Source: an uncultured Phycisphaerales bacterium (lineage in GTDB: Bacteria; Planctomycetota; Phycisphaerae; Tepidisphaerales; Tepidisphaeraceae). From it: 64,000 bases of DNA. The stretch is taken from the NCBI GenBank assembly GCA_963755915.1, contig CAVWLP010000002.1, positions 1,440,001 to 1,504,000 on the forward strand. Reading direction: 5' to 3'. Of the stretch, positions 1-64,000 are shown one piece after another. Made by a program: the position numbers and the translations under genes. A model generated the notes under the pieces. That model did no database searches. It worked only from the letters and a program-made list of their open reading frames with translations, and was not told where the DNA came from. Positions within the stretch are counted from its first letter, which is position 1; each line of letters begins with the position of its first letter.

Positions 1-280
1 GGGTTCCAACTTCCTTCTCGCGACTTCTAATATACAAATAGTCGCCCAATAACTGGTCCGACGCCCCTCGGAGGCGAACGCTTGAAAATACGCGCCCCAG
101 CCGCCGATGTCCACAATAAACCACCGGCCGATCACACCTTTGAGCATCGGCAATACTGGGTTGTACGACGGAATATCGGGCCGGGTTGTGGCAAATTCCC
201 CGCCACCGACGACTCATTTAACAGCCGATAGCCCGCGCAATCCCGGCAAACCGAACGATAACTTCTTTCCGAATAAATGA

Positions 281-661
281 TTATCGATAGCCGAGCCGGG
301 TAAGGTCGTCCTCCCCCAGCCCGAAATGGTGCCCGATCTCATGAAGAACCGTTACCCGGACCTGCCGCAGGAGCTGCTCCCGCGAGTTACAAACGGTCTG
401 GATCGGTTCTTGAAAAATATAAATGACGTCCGGCATCGCCCCCGAATCCTCCACGCTCCGCATCGTGCGCGGCCGACCTACATAAAGCCCCAGCAGAAGC
501 CCGCCCGGACCGACATGCGCGCCGCGAAGATGCGACTCATCCGGATTGTCCCGCACTTCAATCGGTACTTCCTCCAGAAATTGCGCAAACTCCTCCGGAA
601 GTTCCGCGATCGCCTCTTCGACGAGTGCCCCGAATTGCGCTTTGCTCACGCGATATGCCAC
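281..661 (-). CDS. Minimal zincin-like metallopeptidase family protein
   Basis: 126 aa with LLGLYVG and VLHEIGHHFG (HExxH) motifs. Confidence 0.85.
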   Translation of the reverse strand: MAYRVSKAQFGALVEEAIAELPEEFAQFLEEVPIEVRDNPDESHLRGAHVGPGGLLLGLYVGRPRTMRSVEDSGAMPDVIYIFQEPIQTVCNSREQLLRQVRVTVLHEIGHHFGLGEDDLTRLGYR

Positions 662-738
662 CGCTAGAATCTCCAGCCGTTATCGTAGCGAATTTGATTC
701 AGGACGGTATTCCACTCTCCCCCCATGGAGGATTTTAG

Positions 739-1701
739 ATGCGGCTGACGTTCGCCCTTTGCCTGATGTTGTGCCTGGCGGGCTGCGGCACGCCGAGTTT
801 CCTGGTTACCCCGGTCACCGCCGACTACGGACTGGAAAAAATCGCCGTCGTTCCCGGCCCCAAAGCCGACAAGGTCGTCATCGTCCCCGTGGAAGGGACG
901 CTCATGGATGAGCGAAGCGACGGCCTCATCTCCGAAGGGGAAAACCCCGTCAGCCTCTTCGTCCAGCAGATGGACGAGGCAGCCAATGACGATTCCGTCA
1001 AAGCCGTTGTCCTGCGTGTCAATTCCCCCGGCGGATCCGTCACTGCCTCCGACACGATGTACGACTACCTGGTCAAATTCCGCGAAAAAACCCATAAACC
1101 CGTCGTAGTCGAGGCGATGGAGCTCGACGCCAGCGGCGCCTATTACGTCTCCTGCGGCGCCGATCGCATCGTCGCCAGCCCCACCTCCATCGTCGGCAGC
1201 ATCGGCGTGATTTTCGAGGCGGTCAACCTCGCCGACACCCTCGACAAGCTCGGAATCGAGGTCAATTCCATCAAGAGCGCCCCGCTGAAAGACATGGCTT
1301 CCCCCTACAAGCACCTGACGCCAGAGGCCCGCGAAATCATGCAGGGAATGGTGGATGAATATTTCGCCCGCTTTCGCGATGTAGTTACCAAGAGCCGGGG
1401 CATCAAGGACCCGGCCACCATCGCCCTGGTCACTGATGGCCGCGTCTTCAGCGGCGACCGTGCTGTAACGCTGGGCCTGGCCGACCAGACCGGCCGCCTC
1501 GACGACGCAATCGCCCTGGCCCGCCAACTGGCCGGCGTGGGGGATGGAGAGGTGATGATGTACCGCCGGCCCTATGGATATACCGGCTCCATCTACGCCG
1601 ATTTCCCAGGGCCCACTCCCAAGGCCAGCAACGAGATGACGCTGAAACTTCCCATGACCGATTGGTTGCCCAGCGGGTTCTATTATCTGTGGCAGCCGTA
1701 A
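739..1701 (+). CDS. sppA: Signal peptide peptidase SppA (S49 family), probable lipoprotein
   Basis: VLRVNSPGGS, ASGAYYVS, IVGSIGV and DGRVFSG motifs; LAGC lipobox; GGAGG upstream. Confidence 0.9.
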   Translation: MRLTFALCLMLCLAGCGTPSFLVTPVTADYGLEKIAVVPGPKADKVVIVPVEGTLMDERSDGLISEGENPVSLFVQQMDEAANDDSVKAVVLRVNSPGGSVTASDTMYDYLVKFREKTHKPVVVEAMELDASGAYYVSCGADRIVASPTSIVGSIGVIFEAVNLADTLDKLGIEVNSIKSAPLKDMASPYKHLTPEAREIMQGMVDEYFARFRDVVTKSRGIKDPATIALVTDGRVFSGDRAVTLGLADQTGRLDDAIALARQLAGVGDGEVMMYRRPYGYTGSIYADFPGPTPKASNEMTLKLPMTDWLPSGFYYLWQP

Positions 1702-1734
1702 TTTCGATCTCCCCCAGCCAGGGTCCAGCCGGAA

Positions 1735-2739
1735 ATGATTCAAATCACCTGCACAAGCTGCAAAAGGGTGCTGAGCATCGACGATGCCTTCGCCGGCGGT
1801 GTCTGCAGGTGCCAGCACTGCGGCACGATCCAGACCGTCCCCGCCAAAGGCTCCGCGCAAAAGGCCGCCAGCGGCGCCCTCAAGGGCTCCAAAACCCTGT
1901 TCGAGAACAAAGCCCGCAGCGCCGGCGTCGGCAGCGGAAGCGGATTGGAAGACCTCGCGGATGTCCTCCAAAGCAGCGGCCTTTCCAATTCCGATCTCCG
2001 CAAGTCCCCGCGCAAGCCTCCCGCGCCGCCTGCGAAAAATCTGACGCCGGTGCTGGGAATCGCCGTCGCCGTCATCCTGATTCTTCTCGTCGTGGTCCTC
2101 TTTTTAGTTTTCCGCGGTTCCTCCACTTCCGCCGCCAATTCCCCTCCGCCCGGCCAAAGCATCGTCGGAAATAATCCTCTGCCAAACGTCCAGAATCCCC
2201 CACCCGCCGCACCCGTTGCCGCCTCCTTCTGCGGGATACCGATCGATCAATCCGTCGTCGTCTACGTCATCGACAACGGCTCCAGCTCCGCCGATGTGCT
2301 GGATGAAATCAAATCGGCCCTATTTAAATCCATCGATTCGCTGGGCTCCGACCGGCAGTTCCAGATCGTTTTCTGGAACCCGGACAGTCCGGCCTATCCC
2401 AACGATCACGCGACGTTTGCGGTCAAGGACAACATTGACGCCGCCAAAAACAAATTGCAGGACGTCGGGGCCGAGGGAAGCACCGACGCGGTGGCGGCTC
2501 TGAGAGTCGCCTTCGCGAGCAATCCCGGCCAGATCTTTCTGGTAACCGCCAAGGCGGGAGACCTGGATGATTCCCTGGTGGTCGCGGCTTCGCAGCTTCG
2601 GGGATCATCCAAGGCGAAGATCGACTGCATCGCGATCAATGGCAATGTCGGGGACAAGGTGCTGGCGAATGTGGCATCCGACAGCGGCGGGGTCTTCCTT
2701 CCCTTGCAGGAAGGGCAGCTTAAGGGGTTTGCGTTTTGA
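1735..2739 (+). CDS. Membrane-anchored protein: N-terminal Zn ribbon, TM helix, C-terminal VWA-like domain
   Basis: CTSC..CQHC; hydrophobic helix; VVYVIDNGSS (MIDAS-like). Confidence 0.7.
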   Translation: MIQITCTSCKRVLSIDDAFAGGVCRCQHCGTIQTVPAKGSAQKAASGALKGSKTLFENKARSAGVGSGSGLEDLADVLQSSGLSNSDLRKSPRKPPAPPAKNLTPVLGIAVAVILILLVVVLFLVFRGSSTSAANSPPPGQSIVGNNPLPNVQNPPPAAPVAASFCGIPIDQSVVVYVIDNGSSSADVLDEIKSALFKSIDSLGSDRQFQIVFWNPDSPAYPNDHATFAVKDNIDAAKNKLQDVGAEGSTDAVAALRVAFASNPGQIFLVTAKAGDLDDSLVVAASQLRGSSKAKIDCIAINGNVGDKVLANVASDSGGVFLPLQEGQLKGFAF

Positions 2740-2774
2740 ATCTTTGCGGGTCTGACAGAATCGGGCGCTTTTCG

Positions 2775-4296
2775 CAATAGTGTCCGGAACGCGGGCTCAC
2801 CAATGACACAATCTTGCGCTTGCGCGAAGCAGCGTTTTGTGGTTCACTGCCGCCACGTGCACGCGGACCTTTGCCCAGCTTCTGGATTGCCCGCCAAGCC
2901 GGGACGAAAGCCGCGGCCGGCGGTGCGGGGGGAGGATTTGTTCGGCGGCAAGTACGTCGGTATTTTGCAGGATCATCTGGCCCGCCTGCGGGCGGCGCAT
3001 CCCCACCCCAATCGCACGCTTTTTTATGACGATGTGACCCTTGCCTATCTGCTGGCGTTTTTCACGCCGGCGATTCGCAGCCTGCGGACGATGGAGGATT
3101 TCAGCCAGACCGAGCAGATGCAGGAGCAGCTTTCGGTCGATCGCCTGCCGCGTTCCACGCTTTCCGATGCCAACGCCCTGTTCGATCCGACGCTGCTGGA
3201 GCCGATCATCGAGGAGTTGCGGGCGCGGCTGCCGCACCTGCGTCACGGCGATCCGAAGCTGGCGGAGTTGACCGAGCGGGTACGGGTGGTGGATGGGTCG
3301 CTGTTCACCGTTGCCGCCGACGTGGCCTGGGCGCTGCATCAAAGTCGACCCAACGGAAAGCCCATGGACACGATTCGCCTGAATCTTCAATGGGCGGCGG
3401 GCGTGGGGGTTCCCGAGGGAGTGACGATCAGCGGCGCGGGATGCTCCGAGGCGCAGGCGCTGATGCAGTCCCTGGAGCCGGGACAGATTTACGTCATGGA
3501 CCGCGGCTACGTCTGTTTCGAGCTGCTGGAGCGGATCGTACATGCCTGCAGCGATTTTGTGCTCCGGCTCAAGTCAAACAACTATTTCATTCCCATCGAA
3601 AACAATGACTTGACCCCCAAGTCCCTGCCGCTGAGCGATGAAGACCGCGCTGCCGGCATTCTCAGCGACCGGATCGGATACCTGGGCTCAGAAGGGCCAC
3701 GCTTTGCTCCTCCGGCGGGAAAATGGCTTCGGGAAGTGACGATCTTCGACCCGGACAAACCCGACAGGCCCCTGCGGCTGCTGACCAATCTTCTTAACAT
3801 TCCCGCCCATGTCATCGGTCTGCTCTACCGCTGGCGATAGAAGATCGAGCTGTTTTTCCGCTGGCTGAAAGTGCACGCCCACTTCCGCCATCTCACCAGC
3901 CACAGCAAAAACGGCGTCACCACCGGGTTCTACATCGCGGTCATCGGGGTGCTGTTGATCTATCTGCACACGCAGCGTCCGGTGAGCAAATATGCCTACG
4001 CGATGCTGAGCCTGGTCGCCGCGGGAGGGGCCACGTTGCAAGAGATTATTCCCATCCTGCAGCGCGAGAACGGGAATGCGAGCTGCAGCGTCAGCGTGTG
4101 GCACGGAAGAAGGCTGAAAAAATCGTCAAGTAAGTCACCGGGGGTTTTTGTTGTCCGGCCGCCGGTGAACGCCGCGGCATGCGCTGCAGGAGCAGCGCTG
4201 AACCTTCCACGCCGTTGCCCATCGAGGCAACGCAGCCTTTCGAGTGAAAACCCGAAAAATCCCAGCTCTAAGACGCGGAAGTCCCGGACAATATTG
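2775..4296 (+). mobile_element. IS4-family insertion sequence, copy 1
   Basis: Terminal IRs CAATAGTGTCCGGAAC / GTCCCGGACAATATTG (14/16 match); 9-bp target duplication CGCTTTTCG at 2766-2774 and 4297-4305; near-identical copy at 22467-23990. Confidence 0.95.
2887..4133 (+). CDS. IS4-family DDE transposase with in-frame TAG at 3838-3840 (start uncertain; extra 1-nt deletion near 4065 relative to copy 2)
   Basis: VVDGS, VMDRGY and YRWR*KIELFFRWLK (YREK signature). Confidence 0.85.
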
Positions 4297-4588
4297 CGCT
4301 TTTCGGAGTTTTGTTAGTGAGTGATAATATTCTGGCTGGATGTAAGGGGTTTGGGGGCTTGGGGTTAGAGGCGGGATAGGGGCTTGGGATTCAAAAACAG
4401 CCGAAAAAGCGCCCGATTTTATCGATTCTTGTTGGGCCGCGGAGGGGTGGCGGGGTACTGGTTGTATTTCAGAGTGACCGCTTGTTTTCCGCTTCTGACG
4501 CGGACACTTGCGCTGGTTAAGCGTTAGTTTGATCTACGTCAGGGGTAAATACTCGCCACCTGTTCTGCGCGTCTGTATAGTTTGCGGT

Positions 4589-5365
4589 ATGGCCAACTTT
4601 GCGACCCGGGCGACGAATGCAGTTTCTATTCCAGTGGGCCTGCCGAGCACGCCCGCAATAGCTGCTGCCGAAACGGGGAGCGGGAAACTCAGCGAGAAAA
4701 GTCTGGAGCTTACCTTTTGTTCGCAGTTTTCTGCCGAGGTTGCATTTCGTCACTTCGTGCCGTGGCCGAACAGGATCGTGTGGTTTGGACTCACGCAACT
4801 TCAGGAAAGCCAACTTGGTTTTGATGCGGTTACAAGTCTCGGCGGCTTCGCGATCATCTTCCAATTTAAGGCTTCGCAGGCTTTGACGCGGAGGCGCGGA
4901 CGACGCTTCAGGGTCGAGCATGGCCAGATGCAAACCTTGCAAGCCGCGTTTGGCCAACACCCTCACAGTTGTTTTTATGTGTTTCCAGACGTTGGGAGTA
5001 TAGATGAACTTGTGCAAGCCGGTTCAGATGTCATCGGGCACTCTTGGCTGGTGGACGTGGCAGATCTTCCCGATCCATTGCCGGCTCCGCTCAAGAGGCA
5101 TAGCACGGCGCCTCGCAAGGATAATTGTCATTTCGCGTATTTGGGAAACCCCCCGGGCAACGGTGTCGAATTTCACTCTGAACCATTTGGGGTGAATGCG
5201 AAAAAGGCGAAGGAAATCGCCAGAAGGATTGAGTTTCCCGAACGGCTTACGCGAACTGAGGATTTAATTCCTATCCTGAAGTCGTTGAATGAGCGGTTTT
5301 TGAAAAAGAGCAGGCGATTCTTTCGAAACACCGTCTTGGCAGTGCTTCCGGGACATTTCCTCTAG
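4589..5365 (+). CDS. Hypothetical protein, possible PD-(D/E)xK nuclease fold
   Basis: Long ORF with atypical codon usage; SEKSLE...GFDA...IFQFK pattern. Confidence 0.55.
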   Translation: MANFATRATNAVSIPVGLPSTPAIAAAETGSGKLSEKSLELTFCSQFSAEVAFRHFVPWPNRIVWFGLTQLQESQLGFDAVTSLGGFAIIFQFKASQALTRRRGRRFRVEHGQMQTLQAAFGQHPHSCFYVFPDVGSIDELVQAGSDVIGHSWLVDVADLPDPLPAPLKRHSTAPRKDNCHFAYLGNPPGNGVEFHSEPFGVNAKKAKEIARRIEFPERLTRTEDLIPILKSLNERFLKKSRRFFRNTVLAVLPGHFL

Positions 5366-5591
5366 GCTGAACGTGACACGACCCTTAATGTTAAGGGTCG
5401 TGTCCCCTTCATTTGGGAAAACGATGGACTCACTTCCCATTCCGACCATTCCCGAAAACGCCAAACTTCGAAATGTCAATCAATAACCACAATAATCTTC
5501 TAGTTAGCAAACACTAATGTAAATCTTCAAAACCGTCTCATTTTGTCTCATTCGTCCCACAGCCCGGAATCGATCGGGAGGAGGGGCGCTG

Positions 5592-5740
5592 CGCGAGAAA
5601 GTTGAGCAATAGAAAGTAGAACAGTAGAGAAAAGACGGCCCTCACCCCGCGCTTCGCGAGAGAGTTGAGCATTAGAAAGTAGAGCAGTAGAGAGGAAGAC
5701 GCCCTCACCCCATCCCTCTCCCGGCGTACCGGGCGAGGGG
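5592..5740. repeat. Tandem ~60-bp intergenic repeat plus REP-like palindrome
   Basis: CGCGAGARAGTTGAGCAWTAGAAAGTAGARCAGTAGAGA at 5592 and 5655, with a related copy at 34754-34805; CCCTCACCCC..CCCTCTCCCGG..CCGGGCGAGGGG at 5702-5740, with an inverted copy at 61185-61224. Confidence 0.75.
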
Positions 5741-5821
5741 GTAAGAGGGGGGGTTAAGAGGGGTGATGCGATTGCGCTGGTAAACTCGTTGGATGAGTGG
5801 CGGTTTAGAACAAGGACTGTG

Positions 5822-6547
5822 ATGAAGGTTGCGGAGCGCATGCGTTTCTATTGGGTTGGCGTAATCGTGCTTGGCCTTGTCGTTGACGCGAGCGCTTTCG
5901 GCGCGGGGGCGGCGGCGACGCAGCCGGCATCGACGGGCTCGGTTGTCCGGATCCGCGTCGATACGTCGCAGGCTCCCGATCTGGATCCGTGGGCCCGGCA
6001 AACGCTGGTTCCGGTGCTTCAAACCTGGTACCCGAAGATCGTTGCCGAGCTTCCGGTGCCGCATTACACGCCGCCGGATCATTTCGCGATTCTCTTTGAC
6101 GCCAAATACAAAGGGGTTGCGCAAACCGAGGGGACGTTCATCGTGGCTAATCCGGACTGGTTTCGATCCCAGCTTCACCGCGAAGCGGTGGGGGCGTTCG
6201 TGCATGAGGAAGTGCACGTCGTGCAGCAGCCGTTCCATGTTTTCCATGGGCGGCATATGCCAACCTGGCTGCTGGAGGGTAGCGCGGACTATATTCGATG
6301 GTTTGAGTTTGAGCCGGCGAAATTGCGGCCGCATCCTACCGGAGATGAGGCGCAGTATGATGCGAGCTACCGCGTTTCGGCGGCCTTCCTTCAATGGGTT
6401 ATTAACAATTACGACAAGGACATCGTTGCCCAAATGAACGTGGCCAATTACCAGGGGGTCTATTCGGATGAATTGTGGGTGAAATACACCGGCAAAACCG
6501 CTGCCCAGCTCGGCGCCCAGTGGAAGGCTCAGTTGGCCAGGCAATAG
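5822..6547 (+). CDS. Secreted BSP-family (basic secretory protein) metallopeptidase
   Basis: Signal peptide; VHEEVHVVQ, WLLEGSADYIRW and YDASYRVSAAFL motifs; start may instead be 5840. Confidence 0.8.
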   Translation: MKVAERMRFYWVGVIVLGLVVDASAFGAGAAATQPASTGSVVRIRVDTSQAPDLDPWARQTLVPVLQTWYPKIVAELPVPHYTPPDHFAILFDAKYKGVAQTEGTFIVANPDWFRSQLHREAVGAFVHEEVHVVQQPFHVFHGRHMPTWLLEGSADYIRWFEFEPAKLRPHPTGDEAQYDASYRVSAAFLQWVINNYDKDIVAQMNVANYQGVYSDELWVKYTGKTAAQLGAQWKAQLARQ

Positions 6548-6715
6548 ACCGGGGCAATAAACCGAGGGAATGAACCGGGCGAACAAACCCGATAGGGCGA
6601 CCAGGCGGCCGCTAACGTCCACATTCAAATTTTCAAAAAAATACGCAACGGATTCGCAAGCATCTGCCGATGAATTTGCAGAAGCGCTCACTGGGTTTTT
6701 ATCGGACGGTTGCCG

Positions 6716-7312
6716 ATGCGATCAAACCGCAAAATTGTTGTGCTGACGAGTCTTATGGCCATGCTCTCACTGGCCAGCGCTTTGCTGCTCTTTCTGGCTC
6801 CGCCGCCCCTCTCGGCCGAGGGGTTCAGCAGCCTTTCCGCCTCCGATCACGGCCCCTTCCTTGACGAAATCTTCAAAACCTCGATTCCCGCCCGCGCCCA
6901 GCGCTGGAACTATATCTTCATCCACCATTCCGGCACCTCCGGCGGCGACGCCCAGAGCCTCATCCGCCCAACCACCGGATTGTGCGATCATTTCGTCATC
7001 GGCAACGGTGACGGCTGCCAGGATGGGCAGATCGAGATGGGCCCCCGCTGGAACAAGCAGCAGGCTGCCGCCCCCTCCCCAGGCGTCGATTCCATCCAGC
7101 CCGATTGCATCAGCATCTGCCTGATCGGCGACTTTGACCACGCCATGCCCACCCCGACTCAAATCCGCCGCCTGTCCCAGCTCGTGACCACACTCCAGAC
7201 CCAGTTCCGCATCAGCGCCGACAAGATCATCATGCTCAACGACACCGCCTCCCCCTCCAGCGTCGGCCGGTATTTCCCGGTGACGGCCTTCAGGGACCAA
7301 TTGCTCCCTTAA
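6716..7312 (+). CDS. N-acetylmuramoyl-L-alanine amidase / PGRP-like protein
   Basis: WNYIFIHHS, HFVIGNG, ISICLIGDFD and PTPTQ motifs; N-terminal TM helix. Confidence 0.75.
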   Translation: MRSNRKIVVLTSLMAMLSLASALLLFLAPPPLSAEGFSSLSASDHGPFLDEIFKTSIPARAQRWNYIFIHHSGTSGGDAQSLIRPTTGLCDHFVIGNGDGCQDGQIEMGPRWNKQQAAAPSPGVDSIQPDCISICLIGDFDHAMPTPTQIRRLSQLVTTLQTQFRISADKIIMLNDTASPSSVGRYFPVTAFRDQLLP

Positions 7313-7622
7313 TGCCGATCGGCGGGTGCCAATTGCCCAATTCGAACACTATCACAATCGAGAGCTAACTAGTTTCCCCGTAAGCAATTCGGCATTTGGC
7401 ATTCGGCAATCGGCATTGCCCTCCCGCCCCATTATTCTTCTTGCTATTTATTCTGCCATTGCTTAGCCTACGATTAAGTTAATAATCAAAGCGGGTAACG
7501 TCTCGCTCCAAGGCGGTTGCTTTCATAATCCCTTGTTATCCCCAACCTTGGACTGTCTGCCGCGGCTGCACTCCCTCCTTCAGGCGCGGAAAATGACGTT
7601 ATTCGGGATGGAACTGTAGTAC

Positions 7623-8490
7623 ATGGGTCAAAAGCTCCTCCAGTATGAGGTGTTGGAGCGCTTGGGCGAAGGTGCGCGGAGCGTAATCTACGCTGTCAGC
7701 GATCCCCGGACGCGGCAGGTTTACGCGCTGAAGCACGTCTGTGCGCCGAGAAAAAGGACGCCCGTTTCATCGAGCAGGTGGAAACCGAATACGAGGTTTC
7801 CCACCAATTTACCCACCCCAACCTCCGCAAAAGCTACGAACTTAAGATCGTCCGCAACATCCTGATGCAGGCCAAGGAGGCCTTCCTGGTGATGGAGCTG
7901 GTGGATGGCCGGCCGCTCGATGTTCGCCCCCGCGCGACATGGTGGAAGTCGTCGACACGTTCATCCGCGCCGCCCAGGGCCTCAAGGCCATGCACGCCCT
8001 CGGCTACGCCCACTGCGACATCAAGCCAAACAACATTCTCCGTGCCGAGTCCGGAATGGTGAAGGTGATTGACTTCGGTCAGGCATGCAAAATCGGCACG
8101 GTGAAAGAGCGCATCCAGGGCACCCCCGACTACATCGCCCCCGAGCAGGTCGCCCGCCGGCCGATCAGCGTCCAGACCGACGTCTTTAACCTCGGGGCAA
8201 CCATCTACTGGACCGTCACCGGCACCAACATCCCCACCCTCTACACCGTCAACAAAAAAGGGGACAACAGCTTTTTGCTGGACCAGACGATTCAGACACC
8301 GGCGGAATTGAATCCCAATGTGCCGGCGGGGTTGTCGAACCTGGTGATGGAATGCGTCTCGACGCGGCCCGCGAAGAGGCCCGCGGACATGGATCAGATC
8401 ACCATGCGTCTGGAGCTCATCAAGCATATCCTGACGGCCAAGCCCACGACGCCAAGCTCGGATGATTCGACCCTTGGGCAGACCGCATAG
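7623..8490 (+). CDS. Ser/Thr protein kinase (two apparent frameshifts, likely sequencing errors)
   Basis: LGEGARSVIY, YALK, HCDIKPNN, IDFG and GTPDYIAPE motifs spread across three frames. Confidence 0.85.
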
Positions 8491-8676
8491 AGCATTTTCA
8501 TTTCAGTCGTAGCGTCTGCGTTGCTTTGGGCGAGGTCGGCCGCAAGGAAGAGCGACGAAGCGGGTTTGAATAGACCCGTTGAGGAGCGATGACGCCGCGG
8601 ACAACCTCGCCCAAAGCAACCCCGAAGGGGTCGCCGAAGGCGACGCGGACGCTACGAATGAAATGAAACTGCTCTA
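8488..8676. mobile_element. MITE-like palindromic element with TA ends
   Basis: 33-bp terminal IRs TAGAGCATTTTCATTTCAGTCGTAGCGTCTGCG / CGCGGACGCTACGAATGAAATGAAACTGCTCTA (3 mismatches); inner IR GTTGCTTTGGGCGAGGT / ACCTCGCCCAAAGCAAC. Confidence 0.75.
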
Positions 8677-8707
8677 GACTCGGGCATTTCAGAACGGGCT
8701 AAAAAGA

Positions 8708-9616
8708 ATGGATCCACCGCCTCTTCCGGCTTTATCGCCGCCTCCGTTTCCACTTCCCAGTGCGCCGCCGGCGGAGTTTGTGATTGAAGACACTCCGTGT
8801 CGGAAGTGTTCTTATAATTTGCGTACGCAGCCGGTGGCCGGAAAGTGCCCGGAGTGTGGAACGCCGGTGGCCATGTCCGTCCACGGCGATCTGCTCCGAT
8901 ATTCTGAGCCTCCGTGGGTGAAAAATCTGGGGGTCGGGGCAAAGCTTTTGCTGATCGGCATTTTTCTGGCGATCGGCTTGACCATCCTGGGCGTCGTGCT
9001 CGGGGCGATGCGAATGTTCAGCCCCGCCGGCGCCCGGGCGGTCTTCCGTTTGATCGCGCTTGGGGCGAGCGTGGTTGGGTGGGCGGGATCGTGGCTGCTG
9101 ACCGAGCGCGATCCCAGCGGCGTGGGGGAGGATCAATACGGAAACGTCCGAAAATTCATTCGCATTACGCTGCTCTTCGGGGTGGCCAGTGCGTTCGTGG
9201 AGTCTGTCTTCAGATTTACGACGATGGCGCCCGCGCTGAGCGCCGCGTTTGGCGTCGTCACCGGAGTGCTGGCCCTGATCGGCGTCGCCGGCGACTGGGC
9301 GCTGCTTCAATATCTGGCGAAGCTGGCGCTGCGGATTCCCGATCAGTCGCTTTCGCTGCAGGCGGAAACCCTGAAGGTCTGGCTGTGCGGCTCCTATGCG
9401 ATTTACCTCGTTTTCGGAATCATCCAAAGCATTATCTTCGCAACCCGCGGCGCTGCCGGCTTCGGCGGGGGAGGCATCATGGCGGTGACCTGTGGCGGGG
9501 CGATTGTGGGACTGGTGCTTTTTATACAGGTGATCAGGTTTATCGTCATGATTGACCGGTTTCGAACCGCGTTCAAGGAGCAGGCGCAAATGGCGCAGGA
9601 GATTTGGGGTAACTAA
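8708..9616 (+). CDS. Multi-pass membrane protein with N-terminal Zn ribbon
   Basis: CRKCSYNLR...CPECG followed by about 6 TM helices. Confidence 0.75.
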   Translation: MDPPPLPALSPPPFPLPSAPPAEFVIEDTPCRKCSYNLRTQPVAGKCPECGTPVAMSVHGDLLRYSEPPWVKNLGVGAKLLLIGIFLAIGLTILGVVLGAMRMFSPAGARAVFRLIALGASVVGWAGSWLLTERDPSGVGEDQYGNVRKFIRITLLFGVASAFVESVFRFTTMAPALSAAFGVVTGVLALIGVAGDWALLQYLAKLALRIPDQSLSLQAETLKVWLCGSYAIYLVFGIIQSIIFATRGAAGFGGGGIMAVTCGGAIVGLVLFIQVIRFIVMIDRFRTAFKEQAQMAQEIWGN

Positions 9617-9662
9617 AGGGGTCAGGTTCCGTTTCTGAGGAAACGGAACCTGACCCCTTTTC
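9615..9662. terminator. Perfect hairpin; bidirectional terminator or REP-like element
   Basis: AAAGGGGTCAGGTTCCGTTTC-TGAG-GAAACGGAACCTGACCCCTTT between convergent genes. Confidence 0.7.
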
Positions 9663-9683
9663 TCTGACGATTTTGCCGGTCGG

Positions 9684-9926
9684 TTAATTCAACCGCGCGG
9701 CACGTTCATCCCGCGTCTTGTTCGCCGCCCGACTGATCTGGTCGGCGGCATTGTTTGCAAGATTCGCCGCCTCATCCGCGGCCCGGTTGGCTGCATTTGC
9801 GCGTTCATCCGCGGCCCGGTTGGCTGCTTTGGTCCGTTCATCCGCGGCCTTGTTGGCGGCGTTGGTCCGTTCGTCCGCTGCCTTGTTGGCCGCATGTTTC
9901 GCGGCCTGATCTTCTGCGGGGTTCAT
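9684..9926 (-). CDS. Small hydrophilic protein built of 11-aa repeats (LEA-like)
   Basis: AANKAADERTN-type repeats (33-bp period); GGTGA upstream of ATG. Confidence 0.6.
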   Translation of the reverse strand: MNPAEDQAAKHAANKAADERTNAANKAADERTKAANRAADERANAANRAADEAANLANNAADQISRAANKTRDERAARLN

Positions 9927-9990
9927 TGTTTCACCTTTTCGTAATCGATGCCGCCATCGCCGGCGATGCGTCGAACGACAAGCCGGTTTA

Positions 9991-10341
9991 CTATCGCGCT
10001 CGCCTGAAAGCCCAAAACATTCGATCCACCGCTTCGCTGTTTTCGCGATTCAGGCGGTCTTCAGGCTGTTGGGAGAATTGCACGTCGCGGCGCCAGTCAT
10101 CGAATTCCCCTCGCCGTCCGTCCGCGCACACCACGCTGTCCAGGTGCCGCGAGCGCGTCTTATCGGTGAATATCACCAATTTCCAGCCCTCAACCAAAAA
10201 CTCAACGGTCTCATCCGTCCAATATTGGTACGGATTCTTGAGCTTCGGAACCGACCGGCCGGTTGCCACGTTACGCAGAAGCCCCAGCGCTTCATCCGAC
10301 GTCACGGTCGTCAATTTCACTTTTTGGTTTGATATCGACAT
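9991..10341 (-). CDS. Hypothetical protein
   Basis: ORF with GAAAGGA upstream of ATG 10341; translationally coupled to upstream gene. Confidence 0.55.
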   Translation of the reverse strand: MSISNQKVKLTTVTSDEALGLLRNVATGRSVPKLKNPYQYWTDETVEFLVEGWKLVIFTDKTRSRHLDSVVCADGRRGEFDDWRRDVQFSQQPEDRLNRENSEAVDRMFWAFRRAR

Positions 10342-10682
10342 CAGCGTCCTTTCCGCGTCCACCAGATGACGATGCCCGCGCCGATCGCCGCGCCGAGGAG
10401 CACCGCGGTTTTGGGATGGTCGCGCACGCTGCGCTCGAAACTCTTCTCCACCGAGCGAGCCTTGGCGCGGGTGCGGTTGAAGGAATGGCGCGCGTATTGC
10501 CCAACGTCTTCCAAACTGTTCCGCACAGCTCCGGCCGCCTGCCCGGCCGCTTCGTGCACCGCGTGAGCCGTGCTTCGAACGCTTCCGCCCACACTTTGGG
10601 CTGCAGATCGGATGCCGTCCGCGACACTGTCCACGACATCTGCCGTTTGGTGCGCGATTGTTTGATCGTCATCTGGTTTCAT
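10341..10682 (-). CDS. ElaB/YqjD/DUF883-like tail-anchored stress protein
   Basis: Ala-rich helix ending VRDHPKTAVLLGAAIGAGIVIWW. Confidence 0.65.
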   Translation of the reverse strand: MKPDDDQTIAHQTADVVDSVADGIRSAAQSVGGSVRSTAHAVHEAAGQAAGAVRNSLEDVGQYARHSFNRTRAKARSVEKSFERSVRDHPKTAVLLGAAIGAGIVIWWTRKGR

Positions 10683-10862
10683 GATTCATTCCAAAAAAAA
10701 GCAAACTGGTTTACCGTGCAGCGACCTGCGACCGCGCCACAGTGTGCCGATGTTCTGGTGTTCGCATATCTCCTCCGGAAGACACGTCGCGGAATACCAA
10801 CAGCAATCCCGACACCAACCCACACCCGGCACAAAGGGCACGTTCGCTAAAAATAAAGGGCG

Positions 10863-11081
10863 TTAGGCGTTTTTCGCACCCGCGCCGAATACGACCATGA
10901 GCAGCCCGACCAGTCCGGCCGCGCCGCCGCCGAAGATGTACCACGCCGTCGCCTGGGTAAATTTCCCGGTGAACGTATTGCTGATCTGGTCCGCCGCCGA
11001 GTGGGACGCGTTCATCCCGACGATCAGCAAGGCGATTCCCGCCACCAGCAGGACGATTCCGAAAACACGTTGCATACTCAT
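10863..11081 (-). CDS. DUF3185 family small membrane protein
   Basis: GIVLLVAGIALLIVG..SHSAADQISNTFTG..TAWYIFGG pattern; GGAGG RBS. Confidence 0.8.
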   Translation of the reverse strand: MSMQRVFGIVLLVAGIALLIVGMNASHSAADQISNTFTGKFTQATAWYIFGGGAAGLVGLLMVVFGAGAKNA

Positions 11082-11128
11082 AACTGCCTCCAATTTCTAA
11101 AAAAGAGTTCCAAATTTCGTGGACGGTC

Positions 11129-11410
11129 TCACGTTGTATCTGCTACCGCCAGCGATAAATGCAATTCCGGACCGTCGCCGGCGCGTTGATCGGCGCTTAT
11201 GAGCAGGCTTCGTGGAAATGCGAATCGCTCCCACGAACAACTGTTGCATTTTTCGCAACGCTCCCCCCGCGGAATTCGTGCAGCCATCGGCTCAAAGCCG
11301 CATGCCCGGCACTGCAACCGATAGGGAAAGACCGCGCTTCGCCATCCGTCCGAGACCGGTAATTCCGGCCCCTGTTCATCTGATCCAAATGGCTCCATCG
11401 CAATCGACAT
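11129..11410 (-). CDS. Small Zn-ribbon hypothetical protein
   Basis: GGAGGT RBS; CRAC...CEKC. Confidence 0.5.
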   Translation of the reverse strand: MSIAMEPFGSDEQGPELPVSDGWRSAVFPYRLQCRACGFEPMAARIPRGERCEKCNSCSWERFAFPRSLLISADQRAGDGPELHLSLAVADTT

Positions 11411-11438
11411 AGGGACCTCCATTCCCCCAGGGGGTAAC

Positions 11439-11642
11439 TCAGTGGGCGACCGATGGCGCCGTGCTGTGCATTCGCTGCCATACTTCCCAGCGGTTGATGT
11501 GAATGCCGGCAGTTGCCTCAAAGCCCAGGCGCACCGTTGTCTTCTTAATCTCAATCACGGTGACTTTGAGCGCCGACTCAATGGGGCCGATGGGATCTCC
11601 CACGACGACCGATTCGCTGTTCCTTCTCGATAGAACCAACAT
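11439..11642 (-). CDS. csrA: Carbon storage regulator CsrA/RsmA-family RNA-binding protein
   Basis: MLVLSRR.SESVVVGD..VTVIEI..VRLGFEA..INRWEV; AAGGAG RBS. Confidence 0.85.
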   Translation of the reverse strand: MLVLSRRNSESVVVGDPIGPIESALKVTVIEIKKTTVRLGFEATAGIHINRWEVWQRMHSTAPSVAH

Positions 11643-11737
11643 GACGATACTCCTTTTCTTCGGCCGATCGCTCGGCTTAACGGAAGATGGCTCGAAGCGT
11701 CAGCAACGTCGCGGTAAGAAGCCCGGCCGGCCGGCCG

Positions 11738-11960
11738 CTACGACGGGCTGTCTTGCGCGGACACAAAATAAACCCGGTGCTGCGCGCCTTGCACGAGCGT
11801 GTCCGAGACAACGCGGCCGTTGATTGTGACCGTGTTGGTCTTCGGATCCACGGTAACCGCTTCATTCGCTCGCAGCGGACCGGAATAATCGATGCGATCG
11901 TTTGTCACGTCATACACCCAGATCCTGCCATACGTCGGCGCGGCTCCTTGATAAATGAAA
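11738..11960 (-). CDS. Hypothetical small beta-rich protein (start unclear)
   Basis: Protein-like open frame between leader copy A and csrA; no clear in-frame ATG after the terminator. Confidence 0.35.
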
Positions 11961-11991
11961 CACTCAGTCCGTTGTTCAAAACGATGCTCTG

Positions 11992-12110
11992 AAAAACAAA
12001 AAAACCGACGCAATCCGAATCCCGGAGTTTCGGGATCCAATTGCGTCGGCTTACTTGTTAACGGGTCTTCCAGCTTTTGGCAGGAATACCCTTCATTGAG
12101 TCATCCGAAG
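11992..12110 (-). ncRNA. Putative cis-regulatory attenuator RNA, copy A
   Basis: UCGGAUGACU..variable hairpin..AGUAAGCCGACGCAAU..AUCCCG/CGGGAU..AUUGCGUCGG-U-tract; homologous to 12742 and 14482 copies. Confidence 0.75.
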
Positions 12111-12225
12111 ATATCGCGCTCCGAAGTGAGGCGACGTTTTTTAGGAATCACTAACAAAATCATCATACGCCTGCAAAATCGCATAGCAAGAAGATTCCCG
12201 TTTATTCGCTATACTATTCTTCTAA

Positions 12226-12603
12226 ATGCAGACTCAAGGCGAAATTGAGAGCGCTATTTCCAGGGGCATGGTGCAGTTCGAGCAGGAATACCTGGGCCGC
12301 GGCCCCAAAGACGTTCGCGTTCACTTGATCGATGAGCTGGTAGTCGTGCGGCTCAAGGGGGTTCTGACCGCCGCCGAGCAGCACCTGGTCAAGACCCTGC
12401 CCGCCGAAAAGGGCCGCGATTTGCTCAAGCAAGTGCGCACCCACCTCATTGAAACCGCCCGGCCGATGATGGAGGCCATGGTGCAGGAAATCACCGGCGT
12501 CAAGGTACTAAGCCTCCATCACGACATCAGCACAGTGACCGGAGAAGAGGTTGTACTCTTCACGCTTGCCGAATCACCTCTGTTCCGCGATAAAAAAAAA
12601 TAG
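12226..12603 (+). CDS. DUF2294 / MpsC-family protein
   Basis: FEQEYLGRGP..V..LKGVLTAAEQHL..GRDLLKQVR..GVKVLSLHHDISTVTGEEVVLFTL. Confidence 0.9.
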   Translation: MQTQGEIESAISRGMVQFEQEYLGRGPKDVRVHLIDELVVVRLKGVLTAAEQHLVKTLPAEKGRDLLKQVRTHLIETARPMMEAMVQEITGVKVLSLHHDISTVTGEEVVLFTLAESPLFRDKKK

Positions 12604-12741
12604 ATTCGTCGCGGATGGATCAGATGCGCGATTCAGAGCGAAATCCAAACATTTGTTCATTGCAATTACCAGGCCAGCGTCCTACGCTGTAGAGCGATGT
12701 AGGAGTAAATGCCCCCTCCATCATGCAGTGAATACAATTCC

Positions 12742-12850
12742 TCGGATGACTAAATAGCTGGCACCCCGCTCTCCCGGGGGGCCGGTTGCAGAGTATGCCG
12801 ACGTGATTGAATCCCGTATCTCGGGATTGGATTACGTCGGTTTTTTTCTT
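12742..12850 (+). ncRNA. Putative cis-regulatory attenuator RNA, copy B
   Basis: TCGGATGACT 12742-51; AGTATGCCGA 12792-801; terminator CCGACGTGAT..ATTACGTCGG plus T-tract. Confidence 0.75.
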
Positions 12851-12887
12851 TGTGTAGTCGGATTCCGAATAGCCGAGAAAGGGCGAC

Positions 12888-13190
12888 ATGCTAAGCACAG
12901 ATGAACTAGCCAACGGCAAAACCTTCGTCCTGAAATTGAAGGACGCAAGCGGAACGTCGTTCCAATGGGTCCAGGTTCTGCGCGGCGCCATCGCCCGGCG
13001 ATGGTACGACATTTACCGGGCCTCCGATTGGGTTGCCTTAAGGCTCGAAGCCGCCGCCGTCTTTCTCAAACCTGTAACCGAGGCCCAGGCCGATCGAAAC
13101 TGCAAGACCGGCCAGTGCATCGTGATCAAAACCGAAGCCGTAAAGGAAAACGAATTGGTGCGCCCACCTGAAAATCTGAAAACGCAATAA
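12888..13190 (+). CDS. Hypothetical protein
   Basis: 100-aa ORF with GAAAGGG upstream, directly after leader copy B. Confidence 0.55.
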   Translation: MLSTDELANGKTFVLKLKDASGTSFQWVQVLRGAIARRWYDIYRASDWVALRLEAAAVFLKPVTEAQADRNCKTGQCIVIKTEAVKENELVRPPENLKTQ

Positions 13191-13234
13191 GTTTCGCAGA
13201 TCTTCCGGTTGTTCAGCCACCAGAAAGTAAAAGG

Positions 13235-13648
13235 ATGGACCATTCCACTGATCGATCGATGGCAGAGCAAATCGCCGAGGCGGCGACCGCCTTCCAGCAG
13301 GAACGGACCGGCCACCCCCCCAAATCCGTCAGCGTCGTCCTCAGTGGAGACACCCTCGTTGTCACGCTGCACGGCGCACTTTCCCCCGCTGAGCAGGCAC
13401 TGGCACTCAGCTCCGAAGGCGCGGCCAAGGTGCGCGAGTTTCACCAACAGTTGTTTCTGAATGCTTCCGACACCCTCCGCCAGGAGATCACCCGCATTAC
13501 CGGAATGGATGTGCGCGAGGCCACCGCAGAAGTGGAGCCCACGTCCGGATCCGTCGTCCACGTCTTCACCAGCGGCACGATGGTGCAGGTGTTTCAGCTC
13601 GCCGGCAATGTGCCGACTGGAAGTTTCAACACCACAACCAAGACATGA
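13235..13648 (+). CDS. DUF2294 / MpsC-family protein (divergent paralog)
   Basis: FQQERTGHPPKSVSVVL..LVVTLHGALSPAEQAL..VREFHQQLF..ITGMDV. Confidence 0.8.
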   Translation: MDHSTDRSMAEQIAEAATAFQQERTGHPPKSVSVVLSGDTLVVTLHGALSPAEQALALSSEGAAKVREFHQQLFLNASDTLRQEITRITGMDVREATAEVEPTSGSVVHVFTSGTMVQVFQLAGNVPTGSFNTTTKT

Positions 13649-13682
13649 AAAGCATCACCTCACTTTCGTCACGGAGACAGCG

Positions 13683-13877
13683 ATGATTCGATTCCTTGGC
13701 AGTCTCGTTGTGCTCTTCGCGATCGTCGCCGGCATCGGATATTACCGCGGCTGGTTCCATTCGGAATCAATAGGTACTCCTGGCCACGATGCCGTCACCG
13801 TCACAGTGGACAAAGACAAGATCAGCCAGGACAAGGCCAGCGCGGAGCAACAGGTTCAGGATCTGACGCACAAATAA
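13683..13877 (+). CDS. Small membrane-anchored hypothetical protein
   Basis: GGAGA RBS; TM helix then GYYRGWF..TVDKDKI. Confidence 0.65.
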   Translation: MIRFLGSLVVLFAIVAGIGYYRGWFHSESIGTPGHDAVTVTVDKDKISQDKASAEQQVQDLTHK

Positions 13878-13915
13878 TCAAAAGCATTTCGGTCGTGTGC
13901 TTTTCGTCGGAGATA

Positions 13916-14194
13916 ATGATCAACATGGTTGAAACGATTCGCGACACAGGACTGCATTTCACCGAATTCGGTTATGCGCTGATAGCGCTAAGCGAGGAGA
14001 CCGCAACAGCGATTGAAATATCCATGAAGCAGCAGGGGTTCGACTGCGAAGCCTTTGAACGGGAAGGTGCGATTACCCGCGCTAATGACGCCGTTCCCAA
14101 ACAGTGGTGCGTACGCTTTTCAAAAGCGACCGATTTGCAATCCGCCCAGGACGCCATCGATTGCTGGAACAGATCACTTACCCCCGGCGCGTAG
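13916..14194 (+). CDS. Hypothetical protein
   Basis: GGAGA upstream of ATG; ~92 aa. Confidence 0.45.
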   Translation: MINMVETIRDTGLHFTEFGYALIALSEETATAIEISMKQQGFDCEAFEREGAITRANDAVPKQWCVRFSKATDLQSAQDAIDCWNRSLTPGA

Positions 14195-14217
14195 GTCCAC
14201 AAATCCCGGCCCCATAT

Positions 14218-14442
14218 TCAGACACGCCCCGTTTGAACCATTCCCGCCGGCACACTGCCATTCGACAATTCGTCGACCTTCGCCTTCGCATCCGATATGG
14301 AGTCTGCGAACCCGTAACTTCGATCCATGCCGGATTCCCTTCGCGTGATATACCACCGGGAATCCGCGGCATTCGGCTGGTGAAGCTGGGTCAAAACAAA
14401 ACCTCGATATGATGTCCGCTTGATAATGTCTTCGATTTCCAT
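14218..14442 (-). CDS. Hypothetical protein
   Basis: GAAAGG RBS; first gene after leader copy C. Confidence 0.5.
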   Translation of the reverse strand: MEIEDIIKRTSYRGFVLTQLHQPNAADSRWYITRRESGMDRSYGFADSISDAKAKVDELSNGSVPAGMVQTGRV

Positions 14443-14481
14443 GTGACCTTTCCTTCATCCGATCACGGACGACGCTCGAAT

Positions 14482-14595
14482 AAAAAAAAGCCGACGCGAC
14501 CAAATCCCGAGGCGTCGGGATTCAATTGCGTCGGCTTACTCGCTGACGGGTCCTCCGGCTGTTCGCCGAATTACCCGTCATTTAGTCATCCGAAG
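14482..14595 (-). ncRNA. Putative cis-regulatory attenuator RNA, copy C
   Basis: UCGGAUGACU..UGACGGGU/ACCCGUCA..AGUAAGCCGACGC..GCGUCGGC-U8; GATAAT -10-like box just upstream. Confidence 0.75.
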
Positions 14596-15125
14596 ACTTC
14601 AATATTATCCTGCAAGAGCGGAACTCTTGCCGCTTTAACAACAAATCACCCTACGTTTATCAGCCCGTTAATCAAGACAATTCCCGCAATAATTGACCTT
14701 GGACCGTTTGGGGTGGTTTTTTCAGGGCTGGATTGCCATCTTCAGATTCCCCATTGCTGAAATCGGTTGCCGTCAGGGTAGCGGCGCGAAATCTGCTTGG
14801 CTCACAATCGCAGCTCACGCAAAATGTCAATTGGCCAATATCTATGCGTCAGAAACCGATCGATCACCAATTGCTCTGTGCGGTTACCTCCCCAAATCTG
14901 GCACTGCATTTTTCCCCTTCAGTCTACTAAATTTGCTCCCTCCTAAGGATCGACCCGCGACCAACTTAAGCCTGCCAGTCCTCGATCAACGCTCATAGCT
15001 TTGGGAGTGCACACATGCTCATTCAAAGCAGGCGACCGTGCCGAAATCGTCTCCTCGGAGCACCTGAAGAAACACCAGTAGCCGAATAGCCGTATTTTTT
15101 CGAACGTGCGAAGGGATACCGCATC

Positions 15126-15359
15126 ATGGAAAGCACTAAATCCGCGGCAAGTGACAATCAACACGAGCCCCATCCCGGACCGACCAGAGCCGCGTCAGGC
15201 GCAGAAACCGATGTTGCCCCGGCCCAGCGAATCCCTCCACCGCAGCCGCCATCCGCTTCCGCGCCGCTTAACGGTCCGCCCAAGCCCGACGCACCCCCGC
15301 AACCCACCCCCACTCCGCGCCGGCCAACCCGGCGAAAATGGTTCCTTTTGGCCCTGCTT
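15126..15359 (+). pseudogene. 5' fragment of HlyD/EmrA-family membrane fusion protein, split by IS21
   Basis: ..RRKWFLLALL joins in frame with IVVLALAAYFF at 18268 once the IS and one target copy are removed. Confidence 0.85.
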
Positions 15360-15481
15360 TGTCACGGGGCGCGCCAAAACCAGCCAGGGCGGGGCGCTTC
15401 AAAACCGGCCAATGTGCTGACGTATTCTATACCGCATCCGTTCTATCCGACGCAACTGTTCCTTGAGTTATTGGTCCCCGT

Positions 15482-16372
15482 TCACGCCGTCTGGCCGGCG
15501 GATACCCCCACATCAGAAGACAACGGCGGCTCTGTCACGGTGTCTTCCGGGGGGGAGCACCCTTCATCGCCGGCGGTACTCCGCCGTCCTTTTGGATTTG
15601 TCTTTTCCGGTGTCCCGGATTGGCCTGCCGTGAGCGAAGTCGAATGGCCCCCATGCCGAAGGCGGTAGCTCTTGCCGGTGATGTTGATGATCGTGGCGTG
15701 CTGCAGGAACCGATCCAGAATGGCCGTGGCCGCCGGCACGTCGCCGATCAGCTTGGCCCAGTCCTCCAGTGGACGGTTGCTGGTCATCATCGTCGAGCGG
15801 TTCTCGTGCCGGCGCATGACGATCTCCAGCAGGCATTCGCCGCTGCGCCGCGGAAGCTGCTTCATTCCCATGTCGTCGATGATAAGCAGATCAGGCTTGA
15901 GATACCGGGCCAGCGTCTTGTCCTGGGCTCCCAGATCCTCGTCGCCTAAAAAGTCGCGGGCCAGGTCGAAGATGGATCGGTACAGGACCACCAAGCCGCT
16001 CTTGATCGCCTGGTGTCCGATGGCCTGGGCCAAAAACGATTTGCCCACGCCGGGCGGACCCAGCAAGAGCACGTCACGTTTGTCACGAATGAACTGGCCG
16101 GCGGCCAGATCGTGAATCTGTTTGCGTTTGATGGAGGTGTTGAAGGAGAAGTCGAACTCGTCGAGGTTTTTGGTGTCGCGGAACATCGCCGCCTTGACGC
16201 GCCGGCCGATCTGCCGGCTGGATCGGACGTTCAGTTCATCCTGAAGGATCAGTTCCAAAAACTCACTGTGGTCGAGCCGATTGCCGGCCGCCTCGCTCAG
16301 GCGAACTTCAAGGCTGCTCGCCAGACCTGAAAGCCGAAGTTGCTTGAGCGTCTGCATCAACGAAGGTCTCAT
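15482..16372 (-). CDS. istB: IS21 helper ATPase IstB
   Basis: LDEFDFSFN, GPPGVGKS, LLIIDDMG and AILDRFL motifs. Confidence 0.95.
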   Translation of the reverse strand: MRPSLMQTLKQLRLSGLASSLEVRLSEAAGNRLDHSEFLELILQDELNVRSSRQIGRRVKAAMFRDTKNLDEFDFSFNTSIKRKQIHDLAAGQFIRDKRDVLLLGPPGVGKSFLAQAIGHQAIKSGLVVLYRSIFDLARDFLGDEDLGAQDKTLARYLKPDLLIIDDMGMKQLPRRSGECLLEIVMRRHENRSTMMTSNRPLEDWAKLIGDVPAATAILDRFLQHATIINITGKSYRLRHGGHSTSLTAGQSGTPEKTNPKGRRSTAGDEGCSPPEDTVTEPPLSSDVGVSAGQTA

Positions 16373-18144
16373 GGGGTGGACTCCCTTCGGCTCTGCTCAG
16401 GGCAGGCCTGTAAAGGTTGTGCGGCAGGCAAAGCCTCCGCTTGGGTGATTGCGTCGCGTACGAACTGTCCGTAATCGGCCAGTCCGCGGATGATTGGATG
16501 TTCCTGAACAAACTCGAAGTGTTGTTGAACCGGTGCGCCGTTTTGGTGTTCGATGAGCTGCCGCAGGGAGGCGCAGGTGATACGCGCCATGCCCCAGAGC
16601 AATCTCGCAGGCTCGTTCCACGGCCGGTCGCGGCTGCTGATTGGCCAGCGACAGCAGCCCCATCAACACGCGCACGCCTTCGATGCCGCGATGCTGAAGC
16701 ATTGACTGCGCCCACTGCGTGGCGTGCGGCCCGATGCATTCGATCCGCTGGAGAAGCCAGGTCGTTCCACGCTCGATGCCGCTGATCTTCTCCGGCAGGA
16801 TATGGGCGTCTTGCGTCGAGAACCTGCCCGGCGGACGCTGCGCGTGCAGAGCGATCGCACGCATCTTCTGATCGAACAGCCGGACCGTGCGCCGTCCCAC
16901 CGCGCCCAGACCCGCTGGCCCAAAAACTCCGGCGGGACCGAATAGTACGCCCCCTTGATCTCCACGTGCCCGTCGCGGTGAACACTGCGCAACGCCTCGG
17001 TGAAAAGATCGAATCGCACCGGCGGCAGAGCCAACAGTGCCGGCTTCTCTACCTGCTCGAAGACTTCCTTCACCTGCCGCCGCGTCGTGCCGTGGATGCG
17101 CGTGTCGGCCACGCTCTTCTCCCACGTCAGCAGATGCGCGTTCTGATCCGAGAGCGAGGCGAATTGCCGGCCTTTGAGAGCATTGCTCTTCACATAGCCG
17201 ATGCCCCGCTCGATCTTCCCCTTGTGCCGCGGCGTGTACGGCTTGGTGGGCAGAATGGCGATTCCATAATGTTCGGCGAACGACCGGACCTTGGGACACA
17301 ACTCCGCCTCGAACCAGTCCGCCCGCGTCACCGCCGCGCGAAGATTGTCGATCACCAGCGCCGACGGCATCCCGCCGAAGTGCGTAAAGGCATTTTCCAG
17401 ACAACGCAGAAAATCATCGGTCGTCTGCCGCTCCACCGCCTCGGCGTACCCCTTGCGGCTGTGGCTCAGCACAATGCGGAAGACCCAGGTTGCTTTGCGT
17501 TTGCCGTCAGGACCGACCAGGGCGCACCCCGGCCGAAGTCCACCTGCGCCTCGGCTCCCGGCTCGCATTCCATCCGGCGAAAGGGCGCCGGCGCGGCAGC
17601 CGAGAGCTTCTTGATGAACCGGCGCACGCTGTAATAGCTGCCGGCATAGCCGTGATCGCTGGAGATGTCTTGATAAATCCGCTGGGCCGTCAGCCCGGCT
17701 TCCAACTTCTGAACAATGACCTCACGCCAGGGCGATGCCGTACTGACCGACCCGATGGTGCGCCGGATAACCCGGTGGCGCGCTTTCCGAGCCGCCTGCG
17801 GCGAGCACCGTCGAGCCGCCTGCGGCGAGCACCGTCGAGCCGCCTGCGGCGAGCACCGTCGAGCCGCCTGCGGCGAGCACCGTCGAGCCGCCTGCGGCGA
17901 GCACCGTCGAGCCGCCTGCGGCGAGCACCGTCGAGCCGCCTGCGGCGAGCACCGTCGAGCCGAGGGGCGCGCTGGCCGGTTTTGAATCCGATCCGGCGCC
18001 GCAGGATCGCCGCCCGACAACCGGATGTGGCGTCCAACGGTCTCCCGGTGAACGCCGAGTTGGCGGGCGATGTTCCGATTGGACCAGCCGCTGCGCAAGT
18101 GCCAAAATTGCTTGTACTTCCGCCATCTTGAGTTGATTGGCCAT
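16369..18144 (-). CDS. istA: IS21 transposase IstA (several apparent frameshifts)
   Basis: HTH, EAQVDFG, IDNLRAAV, HKGKIERGIGY and RIHGTT motifs across frames; ATGA overlap with istB. Confidence 0.9.
17788..17955. repeat. Perfect tandem repeat, 7 x 24 bp, inside istA
   Basis: Unit CGAGCCGCCTGCGGCGAGCACCGT with no spacers. Confidence 0.95.
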
Positions 18145-18255
18145 CCCACCATTGGCTTGCGGCAACCGCCGAAAGCCAAGGTCGATAACCCAATCTCCTG
18201 TGCCTCAAAATGGCCGGTTTTGGTGCGCCCTCAATTGGCCGGTTTTGCGCGCCCC

Positions 18256-19626
18256 ATGACACTGCTTATCGTGGTTCTGGCCCTCGCGGCCTACTTCTTC
18301 ACCCCCGACATAATTACCGCCTTCAACACCGTCAGCACCGACGACGCCTACGTCAACGGCCACGTAACCTTCGTAGCCGCCAGAGTCCCCGGGCAAGTCG
18401 TCAGCGTCCTTGTCGACGACAACTACCGCGTAAAAAAGGGCGACCTTCTCGTCCAGCTCGACAAGACCCCCTATGAGGTTCAGGTGGAGATCAAGAAGGC
18501 CGCCCTGGTACGTGCCCAGGCTGACCTCGACGCGGCAAATGCCCAGGCACGTGCCCAGGTCGGCGCCGCACGAGCCGCCCGGTTTGCCCTCCAGCATGCC
18601 ATCGAATCCGTCGATACCCAGATCGCAAATCTCCGCGCCGCCGTCGCCACCTACTACAGCAGCCAGGCGGCCCTCGACCTCGCCAAAGCAAACTTCAATC
18701 GCGCCGCGGCCCTGGAGCCTAACGGGGCTGTCAGCAAGGAAGAGCTCGACGTCCGGCGGGAAGAACTCAAGGTGGAAGCTGCCGCCGTCGACCAGTCCCT
18801 TCAACAGGTCTACGCAATCCGCGCCGGTCTTGGTCTTACTACCCAGCCGGCCCCGGGCAAGCCGTTGGATGACGTCCCACCCAACCTCGACCAGGATTTC
18901 TCCACCGTCAGACAGGACCTCGCGGCATTGGAACAGGCCGCAAGCCAATTAGGCTATCGCTTTGTTCAGTGGAACGGCACGCCCCAGGAGGTCATTGCGC
19001 AGTTCCTCAAGCTGGACGCACATGGCAATATAGACAACATCATAAGCTATCTCCTCGCCCACGCCCCGGTGATTGCACAGGCCCAGGGCAATCTCCTCCA
19101 GGCAAAAAGTGACCTCGATCAGGCCCAGTTGAACCTCAGCTATTGCGACGTCGTCAGCGACATCGACGGCGTCGTCACCGGTCGCAATGTGAACCCCGGC
19201 GACAACGTCCAGCCGGCACAAGACCTCATGGCCGTCAGATCCCTCACCGAAATCTGGATCGACGCAAATTTTAAGGAAACCCAATTGGCAGATCTGCGCA
19301 TCGGCCAGCGCGCTCGCTGCGACGTCGATATGTATGGCAGCCGCGAATCATTCGAGGGCCGAATCACCGGCTTCACCATGGGCACCGGCGAAACCCTTTC
19401 CCTCCTGCCCCCTCAGAACGCAACGGGAAACTACGTAAAGATCGTCCAGCGCCTTCCCGTCCGCATCGAACTTACCAACTATGACCCCGACAAGTCTCCC
19501 CTCTTCGTCGGTTTGTCGGTGACTCCATACGTCTATTACAAGGAAGCGCCGAGCGGCCCCCACTCCGGTGACGTCTTGCAGCCGCTGACCAATCTTCCCA
19601 CGGCCCCGACCGACCCCCAACCATAA
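18256..19626 (+). CDS. HlyD/EmrA-family efflux membrane fusion protein, 3' part
   Basis: STDDAYVNG, VKKGDLLVQLD, WIDANFKETQL and LLPPQNATGNYVKIVQRLPVRI motifs. Confidence 0.9.
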   Translation: MTLLIVVLALAAYFFTPDIITAFNTVSTDDAYVNGHVTFVAARVPGQVVSVLVDDNYRVKKGDLLVQLDKTPYEVQVEIKKAALVRAQADLDAANAQARAQVGAARAARFALQHAIESVDTQIANLRAAVATYYSSQAALDLAKANFNRAAALEPNGAVSKEELDVRREELKVEAAAVDQSLQQVYAIRAGLGLTTQPAPGKPLDDVPPNLDQDFSTVRQDLAALEQAASQLGYRFVQWNGTPQEVIAQFLKLDAHGNIDNIISYLLAHAPVIAQAQGNLLQAKSDLDQAQLNLSYCDVVSDIDGVVTGRNVNPGDNVQPAQDLMAVRSLTEIWIDANFKETQLADLRIGQRARCDVDMYGSRESFEGRITGFTMGTGETLSLLPPQNATGNYVKIVQRLPVRIELTNYDPDKSPLFVGLSVTPYVYYKEAPSGPHSGDVLQPLTNLPTAPTDPQP

Positions 19627-19661
19627 AGAGAATCAAAATCTCCCAGGTCCATGAAAGCCTC

Positions 19662-21278
19662 ATGAGCACTATCACACTCCAGCTTCCATCGGCCACGGTC
19701 GGCCGGCGAACCATCAACCCCTGGTTCATCGCGGTCGCGGTCGTCATCCCCACCTTTATGGAGATATTGGACACCACGATTGCCAACGTCGCCCTTCGCT
19801 ACATCGCCGGCGGGCTTTCCGCCGCTGTCATCGATAGCGACTGGGTCATCACCAGCTACCTCGCTGCAAATGCCTTCATACTTCCCATCACCGGCTGGCT
19901 TTCCGCGCGCTTCGGACGCAAAAATTACTTTTTGCTCTCCATCTTTGTCTTCACCGCCGCCTCCGCGATGTGCGGCTTCGCAACCAGCCTGAATCAGTTG
20001 ATCCTCTTTCGAATCCTCCAGGGCATGGCCGGCGGCGGTCTCCAGCCCTCCAGTCAGTCCATCCTCCTCGACACCTTTCCCCCGGAAAAGCAGGGCGCGG
20101 CTCAGACCATGTTCGGCGTCGCCGCTCTTCTGGCGCCCATCGTTGGTCCAACCCTCGGCGGCTGGCTGGTCGTCAACTATGATTGGCGATGGATCTTCTA
20201 CGTAAACGTACCCATGGGGATCATCGGCCTGCTCGCCTGCTACGCCCTGCTTGAGGATCCCGAGTATCTCAAAACAGAACGTGCCGAACTCAAGAAAAAA
20301 CCACTTAACCTCGACGGCATTGGTCTCGGGCTGCTTGCTCTGATGATGGCCTCCTGGGAAATCCTTCTCAGCAAGGGGCAGGAGTGGGATTGGCTTGGCG
20401 ATCCGTTCTGGCGGATACAGACGCTCCTCATTGTCTTCGTGCTGGCCCTGGGCTTCCTCCTCTTGCGGGAATTGACCTTTGCCCACCCCGTCGTCAACTT
20501 TCGTGTCCTGAAGGACCGAAACTTCGCCGCCTGCTGCATCATTATCTTTTGCGTCTACGTCGTGCTTTACCAGTCGAGCGTGGCGTTACCTTCACTGCTC
20601 CAGTCTCTGTTTGGCTATGACGCCTATATTTCCGGACTGGTCATGTCGCCGGCCGGATTTTTCGCCATCATCATGATGGTCGTCATCGGCGCCCTCCTCG
20701 GCCACCGCTTCGATGCGCGCTGGCTCATCGCCATAGGCTTGCTTTCGGTCGCAACGGCAAGTTACTGGATGTCGATCATGAACCTGCAAATCAGCCCCTG
20801 GCAGGTGGTCTGGCCACGGGTGCTTCTGGTCCTGGGCCTTTCAATGATCTTCGCCCCGCTCAATGTCGCCGCTTATATTTACATCCCCAAACAACTTCGC
20901 GGGGCCGCCGTCGGGCTGATGGCCCTTCTCCGCAACGAAGGCGGCAGCTTCGGGACCTCCATGTCCCAGACCATCCAGGAACGCAGTCTCCAATTCCACC
21001 TCTCTCGCCTGGGCGAATGGCTTGGCCCGCTTAACTATCACGTCAACTCCTTCCTCCAGCAGGGACAATTGGTCTTCGCACATCAAACCAGCGACGCGGT
21101 CGGCGCCGCCCACCTCGCCCTCCAGTCACTCGACAACCTCCGCCAGCAGCAGGCGTCCTCACTCGCGTACTTCGACGTTTTCTGGTCCGCTGCCGTATTG
21201 GCCTCGGCGCTCGTATTGCTCGTCCTGATCATGAGGCGCTCCGTCGCCGAAAAGGGAGCGCATGTAGGCGGGGAGTGA
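19662..21278 (+). CDS. DHA2-family MFS efflux permease (EmrB/QacA)
   Basis: MEILDTTIANVAL, WVITSYL, GPTLGGW and WRWIFYVNVP motifs. Confidence 0.93.
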   Translation: MSTITLQLPSATVGRRTINPWFIAVAVVIPTFMEILDTTIANVALRYIAGGLSAAVIDSDWVITSYLAANAFILPITGWLSARFGRKNYFLLSIFVFTAASAMCGFATSLNQLILFRILQGMAGGGLQPSSQSILLDTFPPEKQGAAQTMFGVAALLAPIVGPTLGGWLVVNYDWRWIFYVNVPMGIIGLLACYALLEDPEYLKTERAELKKKPLNLDGIGLGLLALMMASWEILLSKGQEWDWLGDPFWRIQTLLIVFVLALGFLLLRELTFAHPVVNFRVLKDRNFAACCIIIFCVYVVLYQSSVALPSLLQSLFGYDAYISGLVMSPAGFFAIIMMVVIGALLGHRFDARWLIAIGLLSVATASYWMSIMNLQISPWQVVWPRVLLVLGLSMIFAPLNVAAYIYIPKQLRGAAVGLMALLRNEGGSFGTSMSQTIQERSLQFHLSRLGEWLGPLNYHVNSFLQQGQLVFAHQTSDAVGAAHLALQSLDNLRQQQASSLAYFDVFWSAAVLASALVLLVLIMRRSVAEKGAHVGGE

Positions 21279-21505
21279 ATCTCTCCGAACGCCCACGGAC
21301 TTCGGCGAGCTCAGTCGAGCCGCGCTGCCGTGGGGTATTTCCAAATTCGCCCTGAGCGGCCCTGCCTGAATTCCGCAACGGACATGATTCCCCAAGCCTT
21401 GCAACACTCTTGCTTGAAAAATAAACAATAAAGAAAGAAGAGGCCGCGTATGCCGCAGCCTCTTCAAACGCATATTAAATGATTTTCGCGTCAGCTCAGT
21501 CAGCT

Positions 21506-22021
21506 TCAGCGCAATGCGCGCCGACGCCGCGCCAGTAGCGCGATCCCGCCGATCGCCAGCCCTGAAAGGCTCGCCGGTTCCGGCACCGAAATCGTCACGT
21601 CGCTCAGAGTCGCATACTCGCCGTTGGCGTACGTCGTCCCCGTCCCGCCCGTTTGAATCGACCCATTGAACGCATCCGGGAAATTCAAATCGAAGTTCAA
21701 GCCCGGCTGATTGAAGATATAATTCGTCGGGTTCGTATTGGCCACCGGCCCCGTATTGATCGTCTCACCCCCCACAAACGCGAACGGATCGGTCCCCGAC
21801 GTCGTGGTAACCGTAACCGGCCCGACCACGGTCAGAAAGTCCACGTTCTGGTCGTAGGTGCCGTTCACCTCAAAGCTGAACGTTCCCGAACCGGTCGGCT
21901 GAGTCAGCGTGATGTCGTAATCACCACTCACCGTGTAAATAGACGCATAAGCCCCCGAAACCAGAGATCCGACCACCACACCGGCGGCCAATGCAAGCGT
22001 ACGAATAGACACTTTCAACAT
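21506..22021 (-). CDS. PEP-CTERM sorting domain protein
   Basis: Signal peptide; C-terminal VPEPASLSGLAIGGIALLARRRR. Confidence 0.9.
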   Translation of the reverse strand: MLKVSIRTLALAAGVVVGSLVSGAYASIYTVSGDYDITLTQPTGSGTFSFEVNGTYDQNVDFLTVVGPVTVTTTSGTDPFAFVGGETINTGPVANTNPTNYIFNQPGLNFDLNFPDAFNGSIQTGGTGTTYANGEYATLSDVTISVPEPASLSGLAIGGIALLARRRRALR

Positions 22022-22466
22022 GTTTCTTCCCTTCAAAAATAAAAAAGTAACTACGAATCAACGGGAGGTGAACATCACTACCCCGGCTGAGAATTTGAAC
22101 CTATCAAAGTAAGCACCCCGCCACAACTCAATAAATCTCGTAATCATAGCTTTTACAAAAATTTATGCTTTCCTGATGAAGACAAAATGACGCAGAGAAG
22201 GAAGGCCATTGTCGTCTTTCACCCAAGAAAATGACCCCACGCAAATTACGGGTGCCAGGAACCGACTGACAATAAAAGTCTTCATAGGCAGGCCACGAAT
22301 CTCGTCAGAAAACGGGCCGGCCCACCTGAATCGCAAAATCCCAACAAATCGAACACATTTTCGCCCCTTCGCGGCTCCGGCCACCCAATCATCCCCAACC
22401 CCTTACCTCATCAACACATACGGCAACCAGATAAGCTAGCATCCACTAATAAAAATCCAAAAAGTG

Positions 22467-23990
22467 CAATAGTGTCCGGAACGCAGGCTCACAAATAACA
22501 CAATCTTGCGCCTTGCGCGAAGCAGCGTTTTGTGGTTCACTGCCGCCACGTGCACGCGGACCTTTGCCCAGCTTCTGGATTGCCCGCCAAGCCGGGACGA
22601 AAGCCGCGGCCGGCGGTGCGGGGGGAGGATTTGTTCGGCGGCAAGTACGTCGGTATTTTGCAGGATCATCTGGCCCGCCTGCGGGCGGCGCATCCCCACC
22701 CCAATCGCACGCTTTTTTATGACGATGTGACCCTTGCCTATCTGCTGGCGTTTTTCACGCCGGCGATTCGCAGCCTGCGGACGATGGAGGATTTCAGCCA
22801 GACCGAGCAGATGCAGGAGCAGCTTTCGGTCGATCGCCTGCCGCGTTCCACGCTTTCCGATGCCAACGCCCTGTTCGATCCGACGCTGCTGGAGCCGATC
22901 ATCGAGGAGTTGCGGGCGCGGCTGCCGCACCTGCGTCACGGCGATCCGAAGCTGGCGGAGTTGACCGAGCGGGTACGGGTGGTGGATGGGTCGCTGTTCA
23001 CCGTTGCCGCCGACGTGGCCTGGGCGCTGCATCAAAGTCGACCCAACGGAAAGCCCATGGACACGATTCGCCTGAATCTTCAATGGGCGGCGGGCGTGGG
23101 GGTTCCCGAGGGAGTGACGATCAGCGGCGCGGGATGCTCCGAGGCGCAGGCGCTGATGCAGTCCCTGGAGCCGGGACAGATTTACGTCATGGACCGCGGC
23201 TACGTCTGTTTCGAGCTGCTGGAGCGGATCGTACATGCCTGCAGCGATTTTGTGCTCCGGCTCAAGTCAAACAACTATTTCATTCCCATCGAAAACAATG
23301 ACTTGACCCCCAAGTCCCTGCCGCTGAGCGATGAAGACCGCGCTGCCGGCATTCTCAGCGACCGGATCGGATACCTGGGCTCAGAAGGGCCACGCTTTGC
23401 TCCTCCGGCGGGAAAATGGCTTCGGGAAGTGACGATCTTCGACCCGGACAAACCCGACAGGCCCCTGCGGCTGCTGACCAATCTTCTTAACATTCCCGCC
23501 CATGTCATCGGTCTGCTCTACCGCTGGCGATAGAAGATCGAGCTGTTTTTCCGCTGGCTGAAAGTGCACGCCCACTTCCGCCATCTCACCAGCCACAGCA
23601 AAAACGGCGTCACCACCGGGTTCTACATCGCGGTCATCGGGGTGCTGTTGATCTATCTGCACACGCAGCGTCCGGTGAGCAAATATGCCTACGCGATGCT
23701 GAGCCTGGTCGCCGCGGGAGGGGCCACGTTGCAAGAGATTATTCCCATCCTGCAGCGCCGAGAACGGGAATGCGAGCTGCAGCGTCAGCGTGTGGCACGG
23801 AAGAAGGCTGAAAAAATCGTCAAGTAAGTCACCGGGGGTTTTTGTTGTCCGGCCGCCGGTGAACGCCGCGGCATGCGCTGCAGGAGCAGCGCTGAACCTT
23901 CCACGCCGTTGCCCATCGAGGCAACGCAGCCTTTCGAGTGAAAACCCGAAAAATCCCAGCTCTAAGACGCGGAAGTCCCGGACAATATTG
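22467..23990 (+). mobile_element. IS4-family insertion sequence, copy 2
   Basis: Same IRs as copy 1; 9-bp target duplication CAAAAAGTG at 22458-66 and 23991-99. Confidence 0.95.
22580..23827 (+). CDS. IS4-family transposase with in-frame TAG at 23531-23533 (start uncertain)
   Basis: Same protein as copy 1; frame continues past TAG to TAA at 23827. Confidence 0.85.
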
Positions 23991-24059
23991 CAAAAAGTGT
24001 TCAATTCTGTTCAATTCTGTCCAATCCCCCATATACTCCCCCCCTTTTATGGAGAAAAA

Positions 24060-25275
24060 ATGGCAAACACCGACCCCAAAAAAATTGTTCTCGCCTACAG
24101 CGGCGGCCTCGATACTTCCGTCATCCTCCCCTGGCTCAAAGACCGCTATCCCGGCGTAAAACTGGTCGCCTTCGCCGCCGAGCTCGGACAGGGCGACGAA
24201 CTCAAAGATATCGAAGACAAAGCCCGCAAAAGCGGAGCCGATGAGGTCATCATCAAAGACCTCCGCAGAGAGTTCGCCGAGGAATTCTGCTTTCCCATGC
24301 TCCGCGCCCACGCCATCTACGAAAACGATTATCTCCTCGGCACCAGCATCGCCCGCCCGATCATCGCCCAGCACCAGGTCGAAGCCGCCCGCCAAACCGG
24401 GGCGGATGCCGTGGCCCACGGCGCCACCTCCAAGGGCAACGACCAGGTCCGCTTCGAGCTGACCTACATGTCCCTCGCCCCCGACCTGAAAATCATCGCC
24501 CCCTGGAAAGACCCCAACTTCGGCCTGCGCGACCGCGAAAGCGCCATCGACTACGCGAACAAAAAGGGCGTCCCCGTCGATCAGAGCAAGAAGAAAATCT
24601 ACAGCCGGGACCGAAATCTCTGGCACATCAGCCACGAAGGCGCCGACCTTGAATCCCCCGCCAACGAGCCGAAGGACGACCTCTGGCTCATCTCCGTCCC
24701 CGTCTCCAAAGCCCCCAACGAACCCGCGTATGTCACCATCGACTTCGAGCGCGGAAACCCAATCGCCCTCAACGGCAAAAAAATGCCCGGCCACGAGCTG
24801 ATCGCCGCCCTGAACGAAGCCGGCGGAAAACACGCCGTCGGCCAGACCCAGCTCGCCGAAAACCGCCTGGTCGGAATGAAATCCCGCGGCGCCTACGAAA
24901 CCCCCGGCGGCACAATCCTCTACGAAGCTCACAAAGCCCTCGAGCAAATCTGCATCGAGCGCGACACCTTCCATTTCAAGCAGCAGGTCGCGTTGCGATA
25001 TGCCGAGCTGGTCTATTACGGCCAGTGGTTCCACCCGCTGCGCGAAGCGCTTGCAGTCGTTCGTCGATCACACGCAGGGCTCCGTAAGCGGGCAGGCAAA
25101 GGTAAAGCTCTTCAAAGGCCGCGCGACCGCCGCCGGAGTAACCAGCCCGCACAGCTTGTACGATCCCCAGCTAGCAAGCTTCAGCATGGAAGGCTACGAC
25201 GTGACCGCGGCCCGCGGATTCATCGATCTCTTCGGCCTCCCGATGAAGGTGGCCCAGCAGGCGAAGAGATGGTGA
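24060..25275 (+). CDS. argG: Argininosuccinate synthase (one apparent frameshift ~25055)
   Basis: LAYSGGLDTS, YLLGTSIARP, GNDQVRFE and SRGAYETPG motifs. Confidence 0.95.
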
Positions 25276-25384
25276 GAAGAGATTGCCGAATACCGATTGC
25301 CAAATGCCGAATAATTTTGAGCTAAAGCGTTGAGGCCCGAGTTTTTTTGGGGAGTGATCAGTTAATCGCTGGTATCATTCCTCC

Positions 25385-26768
25385 ATGGATTTGTTCGCCG
25401 ATTCCCGCAAAAAGAACCTCGCCCGCGTCGCCCCCCTCGCCGTGCGCATGCGGCCGCGAATCCTCGACGAATTCGTCGGCCAGCACCATTTCCTCGGCGA
25501 AGGAAAGCTCCTGCGGCGGATGCTGGAAGCGGATCGCCTGACGAGCGTCATCTTCTACGGACCTCCAGGAACCGGCAAAACGACGCTGGCCCAGCTCATC
25601 GCCATCTACACCAAAAGCGAATTCGTCGAAGTCAACGCGGCAGGCGTCGGGGTAAAAGAAGTCCGCACAATCCTGGAATCGGCTAAGGAAAGACTCGGGG
25701 CCGGCGGAAAACGAACCGTCCTATTTCTCGACGAAATTCATCGCTTCAATCGCGCCCAGCAGGATATTCTCCTCTCCGATGTCGAGGCGGGCTTGATTCT
25801 GCTCGTCGGGGCGACCACCGAGAATCCGTTCTTTGCGGTGAATTCGCCGCTGGTCTGCCGCAGCCAGATTTTCCAATTCTGCGCCGCTGGGGGAAGCAGA
25901 GATATCCGCTTTGATCGAGCGAGCAATCGGGGACAAGGAGCGGGGGTATGGGAAGCTTTCCATCGACATCGTCCCCGAAGCGATCGCCCTATGGGCCACA
26001 AAATCCGACGGCGATGCCCGCCGGGCGCTGATGGCGCTGGAAGTGGCGGTCCTCTCCCAGCAGAAGGAGGGAAAAAACAATCAAACGATCGAGATCGATC
26101 TGGACGTCGCAGAGCAATCCATCCAGCAGAAGGCGATCGTTTACGACGGCACCGGCGACGAGCATTACGATGCGGCCAGCGCCCTGATCAAAAGCATGCG
26201 TGGCTCCGATCCGGACGCGGCGGTTTACTGGCTGGCGCGAATGCTGGAGGCGGGCGAAGACCCGCGGTTCATTGCCCGGCGGGTGGCCATTTTGGCCTCC
26301 GAAGACATCGGCAATGCCGATCCCCATGCCATCACCGTCGCGGCGGCGGCGTTTGATATCGTGGAAAAAATCGGGATGCCGGAGGCACAGCTCACCCTTT
26401 CCCAGGCGGTAATTTACATGGCGACCGCGCCTAAATCGAACGCGTCCGCTTTGGCAATCTGGGAAGCCGCCAAAGATGTGAAAGAGGGGCGAACCCTGCC
26501 CGTCCCAAAACATCTGCGGGATTCACATTACTACGGGGCCAAACGCCTCGGTCACGGCGAGGGGTATCAATACGCCCATAATTTTCCCGGCGGAATTGTC
26601 GAACAGGACTATCTCGGCGTCGATAGAATATACTATAATCCGACGAATCGGGGCTACGAAGCGGAGATCGGGAAACGCCTGCAGCGCCAAACCGAGACGG
26701 GCGCCGCGGAGGCAGAGGCCGGTAAGCCGGCCGAAGACGACCCCGAGGATCAGGTGGCCGAGAAGTAG
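25385..26768 (+). CDS. rarA: Replication-associated recombination protein A (frameshift ~25880)
   Basis: PLAVRMRP, GPPGTGKTT, DEIHRFN, GATTENP, KSMRGSDPDAA and ASEDIGNADP motifs. Confidence 0.93.
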
Positions 26769-26785
26769 TTTTTTTTGAGGGCACG

Positions 26786-27383
26786 ATGGGAGAGTCGGTC
26801 GAAAAATCGACCATACGCCACCAGCTTCGCGAGAAGGTGGCGGCGATGCACCGAAGAGCAGCGGCACGCCAAGAGTATCACCGCGACGTCGTTTCTCACC
26901 GCCAGTCCGGAGTTTGCCGCCGCCCGCATCGTCATGCTCTATCTCACCGCCGGGCACGAGCTCGACACGGCGACTCTGGCGCTGAAATGCTGGCAATCGG
27001 GAAAAACCGTGGTCGTCCCCAAGGTAAGCTGGGATCAGCGGCGAATGCTCCCCGTGGAAATCTCCAGCTTGCAGACGCACATGACGGAAACCGGCCCGGG
27101 CGTGCGCGAGCCGGTTAGCGGGCAGCCGATGCCCGTCAACATGATCGACCTGGTCATCGTTCCGGGGATTGGTTTCTCGGCAGATGGCCATCGCATCGGT
27201 CGGGGGATGGGGTTCTACGACCGGTTCCTGGCATTGCCGGAGTTCATCGGTGTTTCGTGCGGGATGGGGTTTGAGGAACAGGTTGTGCCGCAGCTTCCGG
27301 TGCTTGACCATGACATGTCGCTGAGTATGCTGTGTACGGATCGCGGGATTCGGCGTTTCGCCACCAACTGCATCAGCCAGTGA
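26786..27383 (+). CDS. 5-formyltetrahydrofolate cyclo-ligase (frameshift ~26850)
   Basis: IDLVIVPGIGF..RIGRGMGFYDRFL..HD. Confidence 0.88.
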
Positions 27384-27418
27384 GCCCCGCGCTTTAGATC
27401 GAAGAAAAATTTGAGAAC

Positions 27419-28535
27419 ATGGAGGTTCTCATGTCCCGTCAGTCACGTCGTCTCAGTCGTCTTTTAGTAGTTGTATTACTTTTAAGCTTTTCCGCCGCGG
27501 CGTTGTCGTTCATCTACAAGATGAATCGCCAGCCCAGTGAGCCCGCCGCGCCGGTTCCGCCAACGCTGACGGCCTCGGTGTCGCCTCTGCCCGCGCCGGC
27601 AACGCAGCCGGCGGCGCAGATCTCCGGCGCCGGCCTGGCGCCGATGATCGACCAGTCCCCAGCTATGCCGGCTGCGGCGCAAACGCCACCGGTTTCACCC
27701 GCCGCGCCGGCCACGCAGCCCGCCGCTTTTAGCGCGCCGCCGGATGTGACCGTCGCCACGCAGTCGGTCTCATCGCTTCTGGCCAATGCCCAGTCGGAGA
27801 TCGACAACGGCCAGTTCCTCCAGGCCCGCGGCGAATTAAACGACGCGCTGCAGAGCGGCACGCTCGATCCGAGCGCAGTGCGATTCCGTGAAAAAGCTCC
27901 TCAGCCAGATCAGCCAGGTGGTCGTCTTCAGCCCCCGGCGGTTTCCGGATGATCTGTACGGCGGCGTCTACGTCGTCCAGCCCGGCGACAGCCTCGCCAA
28001 AATCGCCAACGCGCACGACTGCACGTGGGAGCTGCTGAGCCGGATCAACGGCATCGAGCCGAAGCATCTTCGCGCCGGTGCCTCGATCAAGGTCGTCGAA
28101 GGCCCCTTCTTCGCGGTGGTTGAAAAGCAGAAGTTCACCATCAATCTCTATCTCGGCGGATTGCCTGGCGAAAAAAGCTGCATGTTCGTCACCAGCTATC
28201 CTGTCGGGCTGGGGCAGGATGATTCGACGCCGGTTGGCACCTGGATGATCGAACCGCACCGCAAACTCAAGCATCCCACCTACTACAGCCCGCGCGGCGA
28301 AGGCGTTATCGCCGCCGACGATCCGAAAAATCCGCTGGGTGGATATTGGATCGGACTCACCGGCACCGAGGGACAGGCGGTGGGAAAAATGTCCTACGGC
28401 ATCCACGGCACCATCGACCCCAACAGCATCGGCAAACAATCGAGCATGGGGTGCATCCGGCTGCGGGCGGATGACATCGCGATGGTTTACGACATGATGG
28501 TCGAGGGGAAGAGTACGGTGGTGGTGAAAGAGTAG
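27419..28535 (+). CDS. LysM-domain L,D-transpeptidase family protein (frameshift ~27885)
   Basis: YVVQPGDSLAKIA; NPLGGYWIGL..YGIHGT..SMGCIRL. Confidence 0.88.
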
Positions 28536-28556
28536 ATTGACCAACGAAAGCCAGGG

Positions 28557-28925
28557 TTAACCGGCCTTGGGGAGCACCTGAACTTGTGCTCGCGCTTGGC
28601 GTTTGGGGCGAATCGTTACATCGATGTCCTGCCCGAGTCGGTTGAGAAATCGAAACAGCCGGTCGATTGAGAATTCCGAAAGCCGCCCCCTCATGAGATT
28701 GGAAACGCGCGCGCGATCGGTATGCAGGAGTTTCGCGGCCTGGGTTTGCGACAGGCCGAGCTGCTGAATGAGATTGTGAATCTGATAGGCCAGTTCAACC
28801 TTCGCAAATGCCTCATCGGCGTCGCCTCGGCGGAGATCCGCGAAGATATTGGTGGAGCCAACAAATACCTCGGTATTGGCCTTCGCTCGATGTCTTTTGT
28901 TGGTTGGAGTATCGCTCATTTTCAT
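28557..28925 (-). CDS. XRE-family HTH antitoxin (HigA-like)
   Basis: GSTNIFADL..LSQTQAAKLL..VSNLMRGRLSEFSIDRL. Confidence 0.85.
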   Translation of the reverse strand: MKMSDTPTNKRHRAKANTEVFVGSTNIFADLRRGDADEAFAKVELAYQIHNLIQQLGLSQTQAAKLLHTDRARVSNLMRGRLSEFSIDRLFRFLNRLGQDIDVTIRPKRQARAQVQVLPKAG

Positions 28926-29278
28926 CTTTGCCTACTATGGGTTTCGGCCTGCGCAGCCGCCGTTTGATCAGCTCAATGTCGCTCTTGGGCGTCGTTATTC
29001 CTTTTTTGGATTTCTTCTGAAAAACGTGCAAAACGTAAACTGCTCCCGCAATTTTCACGGTATAGACACCTCGATAAGTTCCGCTGCTATCGTCCACAAC
29101 GATTTCCAGTATCCCTGCCCCACCGAATCCTTTGAGGACTTTTGCAGACTGGTGGCGCTGGTTTCTCTGCGAAATATAACGCATAGCCGATTTCATCTTG
29201 CACCGAACTTGGCATCCGACGTAGATCATCGCGCGACGAGCCGATCCACACCACCGGCTTAAGACCGGGTTCGGACAT
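28922..29278 (-). CDS. RelE/ParE (Gp49-like, HigB-type) toxin (apparent frameshifts)
   Basis: KPVVWIGSSRDDL; GTYRGVYTVK..VYVLHVFQKKSK; ATGA coupling to antitoxin. Confidence 0.82.
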
Positions 29279-29313
29279 TGTGCTAATACTAGCACAAGCG
29301 GGCATCCATTCAA
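29278..29313 (-). promoter_or_regulatory. Probable leaderless TA promoter with palindromic operator
   Basis: TTGAAT-N16-TAGTAT-N7-ATG; TTGTGCTA-N4-TAGCACAA overlaps the -10 box and start codon. Confidence 0.6.
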
Positions 29314-29435
29314 GAGCGGCAGTTGATTCCGCGGCGCACTATACAGATTATGGAGCGCGGCAATCGAGATTCCCCTCTCGCGGTAACCTGCCGGCGGGGG
29401 AAATCCCGATAATGCTCCCATAACGAGATTCCGCC

Positions 29436-29890
29436 TTGTCCCCGCAAACCTACCTTTTCCTCCTGCTCATCATTTTGCTCGGGATGCTCCTGGCAGGGGG
29501 TCTCGCCCAATTTCGGCGCCGGCGGAAGCTCCGTGCCTGCGCAAAGCGATGGAACATGCACTTCGCCGCTGGCGATCGGCTTCGCCTGGCCCGGCGGATC
29601 GTTTCGCAATTTCCTGTTCCCGGCGCAGCCAACATCGGTGTGCGCGATCTGCTCTTCCGCACCGGCGATAACCAGCACCACTATGTCTTCACGGTCGATT
29701 ACACCGTGGGGGTCATCCGCGGAAAAATCGGTAAATCTCGCGTGGCCGGGTTTACCGAGCCGGTTGTCGCCGGGGGCGGGCCGATACCCAGCAGCCGACG
29801 CTCGTCCTGGCCCCGGCAAATCTCTCCGGAGCCGCCGCCTACGAGCATCTCCTCAAAAGCCTGCATTTCTCGCAGGCTTAGCGACCGCAA
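29436..29890 (+). CDS. Hypothetical membrane-anchored protein (3' end uncertain)
   Basis: N-terminal TM helix plus basic patch; likely frameshift ~29790. Confidence 0.5.
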
Positions 29891-29974
29891 GACGCAGGCC
29901 ACGGCGCCGCTCTGGTGCAAAACCGCTTTATCCTTTTTCCCGGCCGCAGTTTGATTTACACTCCACCCGCAGCC

Positions 29975-31057
29975 ATGGCCTCGGAGCGATCCCAGAACCT
30001 AACTTCCGGCACGGGGCAGAACCGAGTTCCCGGGCTTCGCGAGCAGTTCTCGGCCGAGGAATTGGCCATCATCCTTTCGCATTTCGACGTCGGCGTCATC
30101 GATTCGATCGTCGAATTCCCCCGCGGATCGCGCAAGGCCCCCAAGCTGCTGATCGTCAGCGAGCAGGGAAAGTTTCTGCTCAAGCGCCGCGCGCGAGGTA
30201 AGGATGACCCCTTCAAGGTCGCCTTCACCCACGCCCTCCAGCTTCATCTGGCCAGCAAGCAATTTCCCCTCCCGCACCTGATCGGCACGCGCAAAGAAAA
30301 CAATTCGATGCTGCAATGGCGCAACGGCGTCTATGAGCTGTTCGAATATATCCCCGGCCAATCCTATCCGCAGACGCTGGAATCGACGTTCGATTCGGGC
30401 CGGATCCTGGCGCTCTACCACAAGCTTCTTGAAGAATTCAAATCGGAATGGCAGCCACCCAGCGGGAGCTATCACGCCGCCTCGGCGGTCGATTCGGGGC
30501 TGCGCGCCATCGCCGCGGGAGTGGCCGACACCGAGGAAAATCGCGATGTGACCCAATTGCTGAAATTTCTGCTGGAGTCTTACCGCCGCGCCGCGGAAAA
30601 AGTGCAATCGCTGGGGATCGACAACTGGCCCAAGCAGATCGTTCACGCCGACTGGCATCCTGGCAACATGCTCTTCCGCGACAATCGAGTCGTCGCGGTG
30701 ATCGATTACGACAGCGCCCGCCTCCTCCCGCGCATCATCGACGTCGCCAACGGTGCACTCCAGTTCTCGATCATCGGCGGCGACGACGACGTCTCCAAGT
30801 GGCCCGACTACCTCGACACCAATCGCTTCAAACGGTTCCTTCGCGGCTACGACGAGGTGATGCTCATTTCCCAGGCCGAGATTCGCGTCATCCCCATGCT
30901 CATGATCGAAGCCCTCATCGCCGAAGCAGTTTTCCCCATCGCGCAGACCGGGTCTTTCGGTAAGGTGGAGGGTATGCCGTTCCTCCAAATGGTGCAGCGG
31001 AAAATTAGCTGGATTCAGAAAAGCTATGACCAACTGGTCGAACTGGCGGATGGTTGA
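29975..31057 (+). CDS. APH / type II homoserine kinase-like phosphotransferase
   Basis: FLLKRR, IVHADWHPGNMLF and VIDYD motifs. Confidence 0.85.
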   Translation: MASERSQNLTSGTGQNRVPGLREQFSAEELAIILSHFDVGVIDSIVEFPRGSRKAPKLLIVSEQGKFLLKRRARGKDDPFKVAFTHALQLHLASKQFPLPHLIGTRKENNSMLQWRNGVYELFEYIPGQSYPQTLESTFDSGRILALYHKLLEEFKSEWQPPSGSYHAASAVDSGLRAIAAGVADTEENRDVTQLLKFLLESYRRAAEKVQSLGIDNWPKQIVHADWHPGNMLFRDNRVVAVIDYDSARLLPRIIDVANGALQFSIIGGDDDVSKWPDYLDTNRFKRFLRGYDEVMLISQAEIRVIPMLMIEALIAEAVFPIAQTGSFGKVEGMPFLQMVQRKISWIQKSYDQLVELADG

Positions 31058-31062
31058 TCCAA

Positions 31063-31830
31063 GTGAAGCGCACGTTCTCATCGCCGCTGCGTTGGTCTTA
31101 TGGGCTGGCGCTGATTTTGTGCGCGGCGGCCAACCTCACCGCCGCGCCAGACTCATCGCTGCTGAAGAACCTGATCGCCCAGCTCGGCAGCGACAATCCC
31201 CAGCTTCGCAACGAAGCGCGCGTGCAATTGATGGGCCTGCAAAAGGCCGAGCTTCCTGCGCTTCGGACGGCGGCGCTGGCGCAGAGCCCGCTTCTGCCCG
31301 GCCAGATCGCGCAGCTTCGCGAAGTCGTCGCCCAGGTCTTCCTCTCCGCCGACGACTATCACAAAGATCCCGCCGACCCGCGCGGATTTGCCGGACTCAG
31401 TTGGGGAACGGACGTTCTGGACGAATCTTTCGCCAGCGGCATCCCCGTCCAGGAGCGGATCCCCGGATTCCCCGCGTTCCGGGTCCTCCAGAGCGGGGAC
31501 ATCATCACCGGGGTTCTCGAACAGCCGCAGACGCCCCTGCACAAGATCAGCGACTTTATAAATGTCGTCCTCCTCATGCGGCACGGCAGCGTGGTGCACT
31601 TGAGCATTCTGCGGTCCGGCCATCCGGTTTCGGTGGCCCTCACACTCGATGATTTCCCCGTCGATCTCGACAAACACAGGAACACGGTGTGGGTCGACAA
31701 CTGGATCCTGGCGCAACCAGCGGGCCGAGGATTATTGGAACAACGAATTCTGGGCAATCGATCCCAATGTCGCGACGACCCAGCAGACGACAGCAGTTCA
31801 GCCCTGACGGAATCGGCACATGGACGAAAC
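31063..31830 (+). CDS. Exported PDZ-like domain protein (3' end uncertain)
   Basis: Signal peptide; GFAGL..IPGFPA..LQSGDIITGV. Confidence 0.6.
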
Positions 31831-32855
31831 TCTTAAACGCTTTCTGGACACCCTCTCTTCCTGCCGGCGCGTGCTGATTACGACGCACGTCCGCCCCGAC
31901 GGCGATGCCCTGGGCACGGCGGCGGCGATGGCGCTGGGGCTGCGCGAAAAAGATCGACAGCCGGGTGCTGCTGCTCAGCAAGCTGCCGGCTAAATACGCA
32001 TTTGTGCTGAAGGAAAACCAGATCGCGTTCGATCAGACCGAGCCCGACTGGCCGGGCGATTTTTCGCTGGAGCCGTTTGATGCGCTACTGGTCGTGGACA
32101 CGGGCACGTGGTCGCAGCTCCCGGGTTTGAAGGATCGCATCGATGGCTGGAAAAAGCCCCGGCTGATTCTGGACCACCATCTCACGCAGGAAAACTGGGC
32201 GGATGTGAAGCTGGTGCAGACGCGCGCCGCGGCGGCGGGGGAGATCGCTGCGGATGTTTTGAAGCAGTGGGGGGTGCCGTTTGATCTGCCACTCGCGACC
32301 GCCCTTTTCCTGGCGATCGCCAGCGACACCGGGTGGTTTCAGTTCAGCAACACGCGGCCGGCCACGCTTCGCCTGGCCGCCGACCTGATGGAAGTCGGCA
32401 TCGACACCGATCAGATGTATCAGCATCTCTACCAGAACGAACGGGCGGAAAGGGTGGCTCTGCAAACGAGGGCGCAGGATTCGCTTGAGCTGCTGGTGGA
32501 TGGGCGGTTGGCGGTGATGACCATTGCAAAAGCGGATTTTGCCGAGACGGGGGCGAAACCTTCGGATACGGAGAACCTGATTAATATTCCGCTGCAGATT
32601 CGGACGGTGGAAGTTTCGATCCTGATCATGGAGCCGGCGGATAGTTCGGCGGTGCGGGTGAGCCTTCGCAGTAAAGGCGGGGTGGATGTGGCGCGATTTG
32701 CCGAACAATTCGGCGGCGGTGGGCACGCCCGGGCGGCGGGCCTGAAGCTTCAGCAGCCGGTGCAGGAGGTGCGCGATGGGGTGGTGGGGGCGATGGAGAA
32801 AATGCTGGCGACGAAAGCGGAAAGCACGGAGCACTCGAATCAGAACGACGAATGA
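31820..32855 (+). CDS. DHH/DHHA1 phosphoesterase (NrnA-like), frameshifts near 5' end
   Basis: TTHVRPDGDALG, ILDHH, SDTGWF and FGGGGHARAAG motifs. Confidence 0.88.
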
Positions 32856-33077
32856 AATTTCGATTTGGTCGGAGGGGCGCGATTTTTGTTGCGGGGGTGT
32901 TGGGTACAAAAGGTAACAGTCCGCAACAAGCTGGGCAAGATGGGTAATCTTGGGTAGAAATCTTCGCCCCCTTGTGTCATTATTTGTAATCTATCGTGTT
33001 CTTTATTTGTCCATCGGCGTGACGCAAGTTCGAAACTCGGATGTTTCGCCCTAATGGATTGATGTGAGAGGAGCAAT

Positions 33078-33386
33078 ATGAATTGGTATCACTACGTCGC
33101 CTGCTTCTTCGCCGGGCTTTTCCTCACCAACGTCGTCCCCCATTTCGTGAAGGGGATCTGCGGCGACCGCTTCCCGACGCCGTTCGCGAAGCCGCCGGGC
33201 AGGGGGCTGTCGTCGCCGCTGGTGAATGTGCTCTGGTCGCTGCTGAATTTGCTCATCGGCTTTGTCCTGGCCCGGGTGGGCCGGCTGGCGAGCGGGGGGG
33301 ACCTGGCGATGGCGGCATGCTTCGCCGGCGTTGCCGCACTGAGCACGATGTGCAGCGTGAACTTCTCCAGGAAGCATGCCGGGTAA
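33078..33386 (+). CDS. Small membrane protein
   Basis: GAGGAG RBS; 3 TM helices; N.VPHFVKG..FPTPFA.PPG.GLSS. Confidence 0.7.
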   Translation: MNWYHYVACFFAGLFLTNVVPHFVKGICGDRFPTPFAKPPGRGLSSPLVNVLWSLLNLLIGFVLARVGRLASGGDLAMAACFAGVAALSTMCSVNFSRKHAG

Positions 33387-33759
33387 GAATTTGCGCCCAA
33401 CGGTGATCAATGGTTTCCCGTTTCCGTCTCTAATCGGAAAAATCTCACGCAGAGGCGCAGAGGCGCGAAGAAGGCAAAGCGTTGCCCATCTTGCTCAAAT
33501 CATCATTGGTCCATGCCGGTTTCTGTAATTTCAACACAGCACAATCCATGTGCATACCCACCCGGCACACCAAAGTAGAATCGTGCCTCTTCTGACATTC
33601 AAATCTTGATTTAGCTTTGCGGAGAGATTCCAGATTGGTTGTCAGCATGATGAGAACATACCGCCGAACCAACGCCCATGGACAAGCTCGGGAAGACAGA
33701 AATCCGAAATGACGAGACACCATTTGAACTTTTCCGACGTTTCTTGCATGGAAATGAGC

Positions 33760-34307
33760 CTACGGGAGTTGATTGGCAGTACCCGTGAAATTTTTAAATC
33801 GGAATATCACAAGCCGTTGACCGTCGGTCTCAGAAAAGTGTTCCTCGAATTTGCCGCTTGTATACCTGCGTAAAACCCTGCGCCAAAACGCCTGCGCCCG
33901 AAGATTCATAGGCAACACACCAGCTTCCCATCGACCAGGAAAACGATCAAATATGCCGGATGCGGCGTGCTCTCCGATGCCAGCGCCGCGAAATGCATGC
34001 AAAAGGAAAATTCCTGCATGATATAATCGACATCGGTAGAGGCATGCGGTGGCCCGGCGACGAGGGCAAAACCCGCCGCTCTGCCATTAGCCAGGATCGT
34101 GAATGGGAACAATTTGCCGGGTCTTTCCCACCAGATACTTTGGACATCGCCTTGTTCGGCGAGCGTCCGAACGGCGCTTGGTTCTACGATTCCGTGCTCG
34201 TTGGGTCCCTCACCACTGAACTCCGATAGATCGTGCAAGTAAAGTGGATACATGTTTTTGATGATGTAGGCATCGTCTGCCGTGGACAGAGTAGTTGTGA
34301 CGTTCAT
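33760..34307 (-). CDS. GNAT-family acetyltransferase (frameshift ~34000)
   Basis: LYLHDLSEF, AGFALV, EF...FRGAGIG and N.RAQAFWRRV motifs. Confidence 0.78.
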
Positions 34308-34391
34308 CGGCTGGCTCCGTGCGTCCGTCAAAATAGTGGCATAGATGATAATGACCGCAGGGTTAATCAAGTTCAATTCTGTCCCGTCAAC

Positions 34392-34423
34392 TCGGAGTGA
34401 CAAGATTCGAACTTGCGACCTCG
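34392..34423 (-). other. tRNA 3'-end fragment (tRNA-Pro-like); possible att remnant
   Basis: GGTCGCAAGTTCGAATCTTGTCACTCCGA = T-arm plus acceptor 3' strand; no 5' half adjacent. Confidence 0.6.
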
Positions 34424-36183
34424 AGGTCGCGAAAACCGATAACAAGCGGCCGACCTGGCTACATCCCGTCCACCAAGCGCTGGACGCGCGGTGCTCGCTA
34501 CATATGCCGCCGTCGACCCCGACGGAAAGTGGTCCGAAGACCGGGCAAACGTCTGGCTGGAGAACCGGCGCACGTGGACGGGCAAGGTACTGGCAAACCC
34601 TTTCGAATGAATCGCAGGCGCACGGCGCGAAGCGGGGAATCCATTAATCTTCTCTTGTGGTCAGAAAATGTCAAAAATCCGAATTTCGTGTTACCCATTT
34701 TATCCAAACATCCCATTTTGTTGCGGACTGTCCAGTTTTGTCTTGAATGCCCCGGCGCTGCGAGAAAGTGGAGGCAGTGGAAAGTAGAGCAGTAGAGAAA
34801 GACGGGGGATGGGGGATGCCGACGCCGACTCTGTGCCGTCGCGGGGTATGACAAATTGCATAACACGCTCCAAGAAAATGGTCAGGCTAACCTGCCCCCT
34901 TTCGCAATCTTTGGACACGACCGATGCGGACGGTCGAGTATGATCGCCCGCGAGAAGGCTAAGCAATTACATCGGGAGCACGGCGTGATGGACTGCCAAT
35001 CGGATTTGAGCCCGGTCGGGGACCGCAGGGGCGATCGCCCTTCGGCGGCCGCCTGGGTTGTCATTTCTTTGGTGGTTCTAGTCGCCCTGATTCCTCTTGT
35101 CCGCGCAGCCCGGTTTGCCCTCAAGGACCCTGATTCTGATGTTCACCGCCAATGGGTTACGTCGCAATATGTTCTTGCGGGCGTCAATCCATATCCGGTG
35201 GCGCTGAGCGCATTGGAGGCGCGCTATGGGCGTCTGGCTCCCGCCGGGCCGGTTCACTTGCGAAGCGTTAGGATTGATTTTGTTCCGAAACATGGTCCGC
35301 ACCCGCAAACGGATCGCCGGCTTGGTCCACCGGAGGCAACCTACCCCCCAACGAGCGCCGTGCTGTTTGCCTTTACGATCGGCCGTTTTCCGTCGATCTG
35401 GGTTGTGTGTGTATGGACGGGTTTCAATTTTGTCCTTGTCGCTTTGATCGCGGGAGAACTGACGGCGTTGGCTGCCGCGCGGATGAGCCGTCCGTGGGCA
35501 TGGGGCCTGATCGTTCCGCTCCTGCTTCTTTGGCCGCCAACTGCAGAAAGCATTGAGCGCGGACAATTTTCCCTTCTGGTCTTTTGGTCGGTGCTGCGTG
35601 CCCACCGGGTTGAATCCCGTCGTCCTTTGGTCGCGGGGCTGCTGTATTGCCTTGCGCTGATCAAGCCGTCGCTGGGGCTGCCGCTGGTGGTATTGCCGGC
35701 GCTAGGCGGGCGTTGGAGAGTACTCTTCTGGACTGTTGTGGCCCAGTTCATGCTGCTGGGGGCTGCCGGCGTGAAGCTGCACGAATCGCCGCAGGGCCTG
35801 ATTGGCGGTTGGCTCCACGTGTCGCGCTATTTTAGACAAGGGTTGTACACGATTCAGGAGCTGATCAATGTGTTTCACCTGGATGGCACGTCATTCGACA
35901 TACTCATTCCGGTCCTGGTGGTGGCCATCGCTGCATGGATTGCTCGCCGGTACGACCAGGAGCGCCGATTGGCGTTCTTCTCCTTCATCGCGGTGGGCTG
36001 GATGTACCATTACACTTACGATTTCATCGTGCTCATGGCGGCGATTGGTACTGGTTCAGTTTGAATTATTATTTTGTATTTCTATGTTTTGTTCGCAAAA
36101 ACACGCCCAAAACTTTCACCTGCTGGACCCAATTATAGTGAGACAGTTGTTTTGCAGGATATTGAATTGAGAAATTGGGACCG

Positions 36184-37008
36184 TCAGTCGATCAGTTTCA
36201 GCAAGTCCTCAATCTCCCAAACCGATTTTGATAGACCAGCGGCCATTGCGGGTGTCTCTCGTAAGGTGGTGTGAATCTTGCAGTAGTTGTAGTGCATGAA
36301 GTAGAGCGCAATCGCGTGGCCGTGATTTTCAATCTTCTTTGAGTGGGCGTTCGTGAGGCGGGTAAAACGGCGCATTCCCATTCGCATCGACAAATTTTGC
36401 CGCTCAACAAAACTCGTACTGACAAGGCGCGGTTCGGGCGTTCCGCAGATTTCTTCTTTCCGAGTGCCGATGATGTTGGCCGGACTGTAGCGGGCCTCGC
36501 CGGGCCGCTCCGCACCGTAGAGCTTCACCAGCATGGCGTAATCAATGTCACCGCCGAAGGCATCGTCTACGGCGTCCAGATATGCTTTGTGGCCGTCGGT
36601 GGTGAGTTGCACTTTGCGGGCGAGACGCTTCGCAACGTCGTACATGAATTCGTGTGCATAGCCGCCGTCGCGAAGTCCGAGCGTATAGGAAATGATGAGC
36701 TTTGAATCGGCGTCCAGTGCAGTCCATGTCCAGCAATCGCCGTAACCCCACTGGCCGCGTTTTTCTTCTGGGACGTTGGCGGCTTTCGCGTAGCAGAATG
36801 ACCAGATTTCATCGCACTGCACGCGTTTTGTGAGCAAGTGGCAAACATGCTCATCGTGATATTTTGCGCACGCTTCGCCAAGCTGGGCCAAGAGCTTTAG
36901 AACCGTGTTCTTTGCAGCGCCAGTCACCCGGCAAGTGGCGTTAACGCCGACGCCATCGACAAGGCATTGGACTATCTGCACCCGCGTCTTGTCTTCAATC
37001 TTGTTCAT
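36184..37008 (-). CDS. IS1-family DDE transposase
   Basis: N-terminal HTH; QCDEIWSF, TTDG and STSFVERQNLSMR..RRFTRLT motifs; TTGACT-N17-CATAAT-N7-ATG promoter. Confidence 0.9.
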   Translation of the reverse strand: MNKIEDKTRVQIVQCLVDGVGVNATCRVTGAAKNTVLKLLAQLGEACAKYHDEHVCHLLTKRVQCDEIWSFCYAKAANVPEEKRGQWGYGDCWTWTALDADSKLIISYTLGLRDGGYAHEFMYDVAKRLARKVQLTTDGHKAYLDAVDDAFGGDIDYAMLVKLYGAERPGEARYSPANIIGTRKEEICGTPEPRLVSTSFVERQNLSMRMGMRRFTRLTNAHSKKIENHGHAIALYFMHYNYCKIHTTLRETPAMAAGLSKSVWEIEDLLKLID

Positions 37009-37118
37009 AATGAACATTATGCTTGCTCGTGCATGAAAAGTCAATAGGAACTTTGTATATTATTCAAAGTTTTAGTGGTTGACAACCGATGTAGATTGTA
37101 TATTATGTAAAGCGTGGC

Positions 37119-37583
37119 ATGGAAGTACCAAGCAATGGCGAAGGAGGAAAAGGAGTATCGACAATGCAGGAAGAACAAGCCTCCGCCGCTCTCTGGAAAA
37201 ATGCCGGCGTCGGTGATCCCGCAACAGTTTGGCCTGTTAAATATTGGCCATGCGTTGTCGCGGAAACAAAATTTCTGACCGCCCAGCAATATTGGCATGT
37301 TGCAGGACAGATTGATGAAATTGCCTGTGAGGTTGAACCTTGCAGGTGTCCTACAGCGGACATCGCAAAGATTAAGGATTTTTGGGAACTAAAAGATAAA
37401 GGCGGTCCGCTGGGAAAGATCAACCTGCGTGTCTTCTTTTTTGTGAACACCGATCGCCACGAAATTGTTGTTTTGGGTGTTCACAAAAAAGAAGACGAAG
37501 ATCAGCTTAGGAACTCCGTGATCATTCGAATAGCGCGGCGTTTGCGGCTTTATTTGCAGAGCGTATCGCCCAAGAAACAGTAG
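37119..37583 (+). CDS. Putative RelE/ParE-fold toxin (IS passenger)
   Basis: FWELKDKGG..NLRVFF..IVVLGVHKK; alternative start 37164. Confidence 0.55.
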   Translation: MEVPSNGEGGKGVSTMQEEQASAALWKNAGVGDPATVWPVKYWPCVVAETKFLTAQQYWHVAGQIDEIACEVEPCRCPTADIAKIKDFWELKDKGGPLGKINLRVFFFVNTDRHEIVVLGVHKKEDEDQLRNSVIIRIARRLRLYLQSVSPKKQ

Positions 37584-37604
37584 ACAGCAGACAGGAGCAC
37601 TGAC

Positions 37605-38161
37605 ATGATAGCCATCAAAAAATCGCCGGAGGTCGAAAAACAGGTTCCCCACGTCGAAAAGCTGTCCATTGAACAGCAGTTGCAACTCGCGTCGGCCAAT
37701 ATCAACGGTACTCTTGAATCGTCGCTCACGGCCGCAGCGGTTGCCACGGTGGTTGCCAGAATGGTGCAACTAGACCCGGCTGACCAGAGCGACCTATTCG
37801 AGTGCATGAAGGACTTGTCAACGATCAAGTCCCGCGAAGACGCCGAAGAGACAATGAAGACGATCCTCGAAATTCTGGAGCCAAGGGGCCACGAGTCGTC
37901 TCGGTTGAAGGATTCATTGGTCGAGGAAATTCCTTCGCGTCAGAACCACGAAAGCTGGCTGATATGGATCAGCCAAAAGCTCAAATCATTGCGCGAAGAA
38001 CGCAGCCTAACGCAAGCGGAGTTAGCTCGGCGCACGGTTTGCTCCAGAGCCATATCAGCCGTCTAGAAGCTGGAAGGCACAGTCCGTCCATGAAAACCCT
38101 ACAGAAGCTCGCCGACGCTTTGAAGATTGACGTTAATTCTCTCAGCTTATTGTCCGCCTAA
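37605..38161 (+). CDS. XRE-family HTH protein, putative antitoxin (frameshift ~38040)
   Basis: LKSLREERSLTQAELARR + QSHISRLEAGRHSPSMKTLQKLADAL. Confidence 0.7.
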
Positions 38162-38162
38162 C

Positions 38163-38423
38163 TTACGAGGGGCGGCGAGGCCATCTGGCTCTCGCCGCCT
38201 TCTTCGCGATTTCGCTTCGAGATTTGGCAGACAGTTTTTTTGCCCGCGCCTTCCCACCCTTGCTCGCCCCCAGCTTGCTCAATGCAACCGCATGAGGATT
38301 ACGTGTGTCATTCGGGGGTGGACTCCCCGGTGGCAGGATAGGTGGACCATTCCCCGTGGCGGCATCGACGACGGCCTTAGCTGTTTGGGTAAAATCTCGG
38401 CGATTGCTTGCTCGTGCTGGCAT
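38163..38423 (-). CDS. Small basic protein of IS1-type elements
   Basis: NPHAVALSKLGASKGGKARAKKLS..RSEIAKKAARARW. Confidence 0.7.
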   Translation of the reverse strand: MPARASNRRDFTQTAKAVVDAATGNGPPILPPGSPPPNDTRNPHAVALSKLGASKGGKARAKKLSAKSRSEIAKKAARARWPRRPS

Positions 38424-38815
38424 TCCCCGACTCTGCCACGAATTGGGATCGGCGTCAAATTTTCAAAGATTCAAACTGAACCAGTACCCGGCGATTGCAT
38501 GGCTTGTGCCCGGCTTCGTCAAGGCCGATGAGCGTGACCGCTGGTGGCTGGTAAGCGTCATCTCGCTGCTAATCCTGGGGCTTGCGCTGCCATTGGGGTA
38601 TACCAGTTTCCACATGCTTATCTGGCGAGCGATGCGCTGGGGCGGACGCCTTGCCCTTCTGGCCGCCGTGTGGGGTGTCACACAGACCGGCCGGCGGCGC
38701 GAAGTGCAAGCGCAAAGAACTTGGTCCTCCCATTTCGCCGGCGTCACTTGATTCCAATGAAATTCCGGATTTAAATATCGTGGGTGCCTCAGATATTGCC
38801 TGACCGGGAGGATTC

Positions 38816-39157
38816 ATGCTCCGCTGGCTTTCTTGTGGTTTGGTGGCCCTGATCACTTTCCCCCTGATTTCCGCCGATCGTGAGCCGACGACGCAGCCGC
38901 AACCGCTCGAGCTTAACGAGATGCACGATCTGCAGCAGAAGCTTGATCAGGTGCAGGCCGACCTGGACGCGGCAAAGGCCAACCTCGGTGAGCTTTCAAA
39001 GCTCCCGCCCATTCAGCCGTGGCAATTTGTGCCTGTTGAGCCGAGTCAGCCGATTCGGAACGGGCGGTTCGATATCAAGCCGTATGGGCCTTCGTTTAAG
39101 TTCAATGGGTTGACGGTGTATGTGGAGCCGGTTTCGCTAAATGCAAAGCGACGGTGA
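38816..39157 (+). CDS. Hypothetical exported protein
   Basis: GGAGG RBS; signal peptide; TTQP motif; coiled coil. Confidence 0.6.
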   Translation: MLRWLSCGLVALITFPLISADREPTTQPQPLELNEMHDLQQKLDQVQADLDAAKANLGELSKLPPIQPWQFVPVEPSQPIRNGRFDIKPYGPSFKFNGLTVYVEPVSLNAKRR

Positions 39158-39255
39158 TTGGGGACAAAAAAGGGAATTCCCTCCAAAATTGACCAATTCT
39201 GCAAAATCCGTATAATTCCCACACTTTTCTCCAGTTCTCGGCGGAATGCGGATTT

Positions 39256-40504
39256 ATGGCTCGTGTTGATCTCGAAAAAGTCAGCAAAATCTATCCCGGC
39301 GGCGTAAAGGCCGTCGATGCCATCGACCTGCATATCGCAGATCGGGAATTCATCGTCCTCGTCGGACCCTCCGGCTGCGGCAAAACCACCACGCTGCGCA
39401 TGATCGCCGGCCTGGAGGAGATTACAGACGGAATCATCCGCATCGGCGAACGTGTGGTGAACGATGTTCCGCCCAAGAGCCGGGATATCGCCATGGTTTT
39501 TCAGAACTATGCGCTTTATCCGCACATGACCGTTTACAAGAACATGGCATTCGGGCTGAAGCTGCGGGGGATGCCGCGGGCGGAGATCAATCGGCGGGTG
39601 GGGGAGGCGGCGAAGATTCTGGAAATCGAGCATTTGCTGGATCGCAAGCCCAAACAGCTTTCGGGCGGTCAGAGGCAGCGCGTGGCGGTGGGGCGGGCGA
39701 TTGTGCGCGAGCCGGCGGCGTTTTTGTTTGATGAGCCGCTTTCTAATCTGGATGCGAAATTGCGGGTTACGACACGTGCCGAGCTGAAGCGGCTTCATCA
39801 GCGGCTGCGGACGACCACGATTTACGTCACGCACGATCAGGAAGAGGCGATGACGCTGGGGGATCGGATCGTGGTGATGAAAGATGGGCTGATCCAGCAG
39901 TCGGATACGCCGCTGGTGACCTATAATCGTCCGGTCAATCGGTTCGTGGCGGGGTTTATCGGCATGCCACCGATGAATTTCTTCAATGGCGCGATCCGGA
40001 ATGTCGAGCGGGAAAATGACGTTTGAGGAAGGGCAACTGGCTGGCCAACAGAAGGCATCGGTGGGCATTGGGGCCAATGGAGTGGGGGCATCGGGCAACG
40101 GTGGTGAGTTGACCTTCCCGCCGAACGGGTTTACCCTTCCGCTGGATTTATTGTCGCAGGCGGTGAAAGATCGACTGGCGACGCGTGCCGGTGGCCATGT
40201 GGTGCTCGGCATCCGGCCGGAGCATATTCATCTCCAGCCGGTCGGTGGTTCGGTGGCGCCTGTGAAGGTGCGACTGAACGTGATCGAGCCGCTGGGCAAT
40301 AACATGGACGTTTACATGAACACCGCCTTGCACGAGCATGTGGTGGGCCGACTGGAGGCCCAGGCAGGTTTGCAGATGGGAAAGGAAACGACGGTGTACG
40401 TCGATTTGCGCAAGGCTCACTTTTTCGAGCCCGGAGAGACGGGAATGAATTTGAGTTTGGAGACATTGTCTCCCACAAACGAGCCGGCCCATGCACTTGC
40501 TTGA
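39256..40504 (+). CDS. MalK/UgpC-family sugar ABC transporter ATPase (frameshift ~40010)
   Basis: [28 protein letters not shown] and [12 protein letters not shown] motifs; TOBE tail LGIRPEH. Confidence 0.92.
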
Positions 40505-40614
40505 GCAAATGCATCAGCCGATTCGCGGTTTGGCCCCGGCGGTAATTTTACCGCCGATCCGGTTTTTTGCCGGGTAGGTGATTGGGTGCCCAGCACCCGA
40601 ACTCGCCGTCGCAG

Positions 40615-40650
40615 AAGCGGGCCGCCGAATTTGGCTGGCCTTTTTTATTT
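40615..40650 (+). terminator. Hairpin plus T-tract upstream of nusA (possible NusA-responsive attenuator)
   Basis: GGCC-GCCGAATTTGGC-TGGCC-TTTTTTATTT. Confidence 0.45.
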
Positions 40651-40677
40651 GATAGGTTTTTGGCATTTAGAGGAAAC

Positions 40678-42203
40678 ATGAATTCGCAGGAACTGATCCG
40701 AATCGTGGATGGAATCGCCCGTGACAAGAACATCGAGCGCGACCAGATCTACAACGACATCGAGCAAGCGGTCGCTTCCGGTCTGCGCAAGCAGTTCAAC
40801 ACCGAAGACACGAGCGAATTCACGGTGAAGCTGGATCGCACGAACGGGCAGATTTCGGCGCTGCGGCAGGGCGTTGAAGTGCCGCTGTCGGTCGTCGGGC
40901 GCATCGGCGCACAGACCGTCAAGCAGGTGATGATCCAGCTTATCCGCCAGGACGAGCGCGGTAGCATTTACGAGGAATACAAGGACCGCGTCGGCACGAT
41001 TATCACCGGAACCGTCGCCCGGTTCGAAAAAGACACGATGATCGTGACGCTGCTGCGGAACGTCGAGGGGATCATGCCGCGCAGCGAGCAGATTCCCGGC
41101 GAGGTTCACCAGGTGGCAGAGCGCGTGCAGGCTCTGATCCTGGAAGTTCGCGACACGCCCAGCGCGGTGAAGATCATTCTTAGCCGCAGCCATCCGGAAC
41201 TAATCCGGCGATTGTTCGAGCGCGAGGTTCCGGAAGTCGGCGAGCGGACGATTGAAATCAAGGCGCTGGCGCGCGAGCCGGGGCATCGGACGAAGATCGC
41301 GGTCAGCTCCATCGACAGCAAGGTGGATGCGGTGGGGGCGTGCGTGGGCGTGCGCGGCAGCCGGATCAAGAATATCGTCGATGAACTGGGGGGTGAAAAG
41401 ATCGACATCGTTCGCTGGAACGAATCGAGCCAGGTTCTGATCAGCAACGCGCTAAAGCCCGCCGAGGTGGCGGAAGTTGCGCTTTGCTTTGAGCTGGGGC
41501 GGGCGACGGTCGTGGTTAACGAAGATCAGTTGTCGCTGGCGATCGGCAAGCGCGGGCAGAACGTGCGGCTGGCGGCGCGTCTGACCGGGTGGGACATCGA
41601 CATCCTGACGCCGACCGAATTCCAGAAGGGCGTGACGCGGCTCGACGCGACATTCAAGAGCATCGAGGGCATCACCAAGGAGATGATCGACAAGGTGATC
41701 GTGCTGGGCCTGATCGACGTGCGCGACCTGGAAGAAGTGGGCACCGGCCCGCTGATGGAAGAGCTGGGCCTGGACGAGGAGACGGCCCAGAAGGTGGTCG
41801 ACCGGTGCGCCGAAGAGGCGAAGATCGTGGCGGTCGAGCAGGAGGCGAAGAAGGTTGCCGATGCGTCTGCCAAGGCGAAGCAGGCGGCGACGGTGGCGGC
41901 CGACAAGGCGGCGCTGCTGGCGCTGGGCGAGCCTTCCGCGGCCGAGCAGTCTGCCGAGCGAGCGGGGGGGACAAGATGCCGGACGCCATGGAGGCGGTCA
42001 GCGGGGCAGCGCCGGAAATCACCGTCCATGCCGAGTCGGCGGTGGCTGGGGAAGAGCTTAGCGTTGAGGAGCAGGCCGTCCAGGGAACCGCCGAGCCGGA
42101 CACCAATGGGATTGCGAAGAAGCCGATCGAGGAAGAAGACGACACGGCGCGTCTCGCCGAAGGAAGCGAGACGGCGCCGGTGGACGATGCGAACAAGTTG
42201 TAA
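40678..42203 (+). CDS. nusA: Transcription factor NusA (frameshift ~41965)
   Basis: S1/KH domains: AREPGHRTKIAV, GACVGVRGSRI and LAIGKRGQNVRLA. Confidence 0.96.
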
Positions 42204-42238
42204 CTGGCAAGCTGTAACAGGATTTTTCAGGAGTCGTT

Positions 42239-45140
42239 TTGGCAAAAGGTACGCGAGTCAACATTCTGGCCAAGGAATTGGGCGTCGAGAGCAAGGTCAT
42301 TCTTCAGAAATTGAAGGATGAAGGGCTCGGCGACAAGGCGCCCAATCACATGAGCACCCTGCCGCTGGGACTGGCGGAGTCGGTACGCGAATGGTTCAGC
42401 ACCGCCGGGGGCGGGACGGCGGTGGAGACCGCGCCGCACGTGGAAGTTTCCACCAAGCAAAAGGCGGCTCGAAGCCGGAAGAAAAAAGAAGAGTCGGAGT
42501 CGGAGGCTCCCGATTCGGAAACCGCTGCGCCGCCAGCGGCTCCGGCGCTCGCGCCAGTTGCTCCGGCGCCGCGCCAGCGGCCGAAGTACCGGTGGTTGCG
42601 CCGCCGGCGCCAGCGCCCGCGGTGGTAGCGCCAGTCGCGCCGTTGCGCCGCCGCCCGCGCCTGCGAAAAAGCCGGCGCCGCCGGCGCCCGCGCCAGCGAG
42701 TGTTCCTGCAGCTGCGCCGGCTCCGGTTGTCCAAGCGGCGCCGCCAGCGCCACAGGCTCCGCGGCCTGCTCCGGCAGCGCCCGCTGCGTCGCCGCCGGTG
42801 ATGAAGCCCGCCGCGGCGGCGCCCTCCGCGCCGGCGGCCGCATCACCAGCGCCAGTGCCGGGAACGGAGCATCTTCGCCCGATGCGACCGACGGTGACGC
42901 TTGCCAGTCGCGCCGCGTCCCAGCAGCCGCCAGTGCGGAAGCCGGTCGTGCAGGCGCCGCAGCTTACGTCGCTGGAGCCGGCGAAAATCCAGGGTCCGCG
43001 CGTGGTTCGCATCGAAAAGCAGGAAGTCCAGGAGCCGCGTGCCCCGCGGCCACCGAGGCAGACCGAGCCGCCGGAATTCAACCCGGCGGTGCAGCGTGCC
43101 GGCCGGGGCGTTAAGGCCACCGATGAAGAGGACGAAGATGCCAAGAAGAAAGCCGCGGGGAAAAAGAGCGGCAGTCTCTCCAGCCGCCGGCGCGGCGGCA
43201 ACGACGGCCGTCGCGGGGAGGCGATGGAGAAGATCAAGGAATTTACCGACGCCGACCTGATCGCGCGCCGGGACGCGCTGAACGCCGCCGCCAGCTCGCG
43301 AAATGTCTTCGACAGCCACCTCCGCCAGATCGAAAAGCGCGGTACGCATGCCATCGCCAAGCCGATCACCGAGCGTGGAGAGCCGGTCACGATCGAAGAG
43401 CCGATCACGGTCCGGTCTCTGTCCACCGCGCTGGGGGTCAAGAGCAACGACATCATCTCGAAGCTGATGAAAGGGGGCGTCTTCGCTACGGTTAACCAGG
43501 CCCTGGATTCGGGGACCGCCCAGTCGATGGCGCTGGAACTGGGGGTCGAGCTGCGGATCGCGCAGAAGGCGACGCTTGAAGAAACGCTGCTGAGGGATCT
43601 GGACGCCCAGGCGCCCGACCCGGAGAAGCTGAAGCCGCGGCCTCCGGTGGTGACGATTCTGGGTCACGTCGACCACGGCAAGACTTCGCTGCTGGACAAG
43701 ATTCGCAACGCCAACGTCGCCGCCGGCGAGGCGGGCGGCATCACCCAGCACACGGCCGCCTGGATGGTCCAGCTTGGCGAAAAGCGGGTGACGTTCATCG
43801 ATACGCCGGGCCACCAGGCGTTTACCGCCATGCGCGCCGCGGGGCGAATATGACGGACGTTGTGGTGCTGGTCGTCTCCGCCGCCGAGGGCGTTCAGCCA
43901 CAGACCATCGAATCGATCAATCACGCCCGGGCGGCGGAAGTGCCCATCGTTGTGGCGATGAACAAGATCGACCGGGCCGATGCCGAGCCAAACAAGGTCC
44001 TGGGCCAGCTTGCTGCCGAGGGGCTGAACCCCGTTGAATACGGTGGCGACACGGAAGTGGTCCGCACCAGCGCCACCACGGGCCAGGGTGTTCCGGAACT
44101 GATCGAAATCCTGGACTTGCAGAGCCAGATCATGGAACTGAAGGCCGACCCGACGGCGCCAGCGCGGGAGCGTCATCGAAAGCCGCATGGATGAGGGGCT
44201 TGGGCCGGTGGCCACCGTGCTCGTGCAGGACGGCACGTTGAAGGTCGGGGACATCGGGCTGGCGGGCGCCGCCTTCGGGAGGATCCGCAGCCTGTTCAAC
44301 GACCGCGGCGAAAACGTGACCGAGGCCGGCCCCAGCACGCCGGTTATTATCAGCGGGTTGAACGAACTCCCCGCGAGCGGCGACAAGTTTTACGCCCTCG
44401 ACGACTTCGAGCGTGCCCGCTCGATTGCCGAGGAACGCCAATCGCAGCGCCGCCAGAGCGATCTCGCCGGCGCCAACCGCGTCACGCTCGACACCCTCTT
44501 CGATTCGATGAAGGCCGAGGAGATCAAGACGATCAACCTCATCATCAAAGGCGACGTGCAGGGCTCGGTCGAAACGCTGGCCAAGACCGTTACCGAAGCC
44601 AACACCAGCGAAGTGCGCGTTCGCGTGATCCACAGCGCCGTGGGCGGGATCAACGAAAGCGACGTGGAACTGGCGGATGCGTCCAACGCAGTGATCATCG
44701 GGTTCCACGTCGTGCCGGACGAAGCCGCCCGGCAGATGGCGGAGCAGCGGCGGGTGGAAATCCGCCTGTACCGCATCATTTACGAGATTCTCGACGACCT
44801 GAAGAAAGCGCTCTCGGGCCTGCTGGAGCCGGAAATCCGCGAGAAGCTCCACGGCCACGCGGAAATCCGCAGGGTGTACAAGGTTTCCAAGATCGGCAGC
44901 GTCGCCGGGTGCTTCGTTACCGACGGGCACATCCAGCGCGGAAGCAAGATTCGCCTGACGCGGGAAGGGATCATCGTGGTCGAAGACCTGGCGATGGAAT
45001 CGCTCAAGCGGCTGAAGGACGACGTGAAGGAAGTGAAGGCCGGGCTGGAGTGCGGCATCAAGCTGGCCGGCTATGACGACATCAAAACGGGTGACATCCT
45101 GGAAGCCTACGCCCGCGAAACTTTCCAGCGGACATTGTAA
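42239..45140 (+). CDS. infB: Translation initiation factor IF-2 (several apparent frameshifts)
   Basis: [34 protein letters not shown] and GLECGI motifs; TTG start after AGGAG. Confidence 0.96.
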
Positions 45141-45146
45141 TCACCA

Positions 45147-45428
45147 GTGAAAATCGGCGTGCTGCAAATTGAAATATTGGTGACCGACGCCATGTCGCTC
45201 AAAGACAAACGCCGGGTGGTCAAGAGCATCAAGGACCGGATCGCCAACGGGCACAACGTCTCCATCGCGGAGATCGGCGCCCTCGACGAGCACCGGCGCT
45301 CGATCCTGGGAATGGCCATGGTCGGGAACGACGGGCGATATGTCGAAGGCGCATTGAGCAAGCTGGTCGATTTCATCCGGGCGGTGCCGCAGGTGTCGCT
45401 GCTCGATTATCAGATTGAGATGTTGTAG
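45147..45428 (+). CDS. DUF503 (YlxP-like) protein
   Basis: SLKDKRRVVKSI..NVSIAE; lies between infB and rbfA. Confidence 0.88.
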   Translation: MKIGVLQIEILVTDAMSLKDKRRVVKSIKDRIANGHNVSIAEIGALDEHRRSILGMAMVGNDGRYVEGALSKLVDFIRAVPQVSLLDYQIEML

Positions 45429-45433
45429 ATCCC

Positions 45434-45871
45434 ATGTCCCGAAGAACCGAACGCGTCGCCAGCACGATCCAGCAGGAGCTGGGAATGATGATCCTGCGCG
45501 AGCTGAACGACCCGCGGCTGACGGGCATGCCCAGCATCACGCGAGTGAAGGTCAGCCCCGACCTAAGCAGCGCCGACATTTATGTGACCGTGATGGGCAC
45601 GCCGGGCCAGCAGGAAGCGGCGCTCAACGCCCTGCGCCACTCGGCCGGGCTGATGCGAACCCGCCTTACGAAGGAATTGACGCTGCGGGTGGCCCCGTTC
45701 CTGAAATTTCACCTCGACGAAGACCTGAAGAAGGAAATTGAACTCCTGGACGTCCTGCGGAAAGTCTCCGAAGAAAACGCGGAACTGGACCGCAGGCGCG
45801 CGGCAATGGAGAGGCTCAAAAAGGAAAGGCACAAGACGAACCCGCATGAAAAATTCCGCCAAACACGCTGA
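45434..45871 (+). CDS. rbfA: Ribosome-binding factor A
   Basis: RTERVA..DPRL..SITRVKVSPDL..LRVAPFLKFHLD. Confidence 0.93.
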   Translation: MSRRTERVASTIQQELGMMILRELNDPRLTGMPSITRVKVSPDLSSADIYVTVMGTPGQQEAALNALRHSAGLMRTRLTKELTLRVAPFLKFHLDEDLKKEIELLDVLRKVSEENAELDRRRAAMERLKKERHKTNPHEKFRQTR

Positions 45872-46463
45872 TGGATTGAAGCAACTGCACCGCCGGCTGC
45901 TGCGCGACGGCAAGCCCGAGCCGCGCCAGACGCTGGAACCACTCGATGCCTTCGTGCGCGGCGCGATGAGCTACGACATTAGCGACAGCCGCGCCGAGGA
46001 CGTGATGAAGGCCATTGGCCGGGAGTTCGTCGACCTCAACGAACTGCGCGTCTCCACCGACCTGGAGATCCAGGAGCTTCTCGGCGTCCGCTATCCCGCC
46101 ATGGAGGATCGCGTGGCGCTGATCACGCAGTGCCTGAACGACATGTTCGAGCGCGAGCACACCATGAGCCTCGACCGCCTGAAGACGATCAGCAAGCGCG
46201 ATGCGCGGCAGTTCCTGCGCGAGTTGCCGGGGATGGTGCCCTTCGTCGAGGCGTACGTGATGATGTTCGCCTTCGAAGGCAACGCCTTTCCCATCGACAA
46301 GGAGATGCTGGATTATTTGCGCGAGGAAGGGGTCGTCGACGAAGAGACGACGGTCGAGGAAGCGCAGAAATTTGTGGAGAACCACATCAAGGGCGAGGAG
46401 ATTTACGACTTTTACTGGGTCCTGCGCCGGGCGGCACTGAGCGGCAGAAGGGCCAGGTCATGA
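45846..46463 (+). CDS. Hypothetical protein, HhH/endonuclease-III-like fold possible
   Basis: FVDLNELRVS, LRELPGM and FPID motifs. Confidence 0.6.
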   Translation: MKNSAKHADGLKQLHRRLLRDGKPEPRQTLEPLDAFVRGAMSYDISDSRAEDVMKAIGREFVDLNELRVSTDLEIQELLGVRYPAMEDRVALITQCLNDMFEREHTMSLDRLKTISKRDARQFLRELPGMVPFVEAYVMMFAFEGNAFPIDKEMLDYLREEGVVDEETTVEEAQKFVENHIKGEEIYDFYWVLRRAALSGRRARS

Positions 46464-47353
46464 CCGACCGCCTCCCTGCCGACACGCTGCGCCTGGGGCT
46501 TCCCAGCGGAAGCCTGCAGCAATCGACGATCGACCTGTTCGGCCGCGCCGGTTACCGGATCAACATCGCCGAGCGCAGCGTATTCCCGCGCATCGACGAC
46601 GACAAGCTGTCGGCGGTTCTCTTCCGCGCCCAGGAGATCAGCCGCTACGTCGCCGACAACATCGTCGATTGCGGCCTGACGGGTTACGACTGGATCGTCG
46701 AAAACGGCAACGACCAAGACGTCGTGGAAATTTGCGAGTTGGTCTATTCCCGCGCCAGCACCAACCCGATCCGCTGGGTCCTGGCGGTTCCGGATGAGAG
46801 CCCGGTGCGAAAGCCCGAGGAGCTGGACGGAAAAATCATCGCGACGGAGCTGGTAAACACCACGCGCCGCTATTTTGCCGAGCGCAAGGTGAAGGTGACG
46901 GTTGAGTTTTCGTGGGGAACTACGGAGATCAAGGCCCGCCTGCTCGACGGCATCGTCGAGTGCACCGAGACCGGCTCCTCGCTTCGCGCCAACAACCTGC
47001 GCGTCATCGACACGCTGCTCACGAGCACGACCCGGTTTGTCGCGAACAAGTCGGCGTGGAGCATCCCGTGGAAGCGTGAAAAGATGGAGAACATCGCGAT
47101 GCTGCTGAGAGGCGCGATCGAGGCGAAGGCCAAGATCGGGCTGAAGATGAACGTACCGGAGGATCGCCTAAGCGAAGTGGTTTCATTTCTGCCTGCCGAG
47201 AAAAGCCCTACCGTCAGCCGCCTGGCGGATTCCGCGTGGGTTGCTGTTGAGGTAATCCTCGAAGAGCGGCAGGAGCGCGAGCTTATCCCGCGCCTCAAGC
47301 GCGCCGGGGCGACGGGTATCATCACCTACCCTTTGAATAAGGTCATACCGTAA
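46460..47353 (+). CDS. hisG: ATP phosphoribosyltransferase (long form)
   Basis: LGLPSGSL, RAQEI, ETGSSLRANNL and SPTVS motifs. Confidence 0.93.
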   Translation: MTDRLPADTLRLGLPSGSLQQSTIDLFGRAGYRINIAERSVFPRIDDDKLSAVLFRAQEISRYVADNIVDCGLTGYDWIVENGNDQDVVEICELVYSRASTNPIRWVLAVPDESPVRKPEELDGKIIATELVNTTRRYFAERKVKVTVEFSWGTTEIKARLLDGIVECTETGSSLRANNLRVIDTLLTSTTRFVANKSAWSIPWKREKMENIAMLLRGAIEAKAKIGLKMNVPEDRLSEVVSFLPAEKSPTVSRLADSAWVAVEVILEERQERELIPRLKRAGATGIITYPLNKVIP

Positions 47354-47364
47354 AAGGCAAAACC

Positions 47365-48099
47365 ATGGCCGGACATAGTCACTGGGCAAAGATCAAGCGG
47401 GCCAAAGGATCCAACGACGCGAAGCGGGGGAAAATCTGGAGCAAGATCGCGCGGAAGATCATCATTGCCGCCAAGAACGGCGGCGACCCGCGCGACAACC
47501 TTTCGCTGCGCTACACGATCGACGAAGCCAAGGCCGCCAATATGCCGAAGGACACGATCGAGAAAGCGATCCTGAAGGGCACGGGCGAACTGGGCGCGGA
47601 AAACTACGAATCATTCGTCTACGAAGCCTACGCCCCCGGCGGCGTCGCGCTGATGATCGACGCCCTCACCAATAACCGCTCCCGCACGGCGCCCGAGCTG
47701 CGATCGATCCTGGAAAAACACGGCGCGAACCTGGCCACCTCCGGGGCCGTCGCTTTTCAGTTCATCAAGCAGGGGATCATCACTATCAAATCATCCGCCG
47801 TCAGCGAGGACAAGCTGCTCGATCTGGGCCTGGAGGCCGGCGCCGACGACGTGAAAAACGAGGGAGAGGTTTTCGAGGTGATCACTTCGCCCGCGAGTTT
47901 TCTGAAAGTAAAGGACGCCATCGCGGCGGCCAGCATCGCGATCGAAGCCTCGGAGATCACCAATGTTCCCACCAGCACGGTCCCGATCGACGCAGAACGG
48001 GCCCAAAAACTGCTGAAGCTGATTGACGTGCTGGAGGATAACGACGATGTGCAGACGGTGAGCCATAATGCGGAGATACCGGAAGGGGTGGGGGTATGA
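47365..48099 (+). CDS. YebC/PmpR family protein
   Basis: MAGHSHWAKIK, ANMPKDTIEKAI and LEDNDDVQTV motifs. Confidence 0.95.
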   Translation: MAGHSHWAKIKRAKGSNDAKRGKIWSKIARKIIIAAKNGGDPRDNLSLRYTIDEAKAANMPKDTIEKAILKGTGELGAENYESFVYEAYAPGGVALMIDALTNNRSRTAPELRSILEKHGANLATSGAVAFQFIKQGIITIKSSAVSEDKLLDLGLEAGADDVKNEGEVFEVITSPASFLKVKDAIAAASIAIEASEITNVPTSTVPIDAERAQKLLKLIDVLEDNDDVQTVSHNAEIPEGVGV

Positions 48100-48138
48100 G
48101 CGCTCTCTCGAATTGGCACGGGCGCCATTGGGATTATG

Positions 48139-49044
48139 CTAATCTGCGAACACCGGTAACGGGGTCGCATAGTTCCGGGGATCCATTTGCTTATCAAGGG
48201 GGTTGGGAAAATGCAGGTCAAAGAAGCACCAGACCATGCCAAGGACGAAAATTACAAAGAGCCAGAACGTCCACCGCCGAGCCGGTTTTTTCCCCTTGTC
48301 GGCTTCAGCAGTCCGATGACGTTTGAGCTCGTGAAAATCTGCCAGTGCAAGAATAATTTCGCTTTCAGACATGCCTGCGACCGAGGGTTTTTCCGGGGGA
48401 TCAGGGAAGTAAGCCGAGACCAGGTCTTTCAGCGCACGAAACAGAAGAACAAGCGCGATGAGCGAGGCATCGGCGACAAGAACATTCTCCGGGCTGATGC
48501 CGGGGACACAGTACTTGGCTGCGATATAAGATAGCGCGAGGCAAAAGAAAGTTACAACGGTTCTCCACACCCGATTTTTGAGCGGAACCTTTTCCTTTCG
48601 TTCCTCTATGACGAACTTCGCCAGGAAATCCCAGATGACATATATTACGAATATCTTCCACAGCCAGCCGGCGTCGGCGCTGGCATCGGGCACGTATTTA
48701 AATGCGTTGTTTCCCTCTCCCGCTTTTTCAAAATCGACCGAGCGGACGAGGAGGAAATAAATGATAACCAGCGCCATATCGAGCAAGAGGAGGACGAACT
48801 CCCATTCGAGGACTTTTCTGACGTTGCGCTGAGCCCCCGGCGAGGGACTTTTGCTCCAGCCCACAAAGCTCGCCGCGATAAGGAACGTAGCCAGAACCAA
48901 ATGAGCGTATCCCGGCAGGAAGTGGACGAAATTTCTGAGCTTGAAGAGGGACGCGAGTTCAATTCCAACTTCGCCGACGGCGACCGCGAACACCATCGCG
49001 ATGAATTCGTGACGCAGCTCGGGTTTCGACGATTCGCTCGCCAT
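48139..49044 (-). CDS. Hypothetical multi-pass membrane protein
   Basis: About 7 hydrophobic helices; atypical codon usage. Confidence 0.7.
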   Translation of the reverse strand: MASESSKPELRHEFIAMVFAVAVGEVGIELASLFKLRNFVHFLPGYAHLVLATFLIAASFVGWSKSPSPGAQRNVRKVLEWEFVLLLLDMALVIIYFLLVRSVDFEKAGEGNNAFKYVPDASADAGWLWKIFVIYVIWDFLAKFVIEERKEKVPLKNRVWRTVVTFFCLALSYIAAKYCVPGISPENVLVADASLIALVLLFRALKDLVSAYFPDPPEKPSVAGMSESEIILALADFHELKRHRTAEADKGKKPARRWTFWLFVIFVLGMVWCFFDLHFPNPLDKQMDPRNYATPLPVFAD

Positions 49045-49060
49045 GAGAGCTTACAACGAA

Positions 49061-50113
49061 TCAGTAGTAATCTGTTTCAACGTGATGTTCTATAAGCTTT
49101 GGTTCCCGCCCTGCACTCTGGCACACGGCCGAGAAGGGGCATCGCCGCCGGCCGTCGGGATGGATGGCAAGCGGCACATATCGGGCCGGCAGGGTGCATG
49201 AAGGCGGACACGCCAGGCAATGTGGATCTGTTCGCGTACAACAGCTTCGGAAAACATTCCAAAAGAGATAATGGAGACGGCTCGGATCGCGGAGACCGCT
49301 TAACTCCGAAATCCGCATGATCGCGTCGTGGACGGCCGTTCGGATCGCAATGTCTTCTTCGGCGGAGATTTCGGTGCCCTGGAGCAATTTGGATCGAAGC
49401 TGATCGTCGAGAATCCTCGCCGTGCCGATGCGAAGGTGGCCGCGGATTTCATGGTAGTCCACCGGGGGACCAAGATTCTGGGGGTCGGTGTAGTGCCACT
49501 TTGCGGTGTTTCGCATCAATGCGAGGAAGAAATACGATTTTTTTCTTACTGGGTCGTCATAGGCACGGAACTGGGCCAGGAGGCCCAGGAGATTGGGATC
49601 ACCAACGGCGATGCGTCCCTGGCTTAAACGAAAGAAATCATCGGCATATTCCCAGCGGCGGCCCAGCATGACCTGACCGAGATTCCTGATCAGTGAGGCC
49701 CTTCCGGCCGGGTCGGATATTCGATCACCGTTTTGTGAATCCCTGAAGATTTGCAGCACGTCGTCGGCACTTGCCTGAGCCCATCTCGAAGGCAGAAGGA
49801 ACTCTCTTCGCGTGCGGCACGCATCTTCGAGCTTTGCCGAGAGATAATCCCATCCTCGCAAATGGCGTCCAGCCACATCGCCCTCGAGGGGGGGCCTGCC
49901 GAGGGGGGAGGTTTGATGGCAAATGGCGACGAGCAAGAGATAAAAATTTCCGATTTCCTTTCCGGCGAAACCGGCCAGGTTCGTGTCTTCCCGATCCGAT
50001 GGAATGGCCTTTCCGCTTAAAAGCCCGGCTACCGCCGAGCACATGGCTTCGTCAACGACGACTTGCACAAGATTGGGCCGGAAAGATGGCTTATGCTGGA
50101 CGATCATTTCCAA
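49061..50113 (-). CDS. Hypothetical protein resembling queuosine-salvage (QNG1)/HhH glycosylase with Cys-rich C-terminus
   Basis: FRAYDDPVRKK..PVDYHEIR..LRIG; CC..C..C..C..CPF..C tail. Confidence 0.55.
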   Translation of the reverse strand: MEMIVQHKPSFRPNLVQVVVDEAMCSAVAGLLSGKAIPSDREDTNLAGFAGKEIGNFYLLLVAICHQTSPLGRPPLEGDVAGRHLRGWDYLSAKLEDACRTRREFLLPSRWAQASADDVLQIFRDSQNGDRISDPAGRASLIRNLGQVMLGRRWEYADDFFRLSQGRIAVGDPNLLGLLAQFRAYDDPVRKKSYFFLALMRNTAKWHYTDPQNLGPPVDYHEIRGHLRIGTARILDDQLRSKLLQGTEISAEEDIAIRTAVHDAIMRISELSGLRDPSRLHYLFWNVFRSCCTRTDPHCLACPPSCTLPARYVPLAIHPDGRRRCPFSAVCQSAGREPKLIEHHVETDYY

Positions 50114-50312
50114 TTTGGCGAATGGCGCCTACGATCGCGAGACTTTGAGTTCGGACAACTGCGAATTGTAGCATTACAATCGCTCGCCGCAAAAAAGCCG
50201 CTCGAAGATTAATTCCGCCGTTCTACGAATGATTTCAGCCTCCCCAGCGCATCCTCCCACTGCCGCGCGATGGTATCGAGCCTGCGACAAGCAATATCCA
50301 AGGCCTACACCC

Positions 50313-51200
50313 TCACGCCTTCACCAAAAAATCCCTGCTCCCAATCAGCCCGCGCTTCTCCCCATCCTCCGAGCCGTTGAAATCCCGGTCCTCCAGCTCC
50401 ACGCTGACGGCCCCCGCATACCCGGCACTCTTCAGCGCCGCCAGCATTTCGCGCCACGGCGCGCTTCCCCGGCCGGGAATGCAATATCGCCAGCAGTGCC
50501 CGCCGAACGGAATCACATCCGCCAGCGTCGCCGGCTGGAGATTGCCGAATTCGTACAGTTTTTCCGGCAGAATCTCGGTGTCCTTCGCATGCACATGGCC
50601 GACTCGCTTTCCAAAGTCGGCGAGAAATTGCCGGGGGTCGATCCCCATGCGGATCAGGTGCGACGGGTCAAAATTGATGGCCAGGGCGTCGCTTTTTGTT
50701 TCGCGAAAGAATGCGCGAAGACTTTCGGGCGTGGCGCAGAAGGCCGGGTAATAGGGATAGCTGCCGGGATATCCTTCGATGACAATCCGCGCCCCGGCGC
50801 CGCTGATCGACTGGGCAAGGGAGGCATACCCATCGACAGCAAATTTGAAACTTTCCTTGCGATCGCATGCATCCTCTTCCGGAAAAACGACGGTGAAAAA
50901 ATTCAGCACACCAAGCTTGGCGACCGATTTGATATGTTCCGCAGCCGCCGCCACGGCCGCCTTGCGCTTCCCGCCATCGGCGCTGGCCAGGGTAGACCAG
51001 GGCTTTTTCACATCCACCGATCCTATCCCCAGCCCGGCCGACAGCACTGTCTTGACCTGATCGGCCGAAGCGTCCCCCAGGTCAATGGCCTCAAACCCAT
51101 TCGCCTTGGCGAAGGCGACGACATTTTCAAGATTTTTCTGCCAGTCGCTCCACCCCTGTCGAAATCCGATCGGAAACGAGCCGGTCAATGTCTTTGCCAT
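50313..51200 (-). CDS. Sugar phosphate isomerase/epimerase (AP2-type TIM barrel)
   Basis: IEG, NFDPSHL, HVHAKD, PGRG and SVELED motifs. Confidence 0.88.
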
Positions 51201-51305
51201 AATTCACGGTTTATAACACGGCAAACAGAATTGGCCATTGCCGATTCGATTCATACCCGGACCTTCGCGCATCCTTCCCCCTTTGCTACACTGCGCCGCT
51301 CAGCT

Positions 51306-52990
51306 ATGTCCTACACCGTCCTGGCAAGAAAATATCGCTCGGCCAATTTCGATGAGCTCGTCGGGCAGGAGCACATCGCCAAAACGCTGAAGCGGGCCAT
51401 CGAGACCGACCGCATCGCCCACGCCTATCTCTTCTGCGGCACGCGGGGCACCGGAAAAACCAGCACGGCCAGAATCCTGGCCAAGGCTCTGAACTGCCAC
51501 AAATTCGACGCCCCCACGCCGACGCCCTGCGGGAAGTGCGATTCGTGCGTGGCCATCGCCCGCGGCGACGACATCGACGTCATCGAAATCGACGCCGCCA
51601 GCAACACCGGCGTGGATAACGTGCGCGAAATCATCGAAAACGCGCAGTACCGCCCGTGCGCAGCCGATTCAAGGTCTACATCATCGACGAAGTCCACATG
51701 CTCAGTAAGTCGGCGTTCAACGCGCTGCTGAAAATTCTGGAAGAGCCGCCGGGGCATGTGAAATTCATTCTCGCCACCACCGAGCCGGAAAAAGTTCTGC
51801 CGACAATCCTGTCTCGCTGCCAGCGATATGATTTCCGGAATATTCCCTCCAAGGAAATCGCGGCCCATCTGAAAGAGATCTGCAAGAAGGAAAAGATTTC
51901 CGCGGCCGAGGATGCGCTGGCACTTGTCGCCAAAGCCGGCGCGGGATCGATGCGGGATGCACTCTCCCTCCTCGACCGCCTACTGAGCCTCGGCGACAAA
52001 TCGCTGTCTGCCAAGGACGTCGAGCAAATCCTTGGCCTGCCGCGCGCCCAGGCAGTTTTCGAGCTGGTCGATTCCCTCGGCTCCGGCGACGTGAAACAGA
52101 CGCTGGAGCGCGCCGGCTCGCTCATCTCCGCCGGGCTTTCCCCCGACGCCCTCATCGCCGCGCTGTCGGACCACCTGCGGAACCTGCTCATCGCCCTGAC
52201 CTGCGGCCAGGACAGTGGGCTGATCGACATCCCCGGCTTGGGCGAAGCCGACCTTGCCGCCCAGGCGTCCCGTTTCGAGGCCGCTTCCCTCGCCCAGGAC
52301 ATTGCCATCCTCGAAGAGCTTCGCCGCACCATGCGCCAGAACCAGACGGGCCGGGCCATGCTCGACGCCACTTTGGTGCGAATCGCGCTGGCGGAGCAAT
52401 TTTCACCCATTAACCAGGCGCTGAGCGGCGGTGGGGCGGCGCCCGAAAAAAAAAAGCCTGAAGCGATAAGCCCCCGTCCTGCGGAAGTACCAATCCCCTC
52501 CCCTGGTACTCCCGCCTTGCGCTCTGAGTCTGAGGTTCGAGGAGGGGAGGATGAGGGGGAAGACCAGGAAGTCTTCGACACTCCGGCGAACCCTTCTTCC
52601 GACGCCCTCACCGCGCCTCATACGCCCGCAACCGGCGACCTCTGGTCCCACTACCTTGCCTCGCTCAACAACATCGGCTTTGCGAGCATCGTTCGCATGG
52701 CCAAGCTTACGGCCATTGAATCCGACGTCGCGATCATCAGCTTCCCGCGCACGGCCGAGAGCTTCGTCCGCCAGTGGTCTGCCAATGGCAAAAAGGATCA
52801 GATTGCCCGTGGCCTCACCGCTCTACGCGGGCAGCCGACCGGCGTCCGTTTGGAAATCGACGACGCCTCGCCGGCCCCCGTGCCGGTCGTCTCCACAAAG
52901 CCGGTTGAAGCAATCTCCGAAGCCGAAGCCGGCCCGATCGTACAATTCGTCCTTAAGGAATTTGGCGGCAGACTTGCCAAGGTGGAATGA
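51306..52990 (+). CDS. dnaX: DNA polymerase III gamma/tau (apparent error frameshift ~51655)
   Basis: [33 protein letters not shown] and TILSRCQ motifs. Confidence 0.96.
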
Positions 52991-53328
52991 TGTTCGACGC
53001 CCTGAAAAACCTCGGAAATATCGGCGAAATGCTCAAACAGGCCCGGGAAATGCAGGGCAAGATGGCCGCCCTCCAGGAAGAGCTGGCCCGCAAACAGGTC
53101 TCCGCCGACGCCGGCGCCGGAATGGTCGAGGCGACGGTCAATGGCAAGCAGGAGTTAGTGAAGCTGAAGATCGACCGCCAGAAGATTGACGTTTACGACA
53201 CCGAGATGCTCGAAGCGGTCATCGTCTCGGCGGTTTCCGCAGCTCAAGCTAAAGCTTCCGAAATGATGAAGCAGGAGATGCAAAAGATGGTCGGCGACAT
53301 GGGAATCCCGCCGGGGCTGCTGCCCTAG
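52987..53328 (+). CDS. YbaB/EbfC nucleoid-associated protein
   Basis: QAREMQ..AGAGMVEATVNGK; follows dnaX. Confidence 0.92.
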   Translation: MMFDALKNLGNIGEMLKQAREMQGKMAALQEELARKQVSADAGAGMVEATVNGKQELVKLKIDRQKIDVYDTEMLEAVIVSAVSAAQAKASEMMKQEMQKMVGDMGIPPGLLP

Positions 53329-53364
53329 GCGGAAATTCGATTTTTCCCGGCTACAATTCCGGCC

Positions 53365-54039
53365 ATGGCTTCATTCCTCATCATCGGCCCCCATCCCGAC
53401 GACCAGGAGCTCGGTATGGGCGGTACGATCGCCCGCCTCGTCGAGCAGGGCCATCGCGTTCATATCATCGACATGACGACCGGCGAGCCTACGCCCCTGG
53501 GTTCCCCCGAAATCCGCCAGCGCGAATCCGCCGCTGCCGCGAAAATCCTCGGCGTCCAGCGAACTCAGCTTGGCCTCGTCAATCGCCAGGTCGTGCACGA
53601 CATCGCCAGTCGCCACAAATTGGCCGCGGCCATCCGAGTGCACAAGCCGGACGCCTTATTCCTGCCGTATCCCCTCGACGCCCACCCCGATCACGTTGCC
53701 GTGACGCGCATCGGCGAAGACGCGCGCTTCGACGCCAAGCTTACGAAAACCGACATCCCCGGCGAGCCCTGGTATCCCAAACGTATCATCTACTATTTCT
53801 GTACGCACCTGCGAATTTCCTTCCAGCCGACGTTCTGCCTCGACATCACGGCTCAGATCGAGAAAAAAATGTCGGCCGTCATGGCCTACGAATCGCAATT
53901 CGTGCTCAATCGCAGCCCCGTCCCCGAAATGGTCAAAACCATCGCCGGCTATTTCGGCAGCCGGATCGGAGTCCCCTACGCGGAGCCGTTTTACACGCAC
54001 GAAGTGCTCGGATTCAGCGGACTAACTGAACTGGTCTAA
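53365..54039 (+). CDS. bshB1: PIG-L family deacetylase, BshB1-like
   Basis: [27 protein letters not shown] and YAEPF motifs. Confidence 0.75.
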
Positions 54040-54794
54040 GAACTCATCCTGTCCGCCGCCAATTCCGCCGGCTCGGGCAAAACAATCGGCGTCAAATCTG
54101 AAATCCTGCGGATGACGAAATCCGCAAGCGCATGCGTCCGCGCGAGCGACATCGGCTGCTTCAGCGCCGTCCGCATCCCCACCCGCCGCGCTCCCATGAC
54201 ATCGTTCCTAACGACATCCCCCACAAACAGTGTCTCGCCGGCCGGCGTCCCGATCTCCGCCAGTGCCCGGCGGAAAATCGCCGGGTGCGGCTTGCGCTTT
54301 CCAAACTCACTGGAATAAATCCGCACTGGAAAAAACTCCAGCAGACCCAGCTCCCGCAAATGCCGATCCAGCAGCGGCGACGTGAACCAGGTGTTGGAGA
54401 CGATCCCCATGCGAATCCCCGCCTCGCGAAAGCTCCTTAGTGTCGCGATCAAATCCCCTTCGATCGAACCATATTCCACGATCGGCCGATACCAGAGCCA
54501 CGCCATTTCGTCCATAAATTCATCGGTATCCGGTGCTCCCAACCGGGCGGTTCGCCTTCGCATTAGTTGAACGATGTTGAATTCCCTGCCGGAAAGCCGG
54601 GAAAGAATCAGCCCCGCCCTCACCGCGGCGACATTCCGCCGCCGATATCGCTCCAGCGCCGGCACCGCATATCCCGCCTCGGTCAGCTGCCGATGCGTAT
54701 CCCTTGCGCCAATCTCGACGATCACTTTCACATCCAGCGGACGAAAATCCACCAGGGTGTCCCCCAGATCGAAAATCACAGCCCGCAGCGCCAT
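54036..54794 (-). CDS. HAD-superfamily hydrolase
   Basis: [19 protein letters not shown] and FVGD..NDV motifs. Confidence 0.9.
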
Positions 54795-54889
54795 CTGATC
54801 GCATAATCTACCGACCTTCCCCGCACCGGCAAACGTGCAATCCGTCCGCGACATGGCCGCCGGGTTGCATCAAGTAATCCCCAAGCCGT

Positions 54890-55390
54890 ATGCTCCCCGC
54901 CATGCCCGTTCTGGTCATTCTATCGCGCTGGCTGCATGTGATTTCCGCGTGCCTGGCGATCGGCGGGCTCTTTTTCTTCCGCTTCATCCTCCCCCGCGCC
55001 CTCCAGGGCCTCGACGAAGCCGGCTCTGGTCAGGCATTCCTCGCCTGCCGTCGCACCTTCAAAATGCTGATCCACACGGTCATCCTGCTCCTGATTCTCA
55101 CCGGCATTTACAACACCTGTCTCGCGTGGGACAAATACAAGCTCGATGAGGCCGTGCTTCACTCCCTCTGGGGCACGCACCTGCTCCTGGCTGCCCTGGC
55201 GTTCGTGATTCTGCTTTACGTCCTGTCCGGCAAACAGCCGCCGCCGTCTCATCGCAAGCTGATGGGCGTTGGCTTCCTGATCCTCCTGTTGACGGTCGCC
55301 GCCTCTTCCTCGCTGAAATGGGCCCGCGAGCGTGCGGTTGCCCAGCATTCGCTCGAACCCCCCCCAATTGAAAATCCTCTGGCGCCGTAA
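54890..55390 (+). CDS. CopD-like four-TM membrane protein
   Basis: RWLHVISA..IGGLFF..LILTGIYN. Confidence 0.6.
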   Translation: MLPAMPVLVILSRWLHVISACLAIGGLFFFRFILPRALQGLDEAGSGQAFLACRRTFKMLIHTVILLLILTGIYNTCLAWDKYKLDEAVLHSLWGTHLLLAALAFVILLYVLSGKQPPPSHRKLMGVGFLILLLTVAASSSLKWARERAVAQHSLEPPPIENPLAP

Positions 55391-55914
55391 TGACCTACCT
55401 GCTCCACATCCTCCTCTTTCTGATCGCCCGTTACCTGCACATCGTCTGCGCCACGGTCCTCGTCGGCGGAACGCTTTTCTACGAAATGGTGGTCCCCCCC
55501 GCAATCGACGACCTCAAGCCCGAACAGCAGCTCCTCATCTTCGCTCGCGCCAGGCTCTTCTTTAAATGGCTCGTCTGGCTCGCCTGCCTCCTGCTCCTCT
55601 TCAGCGGCGTGATCTGCACCTATGGCCACTGGGGCGAGTACAACCGCATGGAAGGCGTCTCCGCCAGCCCCTTCGCCCGCCCCGGCTGGTGGTGGGCCGC
55701 CCACGCAAGCTGCGGGACGCTCTCCGTCTTCATCGCCATCAGCCTCACCATCGGCAAGGCGCCCCCCAGCCAGCCCATCCGCTGGATGCGCCTGAACCTC
55801 ATGATCCTGCTCCTGGTAATGTTCCTTGCCACGGTCACCCGCCAGACGCGACTGGAATCCTCCGCGCAGACGTTTTACGGTCCAACCGAATCCACCGAAA
55901 TAATTTCGCCGTGA
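55390..55914 (+). CDS. CopD-like four-TM membrane protein (tandem paralog)
   Basis: RYLHIVCA..VGGTLF..LLFSG. Confidence 0.6.
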   Translation: MTYLLHILLFLIARYLHIVCATVLVGGTLFYEMVVPPAIDDLKPEQQLLIFARARLFFKWLVWLACLLLLFSGVICTYGHWGEYNRMEGVSASPFARPGWWWAAHASCGTLSVFIAISLTIGKAPPSQPIRWMRLNLMILLLVMFLATVTRQTRLESSAQTFYGPTESTEIISP

Positions 55915-56375
55915 GCCCCGATTCCGACCCATTTCACTCGCCTGCGCCCGAGCCCGATCGCACCATTGCCCCGGGCGTAACCGTCGCCCCCGGCGGCATG
56001 ACCATCGCCTTCTCCCGCGGCAGCGGCCCAGGCGGCCAAAACGTCAACAAGCTCAACACCAAAGCCGAGCTGTGGGTCTCCCTCTCGCAAATCGTCGGAT
56101 TGTCCCCCACCGCCCTCGATCGCCTCCGCGGCCTCGCCGGCCGGCGGCTCACCGCCGCCGATGAGGTTCATCTTGTCAGCGATCTTCATCGAACCCAGGA
56201 AGGCAATCGTCGCGAGATACTGGAGCGATTGCGCGAGCTTATCGTCCAGGCCATGCGCCAGCCCAGGCGCCGCCGCAAAACCCGTCCAACCGCCGCCTCG
56301 CGCCGTCGGCGCCTCGATTCCAAGCGGCGTCAATCTCAAACCAAGCGAACCCGCTCGGGCCGCGATTGGGAATAA
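55911..56375 (+). CDS. arfB: Alternative ribosome rescue peptidyl-tRNA hydrolase ArfB
   Basis: SGPGGQNVNK, RTQEGNR and RRKTRPT..RRRRLDSK motifs. Confidence 0.92.
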   Translation: MSPDSDPFHSPAPEPDRTIAPGVTVAPGGMTIAFSRGSGPGGQNVNKLNTKAELWVSLSQIVGLSPTALDRLRGLAGRRLTAADEVHLVSDLHRTQEGNRREILERLRELIVQAMRQPRRRRKTRPTAASRRRRLDSKRRQSQTKRTRSGRDWE

Positions 56376-56425
56376 ACCCGCGTCAGTGGTATTTCCGATT
56401 TGCCCCCGCCCGCCGGACCTAATAA

Positions 56426-56848
56426 CTACTCTTCTTCCCCGAATTCCTCTTCATCGTCTTCGTAATCGTCGTCATCGTCGGGATTGTCGAAGTCGTCCTC
56501 CTCATCCTCGTCTTCGTCGTCGTCCTCCTCTTCTTCATCCTCATCTTCCTCTTCATCGTCGAACTCGTCGTCCTCGACCTCCTCGTCGATGTCTTCGTCC
56601 TCTTCTTCCTCTTCTTCGTCCTCGGCTTCGGCTTCCTCTTCCTCCTCTTCTTCGTCTTCCTCTTCGTCCTCCTCCTCTTCGGATTCCGCCTCGTCCTCTT
56701 CATCCTCCTCGTCTTCGTCCGCCGGTTCCTCGGCCGGCTTGCGCTTCGCTGCCTCGGGGAGAGGCCCGAGCGAATCCAGCCACCACAAATCGCCCGTTTC
56801 CAGACCCGGCGCGGCCAGACCCATCTTTGCCAGTGCCGTCAAAACCAT
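56426..56848 (-). CDS. Hyperacidic (Asp/Glu tract) hypothetical protein
   Basis: GAGGGAG RBS; D/E tract of ~95 aa with mixed GAR/GAY codons. Confidence 0.65.
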   Translation of the reverse strand: MVLTALAKMGLAAPGLETGDLWWLDSLGPLPEAAKRKPAEEPADEDEEDEEDEAESEEEEDEEEDEEEEEEEAEAEDEEEEEEDEDIDEEVEDDEFDDEEEDEDEEEEDDDEDEDEEDDFDNPDDDDDYEDDEEEFGEEE

Positions 56849-57020
56849 TGCTCCCTCACCGCCTGAATATTGTTCGCGAATCATAATTCCAATCCCAGTT
56901 TCACGTGCATGCAACTTCTGTAATCGACCGGCCAAACTGGCCAAAGTGGCGGCATTTAAACGAGACGCATAGGGCGCGTCAAGGGAGAATTGCCCCCTAT
57001 TTGCTAATGGTTTTCTCCCC

Positions 57021-59250
57021 CTACCTAACCCCATGCCGCCGCAGCCGTAGCGCGTTGCCAATCACCGTCGTATCTGATAGCGCCATAGCCCCCGCCGCGA
57101 TGAGCGGATTGAGCAATCCAAATGCCGCCAGCGGAATGGCCAGCACGTTATACGCGAAGGCCAGAAAGAAGTTCTGCCGTATGACCCGCATGGTCGCCCG
57201 GGACAGCCGAATTGCGGCCGCCACCCCCGAAACATTCCCTCCCACCAGGACGATTCCCCCCGTCTCCTTGGCGACATCCGACCCCGACCCGATGGCAATT
57301 CCCAGGTCCGCCGCCGCCAGGGCCGGCGCATCGTTGATCCCATCTCCCACCATCGCCACCGCCGACTTCCCCCCGTTCTGCAATTGCCGGATCACCTCCG
57401 CTTTCCCCCCCGGCTTCACCTCGGCGCGAAAATCCTCGATCCCCACCTCCCGCGCCACCTTCTCCGCCGCCGCGACTGTGTCCCCCGTCAGCAGTACGAC
57501 GCGGAGATTCATTGCCCGAAGCTGCGCGATCGCCGATTTCGCCTCCGCCTTCACCGTATCCGAAAGCTCGATCGTCCCCAGCAGCGTGACCGAGCCGTTG
57601 TTCACCTCCCCGATATGCACTGCCGTTCCTCCGTCCGCTTCCGCGCGGCTTCAGTCAACCCGTGTTCTTTCAGCAGCGCCCGACTCCCGACCAGATATTT
57701 TTCGCGTCCAGCTCCACCGAAACCCCCAGCCCGGTGAAATTGCTGAACGACTCCGGCTCCCGAATCGTCGCTCCATCCGCTCGGGCCTTGGCCACGATGG
57801 CCTTCGCCAGGGGATGGGCGCTGAATTGCTCTGCCGATGCCGCCAGCCCAAGCAGCTCTCGCGGCGCCATCCCATTCGCCGGCGAAATCGACTCCACGGC
57901 CGGCCGTCCCTGCGTGATCGTCCCCGTCTTATCCAGCACGACGGTCTCAACCCTCTCCGCCCTTTGAAGCACGTCGATGTCTCGGATGAGGATTCCCCGC
58001 CTGCGCTCCGGTCCCCGTCCCCACCATCAGCGCCGCCGGCAGCGCCAGCCCCAACGCGCACGGGCAGGCGATGATCAAAACGCTGCAGGTCGCATTCGCC
58101 ATCTCGGCCAGGGTGATCCCCGCCGGCCAATGTCGCAACGCCCCATACGCAAACCATCCCACCGCCGTCACCAGTGCAATCCCCAGAACCGCCGGCACAA
58201 AAACCGCCGCGATCTGGTCCGCCAGCTGCTGCACCGGCGGCTTGGCCGATTGTGCGCTTTCCACCATCTTCACGATCTGCGCCAGCGCCGTCTCCTGCCC
58301 GACGCGCGTCGCCTTGATCGTCAGCCGCCCATCAGTATTGATTGTTCCCCCCACAACCTCATCCCCCACGCCGCGCAAACCGGCAGCGACTCGCCGGTAA
58401 TCATCGACTCATCCACAGCCGATCGCCCCGCGACAATCACCCCATCCACCGGCACGCGATCCCCCGGCCGGACCAGCAGGCGATCCCCTTTGCGCACCTC
58501 CTCCAGCGGCACCTCCCGCGGCATCTCCGCATCGTCCAGCCGCAGCGCCGTCGGCGGCGCCAGCGTCATCAGCTCCGCAATCGCATGACCTGCCGAATCC
58601 CGCGCCCGCGCCTCCAGCCAATGCCCGAGGCTGATCAGCGCCAGCAACCCCGTCGATTCCATCAGGTAAACCGCCACCGGCTGGGCCCACAATCCCATCC
58701 AATGCCCAGCAAGCGCAACCAGGCTATACCCATACGCCACCGACGCCCCCATCGCGATGAGCGTATCCATATTGCTCGTCCCATGCCGAAGTGCCCGAAA
58801 CGCACTGCTGTAAAACCCGCGCCCGACATAGACAATTGCCACGGTGCTCGTGACCAGCGAAACCCACAACAGCCAACCACCCTGATGCTCGTGCCCCATC
58901 GCCAGCCGCATGATCCAGTGCGTGAGTTCCACCGGAAACCAGAGCACGAGCCCGACAATCGCCCGGCGACGCCACAGCTCCGCGTGATTCGCTGCCGGAC
59001 CGTCATGGTGATGCGAATGTCCGCCATCATCCCCGCGAACCGTCGCTTCATACCCCGTCGCGCTGATCGCCGCCGCCACCGCATCGGGCGTCGTTTTGCC
59101 GGAATCCATCGCCACGGTCGCCCGCCCGCTGGCCAGGTTCACCCGGCAATCCGTGACCCCGGCGACTTTGCTGGCGGTGCGCTGCACCGTGCTCACGCAC
59201 CCCGCGCACGACATCCCCTCGACGTCAAAGGTAATTTCGTCGACAGCCAT
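57021..59250 (-). CDS. P1B heavy-metal (Cu-type) P-type ATPase (several apparent frameshifts)
   Basis: GMSCAGC, TGES, IACPCALGLA, DKTGT, HP, GDGIND and YN/MALS motifs. Confidence 0.93.
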
Positions 59251-59286
59251 CGCCGCATTATAGGCGCAGCGATTTGTGCGCAAACA

Positions 59287-59736
59287 TTATGGCTGCGTGC
59301 TCGGCGCCGCCGGCGGTGGGGGGGGCATCCAGTGATCTAATACGTCGTCGTAAATATAATCCCACTTGTCGCGCTGATCCTCCGTTAAAACCCCCGAAAT
59401 CTCATCGTGGAGCTTCGACAGTTCCAGCTGAACCCGCGGCCGGTTCTCCTCGCGGATCGCCCGCAAATTTCCCTGCGTCTGCGCGATCATCGGCTCAATC
59501 TGCGAAGCCTGCTGTGGCGTCAGATCGAGCCGGCGTGTGAGATATTTCGTTATCCTCGGCGGTACATCCTCCGGATGCCGGATAAAATGCTGGATATTCC
59601 GCACCGCCACGACGATCGTCCCACCGCTCCCGCACACCATCCCCGCAAAAAAAATCACCAGCGCGGCGACGAACCGCACCCATCGCCGTGGTCGCGGCGG
59701 GATGCTCACCATCGGCAGGGGGGGTGGGTTGCTCAT
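59287..59736 (-). CDS. Membrane-anchored periplasmic helical protein (LTxxQ-type)
   Basis: TM helix; LDLTPQQ and VLTEDQ motifs. Confidence 0.65.
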   Translation of the reverse strand: MSNPPPLPMVSIPPRPRRWVRFVAALVIFFAGMVCGSGGTIVVAVRNIQHFIRHPEDVPPRITKYLTRRLDLTPQQASQIEPMIAQTQGNLRAIREENRPRVQLELSKLHDEISGVLTEDQRDKWDYIYDDVLDHWMPPPPPAAPSTQP

Positions 59737-59987
59737 TGGAACGTGGTCCAGACCGGCGTAATCAAATCCCCAAACGGATTTTGCATACCCGTAAACGTTT
59801 GAACTGCGATAAACACCACCACAACCGCCGCCAACCCGCTCAAAATCGCCGCCCCCCACATTGGCCGGGGCTCGGCAGGCGCGCTCTGCTCCACCCGGAT
59901 CCGCCGGATCACGTCATCCGCGACATTCACCGCGCCACCGGGTCCCACTGCCACATCCAGCTTCTTGATAAATTCAATTTCGTTCAC
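59733..59987 (-). CDS. Putative anti-sigma factor
   Basis: GTGA coupling to sigma gene; VADDVIRRI plus single TM helix. Confidence 0.55.
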   Translation of the reverse strand: MNEIEFIKKLDVAVGPGGAVNVADDVIRRIRVEQSAPAEPRPMWGAAILSGLAAVVVVFIAVQTFTGMQNPFGDLITPVWTTFQ

Positions 59988-60589
59988 AAGTTCTTCTCCA
60001 TCAGCTTGCGAAGTTTCGATCGCGCCCGAAACGCCTGCACTTTCACCATCGCCCGGCTCCATCCCGTCAACTCGGCAGTCTCCGCCACGCTGCGGTCTTC
60101 CAGGTACATCAGTGTAATCACCAGCCGGTCGCGCGGCGAAAGCCGCTCCATCACCCGATGCAGCCGGTCGACCGCTTCCTGTGCCGACGGGTCCTCCTCC
60201 GCAGCCGCAATATCCTCCAATTTGCCCCTATCATCGGCCCTGCCGCTTTTGTGCACCTGTTTGACATATCCATATCCCACATGCGTGGCAATGCGATTGA
60301 GCCAGTGCTCCACCGGCGCCCGTCCGGCATATCCGCCCAGGCTGAAAAACGCCTGCACGAAAACGTCCTGCACCAGCTCTTCGACCGAACGCCGATCGCG
60401 GGCGAATCGCCGCATTCGCCGGGCGATCGCCTGCTGATGCCGCTCGACGAGCCGACGATAGGCCTCGGCATTTCCCAAAAGGGTGGCGGCAACGTCCGCC
60501 CGATCGGCCTGGTCGTCCATGTCGGCATCATCCACCAGTTGGCCCAAAGGGGACAGCCCAGGCGAAACCGCCGGGCGGGCCTCCCTCAT
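59984..60589 (-). CDS. ECF RNA polymerase sigma factor
   Basis: EELVQDVF, WLNRIA and SVAETAELTG..VKVQAFRAR motifs. Confidence 0.92.
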   Translation of the reverse strand: MREARPAVSPGLSPLGQLVDDADMDDQADRADVAATLLGNAEAYRRLVERHQQAIARRMRRFARDRRSVEELVQDVFVQAFFSLGGYAGRAPVEHWLNRIATHVGYGYVKQVHKSGRADDRGKLEDIAAAEEDPSAQEAVDRLHRVMERLSPRDRLVITLMYLEDRSVAETAELTGWSRAMVKVQAFRARSKLRKLMEKNL

Positions 60590-61104
60590 TGCTCAGCCGC
60601 CACTTTCGCAAAGAAATCATCCACCGCCTGGTCGGATTGCGAGCGGAAATCCTTGATCTCCTGCCGCTGCTGATCCGTGAGAATCGGCGCGATCTGCCCG
60701 CGAATCTTGCTCGCCAGCACCGCGGCATTTCCGATCGCATTCCCCAAATCGTCGGCGGCGGCGCGAATCGCCTTCTCATCCGGATTCGCCGATATCACCG
60801 CCTCGCGCAGCGCCCGATGCTTCTGCACCACCGGCTCGACCGCCGCGACAATCTCCGCCCGGTGCGATTCCAGAATGGTTCCAATCTGCTGCTTCTGATC
60901 GTCGCTCAGATCCAGCTCCGACCGAAGCACCATCCACCGCCCGATCTGCCCGCGAATCAGCCGCGCCAGCGGGCGATCCGCCCATTGCGTGGTCGGCCCG
61001 GCCAGATCCCCGGCCGTATCCGCCGCCTTCACCCCCATCGAATAGCTCCCCACCCCCAAGAGCCCCGCGGCCGCTAGTCCCAGAAACCATTTGCCAGCTT
61101 TCAT
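60586..61104 (-). CDS. Spy/CpxP-family periplasmic chaperone
   Basis: Signal peptide; LDLSDDQ and ILTDQQR motifs. Confidence 0.82.
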   Translation of the reverse strand: MKAGKWFLGLAAAGLLGVGSYSMGVKAADTAGDLAGPTTQWADRPLARLIRGQIGRWMVLRSELDLSDDQKQQIGTILESHRAEIVAAVEPVVQKHRALREAVISANPDEKAIRAAADDLGNAIGNAAVLASKIRGQIAPILTDQQRQEIKDFRSQSDQAVDDFFAKVAAEQ

Positions 61105-61293
61105 ATGCTGTCTCCTTTGAAAAAGGTCTGTTCAAAGGGATAGTGCTACCACCGCACCGTTTGGTTACAGGGTGATTCTTCTTACCCCCTCTCCCAGTAA
61201 TCTGGGAGAGGGTAGGGGTGAGGGCCGGATAAAAAATGCCCGCAATAGGAGTGACTATAGGAAACCAGAATACCTGGCATCGCTCGAACCGGC

Positions 61294-61554
61294 CTATTTC
61301 TTATAGTAAGCCGTATTCTTCTCAATAAACGCCGCCCATTCCGCCGGCAGATCTTCCTGCGGAAATATCGCCGTCACCGGGCATTCATCCACGCATAATC
61401 CGCAGTCGATGCACGTGTCCGGATCGATGAAAAGCTGCTGGGCCGTGGCAAACGCCTCTTCGTCCTTCGTGGGGTGAATGCAGTCCACCGGGCAAACCGC
61501 CACGCAGGCGGTGTCCTTAACGCCGATGCACGGCTCGGCAATGATGTGCGCCAT
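61294..61554 (-). CDS. Ferredoxin (4Fe-4S dicluster family)
   Basis: CVAVCPVDC and CIDCGLCVDECP motifs. Confidence 0.93.
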   Translation of the reverse strand: MAHIIAEPCIGVKDTACVAVCPVDCIHPTKDEEAFATAQQLFIDPDTCIDCGLCVDECPVTAIFPQEDLPAEWAAFIEKNTAYYKK

Positions 61555-61620
61555 GTAAAAGACTCCTTACTTCAGCCGCCGATTATATGAAGAATTCCTC
61601 CCCCCGCAATCATCCCCTTT

Positions 61621-63198
61621 TCACCCCGGAATCAGGCTTTTCCCGCTCATTTCCGCGGGTTGCGGCAGGCCCATCATCTTCAGTGCCGTGGGGGCCACAT
61701 CCGCAAGCCTTCCACCGTCCACCAGCTTCCGGCCCTTAAATCGGTCGTCCACTACAATCACCTCCACATCATAAGTCGTATGCGCGGTGTGCGGGCCGCC
61801 CGTCGTCGGGTCGATCATCTGCTCGCAATTGCCATGGTCCGCCAGAATGATCAGCGTTCCACCCTGTTTCTTCACCGCCTCCACGATCTTCCCGACGCAT
61901 TCGTCCACGACTTCAACCGCCTTGATTGCCGCCGCCAGCACCCCCGTATGCCCCACCATGTCTCCGTTCGCGAAGTTCACCACGATCAGGTCATACATCC
62001 CGCTCTCCACGCGTTTCAGCACTTCCGCACAAACCCCCGGCGCGCTCATCTCCGGCTTCTGGTCATACGTCGTCACCTCCTTCGGCGATGGAATAATCTG
62101 CCGATCCTCCCCCGCGAAGGGCTCTTCACGATAATCATTGAAAAAAAATGTTACGTGCGGAAATTTCTCCGTCTCCGCGCAGCGGAACTGCTTCAGCCCC
62201 AATCCGCTCACATATTCCCCCAGAATATTTATCATCTTCGGCGGCTTCGGATACGCCACGTGCACCGGCAATCCTTCCTCGTATGCCGTCATCGTGCAGT
62301 AATAAATATCGAGCCTCTTCCCCCGATCAAATCCCTTGAAGTCCGGCATCACAAAGGCCTTGGTAATCTCCCGCGGACGATCGCCCCGATAATTATAAAA
62401 AATAATCGTGTCCTCATCCTTCACCACCGCGCGCGGCGTCTGCCCGTCATCGCATATCACCGACGGTGTCACGAATTCATCCCCGGACATGTTCGGCTCC
62501 GAGGGATGCTCGTAATAGTTCTGCACCGCCTCCTGCGCCGACTTGAATTTTGGCCCCGCCCCCTTCACCAGCGCCGCATACGCCTTCTCCACCCGGTTCC
62601 ACCGGTTGTCGCGGTCCATCGCCCAATATCTGCCGCTTACGCTGGCGATCTTCCCCACCCCCAGCTCCTTCATTTTCGCCTCAATTTGCCCGATAAATCC
62701 GATCCCGCTGTTGGGCGGCGTGTCGCGCCCGTCCATGAACGCATGCACAAAAACCGCCTTCGCTCCCTTCCGCTTGCACAGCTCCAAACACGCATATAAA
62801 TGCTCCAGCCGCGCATGTACGCCGGCATCGCTCGCCAGACCCAGCATGTGTACCGCCCCCTTCTTCTGGACCGCGCTCTCCACGGCCGCATTCAGGTCCC
62901 GGTTCTGGAAAAATTCCCCCGTGCGAATCTGCTTGGTGATCGCCACCGATTCCTGGTCGACGATTCTCCCCGCCCCGATGTTCTGGTGCCCCACTTCGCT
63001 GTTGCCCATCGTCCCCTCCGGCAGCCCCACGTCGAACCCGCTGGTGTGGATCAGCGTCGTCGGATATTCCGCCATCAATCGGTCCGCCACCGGATGCTTC
63101 GCGAGATACACCGCGTTCGCGTTGTTCCATTTCGGATACGGATTTTTTCCCCAACCATCGCGCACAATGATCACACACGGACGTTTTTCAATTCGCAT
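61621..63198 (-). CDS. gpmI: 2,3-BPG-independent phosphoglycerate mutase
   Basis: MGNSEVGH, GRYWAMDRD, AETEK, DMVGHTG and ADHGN motifs. Confidence 0.97.
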   Translation of the reverse strand: MRIEKRPCVIIVRDGWGKNPYPKWNNANAVYLAKHPVADRLMAEYPTTLIHTSGFDVGLPEGTMGNSEVGHQNIGAGRIVDQESVAITKQIRTGEFFQNRDLNAAVESAVQKKGAVHMLGLASDAGVHARLEHLYACLELCKRKGAKAVFVHAFMDGRDTPPNSGIGFIGQIEAKMKELGVGKIASVSGRYWAMDRDNRWNRVEKAYAALVKGAGPKFKSAQEAVQNYYEHPSEPNMSGDEFVTPSVICDDGQTPRAVVKDEDTIIFYNYRGDRPREITKAFVMPDFKGFDRGKRLDIYYCTMTAYEEGLPVHVAYPKPPKMINILGEYVSGLGLKQFRCAETEKFPHVTFFFNDYREEPFAGEDRQIIPSPKEVTTYDQKPEMSAPGVCAEVLKRVESGMYDLIVVNFANGDMVGHTGVLAAAIKAVEVVDECVGKIVEAVKKQGGTLIILADHGNCEQMIDPTTGGPHTAHTTYDVEVIVVDDRFKGRKLVDGGRLADVAPTALKMMGLPQPAEMSGKSLIPG

Positions 63199-63258
63199 TT
63201 TTGAAGCCTCTCAAAAAATTTCGACGGTGATCTTACTCGACATTCTTTAAAAAAAGCG

Positions 63259-63287
63259 TTGACGCGAAATTTTTAGCAGCGTACATT
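63259..63287 (+). promoter_or_regulatory. Sigma70-type promoter
   Basis: TTGACG-N17-TACATT. Confidence 0.65.
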
Positions 63288-63318
63288 TGTCATTTGATGA
63301 AAGGAGGTGATTCCGTAT

Positions 63319-63375
63319 ATGGCAAAGAAGAAGCCCGCTAAGAAGGCGAAAAAGAAGACGACCAAGAAGAAGTAA
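63319..63375 (+). CDS. 18-aa Lys-rich micropeptide MAKKKPAKKAKKKTTKKK
   Basis: Full-consensus SD AAGGAGGTGA at 63301-10; promoter upstream; terminator downstream. Confidence 0.7.
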   Translation: MAKKKPAKKAKKKTTKKK

Positions 63376-63504
63376 CGCGATCTAATATCGCGACCCGGGC
63401 GCGTGGCTCCCTACGTTCCGCCCGGCAGTACTTGGTCTCGTGTCTCGTAGTTCATAACCTTAAACCTCTGCGGCCTTGGCTCCAATCTTAGGCCACGGAA
63501 CATC

Positions 63505-63545
63505 GAAGAAAGCTTCCCTGCCACGGCGGAAGCTTTCTTCTTTTT
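63505..63545 (+). terminator. Intrinsic terminator
   Basis: GAAGAAAGCTTCC..GGAAGCTTTCTTC-TTTTT. Confidence 0.75.
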
Positions 63546-63615
63546 GGCCCGCCGCTATTTCCGTCCCCACCTCTTGTAAAGAGCCGACATCGTCCGATAA
63601 TTACCCCACCAACGC

Positions 63616-64000
63616 ATGAGGACAATTGCGTTCATGAATCAGAAGGGAGGCGTCGGCAAGACCACCACCGCGGTCAACCTCGCCGCCGCCCTTGCCGAAT
63701 CCGGAAAAAAAAATCTGCATGGTCGATCTCGACCCGCAGGCGCACCTCACCATCAATTGCGGCCTCAACCCCTCGCCCGACCTCATCAGCCTCTACCAGG
63801 TCCTCGTCGACGGCCATCCTCTCCTCAGCGCCCTTCAAAACGTCGGCAAGAACCTGGCCGTTCTCCCCGGCAGCATTGATCTCGCCGCCGCCGAAGTTGA
63901 GCTCGTCAACGTCCCCGGCCGCCAGACCCTGCTCAAGGACCGCATCCAGGCCGCCCAGCTCGAATTCGATTTCCTCATCATGGACTGCCCCCCCAGCCTC
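63616..64000 (+). CDS. ParA/Soj-family ATPase (partial; frameshift in A-run ~63710)
   Basis: [15 protein letters not shown] and IMDCPPSL motifs. Confidence 0.9.

What the first reader, a model, noticed from the sequence alone, without database searches (positions are those of the whole stretch)
11439..13648. DUF2294 (MpsC) pair and CsrA as candidate trans factors of the leader RNA: a possible self-contained regulatory circuit
Seen: DUF2294 #1 (12226-12603) has no leader copy of its own; it is divergent from copy A and ends just before copy B. DUF2294 #2 lies downstream of copy B, and csrA lies downstream of copy A. No mpsAB/dabAB transporter genes are in the window. Established: DUF2294/MpsC is of unknown function and often accompanies MpsAB bicarbonate transporters, and CsrA binds GGA motifs. 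The invariant 5' strand of all three leaders contains CGGAUG. Inference: DUF2294 may be an RNA-binding antiterminator recognising the conserved internal loop, or CsrA may bind the GGA and favour termination (negative feedback). Either would be an undescribed control module.
Basis: inference. Interest (0 to 1): 0.8.

Follow-up and report, generated by a model that had tools for sequence, protein, structure and literature searches.

The report
Leader RNA with DUF2294/CsrA control module
Two small proteins of unknown function (DUF2294/MpsC) and a CsrA-like protein sit in fixed positions around an uncatalogued RNA on/off switch that gates stress genes in many Planctomycetes, and one of the DUF2294 proteins is the best candidate for the factor that works the switch.

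Summary
The window holds three copies of a ~120-nt leader RNA: a hairpin (P1-P2) whose 3' strand overlaps an intrinsic terminator. The genome holds 11 copies in front of stress-type genes, and Rfam 15 has no match. All 5 DUF2294 genes of the genome lie within 400 bp of a leader.

They form two classes:
- D1 (12226-12603) is never behind a leader. It lies beside one, divergent and/or just upstream.
- D2 (13235-13648) is always leader-controlled.

In 80 D1 loci from across Planctomycetota, 72 have a leader within 500 bp. The commonest order is csrA-like <- D2 <- leader | D1 ->.

Co-occurrence in 141 genomes of the family:

| Feature | Count |
|---|---|
| Leader and DUF2294 | 41 |
| Leader only | 5 |
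| DUF2294 only | 1 |
| Neither | 94 |
| D1-bearing genomes with the leader | 39 of 39 |
| Leader-bearing genomes with the CsrA-like paralogue | 16 of 46 |

My reading is that D1 is the likeliest trans factor, stabilising the antiterminator, and that D2 and CsrA-like are outputs or feedback. No binding is shown, and a small-molecule riboswitch remains a serious rival. The module is undescribed in the literature I searched.

The parts
11439..11642 (-). CsrA-like paralogue; leader-controlled cargo of copy A
   Evidence: It scores 51.3 bits on PF02599 (cut-off 27) but is below the NCBIfam csrA equivalog cut-off (48.9 < 70.1). M1, L2, L4, R6, R51 and E53 are invariant in 26 orthologues. Metatranscriptome contigs of relatives cover it.
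11738..11920 (-). Small ORF between leader A and csrA-like; start uncertain, no family
   Evidence: ORF list. No Pfam or NCBIfam match. Relatives' RNA-library contigs match 11729-11943.
11989..12115 (-). Leader copy A: P1-P2 hairpin plus overlapping intrinsic terminator
   Evidence: R1 hit of 128.7 bits.
12162..12189 (-). Sigma-70-like promoter of leader A (TTGCTA-16-TATGAT)
   Evidence: Consensus scan only. Similar hexamers lie 55-75 nt upstream of other copies.
12226..12603 (+). DUF2294 type 1 (D1): not leader-controlled; candidate trans factor
   Evidence: PF10057 at 130.1 bits. 74-95% identical across Planctomycetota. Leader adjacency. Model pLDDT 94.6.
12735..12856 (+). Leader copy B
   Evidence: R1 hit of 104.6 bits.
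12888..13190 (+). 100-aa ORF of no known family; first cargo of leader B
   Evidence: An orthologue follows the same leader in L054. RNA-library contigs of relatives cover it.
13235..13648 (+). DUF2294 type 2 (D2): leader-controlled paralogue
   Evidence: PF10057 at 80.2 bits. 25% identical to D1. 21 of 22 D2 genes in relatives have a leader upstream on the same strand.
13683..13877 (+). 64-aa putative membrane protein at the end of the leader B unit
   Evidence: ORF only. No Pfam match. A similar small ORF follows D2 in L084.
14475..14600 (-). Leader copy C
   Evidence: R1 hit of 131.5 bits.
14218..14442 (-). 74-aa ORF of no known family; cargo of leader C

Best explanation
The three genes are parts of a regulatory cassette conserved in Planctomycetota and built around an undescribed attenuator RNA.

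Each leader is transcribed from its own promoter. It folds first into a rod. P1 is UCGG-AUG-ACU paired with AGU-AAG-CCGA around a 3x3 non-Watson-Crick loop, and P2 is a hairpin with an internal loop. Unless P1 is held, its 3' strand (GCCGACG) is captured by the downstream arm of a strong intrinsic terminator and transcription stops. The default state is therefore OFF.

I propose that D1 (12226-12603) is the trans factor. It is the highly conserved DUF2294 copy that is never itself behind a leader. In its active state, presumably with a bound signal, it would recognise the invariant P1 internal loop, stabilise the antiterminator and let RNA polymerase read into the cargo.

The cargo is D2 and the CsrA-like protein as the core output and probable feedback. 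In this genome it also includes stress and energy genes: glucoamylases, phosphoketolases, a P-type ATPase, a Dyp peroxidase, SPFH, YflT-like and small membrane proteins.

Shown here:
- the RNA, its alternative folds and its covariation;
- the fixed gene geometry;
- the co-occurrence.

Inferred:
- that D1 binds the RNA;
- the direction of control (ON);
- the existence and nature of a signal;
- the feedback roles of D2 and CsrA-like.
For: RNA:
- 11 copies in the genome.
- In 119 copies phylum-wide, P2 and the terminator covary. 23 of 32 pairs have compensatory changes, and 0 of 500 shuffles reach the observed values on every measure.
- The full leader folds into the terminator state. The aptamer alone folds into P1-P2.
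- Both P1 strands are almost invariant.

Linkage in this genome:
- 5 of 5 DUF2294 genes lie within 400 bp of a leader.

Relatives:
- 29 of 31 D1 genes have a leader within 350 bp: divergent in 24 (typically 116-122 nt), downstream in 21 (typically about 150 nt).
- No D1 gene has a leader upstream on its own strand within 2.5 kb.
- 21 of 22 D2 genes are behind a leader.

Phylum:
- Among 80 D1 loci there is a divergent leader in 69, a downstream leader in 17, and either in 72.

Genome-level co-occurrence:
- Family, 141 genomes: both 41, leader only 5, DUF2294 only 1, neither 94.
- All 39 D1-bearing genomes have the leader.
- Within-genus contrasts: g5, g6 and g11 each hold species with both and species with neither.
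- Phylum sample of 150: 4 of 5 leader genomes have DUF2294, against 11 of 150 overall.

Divergence and decay:
- Where D1 occurs without an R1 hit, a diverged leader (GGCAGAU...GAUAGGCC plus terminator, same architecture) sits right after D1. This holds in G032 and G034, and in 5 of 7 phylum cases.
- The five leader-only genomes of the family have only 1-2 copies each. The three copies I read, from G012 and G023, carry changes at otherwise invariant positions.

Other points:
- No shared DNA operator lies upstream of the 11 leaders, so the common element is the transcript.
- D1 keeps a set of basic residues (R25, K28, R64, K68, R71) that D2 lacks.
Against: No binding of any kind was tested.

Protein:
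- D1 is not basic overall (my count from the sequence is about 17 K/R against 18 D/E).
- Its fold gives no decisive relative. The best Foldseek rows are TRAPP Bet3/TPC6, YslB and H-NOX at E 0.01-0.1. VIA-align gives Z <= 6.8, with V4R, PoxR and DmpR sensor domains at Z about 5. If anything this hints at a small-molecule sensor rather than a known RNA binder.

RNA:
- P1 has no covariation because it hardly varies. Position U14 is C in 40 of 119 copies with its partner unchanged.

Distribution:
- 7 of 46 leader-bearing family genomes lack a D1 hit: 5 have no DUF2294 and 2 have D2 only. These are MAGs of 81-95% completeness.
- In 2 of 7 phylum genomes with DUF2294 only, I saw no leader beside it.
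- DUF2294 also occurs in Bacillus subtilis (control). By recall it lies beside mpsAB there, which I did not examine.

Independence: kin are not independent, and R1 was built from this genome's own copies.
Confidence: 0.42

Rival explanations
1. The leader is a true riboswitch. A small molecule or ion binds the conserved P1 internal loop and junction and stabilises the antiterminator. D1 and D2 are linked because they sense, bind or handle the same signal, or act downstream of it, and do not touch the RNA.
For: The architecture is that of a transcriptional ON riboswitch:
- a conserved aptamer core with variable, covarying stems, and an expression platform overlapping P1;
- many copies per genome in front of diverse genes, as with second-messenger riboswitches.

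The D1 fold leans weakly towards ligand-sensing domains (V4R, H-NOX, Bet3). Seven family genomes have a leader without D1.
Against: - A gene that is unregulated, divergent and at a fixed distance from the RNA is the signature of a regulator, not of riboswitch cargo. This is seen in 69 of 80 loci.
- In three large genomes the only leader controls only D2, with or without csrA-like, which gives no metabolic clue to a ligand.
- The RNA changes type together with the D1 lineage.
- The leader-only genomes of the family have only 1-2 copies each. The three copies I read, from G012 and G023, look degenerate.
Confidence: 0.3
2. CsrA, either the leader-linked paralogue or the canonical one, binds the GGA of the invariant 5' strand (CGGAUGA). 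This blocks P1 and favours termination. DUF2294 proteins act as protein antagonists of CsrA, in the manner of FliW.
For: - GGA is invariant in the P1 5' strand: G10 and G11 in 119 of 119 copies, A12 in 110 of 119.
- It resembles the CsrA SELEX motif (recalled, not tested).
- The CsrA-like paralogue keeps the conserved N-terminal and R51/E53 positions.
- D2 and csrA-like are adjacent in one operon in 29 of 80 loci. From the stop-to-stop frames and ORF starts, their frames abut or overlap in several loci. By recall, this order is like fliW-csrA.
Against: - The paralogue is in only 16 of 46 leader-bearing family genomes. It was not found at paralogue level (>= 86 bits) in leader-rich genomes such as G018 with 11 copies and G288 with 10.
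- Canonical CsrA is in 138 of 141 genomes whether or not the leader is present.
- Variant-2 leaders have no conserved GGA in the 5' strand.
- A 5' hairpin that would display the GGA is possible in 74.7% of cells but shows no covariation, with 91 of 500 shuffles as good.
Confidence: 0.12
3. D1 is a DNA-binding transcription factor. It acts on the divergent promoter region it shares with a leader, and the RNA structure is an independent attenuator.
For: Divergent regulator-target geometry with a short, conserved spacing.
Against: - Most leaders in multi-copy genomes are far from any D1: 6 of 11 here.
- Their upstream regions share no motif beyond promoter-like hexamers.
- No DNA-binding family or fold was detected.
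- In variant-2 loci the leader lies downstream of D1, behind its own promoter.
Confidence: 0.05

Closest known systems
HutP and the hut operon terminator of Bacillus subtilis (recalled knowledge)
   Same: A small regulator gene lies directly beside a terminator/antiterminator leader that gates the downstream genes. The regulator is thought to need a bound signal. The logic is ON by antitermination.
   Different: - No sequence or fold relation to HutP was detected.
- The leader has a rod with a 3x3 internal loop rather than UAG repeats.
- Each leader has its own promoter.
- There are up to 13-14 leaders per genome.
- A leader-controlled paralogue (D2) and a CsrA-like gene belong to the module.
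BglG/SacY/LicT/GlcT antiterminators acting on RAT hairpins (recalled knowledge)
   Same: The protein stabilises an imperfect antiterminator hairpin with internal loops that overlaps an intrinsic terminator.
   Different: D1 has no CAT or PRD domains; PF10057 is its only Pfam hit. There is no PTS context. The cargo is a stress regulon.
TRAP / anti-TRAP and PyrR attenuation systems (recalled knowledge)
   Same: Protein-mediated choice between terminator and antiterminator. A second, separately controlled protein modulates the first, as D2 might do to D1.
   Different: Those proteins promote termination. The families are unrelated. An interaction between D1 and D2 is not shown.
CsrA-FliW partner switch (recalled knowledge)
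   Same: csrA lies in one operon with a small protein gene, in the order D2-csrA-like in 29 of 80 loci.
   Different: D2 is DUF2294 by Pfam, not a FliW-family protein. The operon sits behind an attenuator. The CsrA-like paralogue is dispensable for the presence of the leader.
Transcriptional ON riboswitches with terminator expression platforms (for example guanidine-I, Na+/Li+ classes; recalled)
   Same: A conserved aptamer with covarying stems, with the P1 3' strand shared with the terminator.
   Different: No Rfam family matches. No ligand is suggested by the cargo. There is an obligate neighbouring protein gene.
MpsC of the Staphylococcus aureus mpsABC / DabAB locus (name from Pfam PF10057; biology recalled)
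   Same: Same Pfam family.
   Different: There is no DabA in this genome. Here the protein is tied to an RNA leader, not to a transporter operon.

Membership tests
Pfam PF10057 (MpsC / DUF2294) | Score above the curated gathering cut-off (23 bits) over the whole domain | tested here: met
   D1 scores 130.1 bits over profile positions 1-110 of 111. D2 scores 80.2 bits over positions 2-108.
CsrA family (Pfam PF02599) | Score above the gathering cut-off (27 bits) | tested here: met
   51.3 bits over profile positions 1-51 of 53.
CsrA equivalog (NCBIfam TIGR00202 / NF002469) | Score above the equivalog cut-off (70.1 / 73 bits) | tested here: not met
   48.9 and 45.9 bits. The genome has two better-scoring CsrA genes elsewhere, at 90.9 and 82.6 bits on PF02599. 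The window copy is therefore a divergent paralogue.
CsrA family | Conserved RNA-contact residues. The N-terminal MLxLxR and the Arg of the C-terminal xRxE are recalled as the essential ones. | tested here: met
   M1, L2, L4, R6, R51 and E53 are invariant in 26 orthologues. Their role in binding is recalled, not tested.
Any Rfam 15 RNA family | cmscan hit at gathering score, or a suggestive sub-threshold hit | tested here: not met
   0 hits at gathering in the window. Only noise (E >= 0.22) in 10800-15200. Nothing on the variant-2 leaders.
Riboswitch (as a kind) | Conserved structured aptamer supported by covariation | tested here: met
   P2 helices and the terminator covary. P1 is invariant.
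Riboswitch (as a kind) | Expression platform mutually exclusive with the aptamer | tested here: met
   The P1 3' strand is the terminator 5' arm, and the alternative folds are.
Riboswitch (as a kind) | Direct, protein-free ligand binding | not testable with these tools
   Needs in-line probing, ITC or in vitro transcription.
Protein-dependent antitermination (HutP-, LicT-, PyrR-like logic) | Regulator gene genomically coupled to its target leader and co-inherited with it | tested here: met
Protein-dependent antitermination (HutP-, LicT-, PyrR-like logic) | Homology or shared fold with a known antiterminator protein | tested here: inconclusive
   No such chain appears among the listed matches. 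Absence from the lists does not exclude it.
Protein-dependent antitermination (HutP-, LicT-, PyrR-like logic) | Specific binding of the protein to the leader RNA | not testable with these tools
   No protein-RNA assay or co-folding tool was available.
V4R / Bet3 / H-NOX-like sensor fold | Significant structural match covering the domain | tested here: inconclusive
   Foldseek gives E 0.012-0.1 and TM 0.37-0.44. VIA-align gives Z 5.0-6.0 for TRAPP subunits, MJ1460, PoxR and DmpR, no higher than unrelated rows.
CsrA-FliW type partner switch | csrA co-operonic with its antagonist gene | tested here: met
   D2-csrA-like adjacency in 29 of 80 loci. Adjacency does not show that D2 is an antagonist.
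mpsABC / DabAB system | DUF2294 gene next to DabA (PF10070) and an MpsA/NuoL-like gene | tested here: not met
   DabA was not found in the genome, which is 81% complete. NuoL-like was not searched.

The most novel reading that the evidence does not exclude
DUF2294/MpsC is a new family of signal-sensing, RNA-binding antiterminator proteins. D1 reads a loop-E-like internal loop in a dedicated leader RNA and so switches on a phylum-wide stress or energy regulon. Its leader-controlled paralogue D2 acts as anti-regulator, and a CsrA paralogue acts as post-transcriptional output. The same protein-RNA pair, in a diverged form, gates carbon-handling genes in other lineages (PEP carboxykinase-like, SbtA-like, DUF4914). 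That would also reinterpret MpsC of mpsABC as a regulator rather than a transporter subunit.
Probability: 0.35. Interest if true: 0.85.

Novelty: new variant of a known kind. Interest (0 to 1): 0.75.

Why it matters
DUF2294/MpsC is a widespread protein family with no demonstrated function. Here it gets a concrete hypothesis that can be tested at the bench (antiterminator of a defined RNA), together with a defined RNA partner.

The leader is an uncatalogued RNA family with up to 13-14 copies per genome. It appears to organise a stress and energy regulon (glycogen breakdown, phosphoketolase, H+-type ATPase, small membrane stress proteins) in Planctomycetes, a phylum in which gene regulation is little known.

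The module also contains a dedicated CsrA paralogue. That offers a new way in which CsrA-type regulators may be wired.

If D1 does not bind the RNA, the leader becomes a strong orphan riboswitch candidate with a built-in clue to its signal.

Tried and rejected
- **Complex prediction.** The job with two copies of CsrA-like plus D2 gave "no answer" (score 0.00, controls not run). It counts neither for nor against binding.
- **Solved structures by sequence.** Nothing for D1 as a single sequence or as a profile.
- **ESM Atlas.** No usable hit outside PF10057.
- **Fold searches.** Only weak, generic matches. No family can be assigned or excluded.
- **NCBIfam.** No model for D1, D2 or the small ORFs.
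- **Terminator pattern scan of 11900-12900.** It found 0 sites, although both leaders fold into long terminator hairpins followed by U-runs. Its simple stem rule presumably fails on the mismatched long stems.
- **Alternative 5' hairpin presenting GGA.** Possible but without covariation.
- **Shared operator upstream of the 11 leaders.** None found.
- **RNA libraries.** Only assembled contigs of relatives (90-99% alike) from soil, litter and rhizosphere metatranscriptomes could be laid. They cover csrA-like plus the small ORF, and ORF100 plus D2, and much less of D1. Contigs cannot show starts, ends, strand or level, and DNA carry-over is possible. I draw no conclusion on termination or on habitat.
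- **First genome-contig scan.** It failed with the broad alignment and was repeated with a narrower one.
- **Literature.**
  - 'DUF2294' gave 1 irrelevant paper.
  - 'MpsC' gave only unrelated acronyms among the 15 listed.
  - 'YbcI' gave nothing functional.
  - Planctomycete, riboswitch, terminator and CsrA searches gave nothing on this system. I saw listings and abstracts only.
  - The two large ncRNA-discovery papers (PMC8632094, PMC11109978) do not contain 'Planctomycet' in their main text according to the listing. Their supplements could not be seen and might list a related motif.
Full report
**1. Observation**

- 12226-12603(+) and 13235-13648(+) are PF10057 (MpsC/DUF2294) proteins, at E 4.6e-38 and 1.5e-22.
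- 11439-11642(-) is a CsrA-family protein, at E 1.1e-13.

Three copies of a ~120-nt element lie at 12115->11989(-), 12735-12856(+) and 14600->14475(-). All three contain UCGGAUGACU.

DUF2294 #1 is divergent from copy A and stops about 130 nt before copy B. DUF2294 #2 follows copy B after a 100-aa ORF. csrA follows copy A after a small ORF. DabA was not found anywhere in the genome, which is 81% complete.

By the names of near-identical proteins and loci, the organism is a member of, or close to, Tepidisphaeraceae (Planctomycetota).

**2. The leader RNA**

Ten copies found by motif were aligned and modelled (R1). The genome holds 11 copies, at E 6e-36 to 1e-16.

Anatomy:
- P1 is UCGG-AUG-ACU paired with AGU-AAG-CCGA. 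It encloses a symmetric 3x3 loop (A.G, U-A or C.A, G.A).
- Conserved junctions follow (AAAU.A / GUUAACG).
- P2 is a hairpin with an internal loop.
- Then comes a long hairpin followed by a U-run. Its 5' arm (GCCGACG) overlaps the 3' strand of P1.

In 119 copies from across the phylum:
- 93.6% of cells pair.
- 23 of 32 pairs show compensatory changes.
- No shuffle of 500 reaches the observed values on any of the five measures.
- Slid controls fall to 31-47% paired.

The covariation lies in P2 and the terminator. The P1 strands are almost invariant, so P1 itself is neither supported nor contradicted by covariation.

Full leaders fold into the terminator state (z -5.3 to -7.2). The first 68-69 nt alone fold into P1-P2.

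Rfam 15 has no match at gathering or at relaxed thresholds.

Each leader seems to have its own sigma-70-like promoter 55-75 nt upstream. Nothing else is shared upstream.

**3. What the leaders control here**

Downstream genes:

| Leader | Cargo |
|---|---|
| A | small ORF, csrA-like, then DUF3185 |
| B | ORF100, D2, small membrane ORF |
| C | 74-aa ORF |
| D | DUF5670, DUF2950 |
| E | GH15 glucoamylase |
| F | phosphoketolase, P-type ATPase |
| G | small proteins, DUF3309, a 310-aa membrane ORF, Dyp peroxidase |
| H | D2, YflT-like protein, a glycogen-phosphorylase-like ORF |
| I | SPFH protein, small membrane ORF, glucoamylase |
| J | small ORF, phosphoketolase, a class-I aldolase-like ORF |
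| K | acyl-ACP desaturase |

Some of these names rest on my reading of the translations and not on a family search. They are:
- the 310-aa membrane ORF of G;
- the glycogen-phosphorylase-like ORF of H;
- the second glucoamylase (I);
- the second phosphoketolase and the aldolase-like ORF of J.

The set looks like a stress and energy-limitation regulon. That is my reading of the gene list, not a tested statement.

**4. Two DUF2294 classes in fixed positions**

The genome has 5 DUF2294 genes, and all lie within 400 bp of a leader.
- Three score 126-130 bits. I call these D1.
- Two score 60-80 bits. I call these D2, and they are 25% identical to D1.

In 40 relatives plus this genome:
- 29 of 31 D1 genes of the family have a leader within 350 bp. 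It is divergent in 24 (mostly 116-122 nt away) and downstream on the same strand in 21 (mostly about 150 nt).
- None has a leader upstream on its own strand within 2.5 kb.
- 21 of 22 D2 genes have a leader upstream on their strand. The exception sits at a contig end.
- I left out two fragments of 31-33 bits.

**5. Phylum-wide module**

A scan of one genome per species with a D1 alignment returned 574 confirmed relatives. The best 80 loci, 74-86% identical, come from Tepidisphaeraceae, Pirellulales, Isosphaeraceae, Gemmataceae, Thermoguttaceae and others. A few are labelled as other phyla, probably through mis-binning.

R1 finds a divergent leader within 500 bp in 69 of the 80, a downstream leader in 17, and either in 72.

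With phmmer on all frames of these loci, and with flanks of only 2.5 kb:
- D2 is present in 49 loci.
- A CsrA-like gene is present in 34.
- The order csrA-like <- D2 <- leader next to D1 occurs in 29.

Whole-genome searches of five of these genomes gave 13, 1, 4, 1 and 1 leaders. In the single-leader genomes that leader lies between D1 and D2. The minimal system is therefore D1, leader and D2, with or without csrA-like. The many extra leaders here are an expansion.

**6. A diverged leader where R1 fails**

G032 and G034 belong to other families of the class. They have D1 but no R1 hit. A hairpin-plus-terminator of the same architecture lies 70-160 nt after D1, behind its own TTGACA-N17-TATAAT-like promoter. 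Its strands are GGCAGAU...GAUAGGCC, and the terminator starts in the 3' strand.

The same variant lies beside D1 in 5 of the 7 phylum-sample genomes that had DUF2294 without an R1 hit. I did not see it in the other two.

Seven such leaders align with covarying P2 and terminator, and none matches Rfam.

Their cargo, by my reading of the translations, with Pfam run only on the two large ORFs of G032 and G034:
- PEP-carboxykinase-like ORFs;
- an SbtA-like permease;
- a D2-like gene;
- DUF4914 in G034, with no family for the G032 ORF.

The RNA thus changes type along with the D1 lineage.

**7.

Family level, 141 genomes including this one:

| Class | Genomes |
|---|---|
| Leader | 46 |
| DUF2294 | 42 |
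| Both | 41 |
| Leader only (G012, G195, G251, G259, G023; 1-2 copies each) | 5 |
| DUF2294 only (G202, a D2-type gene) | 1 |
| Neither | 94 |

- By my reading of the rows, D1-class genes (>= 100 bits) occur in 39 genomes, and all 39 have the leader.
- Genera g5, g6 and g11 each contain species with both and species with neither. These contrasts are less dependent on shared ancestry.
- The leaders of G012 and G023 carry substitutions at otherwise invariant positions.

Phylum sample, 150 genomes: leader in 5, DUF2294 in 11, both in 4.

CsrA:
- With a profile of the leader-linked paralogue, paralogue-level hits (>= 86 bits) occur in 17 family genomes. Sixteen of these are among the 46 leader-bearing genomes.
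- Canonical CsrA (about 57 bits) is in 138 of 141 genomes whether or not the leader is present.
- So DUF2294, and D1 in particular, tracks the RNA. The CsrA paralogue does not.

Caveats:
- These are mostly MAGs.
- Relatives are not independent.
- Searches of more than 40 genomes used stricter filters.
- R1 was trained on this genome.
- One counted genome (G014) is unpublished.

**8. The proteins**

- D1 folds with high confidence (pLDDT 94.6) as helix, two strands, two helices, two strands.
- Foldseek's best rows are TRAPP Bet3/TPC6, YslB and H-NOX, at E 0.012-0.1.
- The Foldseek-independent search gives Z <= 6.8 with generic two-layer alpha/beta folds, and V4R, PoxR and DmpR sensor domains at Z about 5. 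I regard this as inconclusive.
- D1 keeps GRGPK, KGRDLLKQVR and HHD motifs that D2 replaces with neutral or acidic residues.
- The CsrA-like paralogue keeps M1, L2, L4, R6, R51 and E53. It falls below the NCBIfam equivalog cut-off.

**9. Mechanism**

Shown:
- a structured leader with mutually exclusive P1 and terminator;
- its own promoter-like hexamers;
- the fixed placement of D1 (unregulated) and D2/csrA-like (regulated);
- joint inheritance of the RNA and D1.

Inferred:
- The default state is termination, because a 4-bp P1 base plus a non-canonical loop cannot hold against a >= 10-bp terminator.
- A factor that clamps the invariant P1 loop gives read-through.

The candidates and my odds:

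| Explanation | Odds | Main reasons |
|---|---|---|
| D1 is the factor | 0.42 | Regulator-like position, extreme conservation, and change of RNA type together with the D1 lineage. D2 and CsrA-like would then be output and feedback. |
| Small-molecule riboswitch | 0.30 | The architecture fits as well, and D1 may be a sensor of the same signal. |
| CsrA binds the GGA, with DUF2294 as antagonist | 0.12 | Weakened by the co-occurrence data and by variant leaders without GGA. |
| D1 acts as a DNA-binding factor | 0.05 | See the rival explanations. |

The P1 loop (GAUGA / GAGUAAG) resembles loop-E or sarcin-ricin-type motifs, which are often protein platforms. That is my recollection, not a test.

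**10. Known systems, novelty, earlier notes**

In logic the system is closest to HutP/hut, LicT/RAT, PyrR and TRAP/anti-TRAP attenuation, and to ON riboswitches. It is a member of none of these by sequence, fold or Rfam model.

Literature searches found nothing on it (listings and abstracts only, supplements closed).

Earlier AI notes of this scan describe the same module in other genomes. They agree with my reading and add that a variant gates inorganic-carbon genes in other bacteria. They are not independent evidence. I re-derived the phylum-wide linkage and the two DUF2294 classes myself, and only partly the carbon-gene variant.

Noticed in passing
L129 about 2525-2580, L131 about 2000-2060, L134 about 2565-2620, L035 about 3600-3660(-): Just after the terminator of the variant-2 leaders there is a second conserved stretch (GCCUGCC..GGCUGAAGUG.G.UGA...CAAAUCAC) before the cargo gene. 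It may be another structured element. No Rfam match.
   Followed up: partly
window 15482-17568 (-): Two adjacent ORFs look like an IS21-type pair: a 296-aa IstB-like ATPase at 15482-16372, and a transposase-like ORF at 16663-17568. This is my reading of the translations. No family search was run.
   Followed up: no
window 10341-11093 (-): Downstream of csrA-like on the same strand lie a DUF3185 membrane protein (10863-11093, E 1.5e-20) and a 113-aa protein with only weak, sub-threshold Pfam hits (10341-10682). They may belong to the leader A unit.
   Followed up: partly
G000 C2:2143620-2143650 and C3:67003-67033 (upstream of leaders F and J): Both phosphoketolase leaders are preceded by GGCAGACGAUUGAA. 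This resembles the 5' strand of the variant-2 leader (GGCAGAUUGAC). It may be coincidence or a relic.
   Followed up: no
L074, L080, L104, L121: D1 loci 77-80% identical to the window's D1 sit in MAGs labelled Bacillota, Methanomassiliicoccaceae, Alcaligenaceae and Deltaproteobacteria. Three of the four carry the planctomycete leader. Binning contamination is likelier than transfer.
   Followed up: no
G006:C2:672008-672124: In one relative the csrA-like paralogue downstream of a leader is interrupted by an in-frame TAG.
   Followed up: no
window 9684-9926 (-): 80-aa ORF made of repeats of the type AANKAADERT. Low-complexity protein of unknown meaning.
   Followed up: no
window 12093-12246: None of the four laid RNA-library runs had a contig over the 5' part of leader A and the D1-leader A intergenic region, while both flanks were covered. 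Contigs of relatives cannot show absence, so this is only noted.
   Followed up: no

Follow-up and report, generated by a model that had tools for sequence, protein, structure and literature searches.

A planctomycete leader RNA that ends in a transcription terminator, marks stress-type genes, and may be controlled by an MpsC/DUF2294 protein

We describe a planctomycete leader RNA, undescribed so far, that carries its own transcription stop signal at the 3' end. This leader is very probably a transcription attenuator, and the protein encoded by an adjoining gene, type-A MpsC/DUF2294, may be its trans-acting regulator. To our knowledge, gene regulation in Planctomycetota is poorly understood and no general stress regulator has been established. 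The leader marks a regulon of protection genes, mostly in soil and peat lineages, which includes the genes for chaperones, small membrane stress proteins, BON and CsbD types, and ice-binding-like proteins. As the whole regulon is marked, it can be read from the sequence alone. Should the MpsC domain prove to be the trigger, a widespread bacterial family with no assigned function would receive its first mechanistic role, and response regulators would gain a new type of output. A small-molecule trigger would instead make the leader a new class of riboswitch, one for a stress signal. Both possibilities are open to direct tests with a single ~70-nt RNA and a single 125-aa protein.

Three leader copies and their promoters

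The window, namely the whole stretch of 64,000 nucleotides analyzed here, contains three leader copies, w1 (11992-12108, minus strand), w2 (12742-12847, plus strand), and w3 (14482-14593, minus strand). They lie where the sequence-only reading had placed them, and our alignment (mean column identity of 75%) recovered the common element order that it had claimed. The span given there was too short, as the promoter and a 5' hairpin, P0, lie further upstream. Each copy is preceded by a sigma70-like promoter ~45 nt to its 5' side, of the form TTGnnn-16/17-TAnnnT and ending ~53 nt 5' of UCGG; these promoters are consensus matches only, and the transcription start is a putative one. Among the 111 copies with a -10-like hexamer, the hexamer ends 52-54 nt 5' of UCGG in 40. 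P0 is found in w2 and w3 and is weak in w1. Both w1 and w3 are placed in divergent intergenic regions.

The putative w1 promoter (12162-12189, minus strand) comprises TTGCTA (-35, 12184-12189) and TATGAT (-10, 12162-12167), and the same TTGnnn/TAnnnT pair was seen in relatives. The segment from the inferred start to the core, which corresponds to P0 in position (12113-12155), forms a weak hairpin (-9.6 kcal/mol, z of -0.9), while relatives usually bear a GGAGCC...GGCUCC hairpin there. The w1 core (12046-12108) consists of P1a (UCGG/CCGA), a 3x3 loop (AUG/AAG), P1b (ACU/AGU), and the P2 hairpin; it scored 91.5 bits with the covariance model (CM), and its minimum free energy (MFE) fold equals the model. 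The intrinsic terminator (11992-12050), of which GCCGA is common to P1, is made of a hairpin (12005-12050) and a U-tract (11992-12004).

For w2, the promoter, again a consensus match only, was found at 12660-12688 on the plus strand (-35 TTGCAA, 12660-12665; -10 TACGCT, 12683-12688), followed by the P0 hairpin GAU..GGAG / CUCC..AUC (12696-12722), a weak fold (z of 0.0) that is clearer in the type-2 relatives. The core (12742-12801), a type-2 variant with the loop AUG/AUG and a GC-rich P2, scored 77.9 bits and folds to the model; its terminator (12797-12847) has the hairpin at 12797-12840 and the U-tract at 12841-12847. The w3 promoter on the minus strand (14648-14675; -35 TTGATT, 14670-14675; -10 TAGGGT, 14648-14653) is likewise a consensus match only. 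It is followed by the P0 hairpin GCAAGAG-UUCCG-CUCUUGC (14612-14630; -13.1 kcal/mol, z of -2.6), the P1-P2 core (14531-14593) with the best CM score of the genome, 95.5 bits, and a fold z of -5.55, and the terminator (14482-14535; hairpin 14490-14535, U-tract 14482-14489).

Two mutually exclusive folds

Folded at full length, w1, w2, and w3 form P2 and a long GC hairpin directly followed by the U-tract, with MFEs of -54.8, -56.2, and -64.0 kcal/mol and z of -5.9, -5.7, and -7.9, respectively, and none of the 200 shuffles folded as well as the native copies. When the 3' arm of the terminator was removed, the MFE fold of all three became UCGG:CCGA, the 3x3 loop, ACU:AGU, and then P2. The CCGA of P1a lies within the terminator foot GCCGACG, and the MFE fold changes with the presence of the 3' arm. 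The two exclusive structures, a P1-P2 rod and a terminator, had been proposed in the sequence-only reading, and the second MFE fold is exactly the model drawn there.

A GC-rich hairpin stands directly 5' of a U-tract in all three window copies. By the criterion of a hairpin that starts at (R)CCG and has at least 5 T among the 8 nt that follow it, a terminator was predicted in 147 of 152 distinct copies, and its stem covaries in relatives (GAUG/CAUC, GGCG/CGCC, GUCGCC/GGCGAC). In P2, double changes were found at 13 of 15 pairs, and the covariation was 0.261 vs 0.142 when shuffled (0 of 500 shuffles reached 0.261) and 0.084 or less when slid; P2b and the loop accept insertions of up to ~40 nt. 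The covariation that had been claimed for the middle hairpin and the terminator stem from three copies is thus kept across at least 150 relatives.

P1 is nearly invariant on both strands and in the loop over 150 distinct copies, which is in part a fetch effect, as 80 loci came from a pattern requiring an exact P1, and in part due to a three-way pairing constraint. Because of this invariance only three compensatory changes were seen, and the predicted P1 pairing rests on them together with complementarity and the MFE folds. The invariance fits sequence-specific recognition.

The next gene downstream lies on the same strand for 122 of 138 copies, which bears out the placement of the leaders 5' of genes in the same orientation. 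Altogether, an alternative helix that uses the terminator stem, same-strand genes on the 3' side, and a promoter-like pair on the 5' side characterize the leader as an attenuator with high probability. The folds, the conserved terminators, the covarying P2, and the placement also uphold the earlier proposals of selection on RNA structure and of a terminator/antiterminator leader, be it a riboswitch or a protein-bound element.

Distribution of the leader

A search of Rfam 15 at the gathering threshold gave no match over the whole window, which agrees with the earlier statement that the leader belongs to no recognized class. At E<=10, the region 11900-14700 gave four rows at the level of chance; the best, ncr1175, scored 25 bits, where its threshold is 60, and covers the terminator hairpin only. 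In the source genome, the strict leader pattern matched nine times, and zero times when read backwards; a tenth copy deviates by one mismatch. The CM detected ten strong copies (71-95.5 bits) and, with 46.6 bits, one further weak copy at contig 3:1359595. The leader was found in 24 of 61 relatives (counts over these relatives, here and below, include the unpublished genome G014), in at least 119 stretches of public genomes, and in 3 of 150 genomes of an even sample of the phylum. Its distribution across Planctomycetota is patchy, with 1-18 CM matches per positive genome, reverse-strand echoes of strong copies included.

It is extremely improbable that the leader is mobile or repetitive DNA of the MITE/REP kind that merely contains a palindrome. 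The leader is indeed multi-copy and clustered in the genome, and an IS21-like element adjoins w3. A single strand matches well, however (reverse-strand scores are 27-38 bits vs 71-96), the stems covary, the promoter stands at a fixed distance, and the gene context is conserved among different classes within the phylum. The hallmarks by which a repeat was to be told, namely random placement relative to genes and terminal inverted repeats or target duplications, were both missing. We rejected this reading because every copy has a promoter of its own and a constant orientation relative to genes, and lacks terminal inverted repeats, in agreement with the strand-specific CM scores and the covarying stems.

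Genes behind the leader

The distance from the leader to the next start is short. The 122 same-strand genes were reduced to 116 distinct first genes by leaving out duplicates and those beyond 450 nt; these included MpsC (23), Transgly_assoc (8), DUF5670 (6), HSP20 (4), Band_7 (3), and Ice_binding (3), and more rarely BON, CsbD, DUF3309, and CsrA (2 each) and HSP70 and KaiC (1 each). The regulon, with MpsC/DUF2294, GlsB-like, Hsp20, CsbD, BON, and DnaK proteins, is of a stress type.

Genes in the window were called with a home-made caller and assigned with Pfam. Those behind w1 (9684-11917, minus strand), which we regard as a probable operon, encode an unknown small ORF (11738-11917), a divergent CsrA paralog (11439-11642; 1.1e-13), DUF3185 (10863-11075; 3.6e-20), a protein with no assigned family (10341-10682), DUF7693 (9991-10362; 6.1e-12), and a repeat-rich small protein (9684-9926). 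Behind w2 (12888-14194, plus strand), type-B MpsC (13235/13259-13648; 1.5e-22) and a small membrane protein (13683-13877) are flanked by two genes with no assigned family (12888-13190 and 13916-14194). The 74-aa ORF behind w3 (14218-14442, minus strand) has no Pfam family.

Linkage to MpsC/DUF2294

The type-A MpsC/DUF2294 gene (12226-12603, plus strand; Pfam 4.6e-38) is divergent from w1 and upstream of w2, and is not itself behind a leader. Both window paralogs belong to MpsC/DUF2294 (PF10057), with 130.1 bits for type A and 80.2 bits for type B against a cut-off of 23. Among the 61 relatives, 21 possess both leader and MpsC, 3 the leader only (G012, G023, and G057), 2 MpsC only, and 35 neither, a table that overstates the link because kin are not independent. 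In both MpsC-only genomes the protein belongs to a third subfamily, type C (63-65% identity to type-C references vs 47-50% to type A). In G023, which is 95% complete, both leader copies are altered at otherwise invariant positions and one of the two has no U-tract, and in G193 a diverged leader adjoins a broken type-A gene.

The two types differ in their position relative to the leader. In the CM-scanned loci, 30 of the 36 type-A genes are accompanied by a divergent leader at no more than 400 nt and 13 are closely followed by a leader on the same strand, while no type-A gene is preceded by one in its own orientation; type-B genes lie directly behind a leader in 25 of 29 cases. REC+MpsC fusions made up 59 of the best 120 longer type-A homologs, and PAS+MpsC and HK+REC+MpsC fusions were also found, MpsC being the C-terminal domain in the REC and PAS fusions checked. 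Two of 401 genomes of the phylum carry an MpsC fusion, and both carry leaders: one fusion clusters with them and the other belongs to an operon in the order leader, HK, REC-MpsC.

The AF2 model of type A (pLDDT of 89.6) showed no known RNA-binding fold among its matches, of which the best had a Foldseek E of 6e-3 (TRAPP Bet3/TPC6, YslB, H-NOX), and its top VIA Z was 6.7, rated common by the tool. These weak matches hint, if at anything, at small-molecule sensor folds (V4R/Bet3-like). The earlier idea of Na+ or bicarbonate as the ligand leaned on the Pfam name MpsC and is not supported: PMC6689103 reports no phenotype for an mpsC deletion in S. aureus and judges the gene not to be a functional part of mpsAB, and the name of the family cannot be taken to indicate a role in Na+ or bicarbonate transport.

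A proposed mechanism and its alternatives

We tentatively propose, with somewhat less than even confidence, that the leader is an attenuator of stress-gene units whose rod is held shut by type-A MpsC acting directly on the RNA. A sigma70-type promoter would start an RNA of ~160 nt that contains P0, a linker, and the conserved rod, the latter predicted to comprise P1a (UCGG:CCGA), an internal loop (A.G / N.N / G.A), P1b (ACU:AGU), and P2, which bears an A/AG bulge. On its 3' side the rod has GCCGACG, which doubles as the 5' foot of the strong intrinsic terminator; RNA polymerase would stop at the U-tract and leave the genes off when the foot forms, and would read through when the rod is held shut and the foot blocked. 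Type-A MpsC, encoded beside leaders and fused behind REC or PAS in other lineages, would keep the rod shut, and the type-B paralog, itself behind a leader, would provide feedback. We prefer type A as the trigger because of its co-occurrence with the leader, its fixed adjacency, its absence from behind leaders, and its C-terminal place in response regulators. As MpsC stands behind receiver (REC) or PAS domains, stress signals would reach the whole regulon through antitermination. We put forward only guardedly the wider reading that type-A MpsC, alone or fused to REC or PAS, is a so far unrecognized RNA-binding antiterminator output domain that with the leader provides a general stress response by antitermination and not by an alternative sigma factor, and that regulator, leader, and paralog form a module that is transferred or lost as a whole across Planctomycetota.

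The same linkage would be expected if MpsC A/B were the regulon core, a DNA- or protein-binding regulator, or a maker or buffer of a ligand. A strong rival, albeit on the unlikely side in our view, is a riboswitch in which the P1-P2 rod is the aptamer for a small molecule or ion raised by stress (an alarmone, a second messenger, or an osmolyte-linked ion); the ligand would clamp P1 and cause read-through, and MpsC A/B would either handle the ligand or belong to the regulon like any other member. The compact core with invariant internal-loop and junction nucleotides, a variable covarying peripheral stem, and an overlapping terminator is consistent with this, as are the weak fold hints of MpsC toward small-molecule sensors and the leader matches in three genomes without MpsC, and 1-18 CM matches per genome with diverse downstream genes are typical of riboswitches for signalling molecules. 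On the other hand, the regulon has no metabolite or transporter theme, P1 helices of riboswitches usually covary while both strands are fixed here, and the leaders of the MpsC-less G023 look degenerate. Strict co-occurrence, the fixed adjacency of type A, and the REC/PAS-MpsC fusions would not be expected for a protein-free switch.

CsrA-type control is improbable. Here, CsrA, either the housekeeping protein or the divergent leader-linked paralog, would bind the GGA of UCGGAUGA in a 5' hairpin, P1' (AGUYG-U-CGG-A-UGACU), and its release under stress would lead to read-through; as P1' competes with P1, CsrA binding would favor the terminator. GGAUG resembles the SELEX-derived CsrA consensus, and the invariant GGA of UCGGAUGA can occupy the P1' loop in about a third to half of the copies. 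The 5' strand of P1 has an in-register complement in the bases 5' of UCGG (per-pair fractions of 0.96, 0.53, 0.79, 0.60, 0.50, and 0.70 vs mostly 0.1-0.3, up to 0.71, when shifted), and at least 4 contiguous P1' pairs occur in 51 of 151 copies. Where N14 is C, G is found either at the upstream partner (12 copies, with A67) or at N67 (4 copies). P0 often, albeit not always, contains a second GGA, and divergent CsrA paralogs (~38-56 bits) are encoded behind leaders both in the window and in many relatives of the genus. Nevertheless, P1' is weak in w1 and w2 and, judged by contiguity, missing from 73 of 151 copies. G053, G054, and G056 carry leaders, but the leader-linked paralog was not detected in them, and the invariant 3' strand and loop are left unexplained. 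CsrA genes were found in 60 of 61 genomes, with or without leaders, and co-occurrence with the leader therefore carries no signal. We consider it quite improbable that there is no switch at all, the leader being a constitutive leaky terminator or a stable small RNA of ~115-160 nt that functions in trans, with the genes served by basal read-through. Given the promoter in front of the leader and the strong terminator at its end, a distinct short transcript would be expected with or without a switch, and contigs of four RNA libraries from soil, litter, and rhizosphere cover leader segments of close relatives. The conserved overlap between P1 and the terminator foot would be purposeless without switching, however, and the fixed orientation before genes (122 of 138) at a short distance from the next start also disagrees with this explanation.

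Comparison with known systems

Control by the type-A MpsC protein, the reading that we prefer, would bring stress signals to genes via antitermination, an arrangement known for ANTAR regulators and for BglG/LicT on RAT hairpins. In the ANTAR systems (EutV, AmiR, NasT/NasR), the leader RNA bears a tandem pair of hexaloop hairpins with A at position 1 and G at position 4, the second of which overlaps the terminator. The leader described here resembles them in the structure that overlaps an intrinsic terminator, in the several operons that one regulator would serve, and in a candidate regulator found both stand-alone and as a REC-plus-output protein, but its output domain would be MpsC/DUF2294 instead of ANTAR. 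An ANTAR-regulated leader is not indicated by the alignments, which on inspection lack the tandem hexaloop pattern and show one long rod with conserved internal loops and a P2 loop variable in length and sequence. Neither ANTAR nor CAT-PRD was among the 25 families listed for the 116 first downstream genes. The likeness to BglG/SacY/LicT-RAT lies in an imperfect hairpin with conserved internal loops, whose 3' side is the 5' side of the terminator, and in a regulator gene that adjoins its target (13 of 36 directly upstream of a leader, cf. glcT-RAT-ptsG), while the leader has no likeness by eye to the RAT consensus and its regulon consists of stress genes, not of sugar uptake.

ON riboswitches, such as guanidine-I, the Na+ DUF1646 motif, and Li+ nhaA-I, share the competition between P1 and the terminator, the rod-like shape with conserved internal loops, and several copies per genome; the leader differs from them in the missing Rfam match, the lack of a transporter or metabolic theme, the invariant P1, and the strict link to a protein family. 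PyrR attenuation, which uses three helices (anti-antiterminator, antiterminator, and terminator), is similar in the possible third 5' hairpin, P1', competing with P1 and in the regulated operon holding a paralog of the candidate regulator, but P1' is a tendency only, and PyrR promotes termination, whereas the leader may be switched in either direction. The gene content is similar to that of the alternative-sigma stress regulons (sigma-B, PhyR-NepR-EcfG), which comprise CsbD, GlsB/YmgE-type, Hsp20, BON/OsmY-type, and small membrane proteins. In contrast to those regulons, the leader promoters look sigma70-like, and what the genes have in common is a terminator-bearing RNA leader instead of a promoter motif.

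Two Mutually Exclusive Folds of the Leader

The three leader copies in the window, w1 (11992-12108, minus strand), w2 (12742-12847, plus strand), and w3 (14482-14593, minus strand), were found as the sequence-only reading had described them. Each copy comprises, in the order of its own strand, UCGGAUGACU, a variable hairpin (P2), AGUAWGCCGACG, a long GC hairpin with CGUCGG as its 3' arm, and 7-8 U. The minimum-free-energy folds of the full-length copies consisted of P2 and the terminator (-54.8, -56.2, and -64.0 kcal/mol; z of -5.9 to -7.9), and 0 of 200 shuffles folded as well. Once the 3' arm was removed, the rod proposed earlier was recovered by folding in all three copies, namely P1a (UCGG:CCGA), a 3x3 loop, P1b (ACU:AGU), and P2. 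As CCGA is needed by both the rod and the terminator, the two structures are mutually exclusive. Both w1 and w3 are situated in divergent intergenic regions and are therefore not terminators of upstream genes. The location proposed for the element was correct, albeit its span was too short, as a promoter-like pair and a 5' hairpin (P0) lie upstream.

The promoter-like pair, TTGnnn-16/17-TAnnnT, was found for each window copy with the end of the -10 element approximately 53 nt before UCGG. The leader promoter sites look sigma70-like, and no shared ECF-type promoter was seen in the regions upstream of the leaders. P0, located between the -10 element and the core, stood out in w3 and was weak in the other two copies. 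Across the relatives, P0 is a tendency and not a rule (mean z of -1.3; z below -1.5 in 68 of 148 copies), with GGAGCC...GGCUCC being a frequent form. The bases directly upstream of UCGG tend to complement the 5' strand of P1 (GAUGACU) with a CGG loop, as exemplified at 14584-14599 (minus strand), and this small hairpin, P1', would compete with P1. Where position 14 was C, the upstream partner was G in 12 copies or the P1 partner was G in 4 copies. Shuffling yielded 470 versus 467 pairs, a control that is blind to P1' since the 3' partner is invariant.

Conservation, Covariation, and Novelty

The matches to covariance models pooled from 111 sources yielded 152 distinct copies. In 147 of these, a hairpin begins at the (R)CCG on the 3' strand of P1, and at least 5 of the 8 nt after it are T. 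That the structure is kept by compensatory change, as had been claimed from the three window copies, held in this larger set: two-sided variation was observed at 13 of the 15 P2 pairs, and the changes in the terminator foot were matched on the opposite arm. In an alignment fitted to the covariance model and containing a few reverse-strand echoes, the covariation score of P2 was 0.261 versus 0.142 in shuffled alignments (0 of 500 reached 0.261), and slid partners scored at most 0.084.

P1 was almost invariant among 150 distinct copies, partly by sampling, as the pattern used to fetch 80 loci requires an exact P1, and R1, the covariance model of the leader core, was built on copies with invariant P1. 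The pair counts were UA 138 and UG 6; CG 149; GC 149; GC 149; AU 148 and GU 1; CG 149; and UA 146 and AU 1. In the 3x3 loop of the same copies, the first pair was A.G in 143, the middle pair was U.A in 116, A.A in 13, C.A in 12, C.G in 4, U.U in 2, and A.U in 1, and the third pair was G.A in 148 and A.G in 1. Compensatory changes in P1b were three in all (AU>GC, UA>AU, and UA>GC).

The absence of the leader from known RNA families was borne out by Rfam 15, in which there was no match at the gathering threshold and nothing usable at E<=10. The literature on planctomycete RNA motifs, riboswitches, and antiterminators, as far as it was accessible (supplementary motif lists were beyond reach), contained no description of the leader. 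Altogether, the leader is a real feature and represents a new RNA family whose mechanism is of a known kind.

Copy Number and Distribution

The strict pattern matched nine times in the source genome and not once when read backwards, and a tenth copy differs by one mismatch. These ten copies scored 71-95.5 bits with R1. Within 1358923-1359671 of contig 3, a weak, diverged eleventh copy (46.6 bits) was found divergent from a third type-A MpsC gene (see below for the types).

The leader family is widespread yet patchy. R1, a model narrow in reach, matched in 24 of 61 genomes (the source genome and its relatives, including the unpublished G014), comprising 12 of 12 genus relatives, 19 of the 36 family members, and one genome each from four further families of the class. 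A scan for the exact pattern with one genome per species retrieved at least 119 stretches, nearly all of which were titled as Planctomycetota MAGs, from Planctomycetia as well as Phycisphaerae; among the matches listed, three bore the odd labels Aggregatilineales, 'delta proteobacterium', and Kuenenia. Of 150 genomes sampled evenly across the phylum, at least 3 were positive, a lower bound given the strict filters and the 31 candidates scored per genome. On a contig labelled as Aggregatilineales (Chloroflexota), at 432-974 of the fetched locus L047 (plus strand), a type-A-like MpsC gene is directly followed by a leader with an insertion of approximately 40 nt in P2. Either the regulator and leader were transferred as a pair beyond the phylum, or the contig was misbinned.

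MpsC Proteins Associated With the Leader

Two conserved paralog types of MpsC (DUF2294; PF10057), A and B, differ in their positions relative to the leader. Type A, encoded in the window at 12226-12603, was found behind a leader in none of its 36 occurrences in loci scanned with the covariance model, while a leader resided within 400 nt of it in 33 of the 36 (divergent within 400 nt in 30 and just downstream in 13). For type B, a leader immediately precedes the gene in 25 of 29 cases. In the 61 genomes including G014, the leader and MpsC co-occurred in 21 and were both absent in 35; three genomes possessed only the leader and two only MpsC. The two MpsC-only genomes are no longer discordant, because their MpsC belongs to a third subfamily, type C, which was also found in seven genomes of the phylum sample with MpsC and no leader match. 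Type C starts with MKT[RK]GQLEAEISEAIIKFE... (loci L167-L171, L175, L166, and L174, in leader-free planctomycete genomes) and adjoins a gene of approximately 630 aa in three loci (L168, L169, and L175). The narrow model R1 detected no leader near type-C genes, even with the filters off. Leaders appear to decay where type A or B is missing: in a genome without MpsC (G023), both leader copies were altered at invariant positions and one had lost the U-tract, and a diverged leader lies beside a broken type-A gene in G193.

Among the best 120 longer homologs of type A, 59 were REC+MpsC fusions, and PAS+MpsC and HK+REC+MpsC fusions also occurred. Fusions were found in 2 of 401 sampled genomes, both of which were leader-positive, and one MAG labelled as Pirellula carries a leader followed by a PAS kinase and a REC-MpsC. 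Domains placed C-terminal to REC or PAS usually act as effectors. The MpsC domain was C-terminal in the REC and PAS fusions scanned and thus fits a regulator.

The predicted fold of type A provided hints of V4R/Bet3/H-NOX-like proteins and nothing beyond hints, as the searches with its AF2 model gave no assignable family (Foldseek best E of 6e-3; VIA-align top Z of 6.7). The best E in a PDB sequence search was 1, and the ESM Atlas contained no usable match. The predicted complex of types A and B (score 0.00, without controls) speaks neither for nor against a pairing.

Genes Downstream of the Leader

Genes were predicted by a home-made caller, and the next downstream gene was on the same strand in 122 of the 138 copies with a downstream call in the locus. 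In 116 distinct first genes (same strand, within 450 nt, duplicates dropped), the Pfam domains were MpsC (23), Transgly_assoc (8), DUF5670 (6), HSP20 (4), Ice_binding, Band_7, and histidine-kinase domains (3 each), BON, DUF3309, CsbD, sigma-70, DUF1328, DUF2934, and CsrA (2 each), and HSP70 and KaiC (1 each). Judging from these domains, the set reads as general stress and protection.

In the window, w1 is followed by a small ORF, a divergent CsrA paralog (11439-11642, minus strand; 51 bits in Pfam, compared to approximately 90 for housekeeping copies), DUF3185, and others, w2 by a gene of no assigned function and type-B MpsC, and w3 by a 74-aa ORF. CsrA paralogs of approximately 38-56 bits also follow leaders in many relatives of the genus and in genome G020. 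RNA-library contigs of close relatives from four soil, litter, and rhizosphere studies (X5, X6, X8, and X9) overlap parts of leaders and downstream genes; as contigs reveal neither ends nor strand nor level, they are silent on termination, and the parts left uncovered carry no meaning. In the region 11700-11943, the small ORF behind w1 was covered by contigs of all four studies. All of these contigs depart from the window sequence at 11943, so the relatives differ just upstream of this ORF.

Probable Mechanism of the Leader

We are confident that the leader is an attenuator of transcription, with the P1 rod and the terminator foot in competition; that there is no switch at all appears improbable. 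Termination is probably the default state. The upper part of the terminator stem forms in any event, and the 7-bp foot is able to displace P1a, which has 4-6 bp. For read-through, P1 would then have to be clamped. The clamp may be type-A MpsC binding directly to the RNA, a reading that we hold tentatively and at somewhat less than even chance, and with which the apparent decay of leaders where type A or B is missing is compatible. MpsC is a plausible candidate for a new protein partner of the leader. What remains of the probability, a small share, goes to an indirect action of MpsC, for instance on DNA, polymerase, or a ligand.

A small molecule clamping P1 as in a riboswitch is a strong rival of somewhat lower probability. 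In the accessible part of the literature on DUF2294, there was no relevant paper and no link to a riboswitch. Nothing but the Pfam name speaks for Na+ or bicarbonate as the ligand: MpsC of S. aureus is reported not to be a functional component of MpsAB (PMC6689103), and the family name therefore gives no hint of a ligand. Control by a CsrA-type protein via P1' is unlikely; CsrA paralogs do lie behind leaders, and CsrA is present in 60 of the 61 genomes, so that its co-occurrence carries no information. The reading of the leader copies as a mobile repeat was rejected and is highly improbable.

Probable Insertion Sequences in the Surroundings

What looks like an IS21-type pair adjoins w3 (15482-17705, minus strand). 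Named by eye from the translations, it consists of an IstB-like P-loop protein (15482-16357, minus strand) and a transposase divided between two ORFs (16663-17472 and 17466-17705, minus strand). An ORF of six tandem VLAAGGST repeats is located at 17722-17952 (minus strand). A relaxed motif scan also caught by chance a sequence, 150 nt or longer, that recurs in nine identical copies outside the window in the source genome, at 303323, 684835, 2195699, 2524849, 2892692, and 4755358 on contig 2 and at 760576, 806092, and 894808 on contig 3. This repeat is probably the terminal part of a multi-copy insertion sequence.
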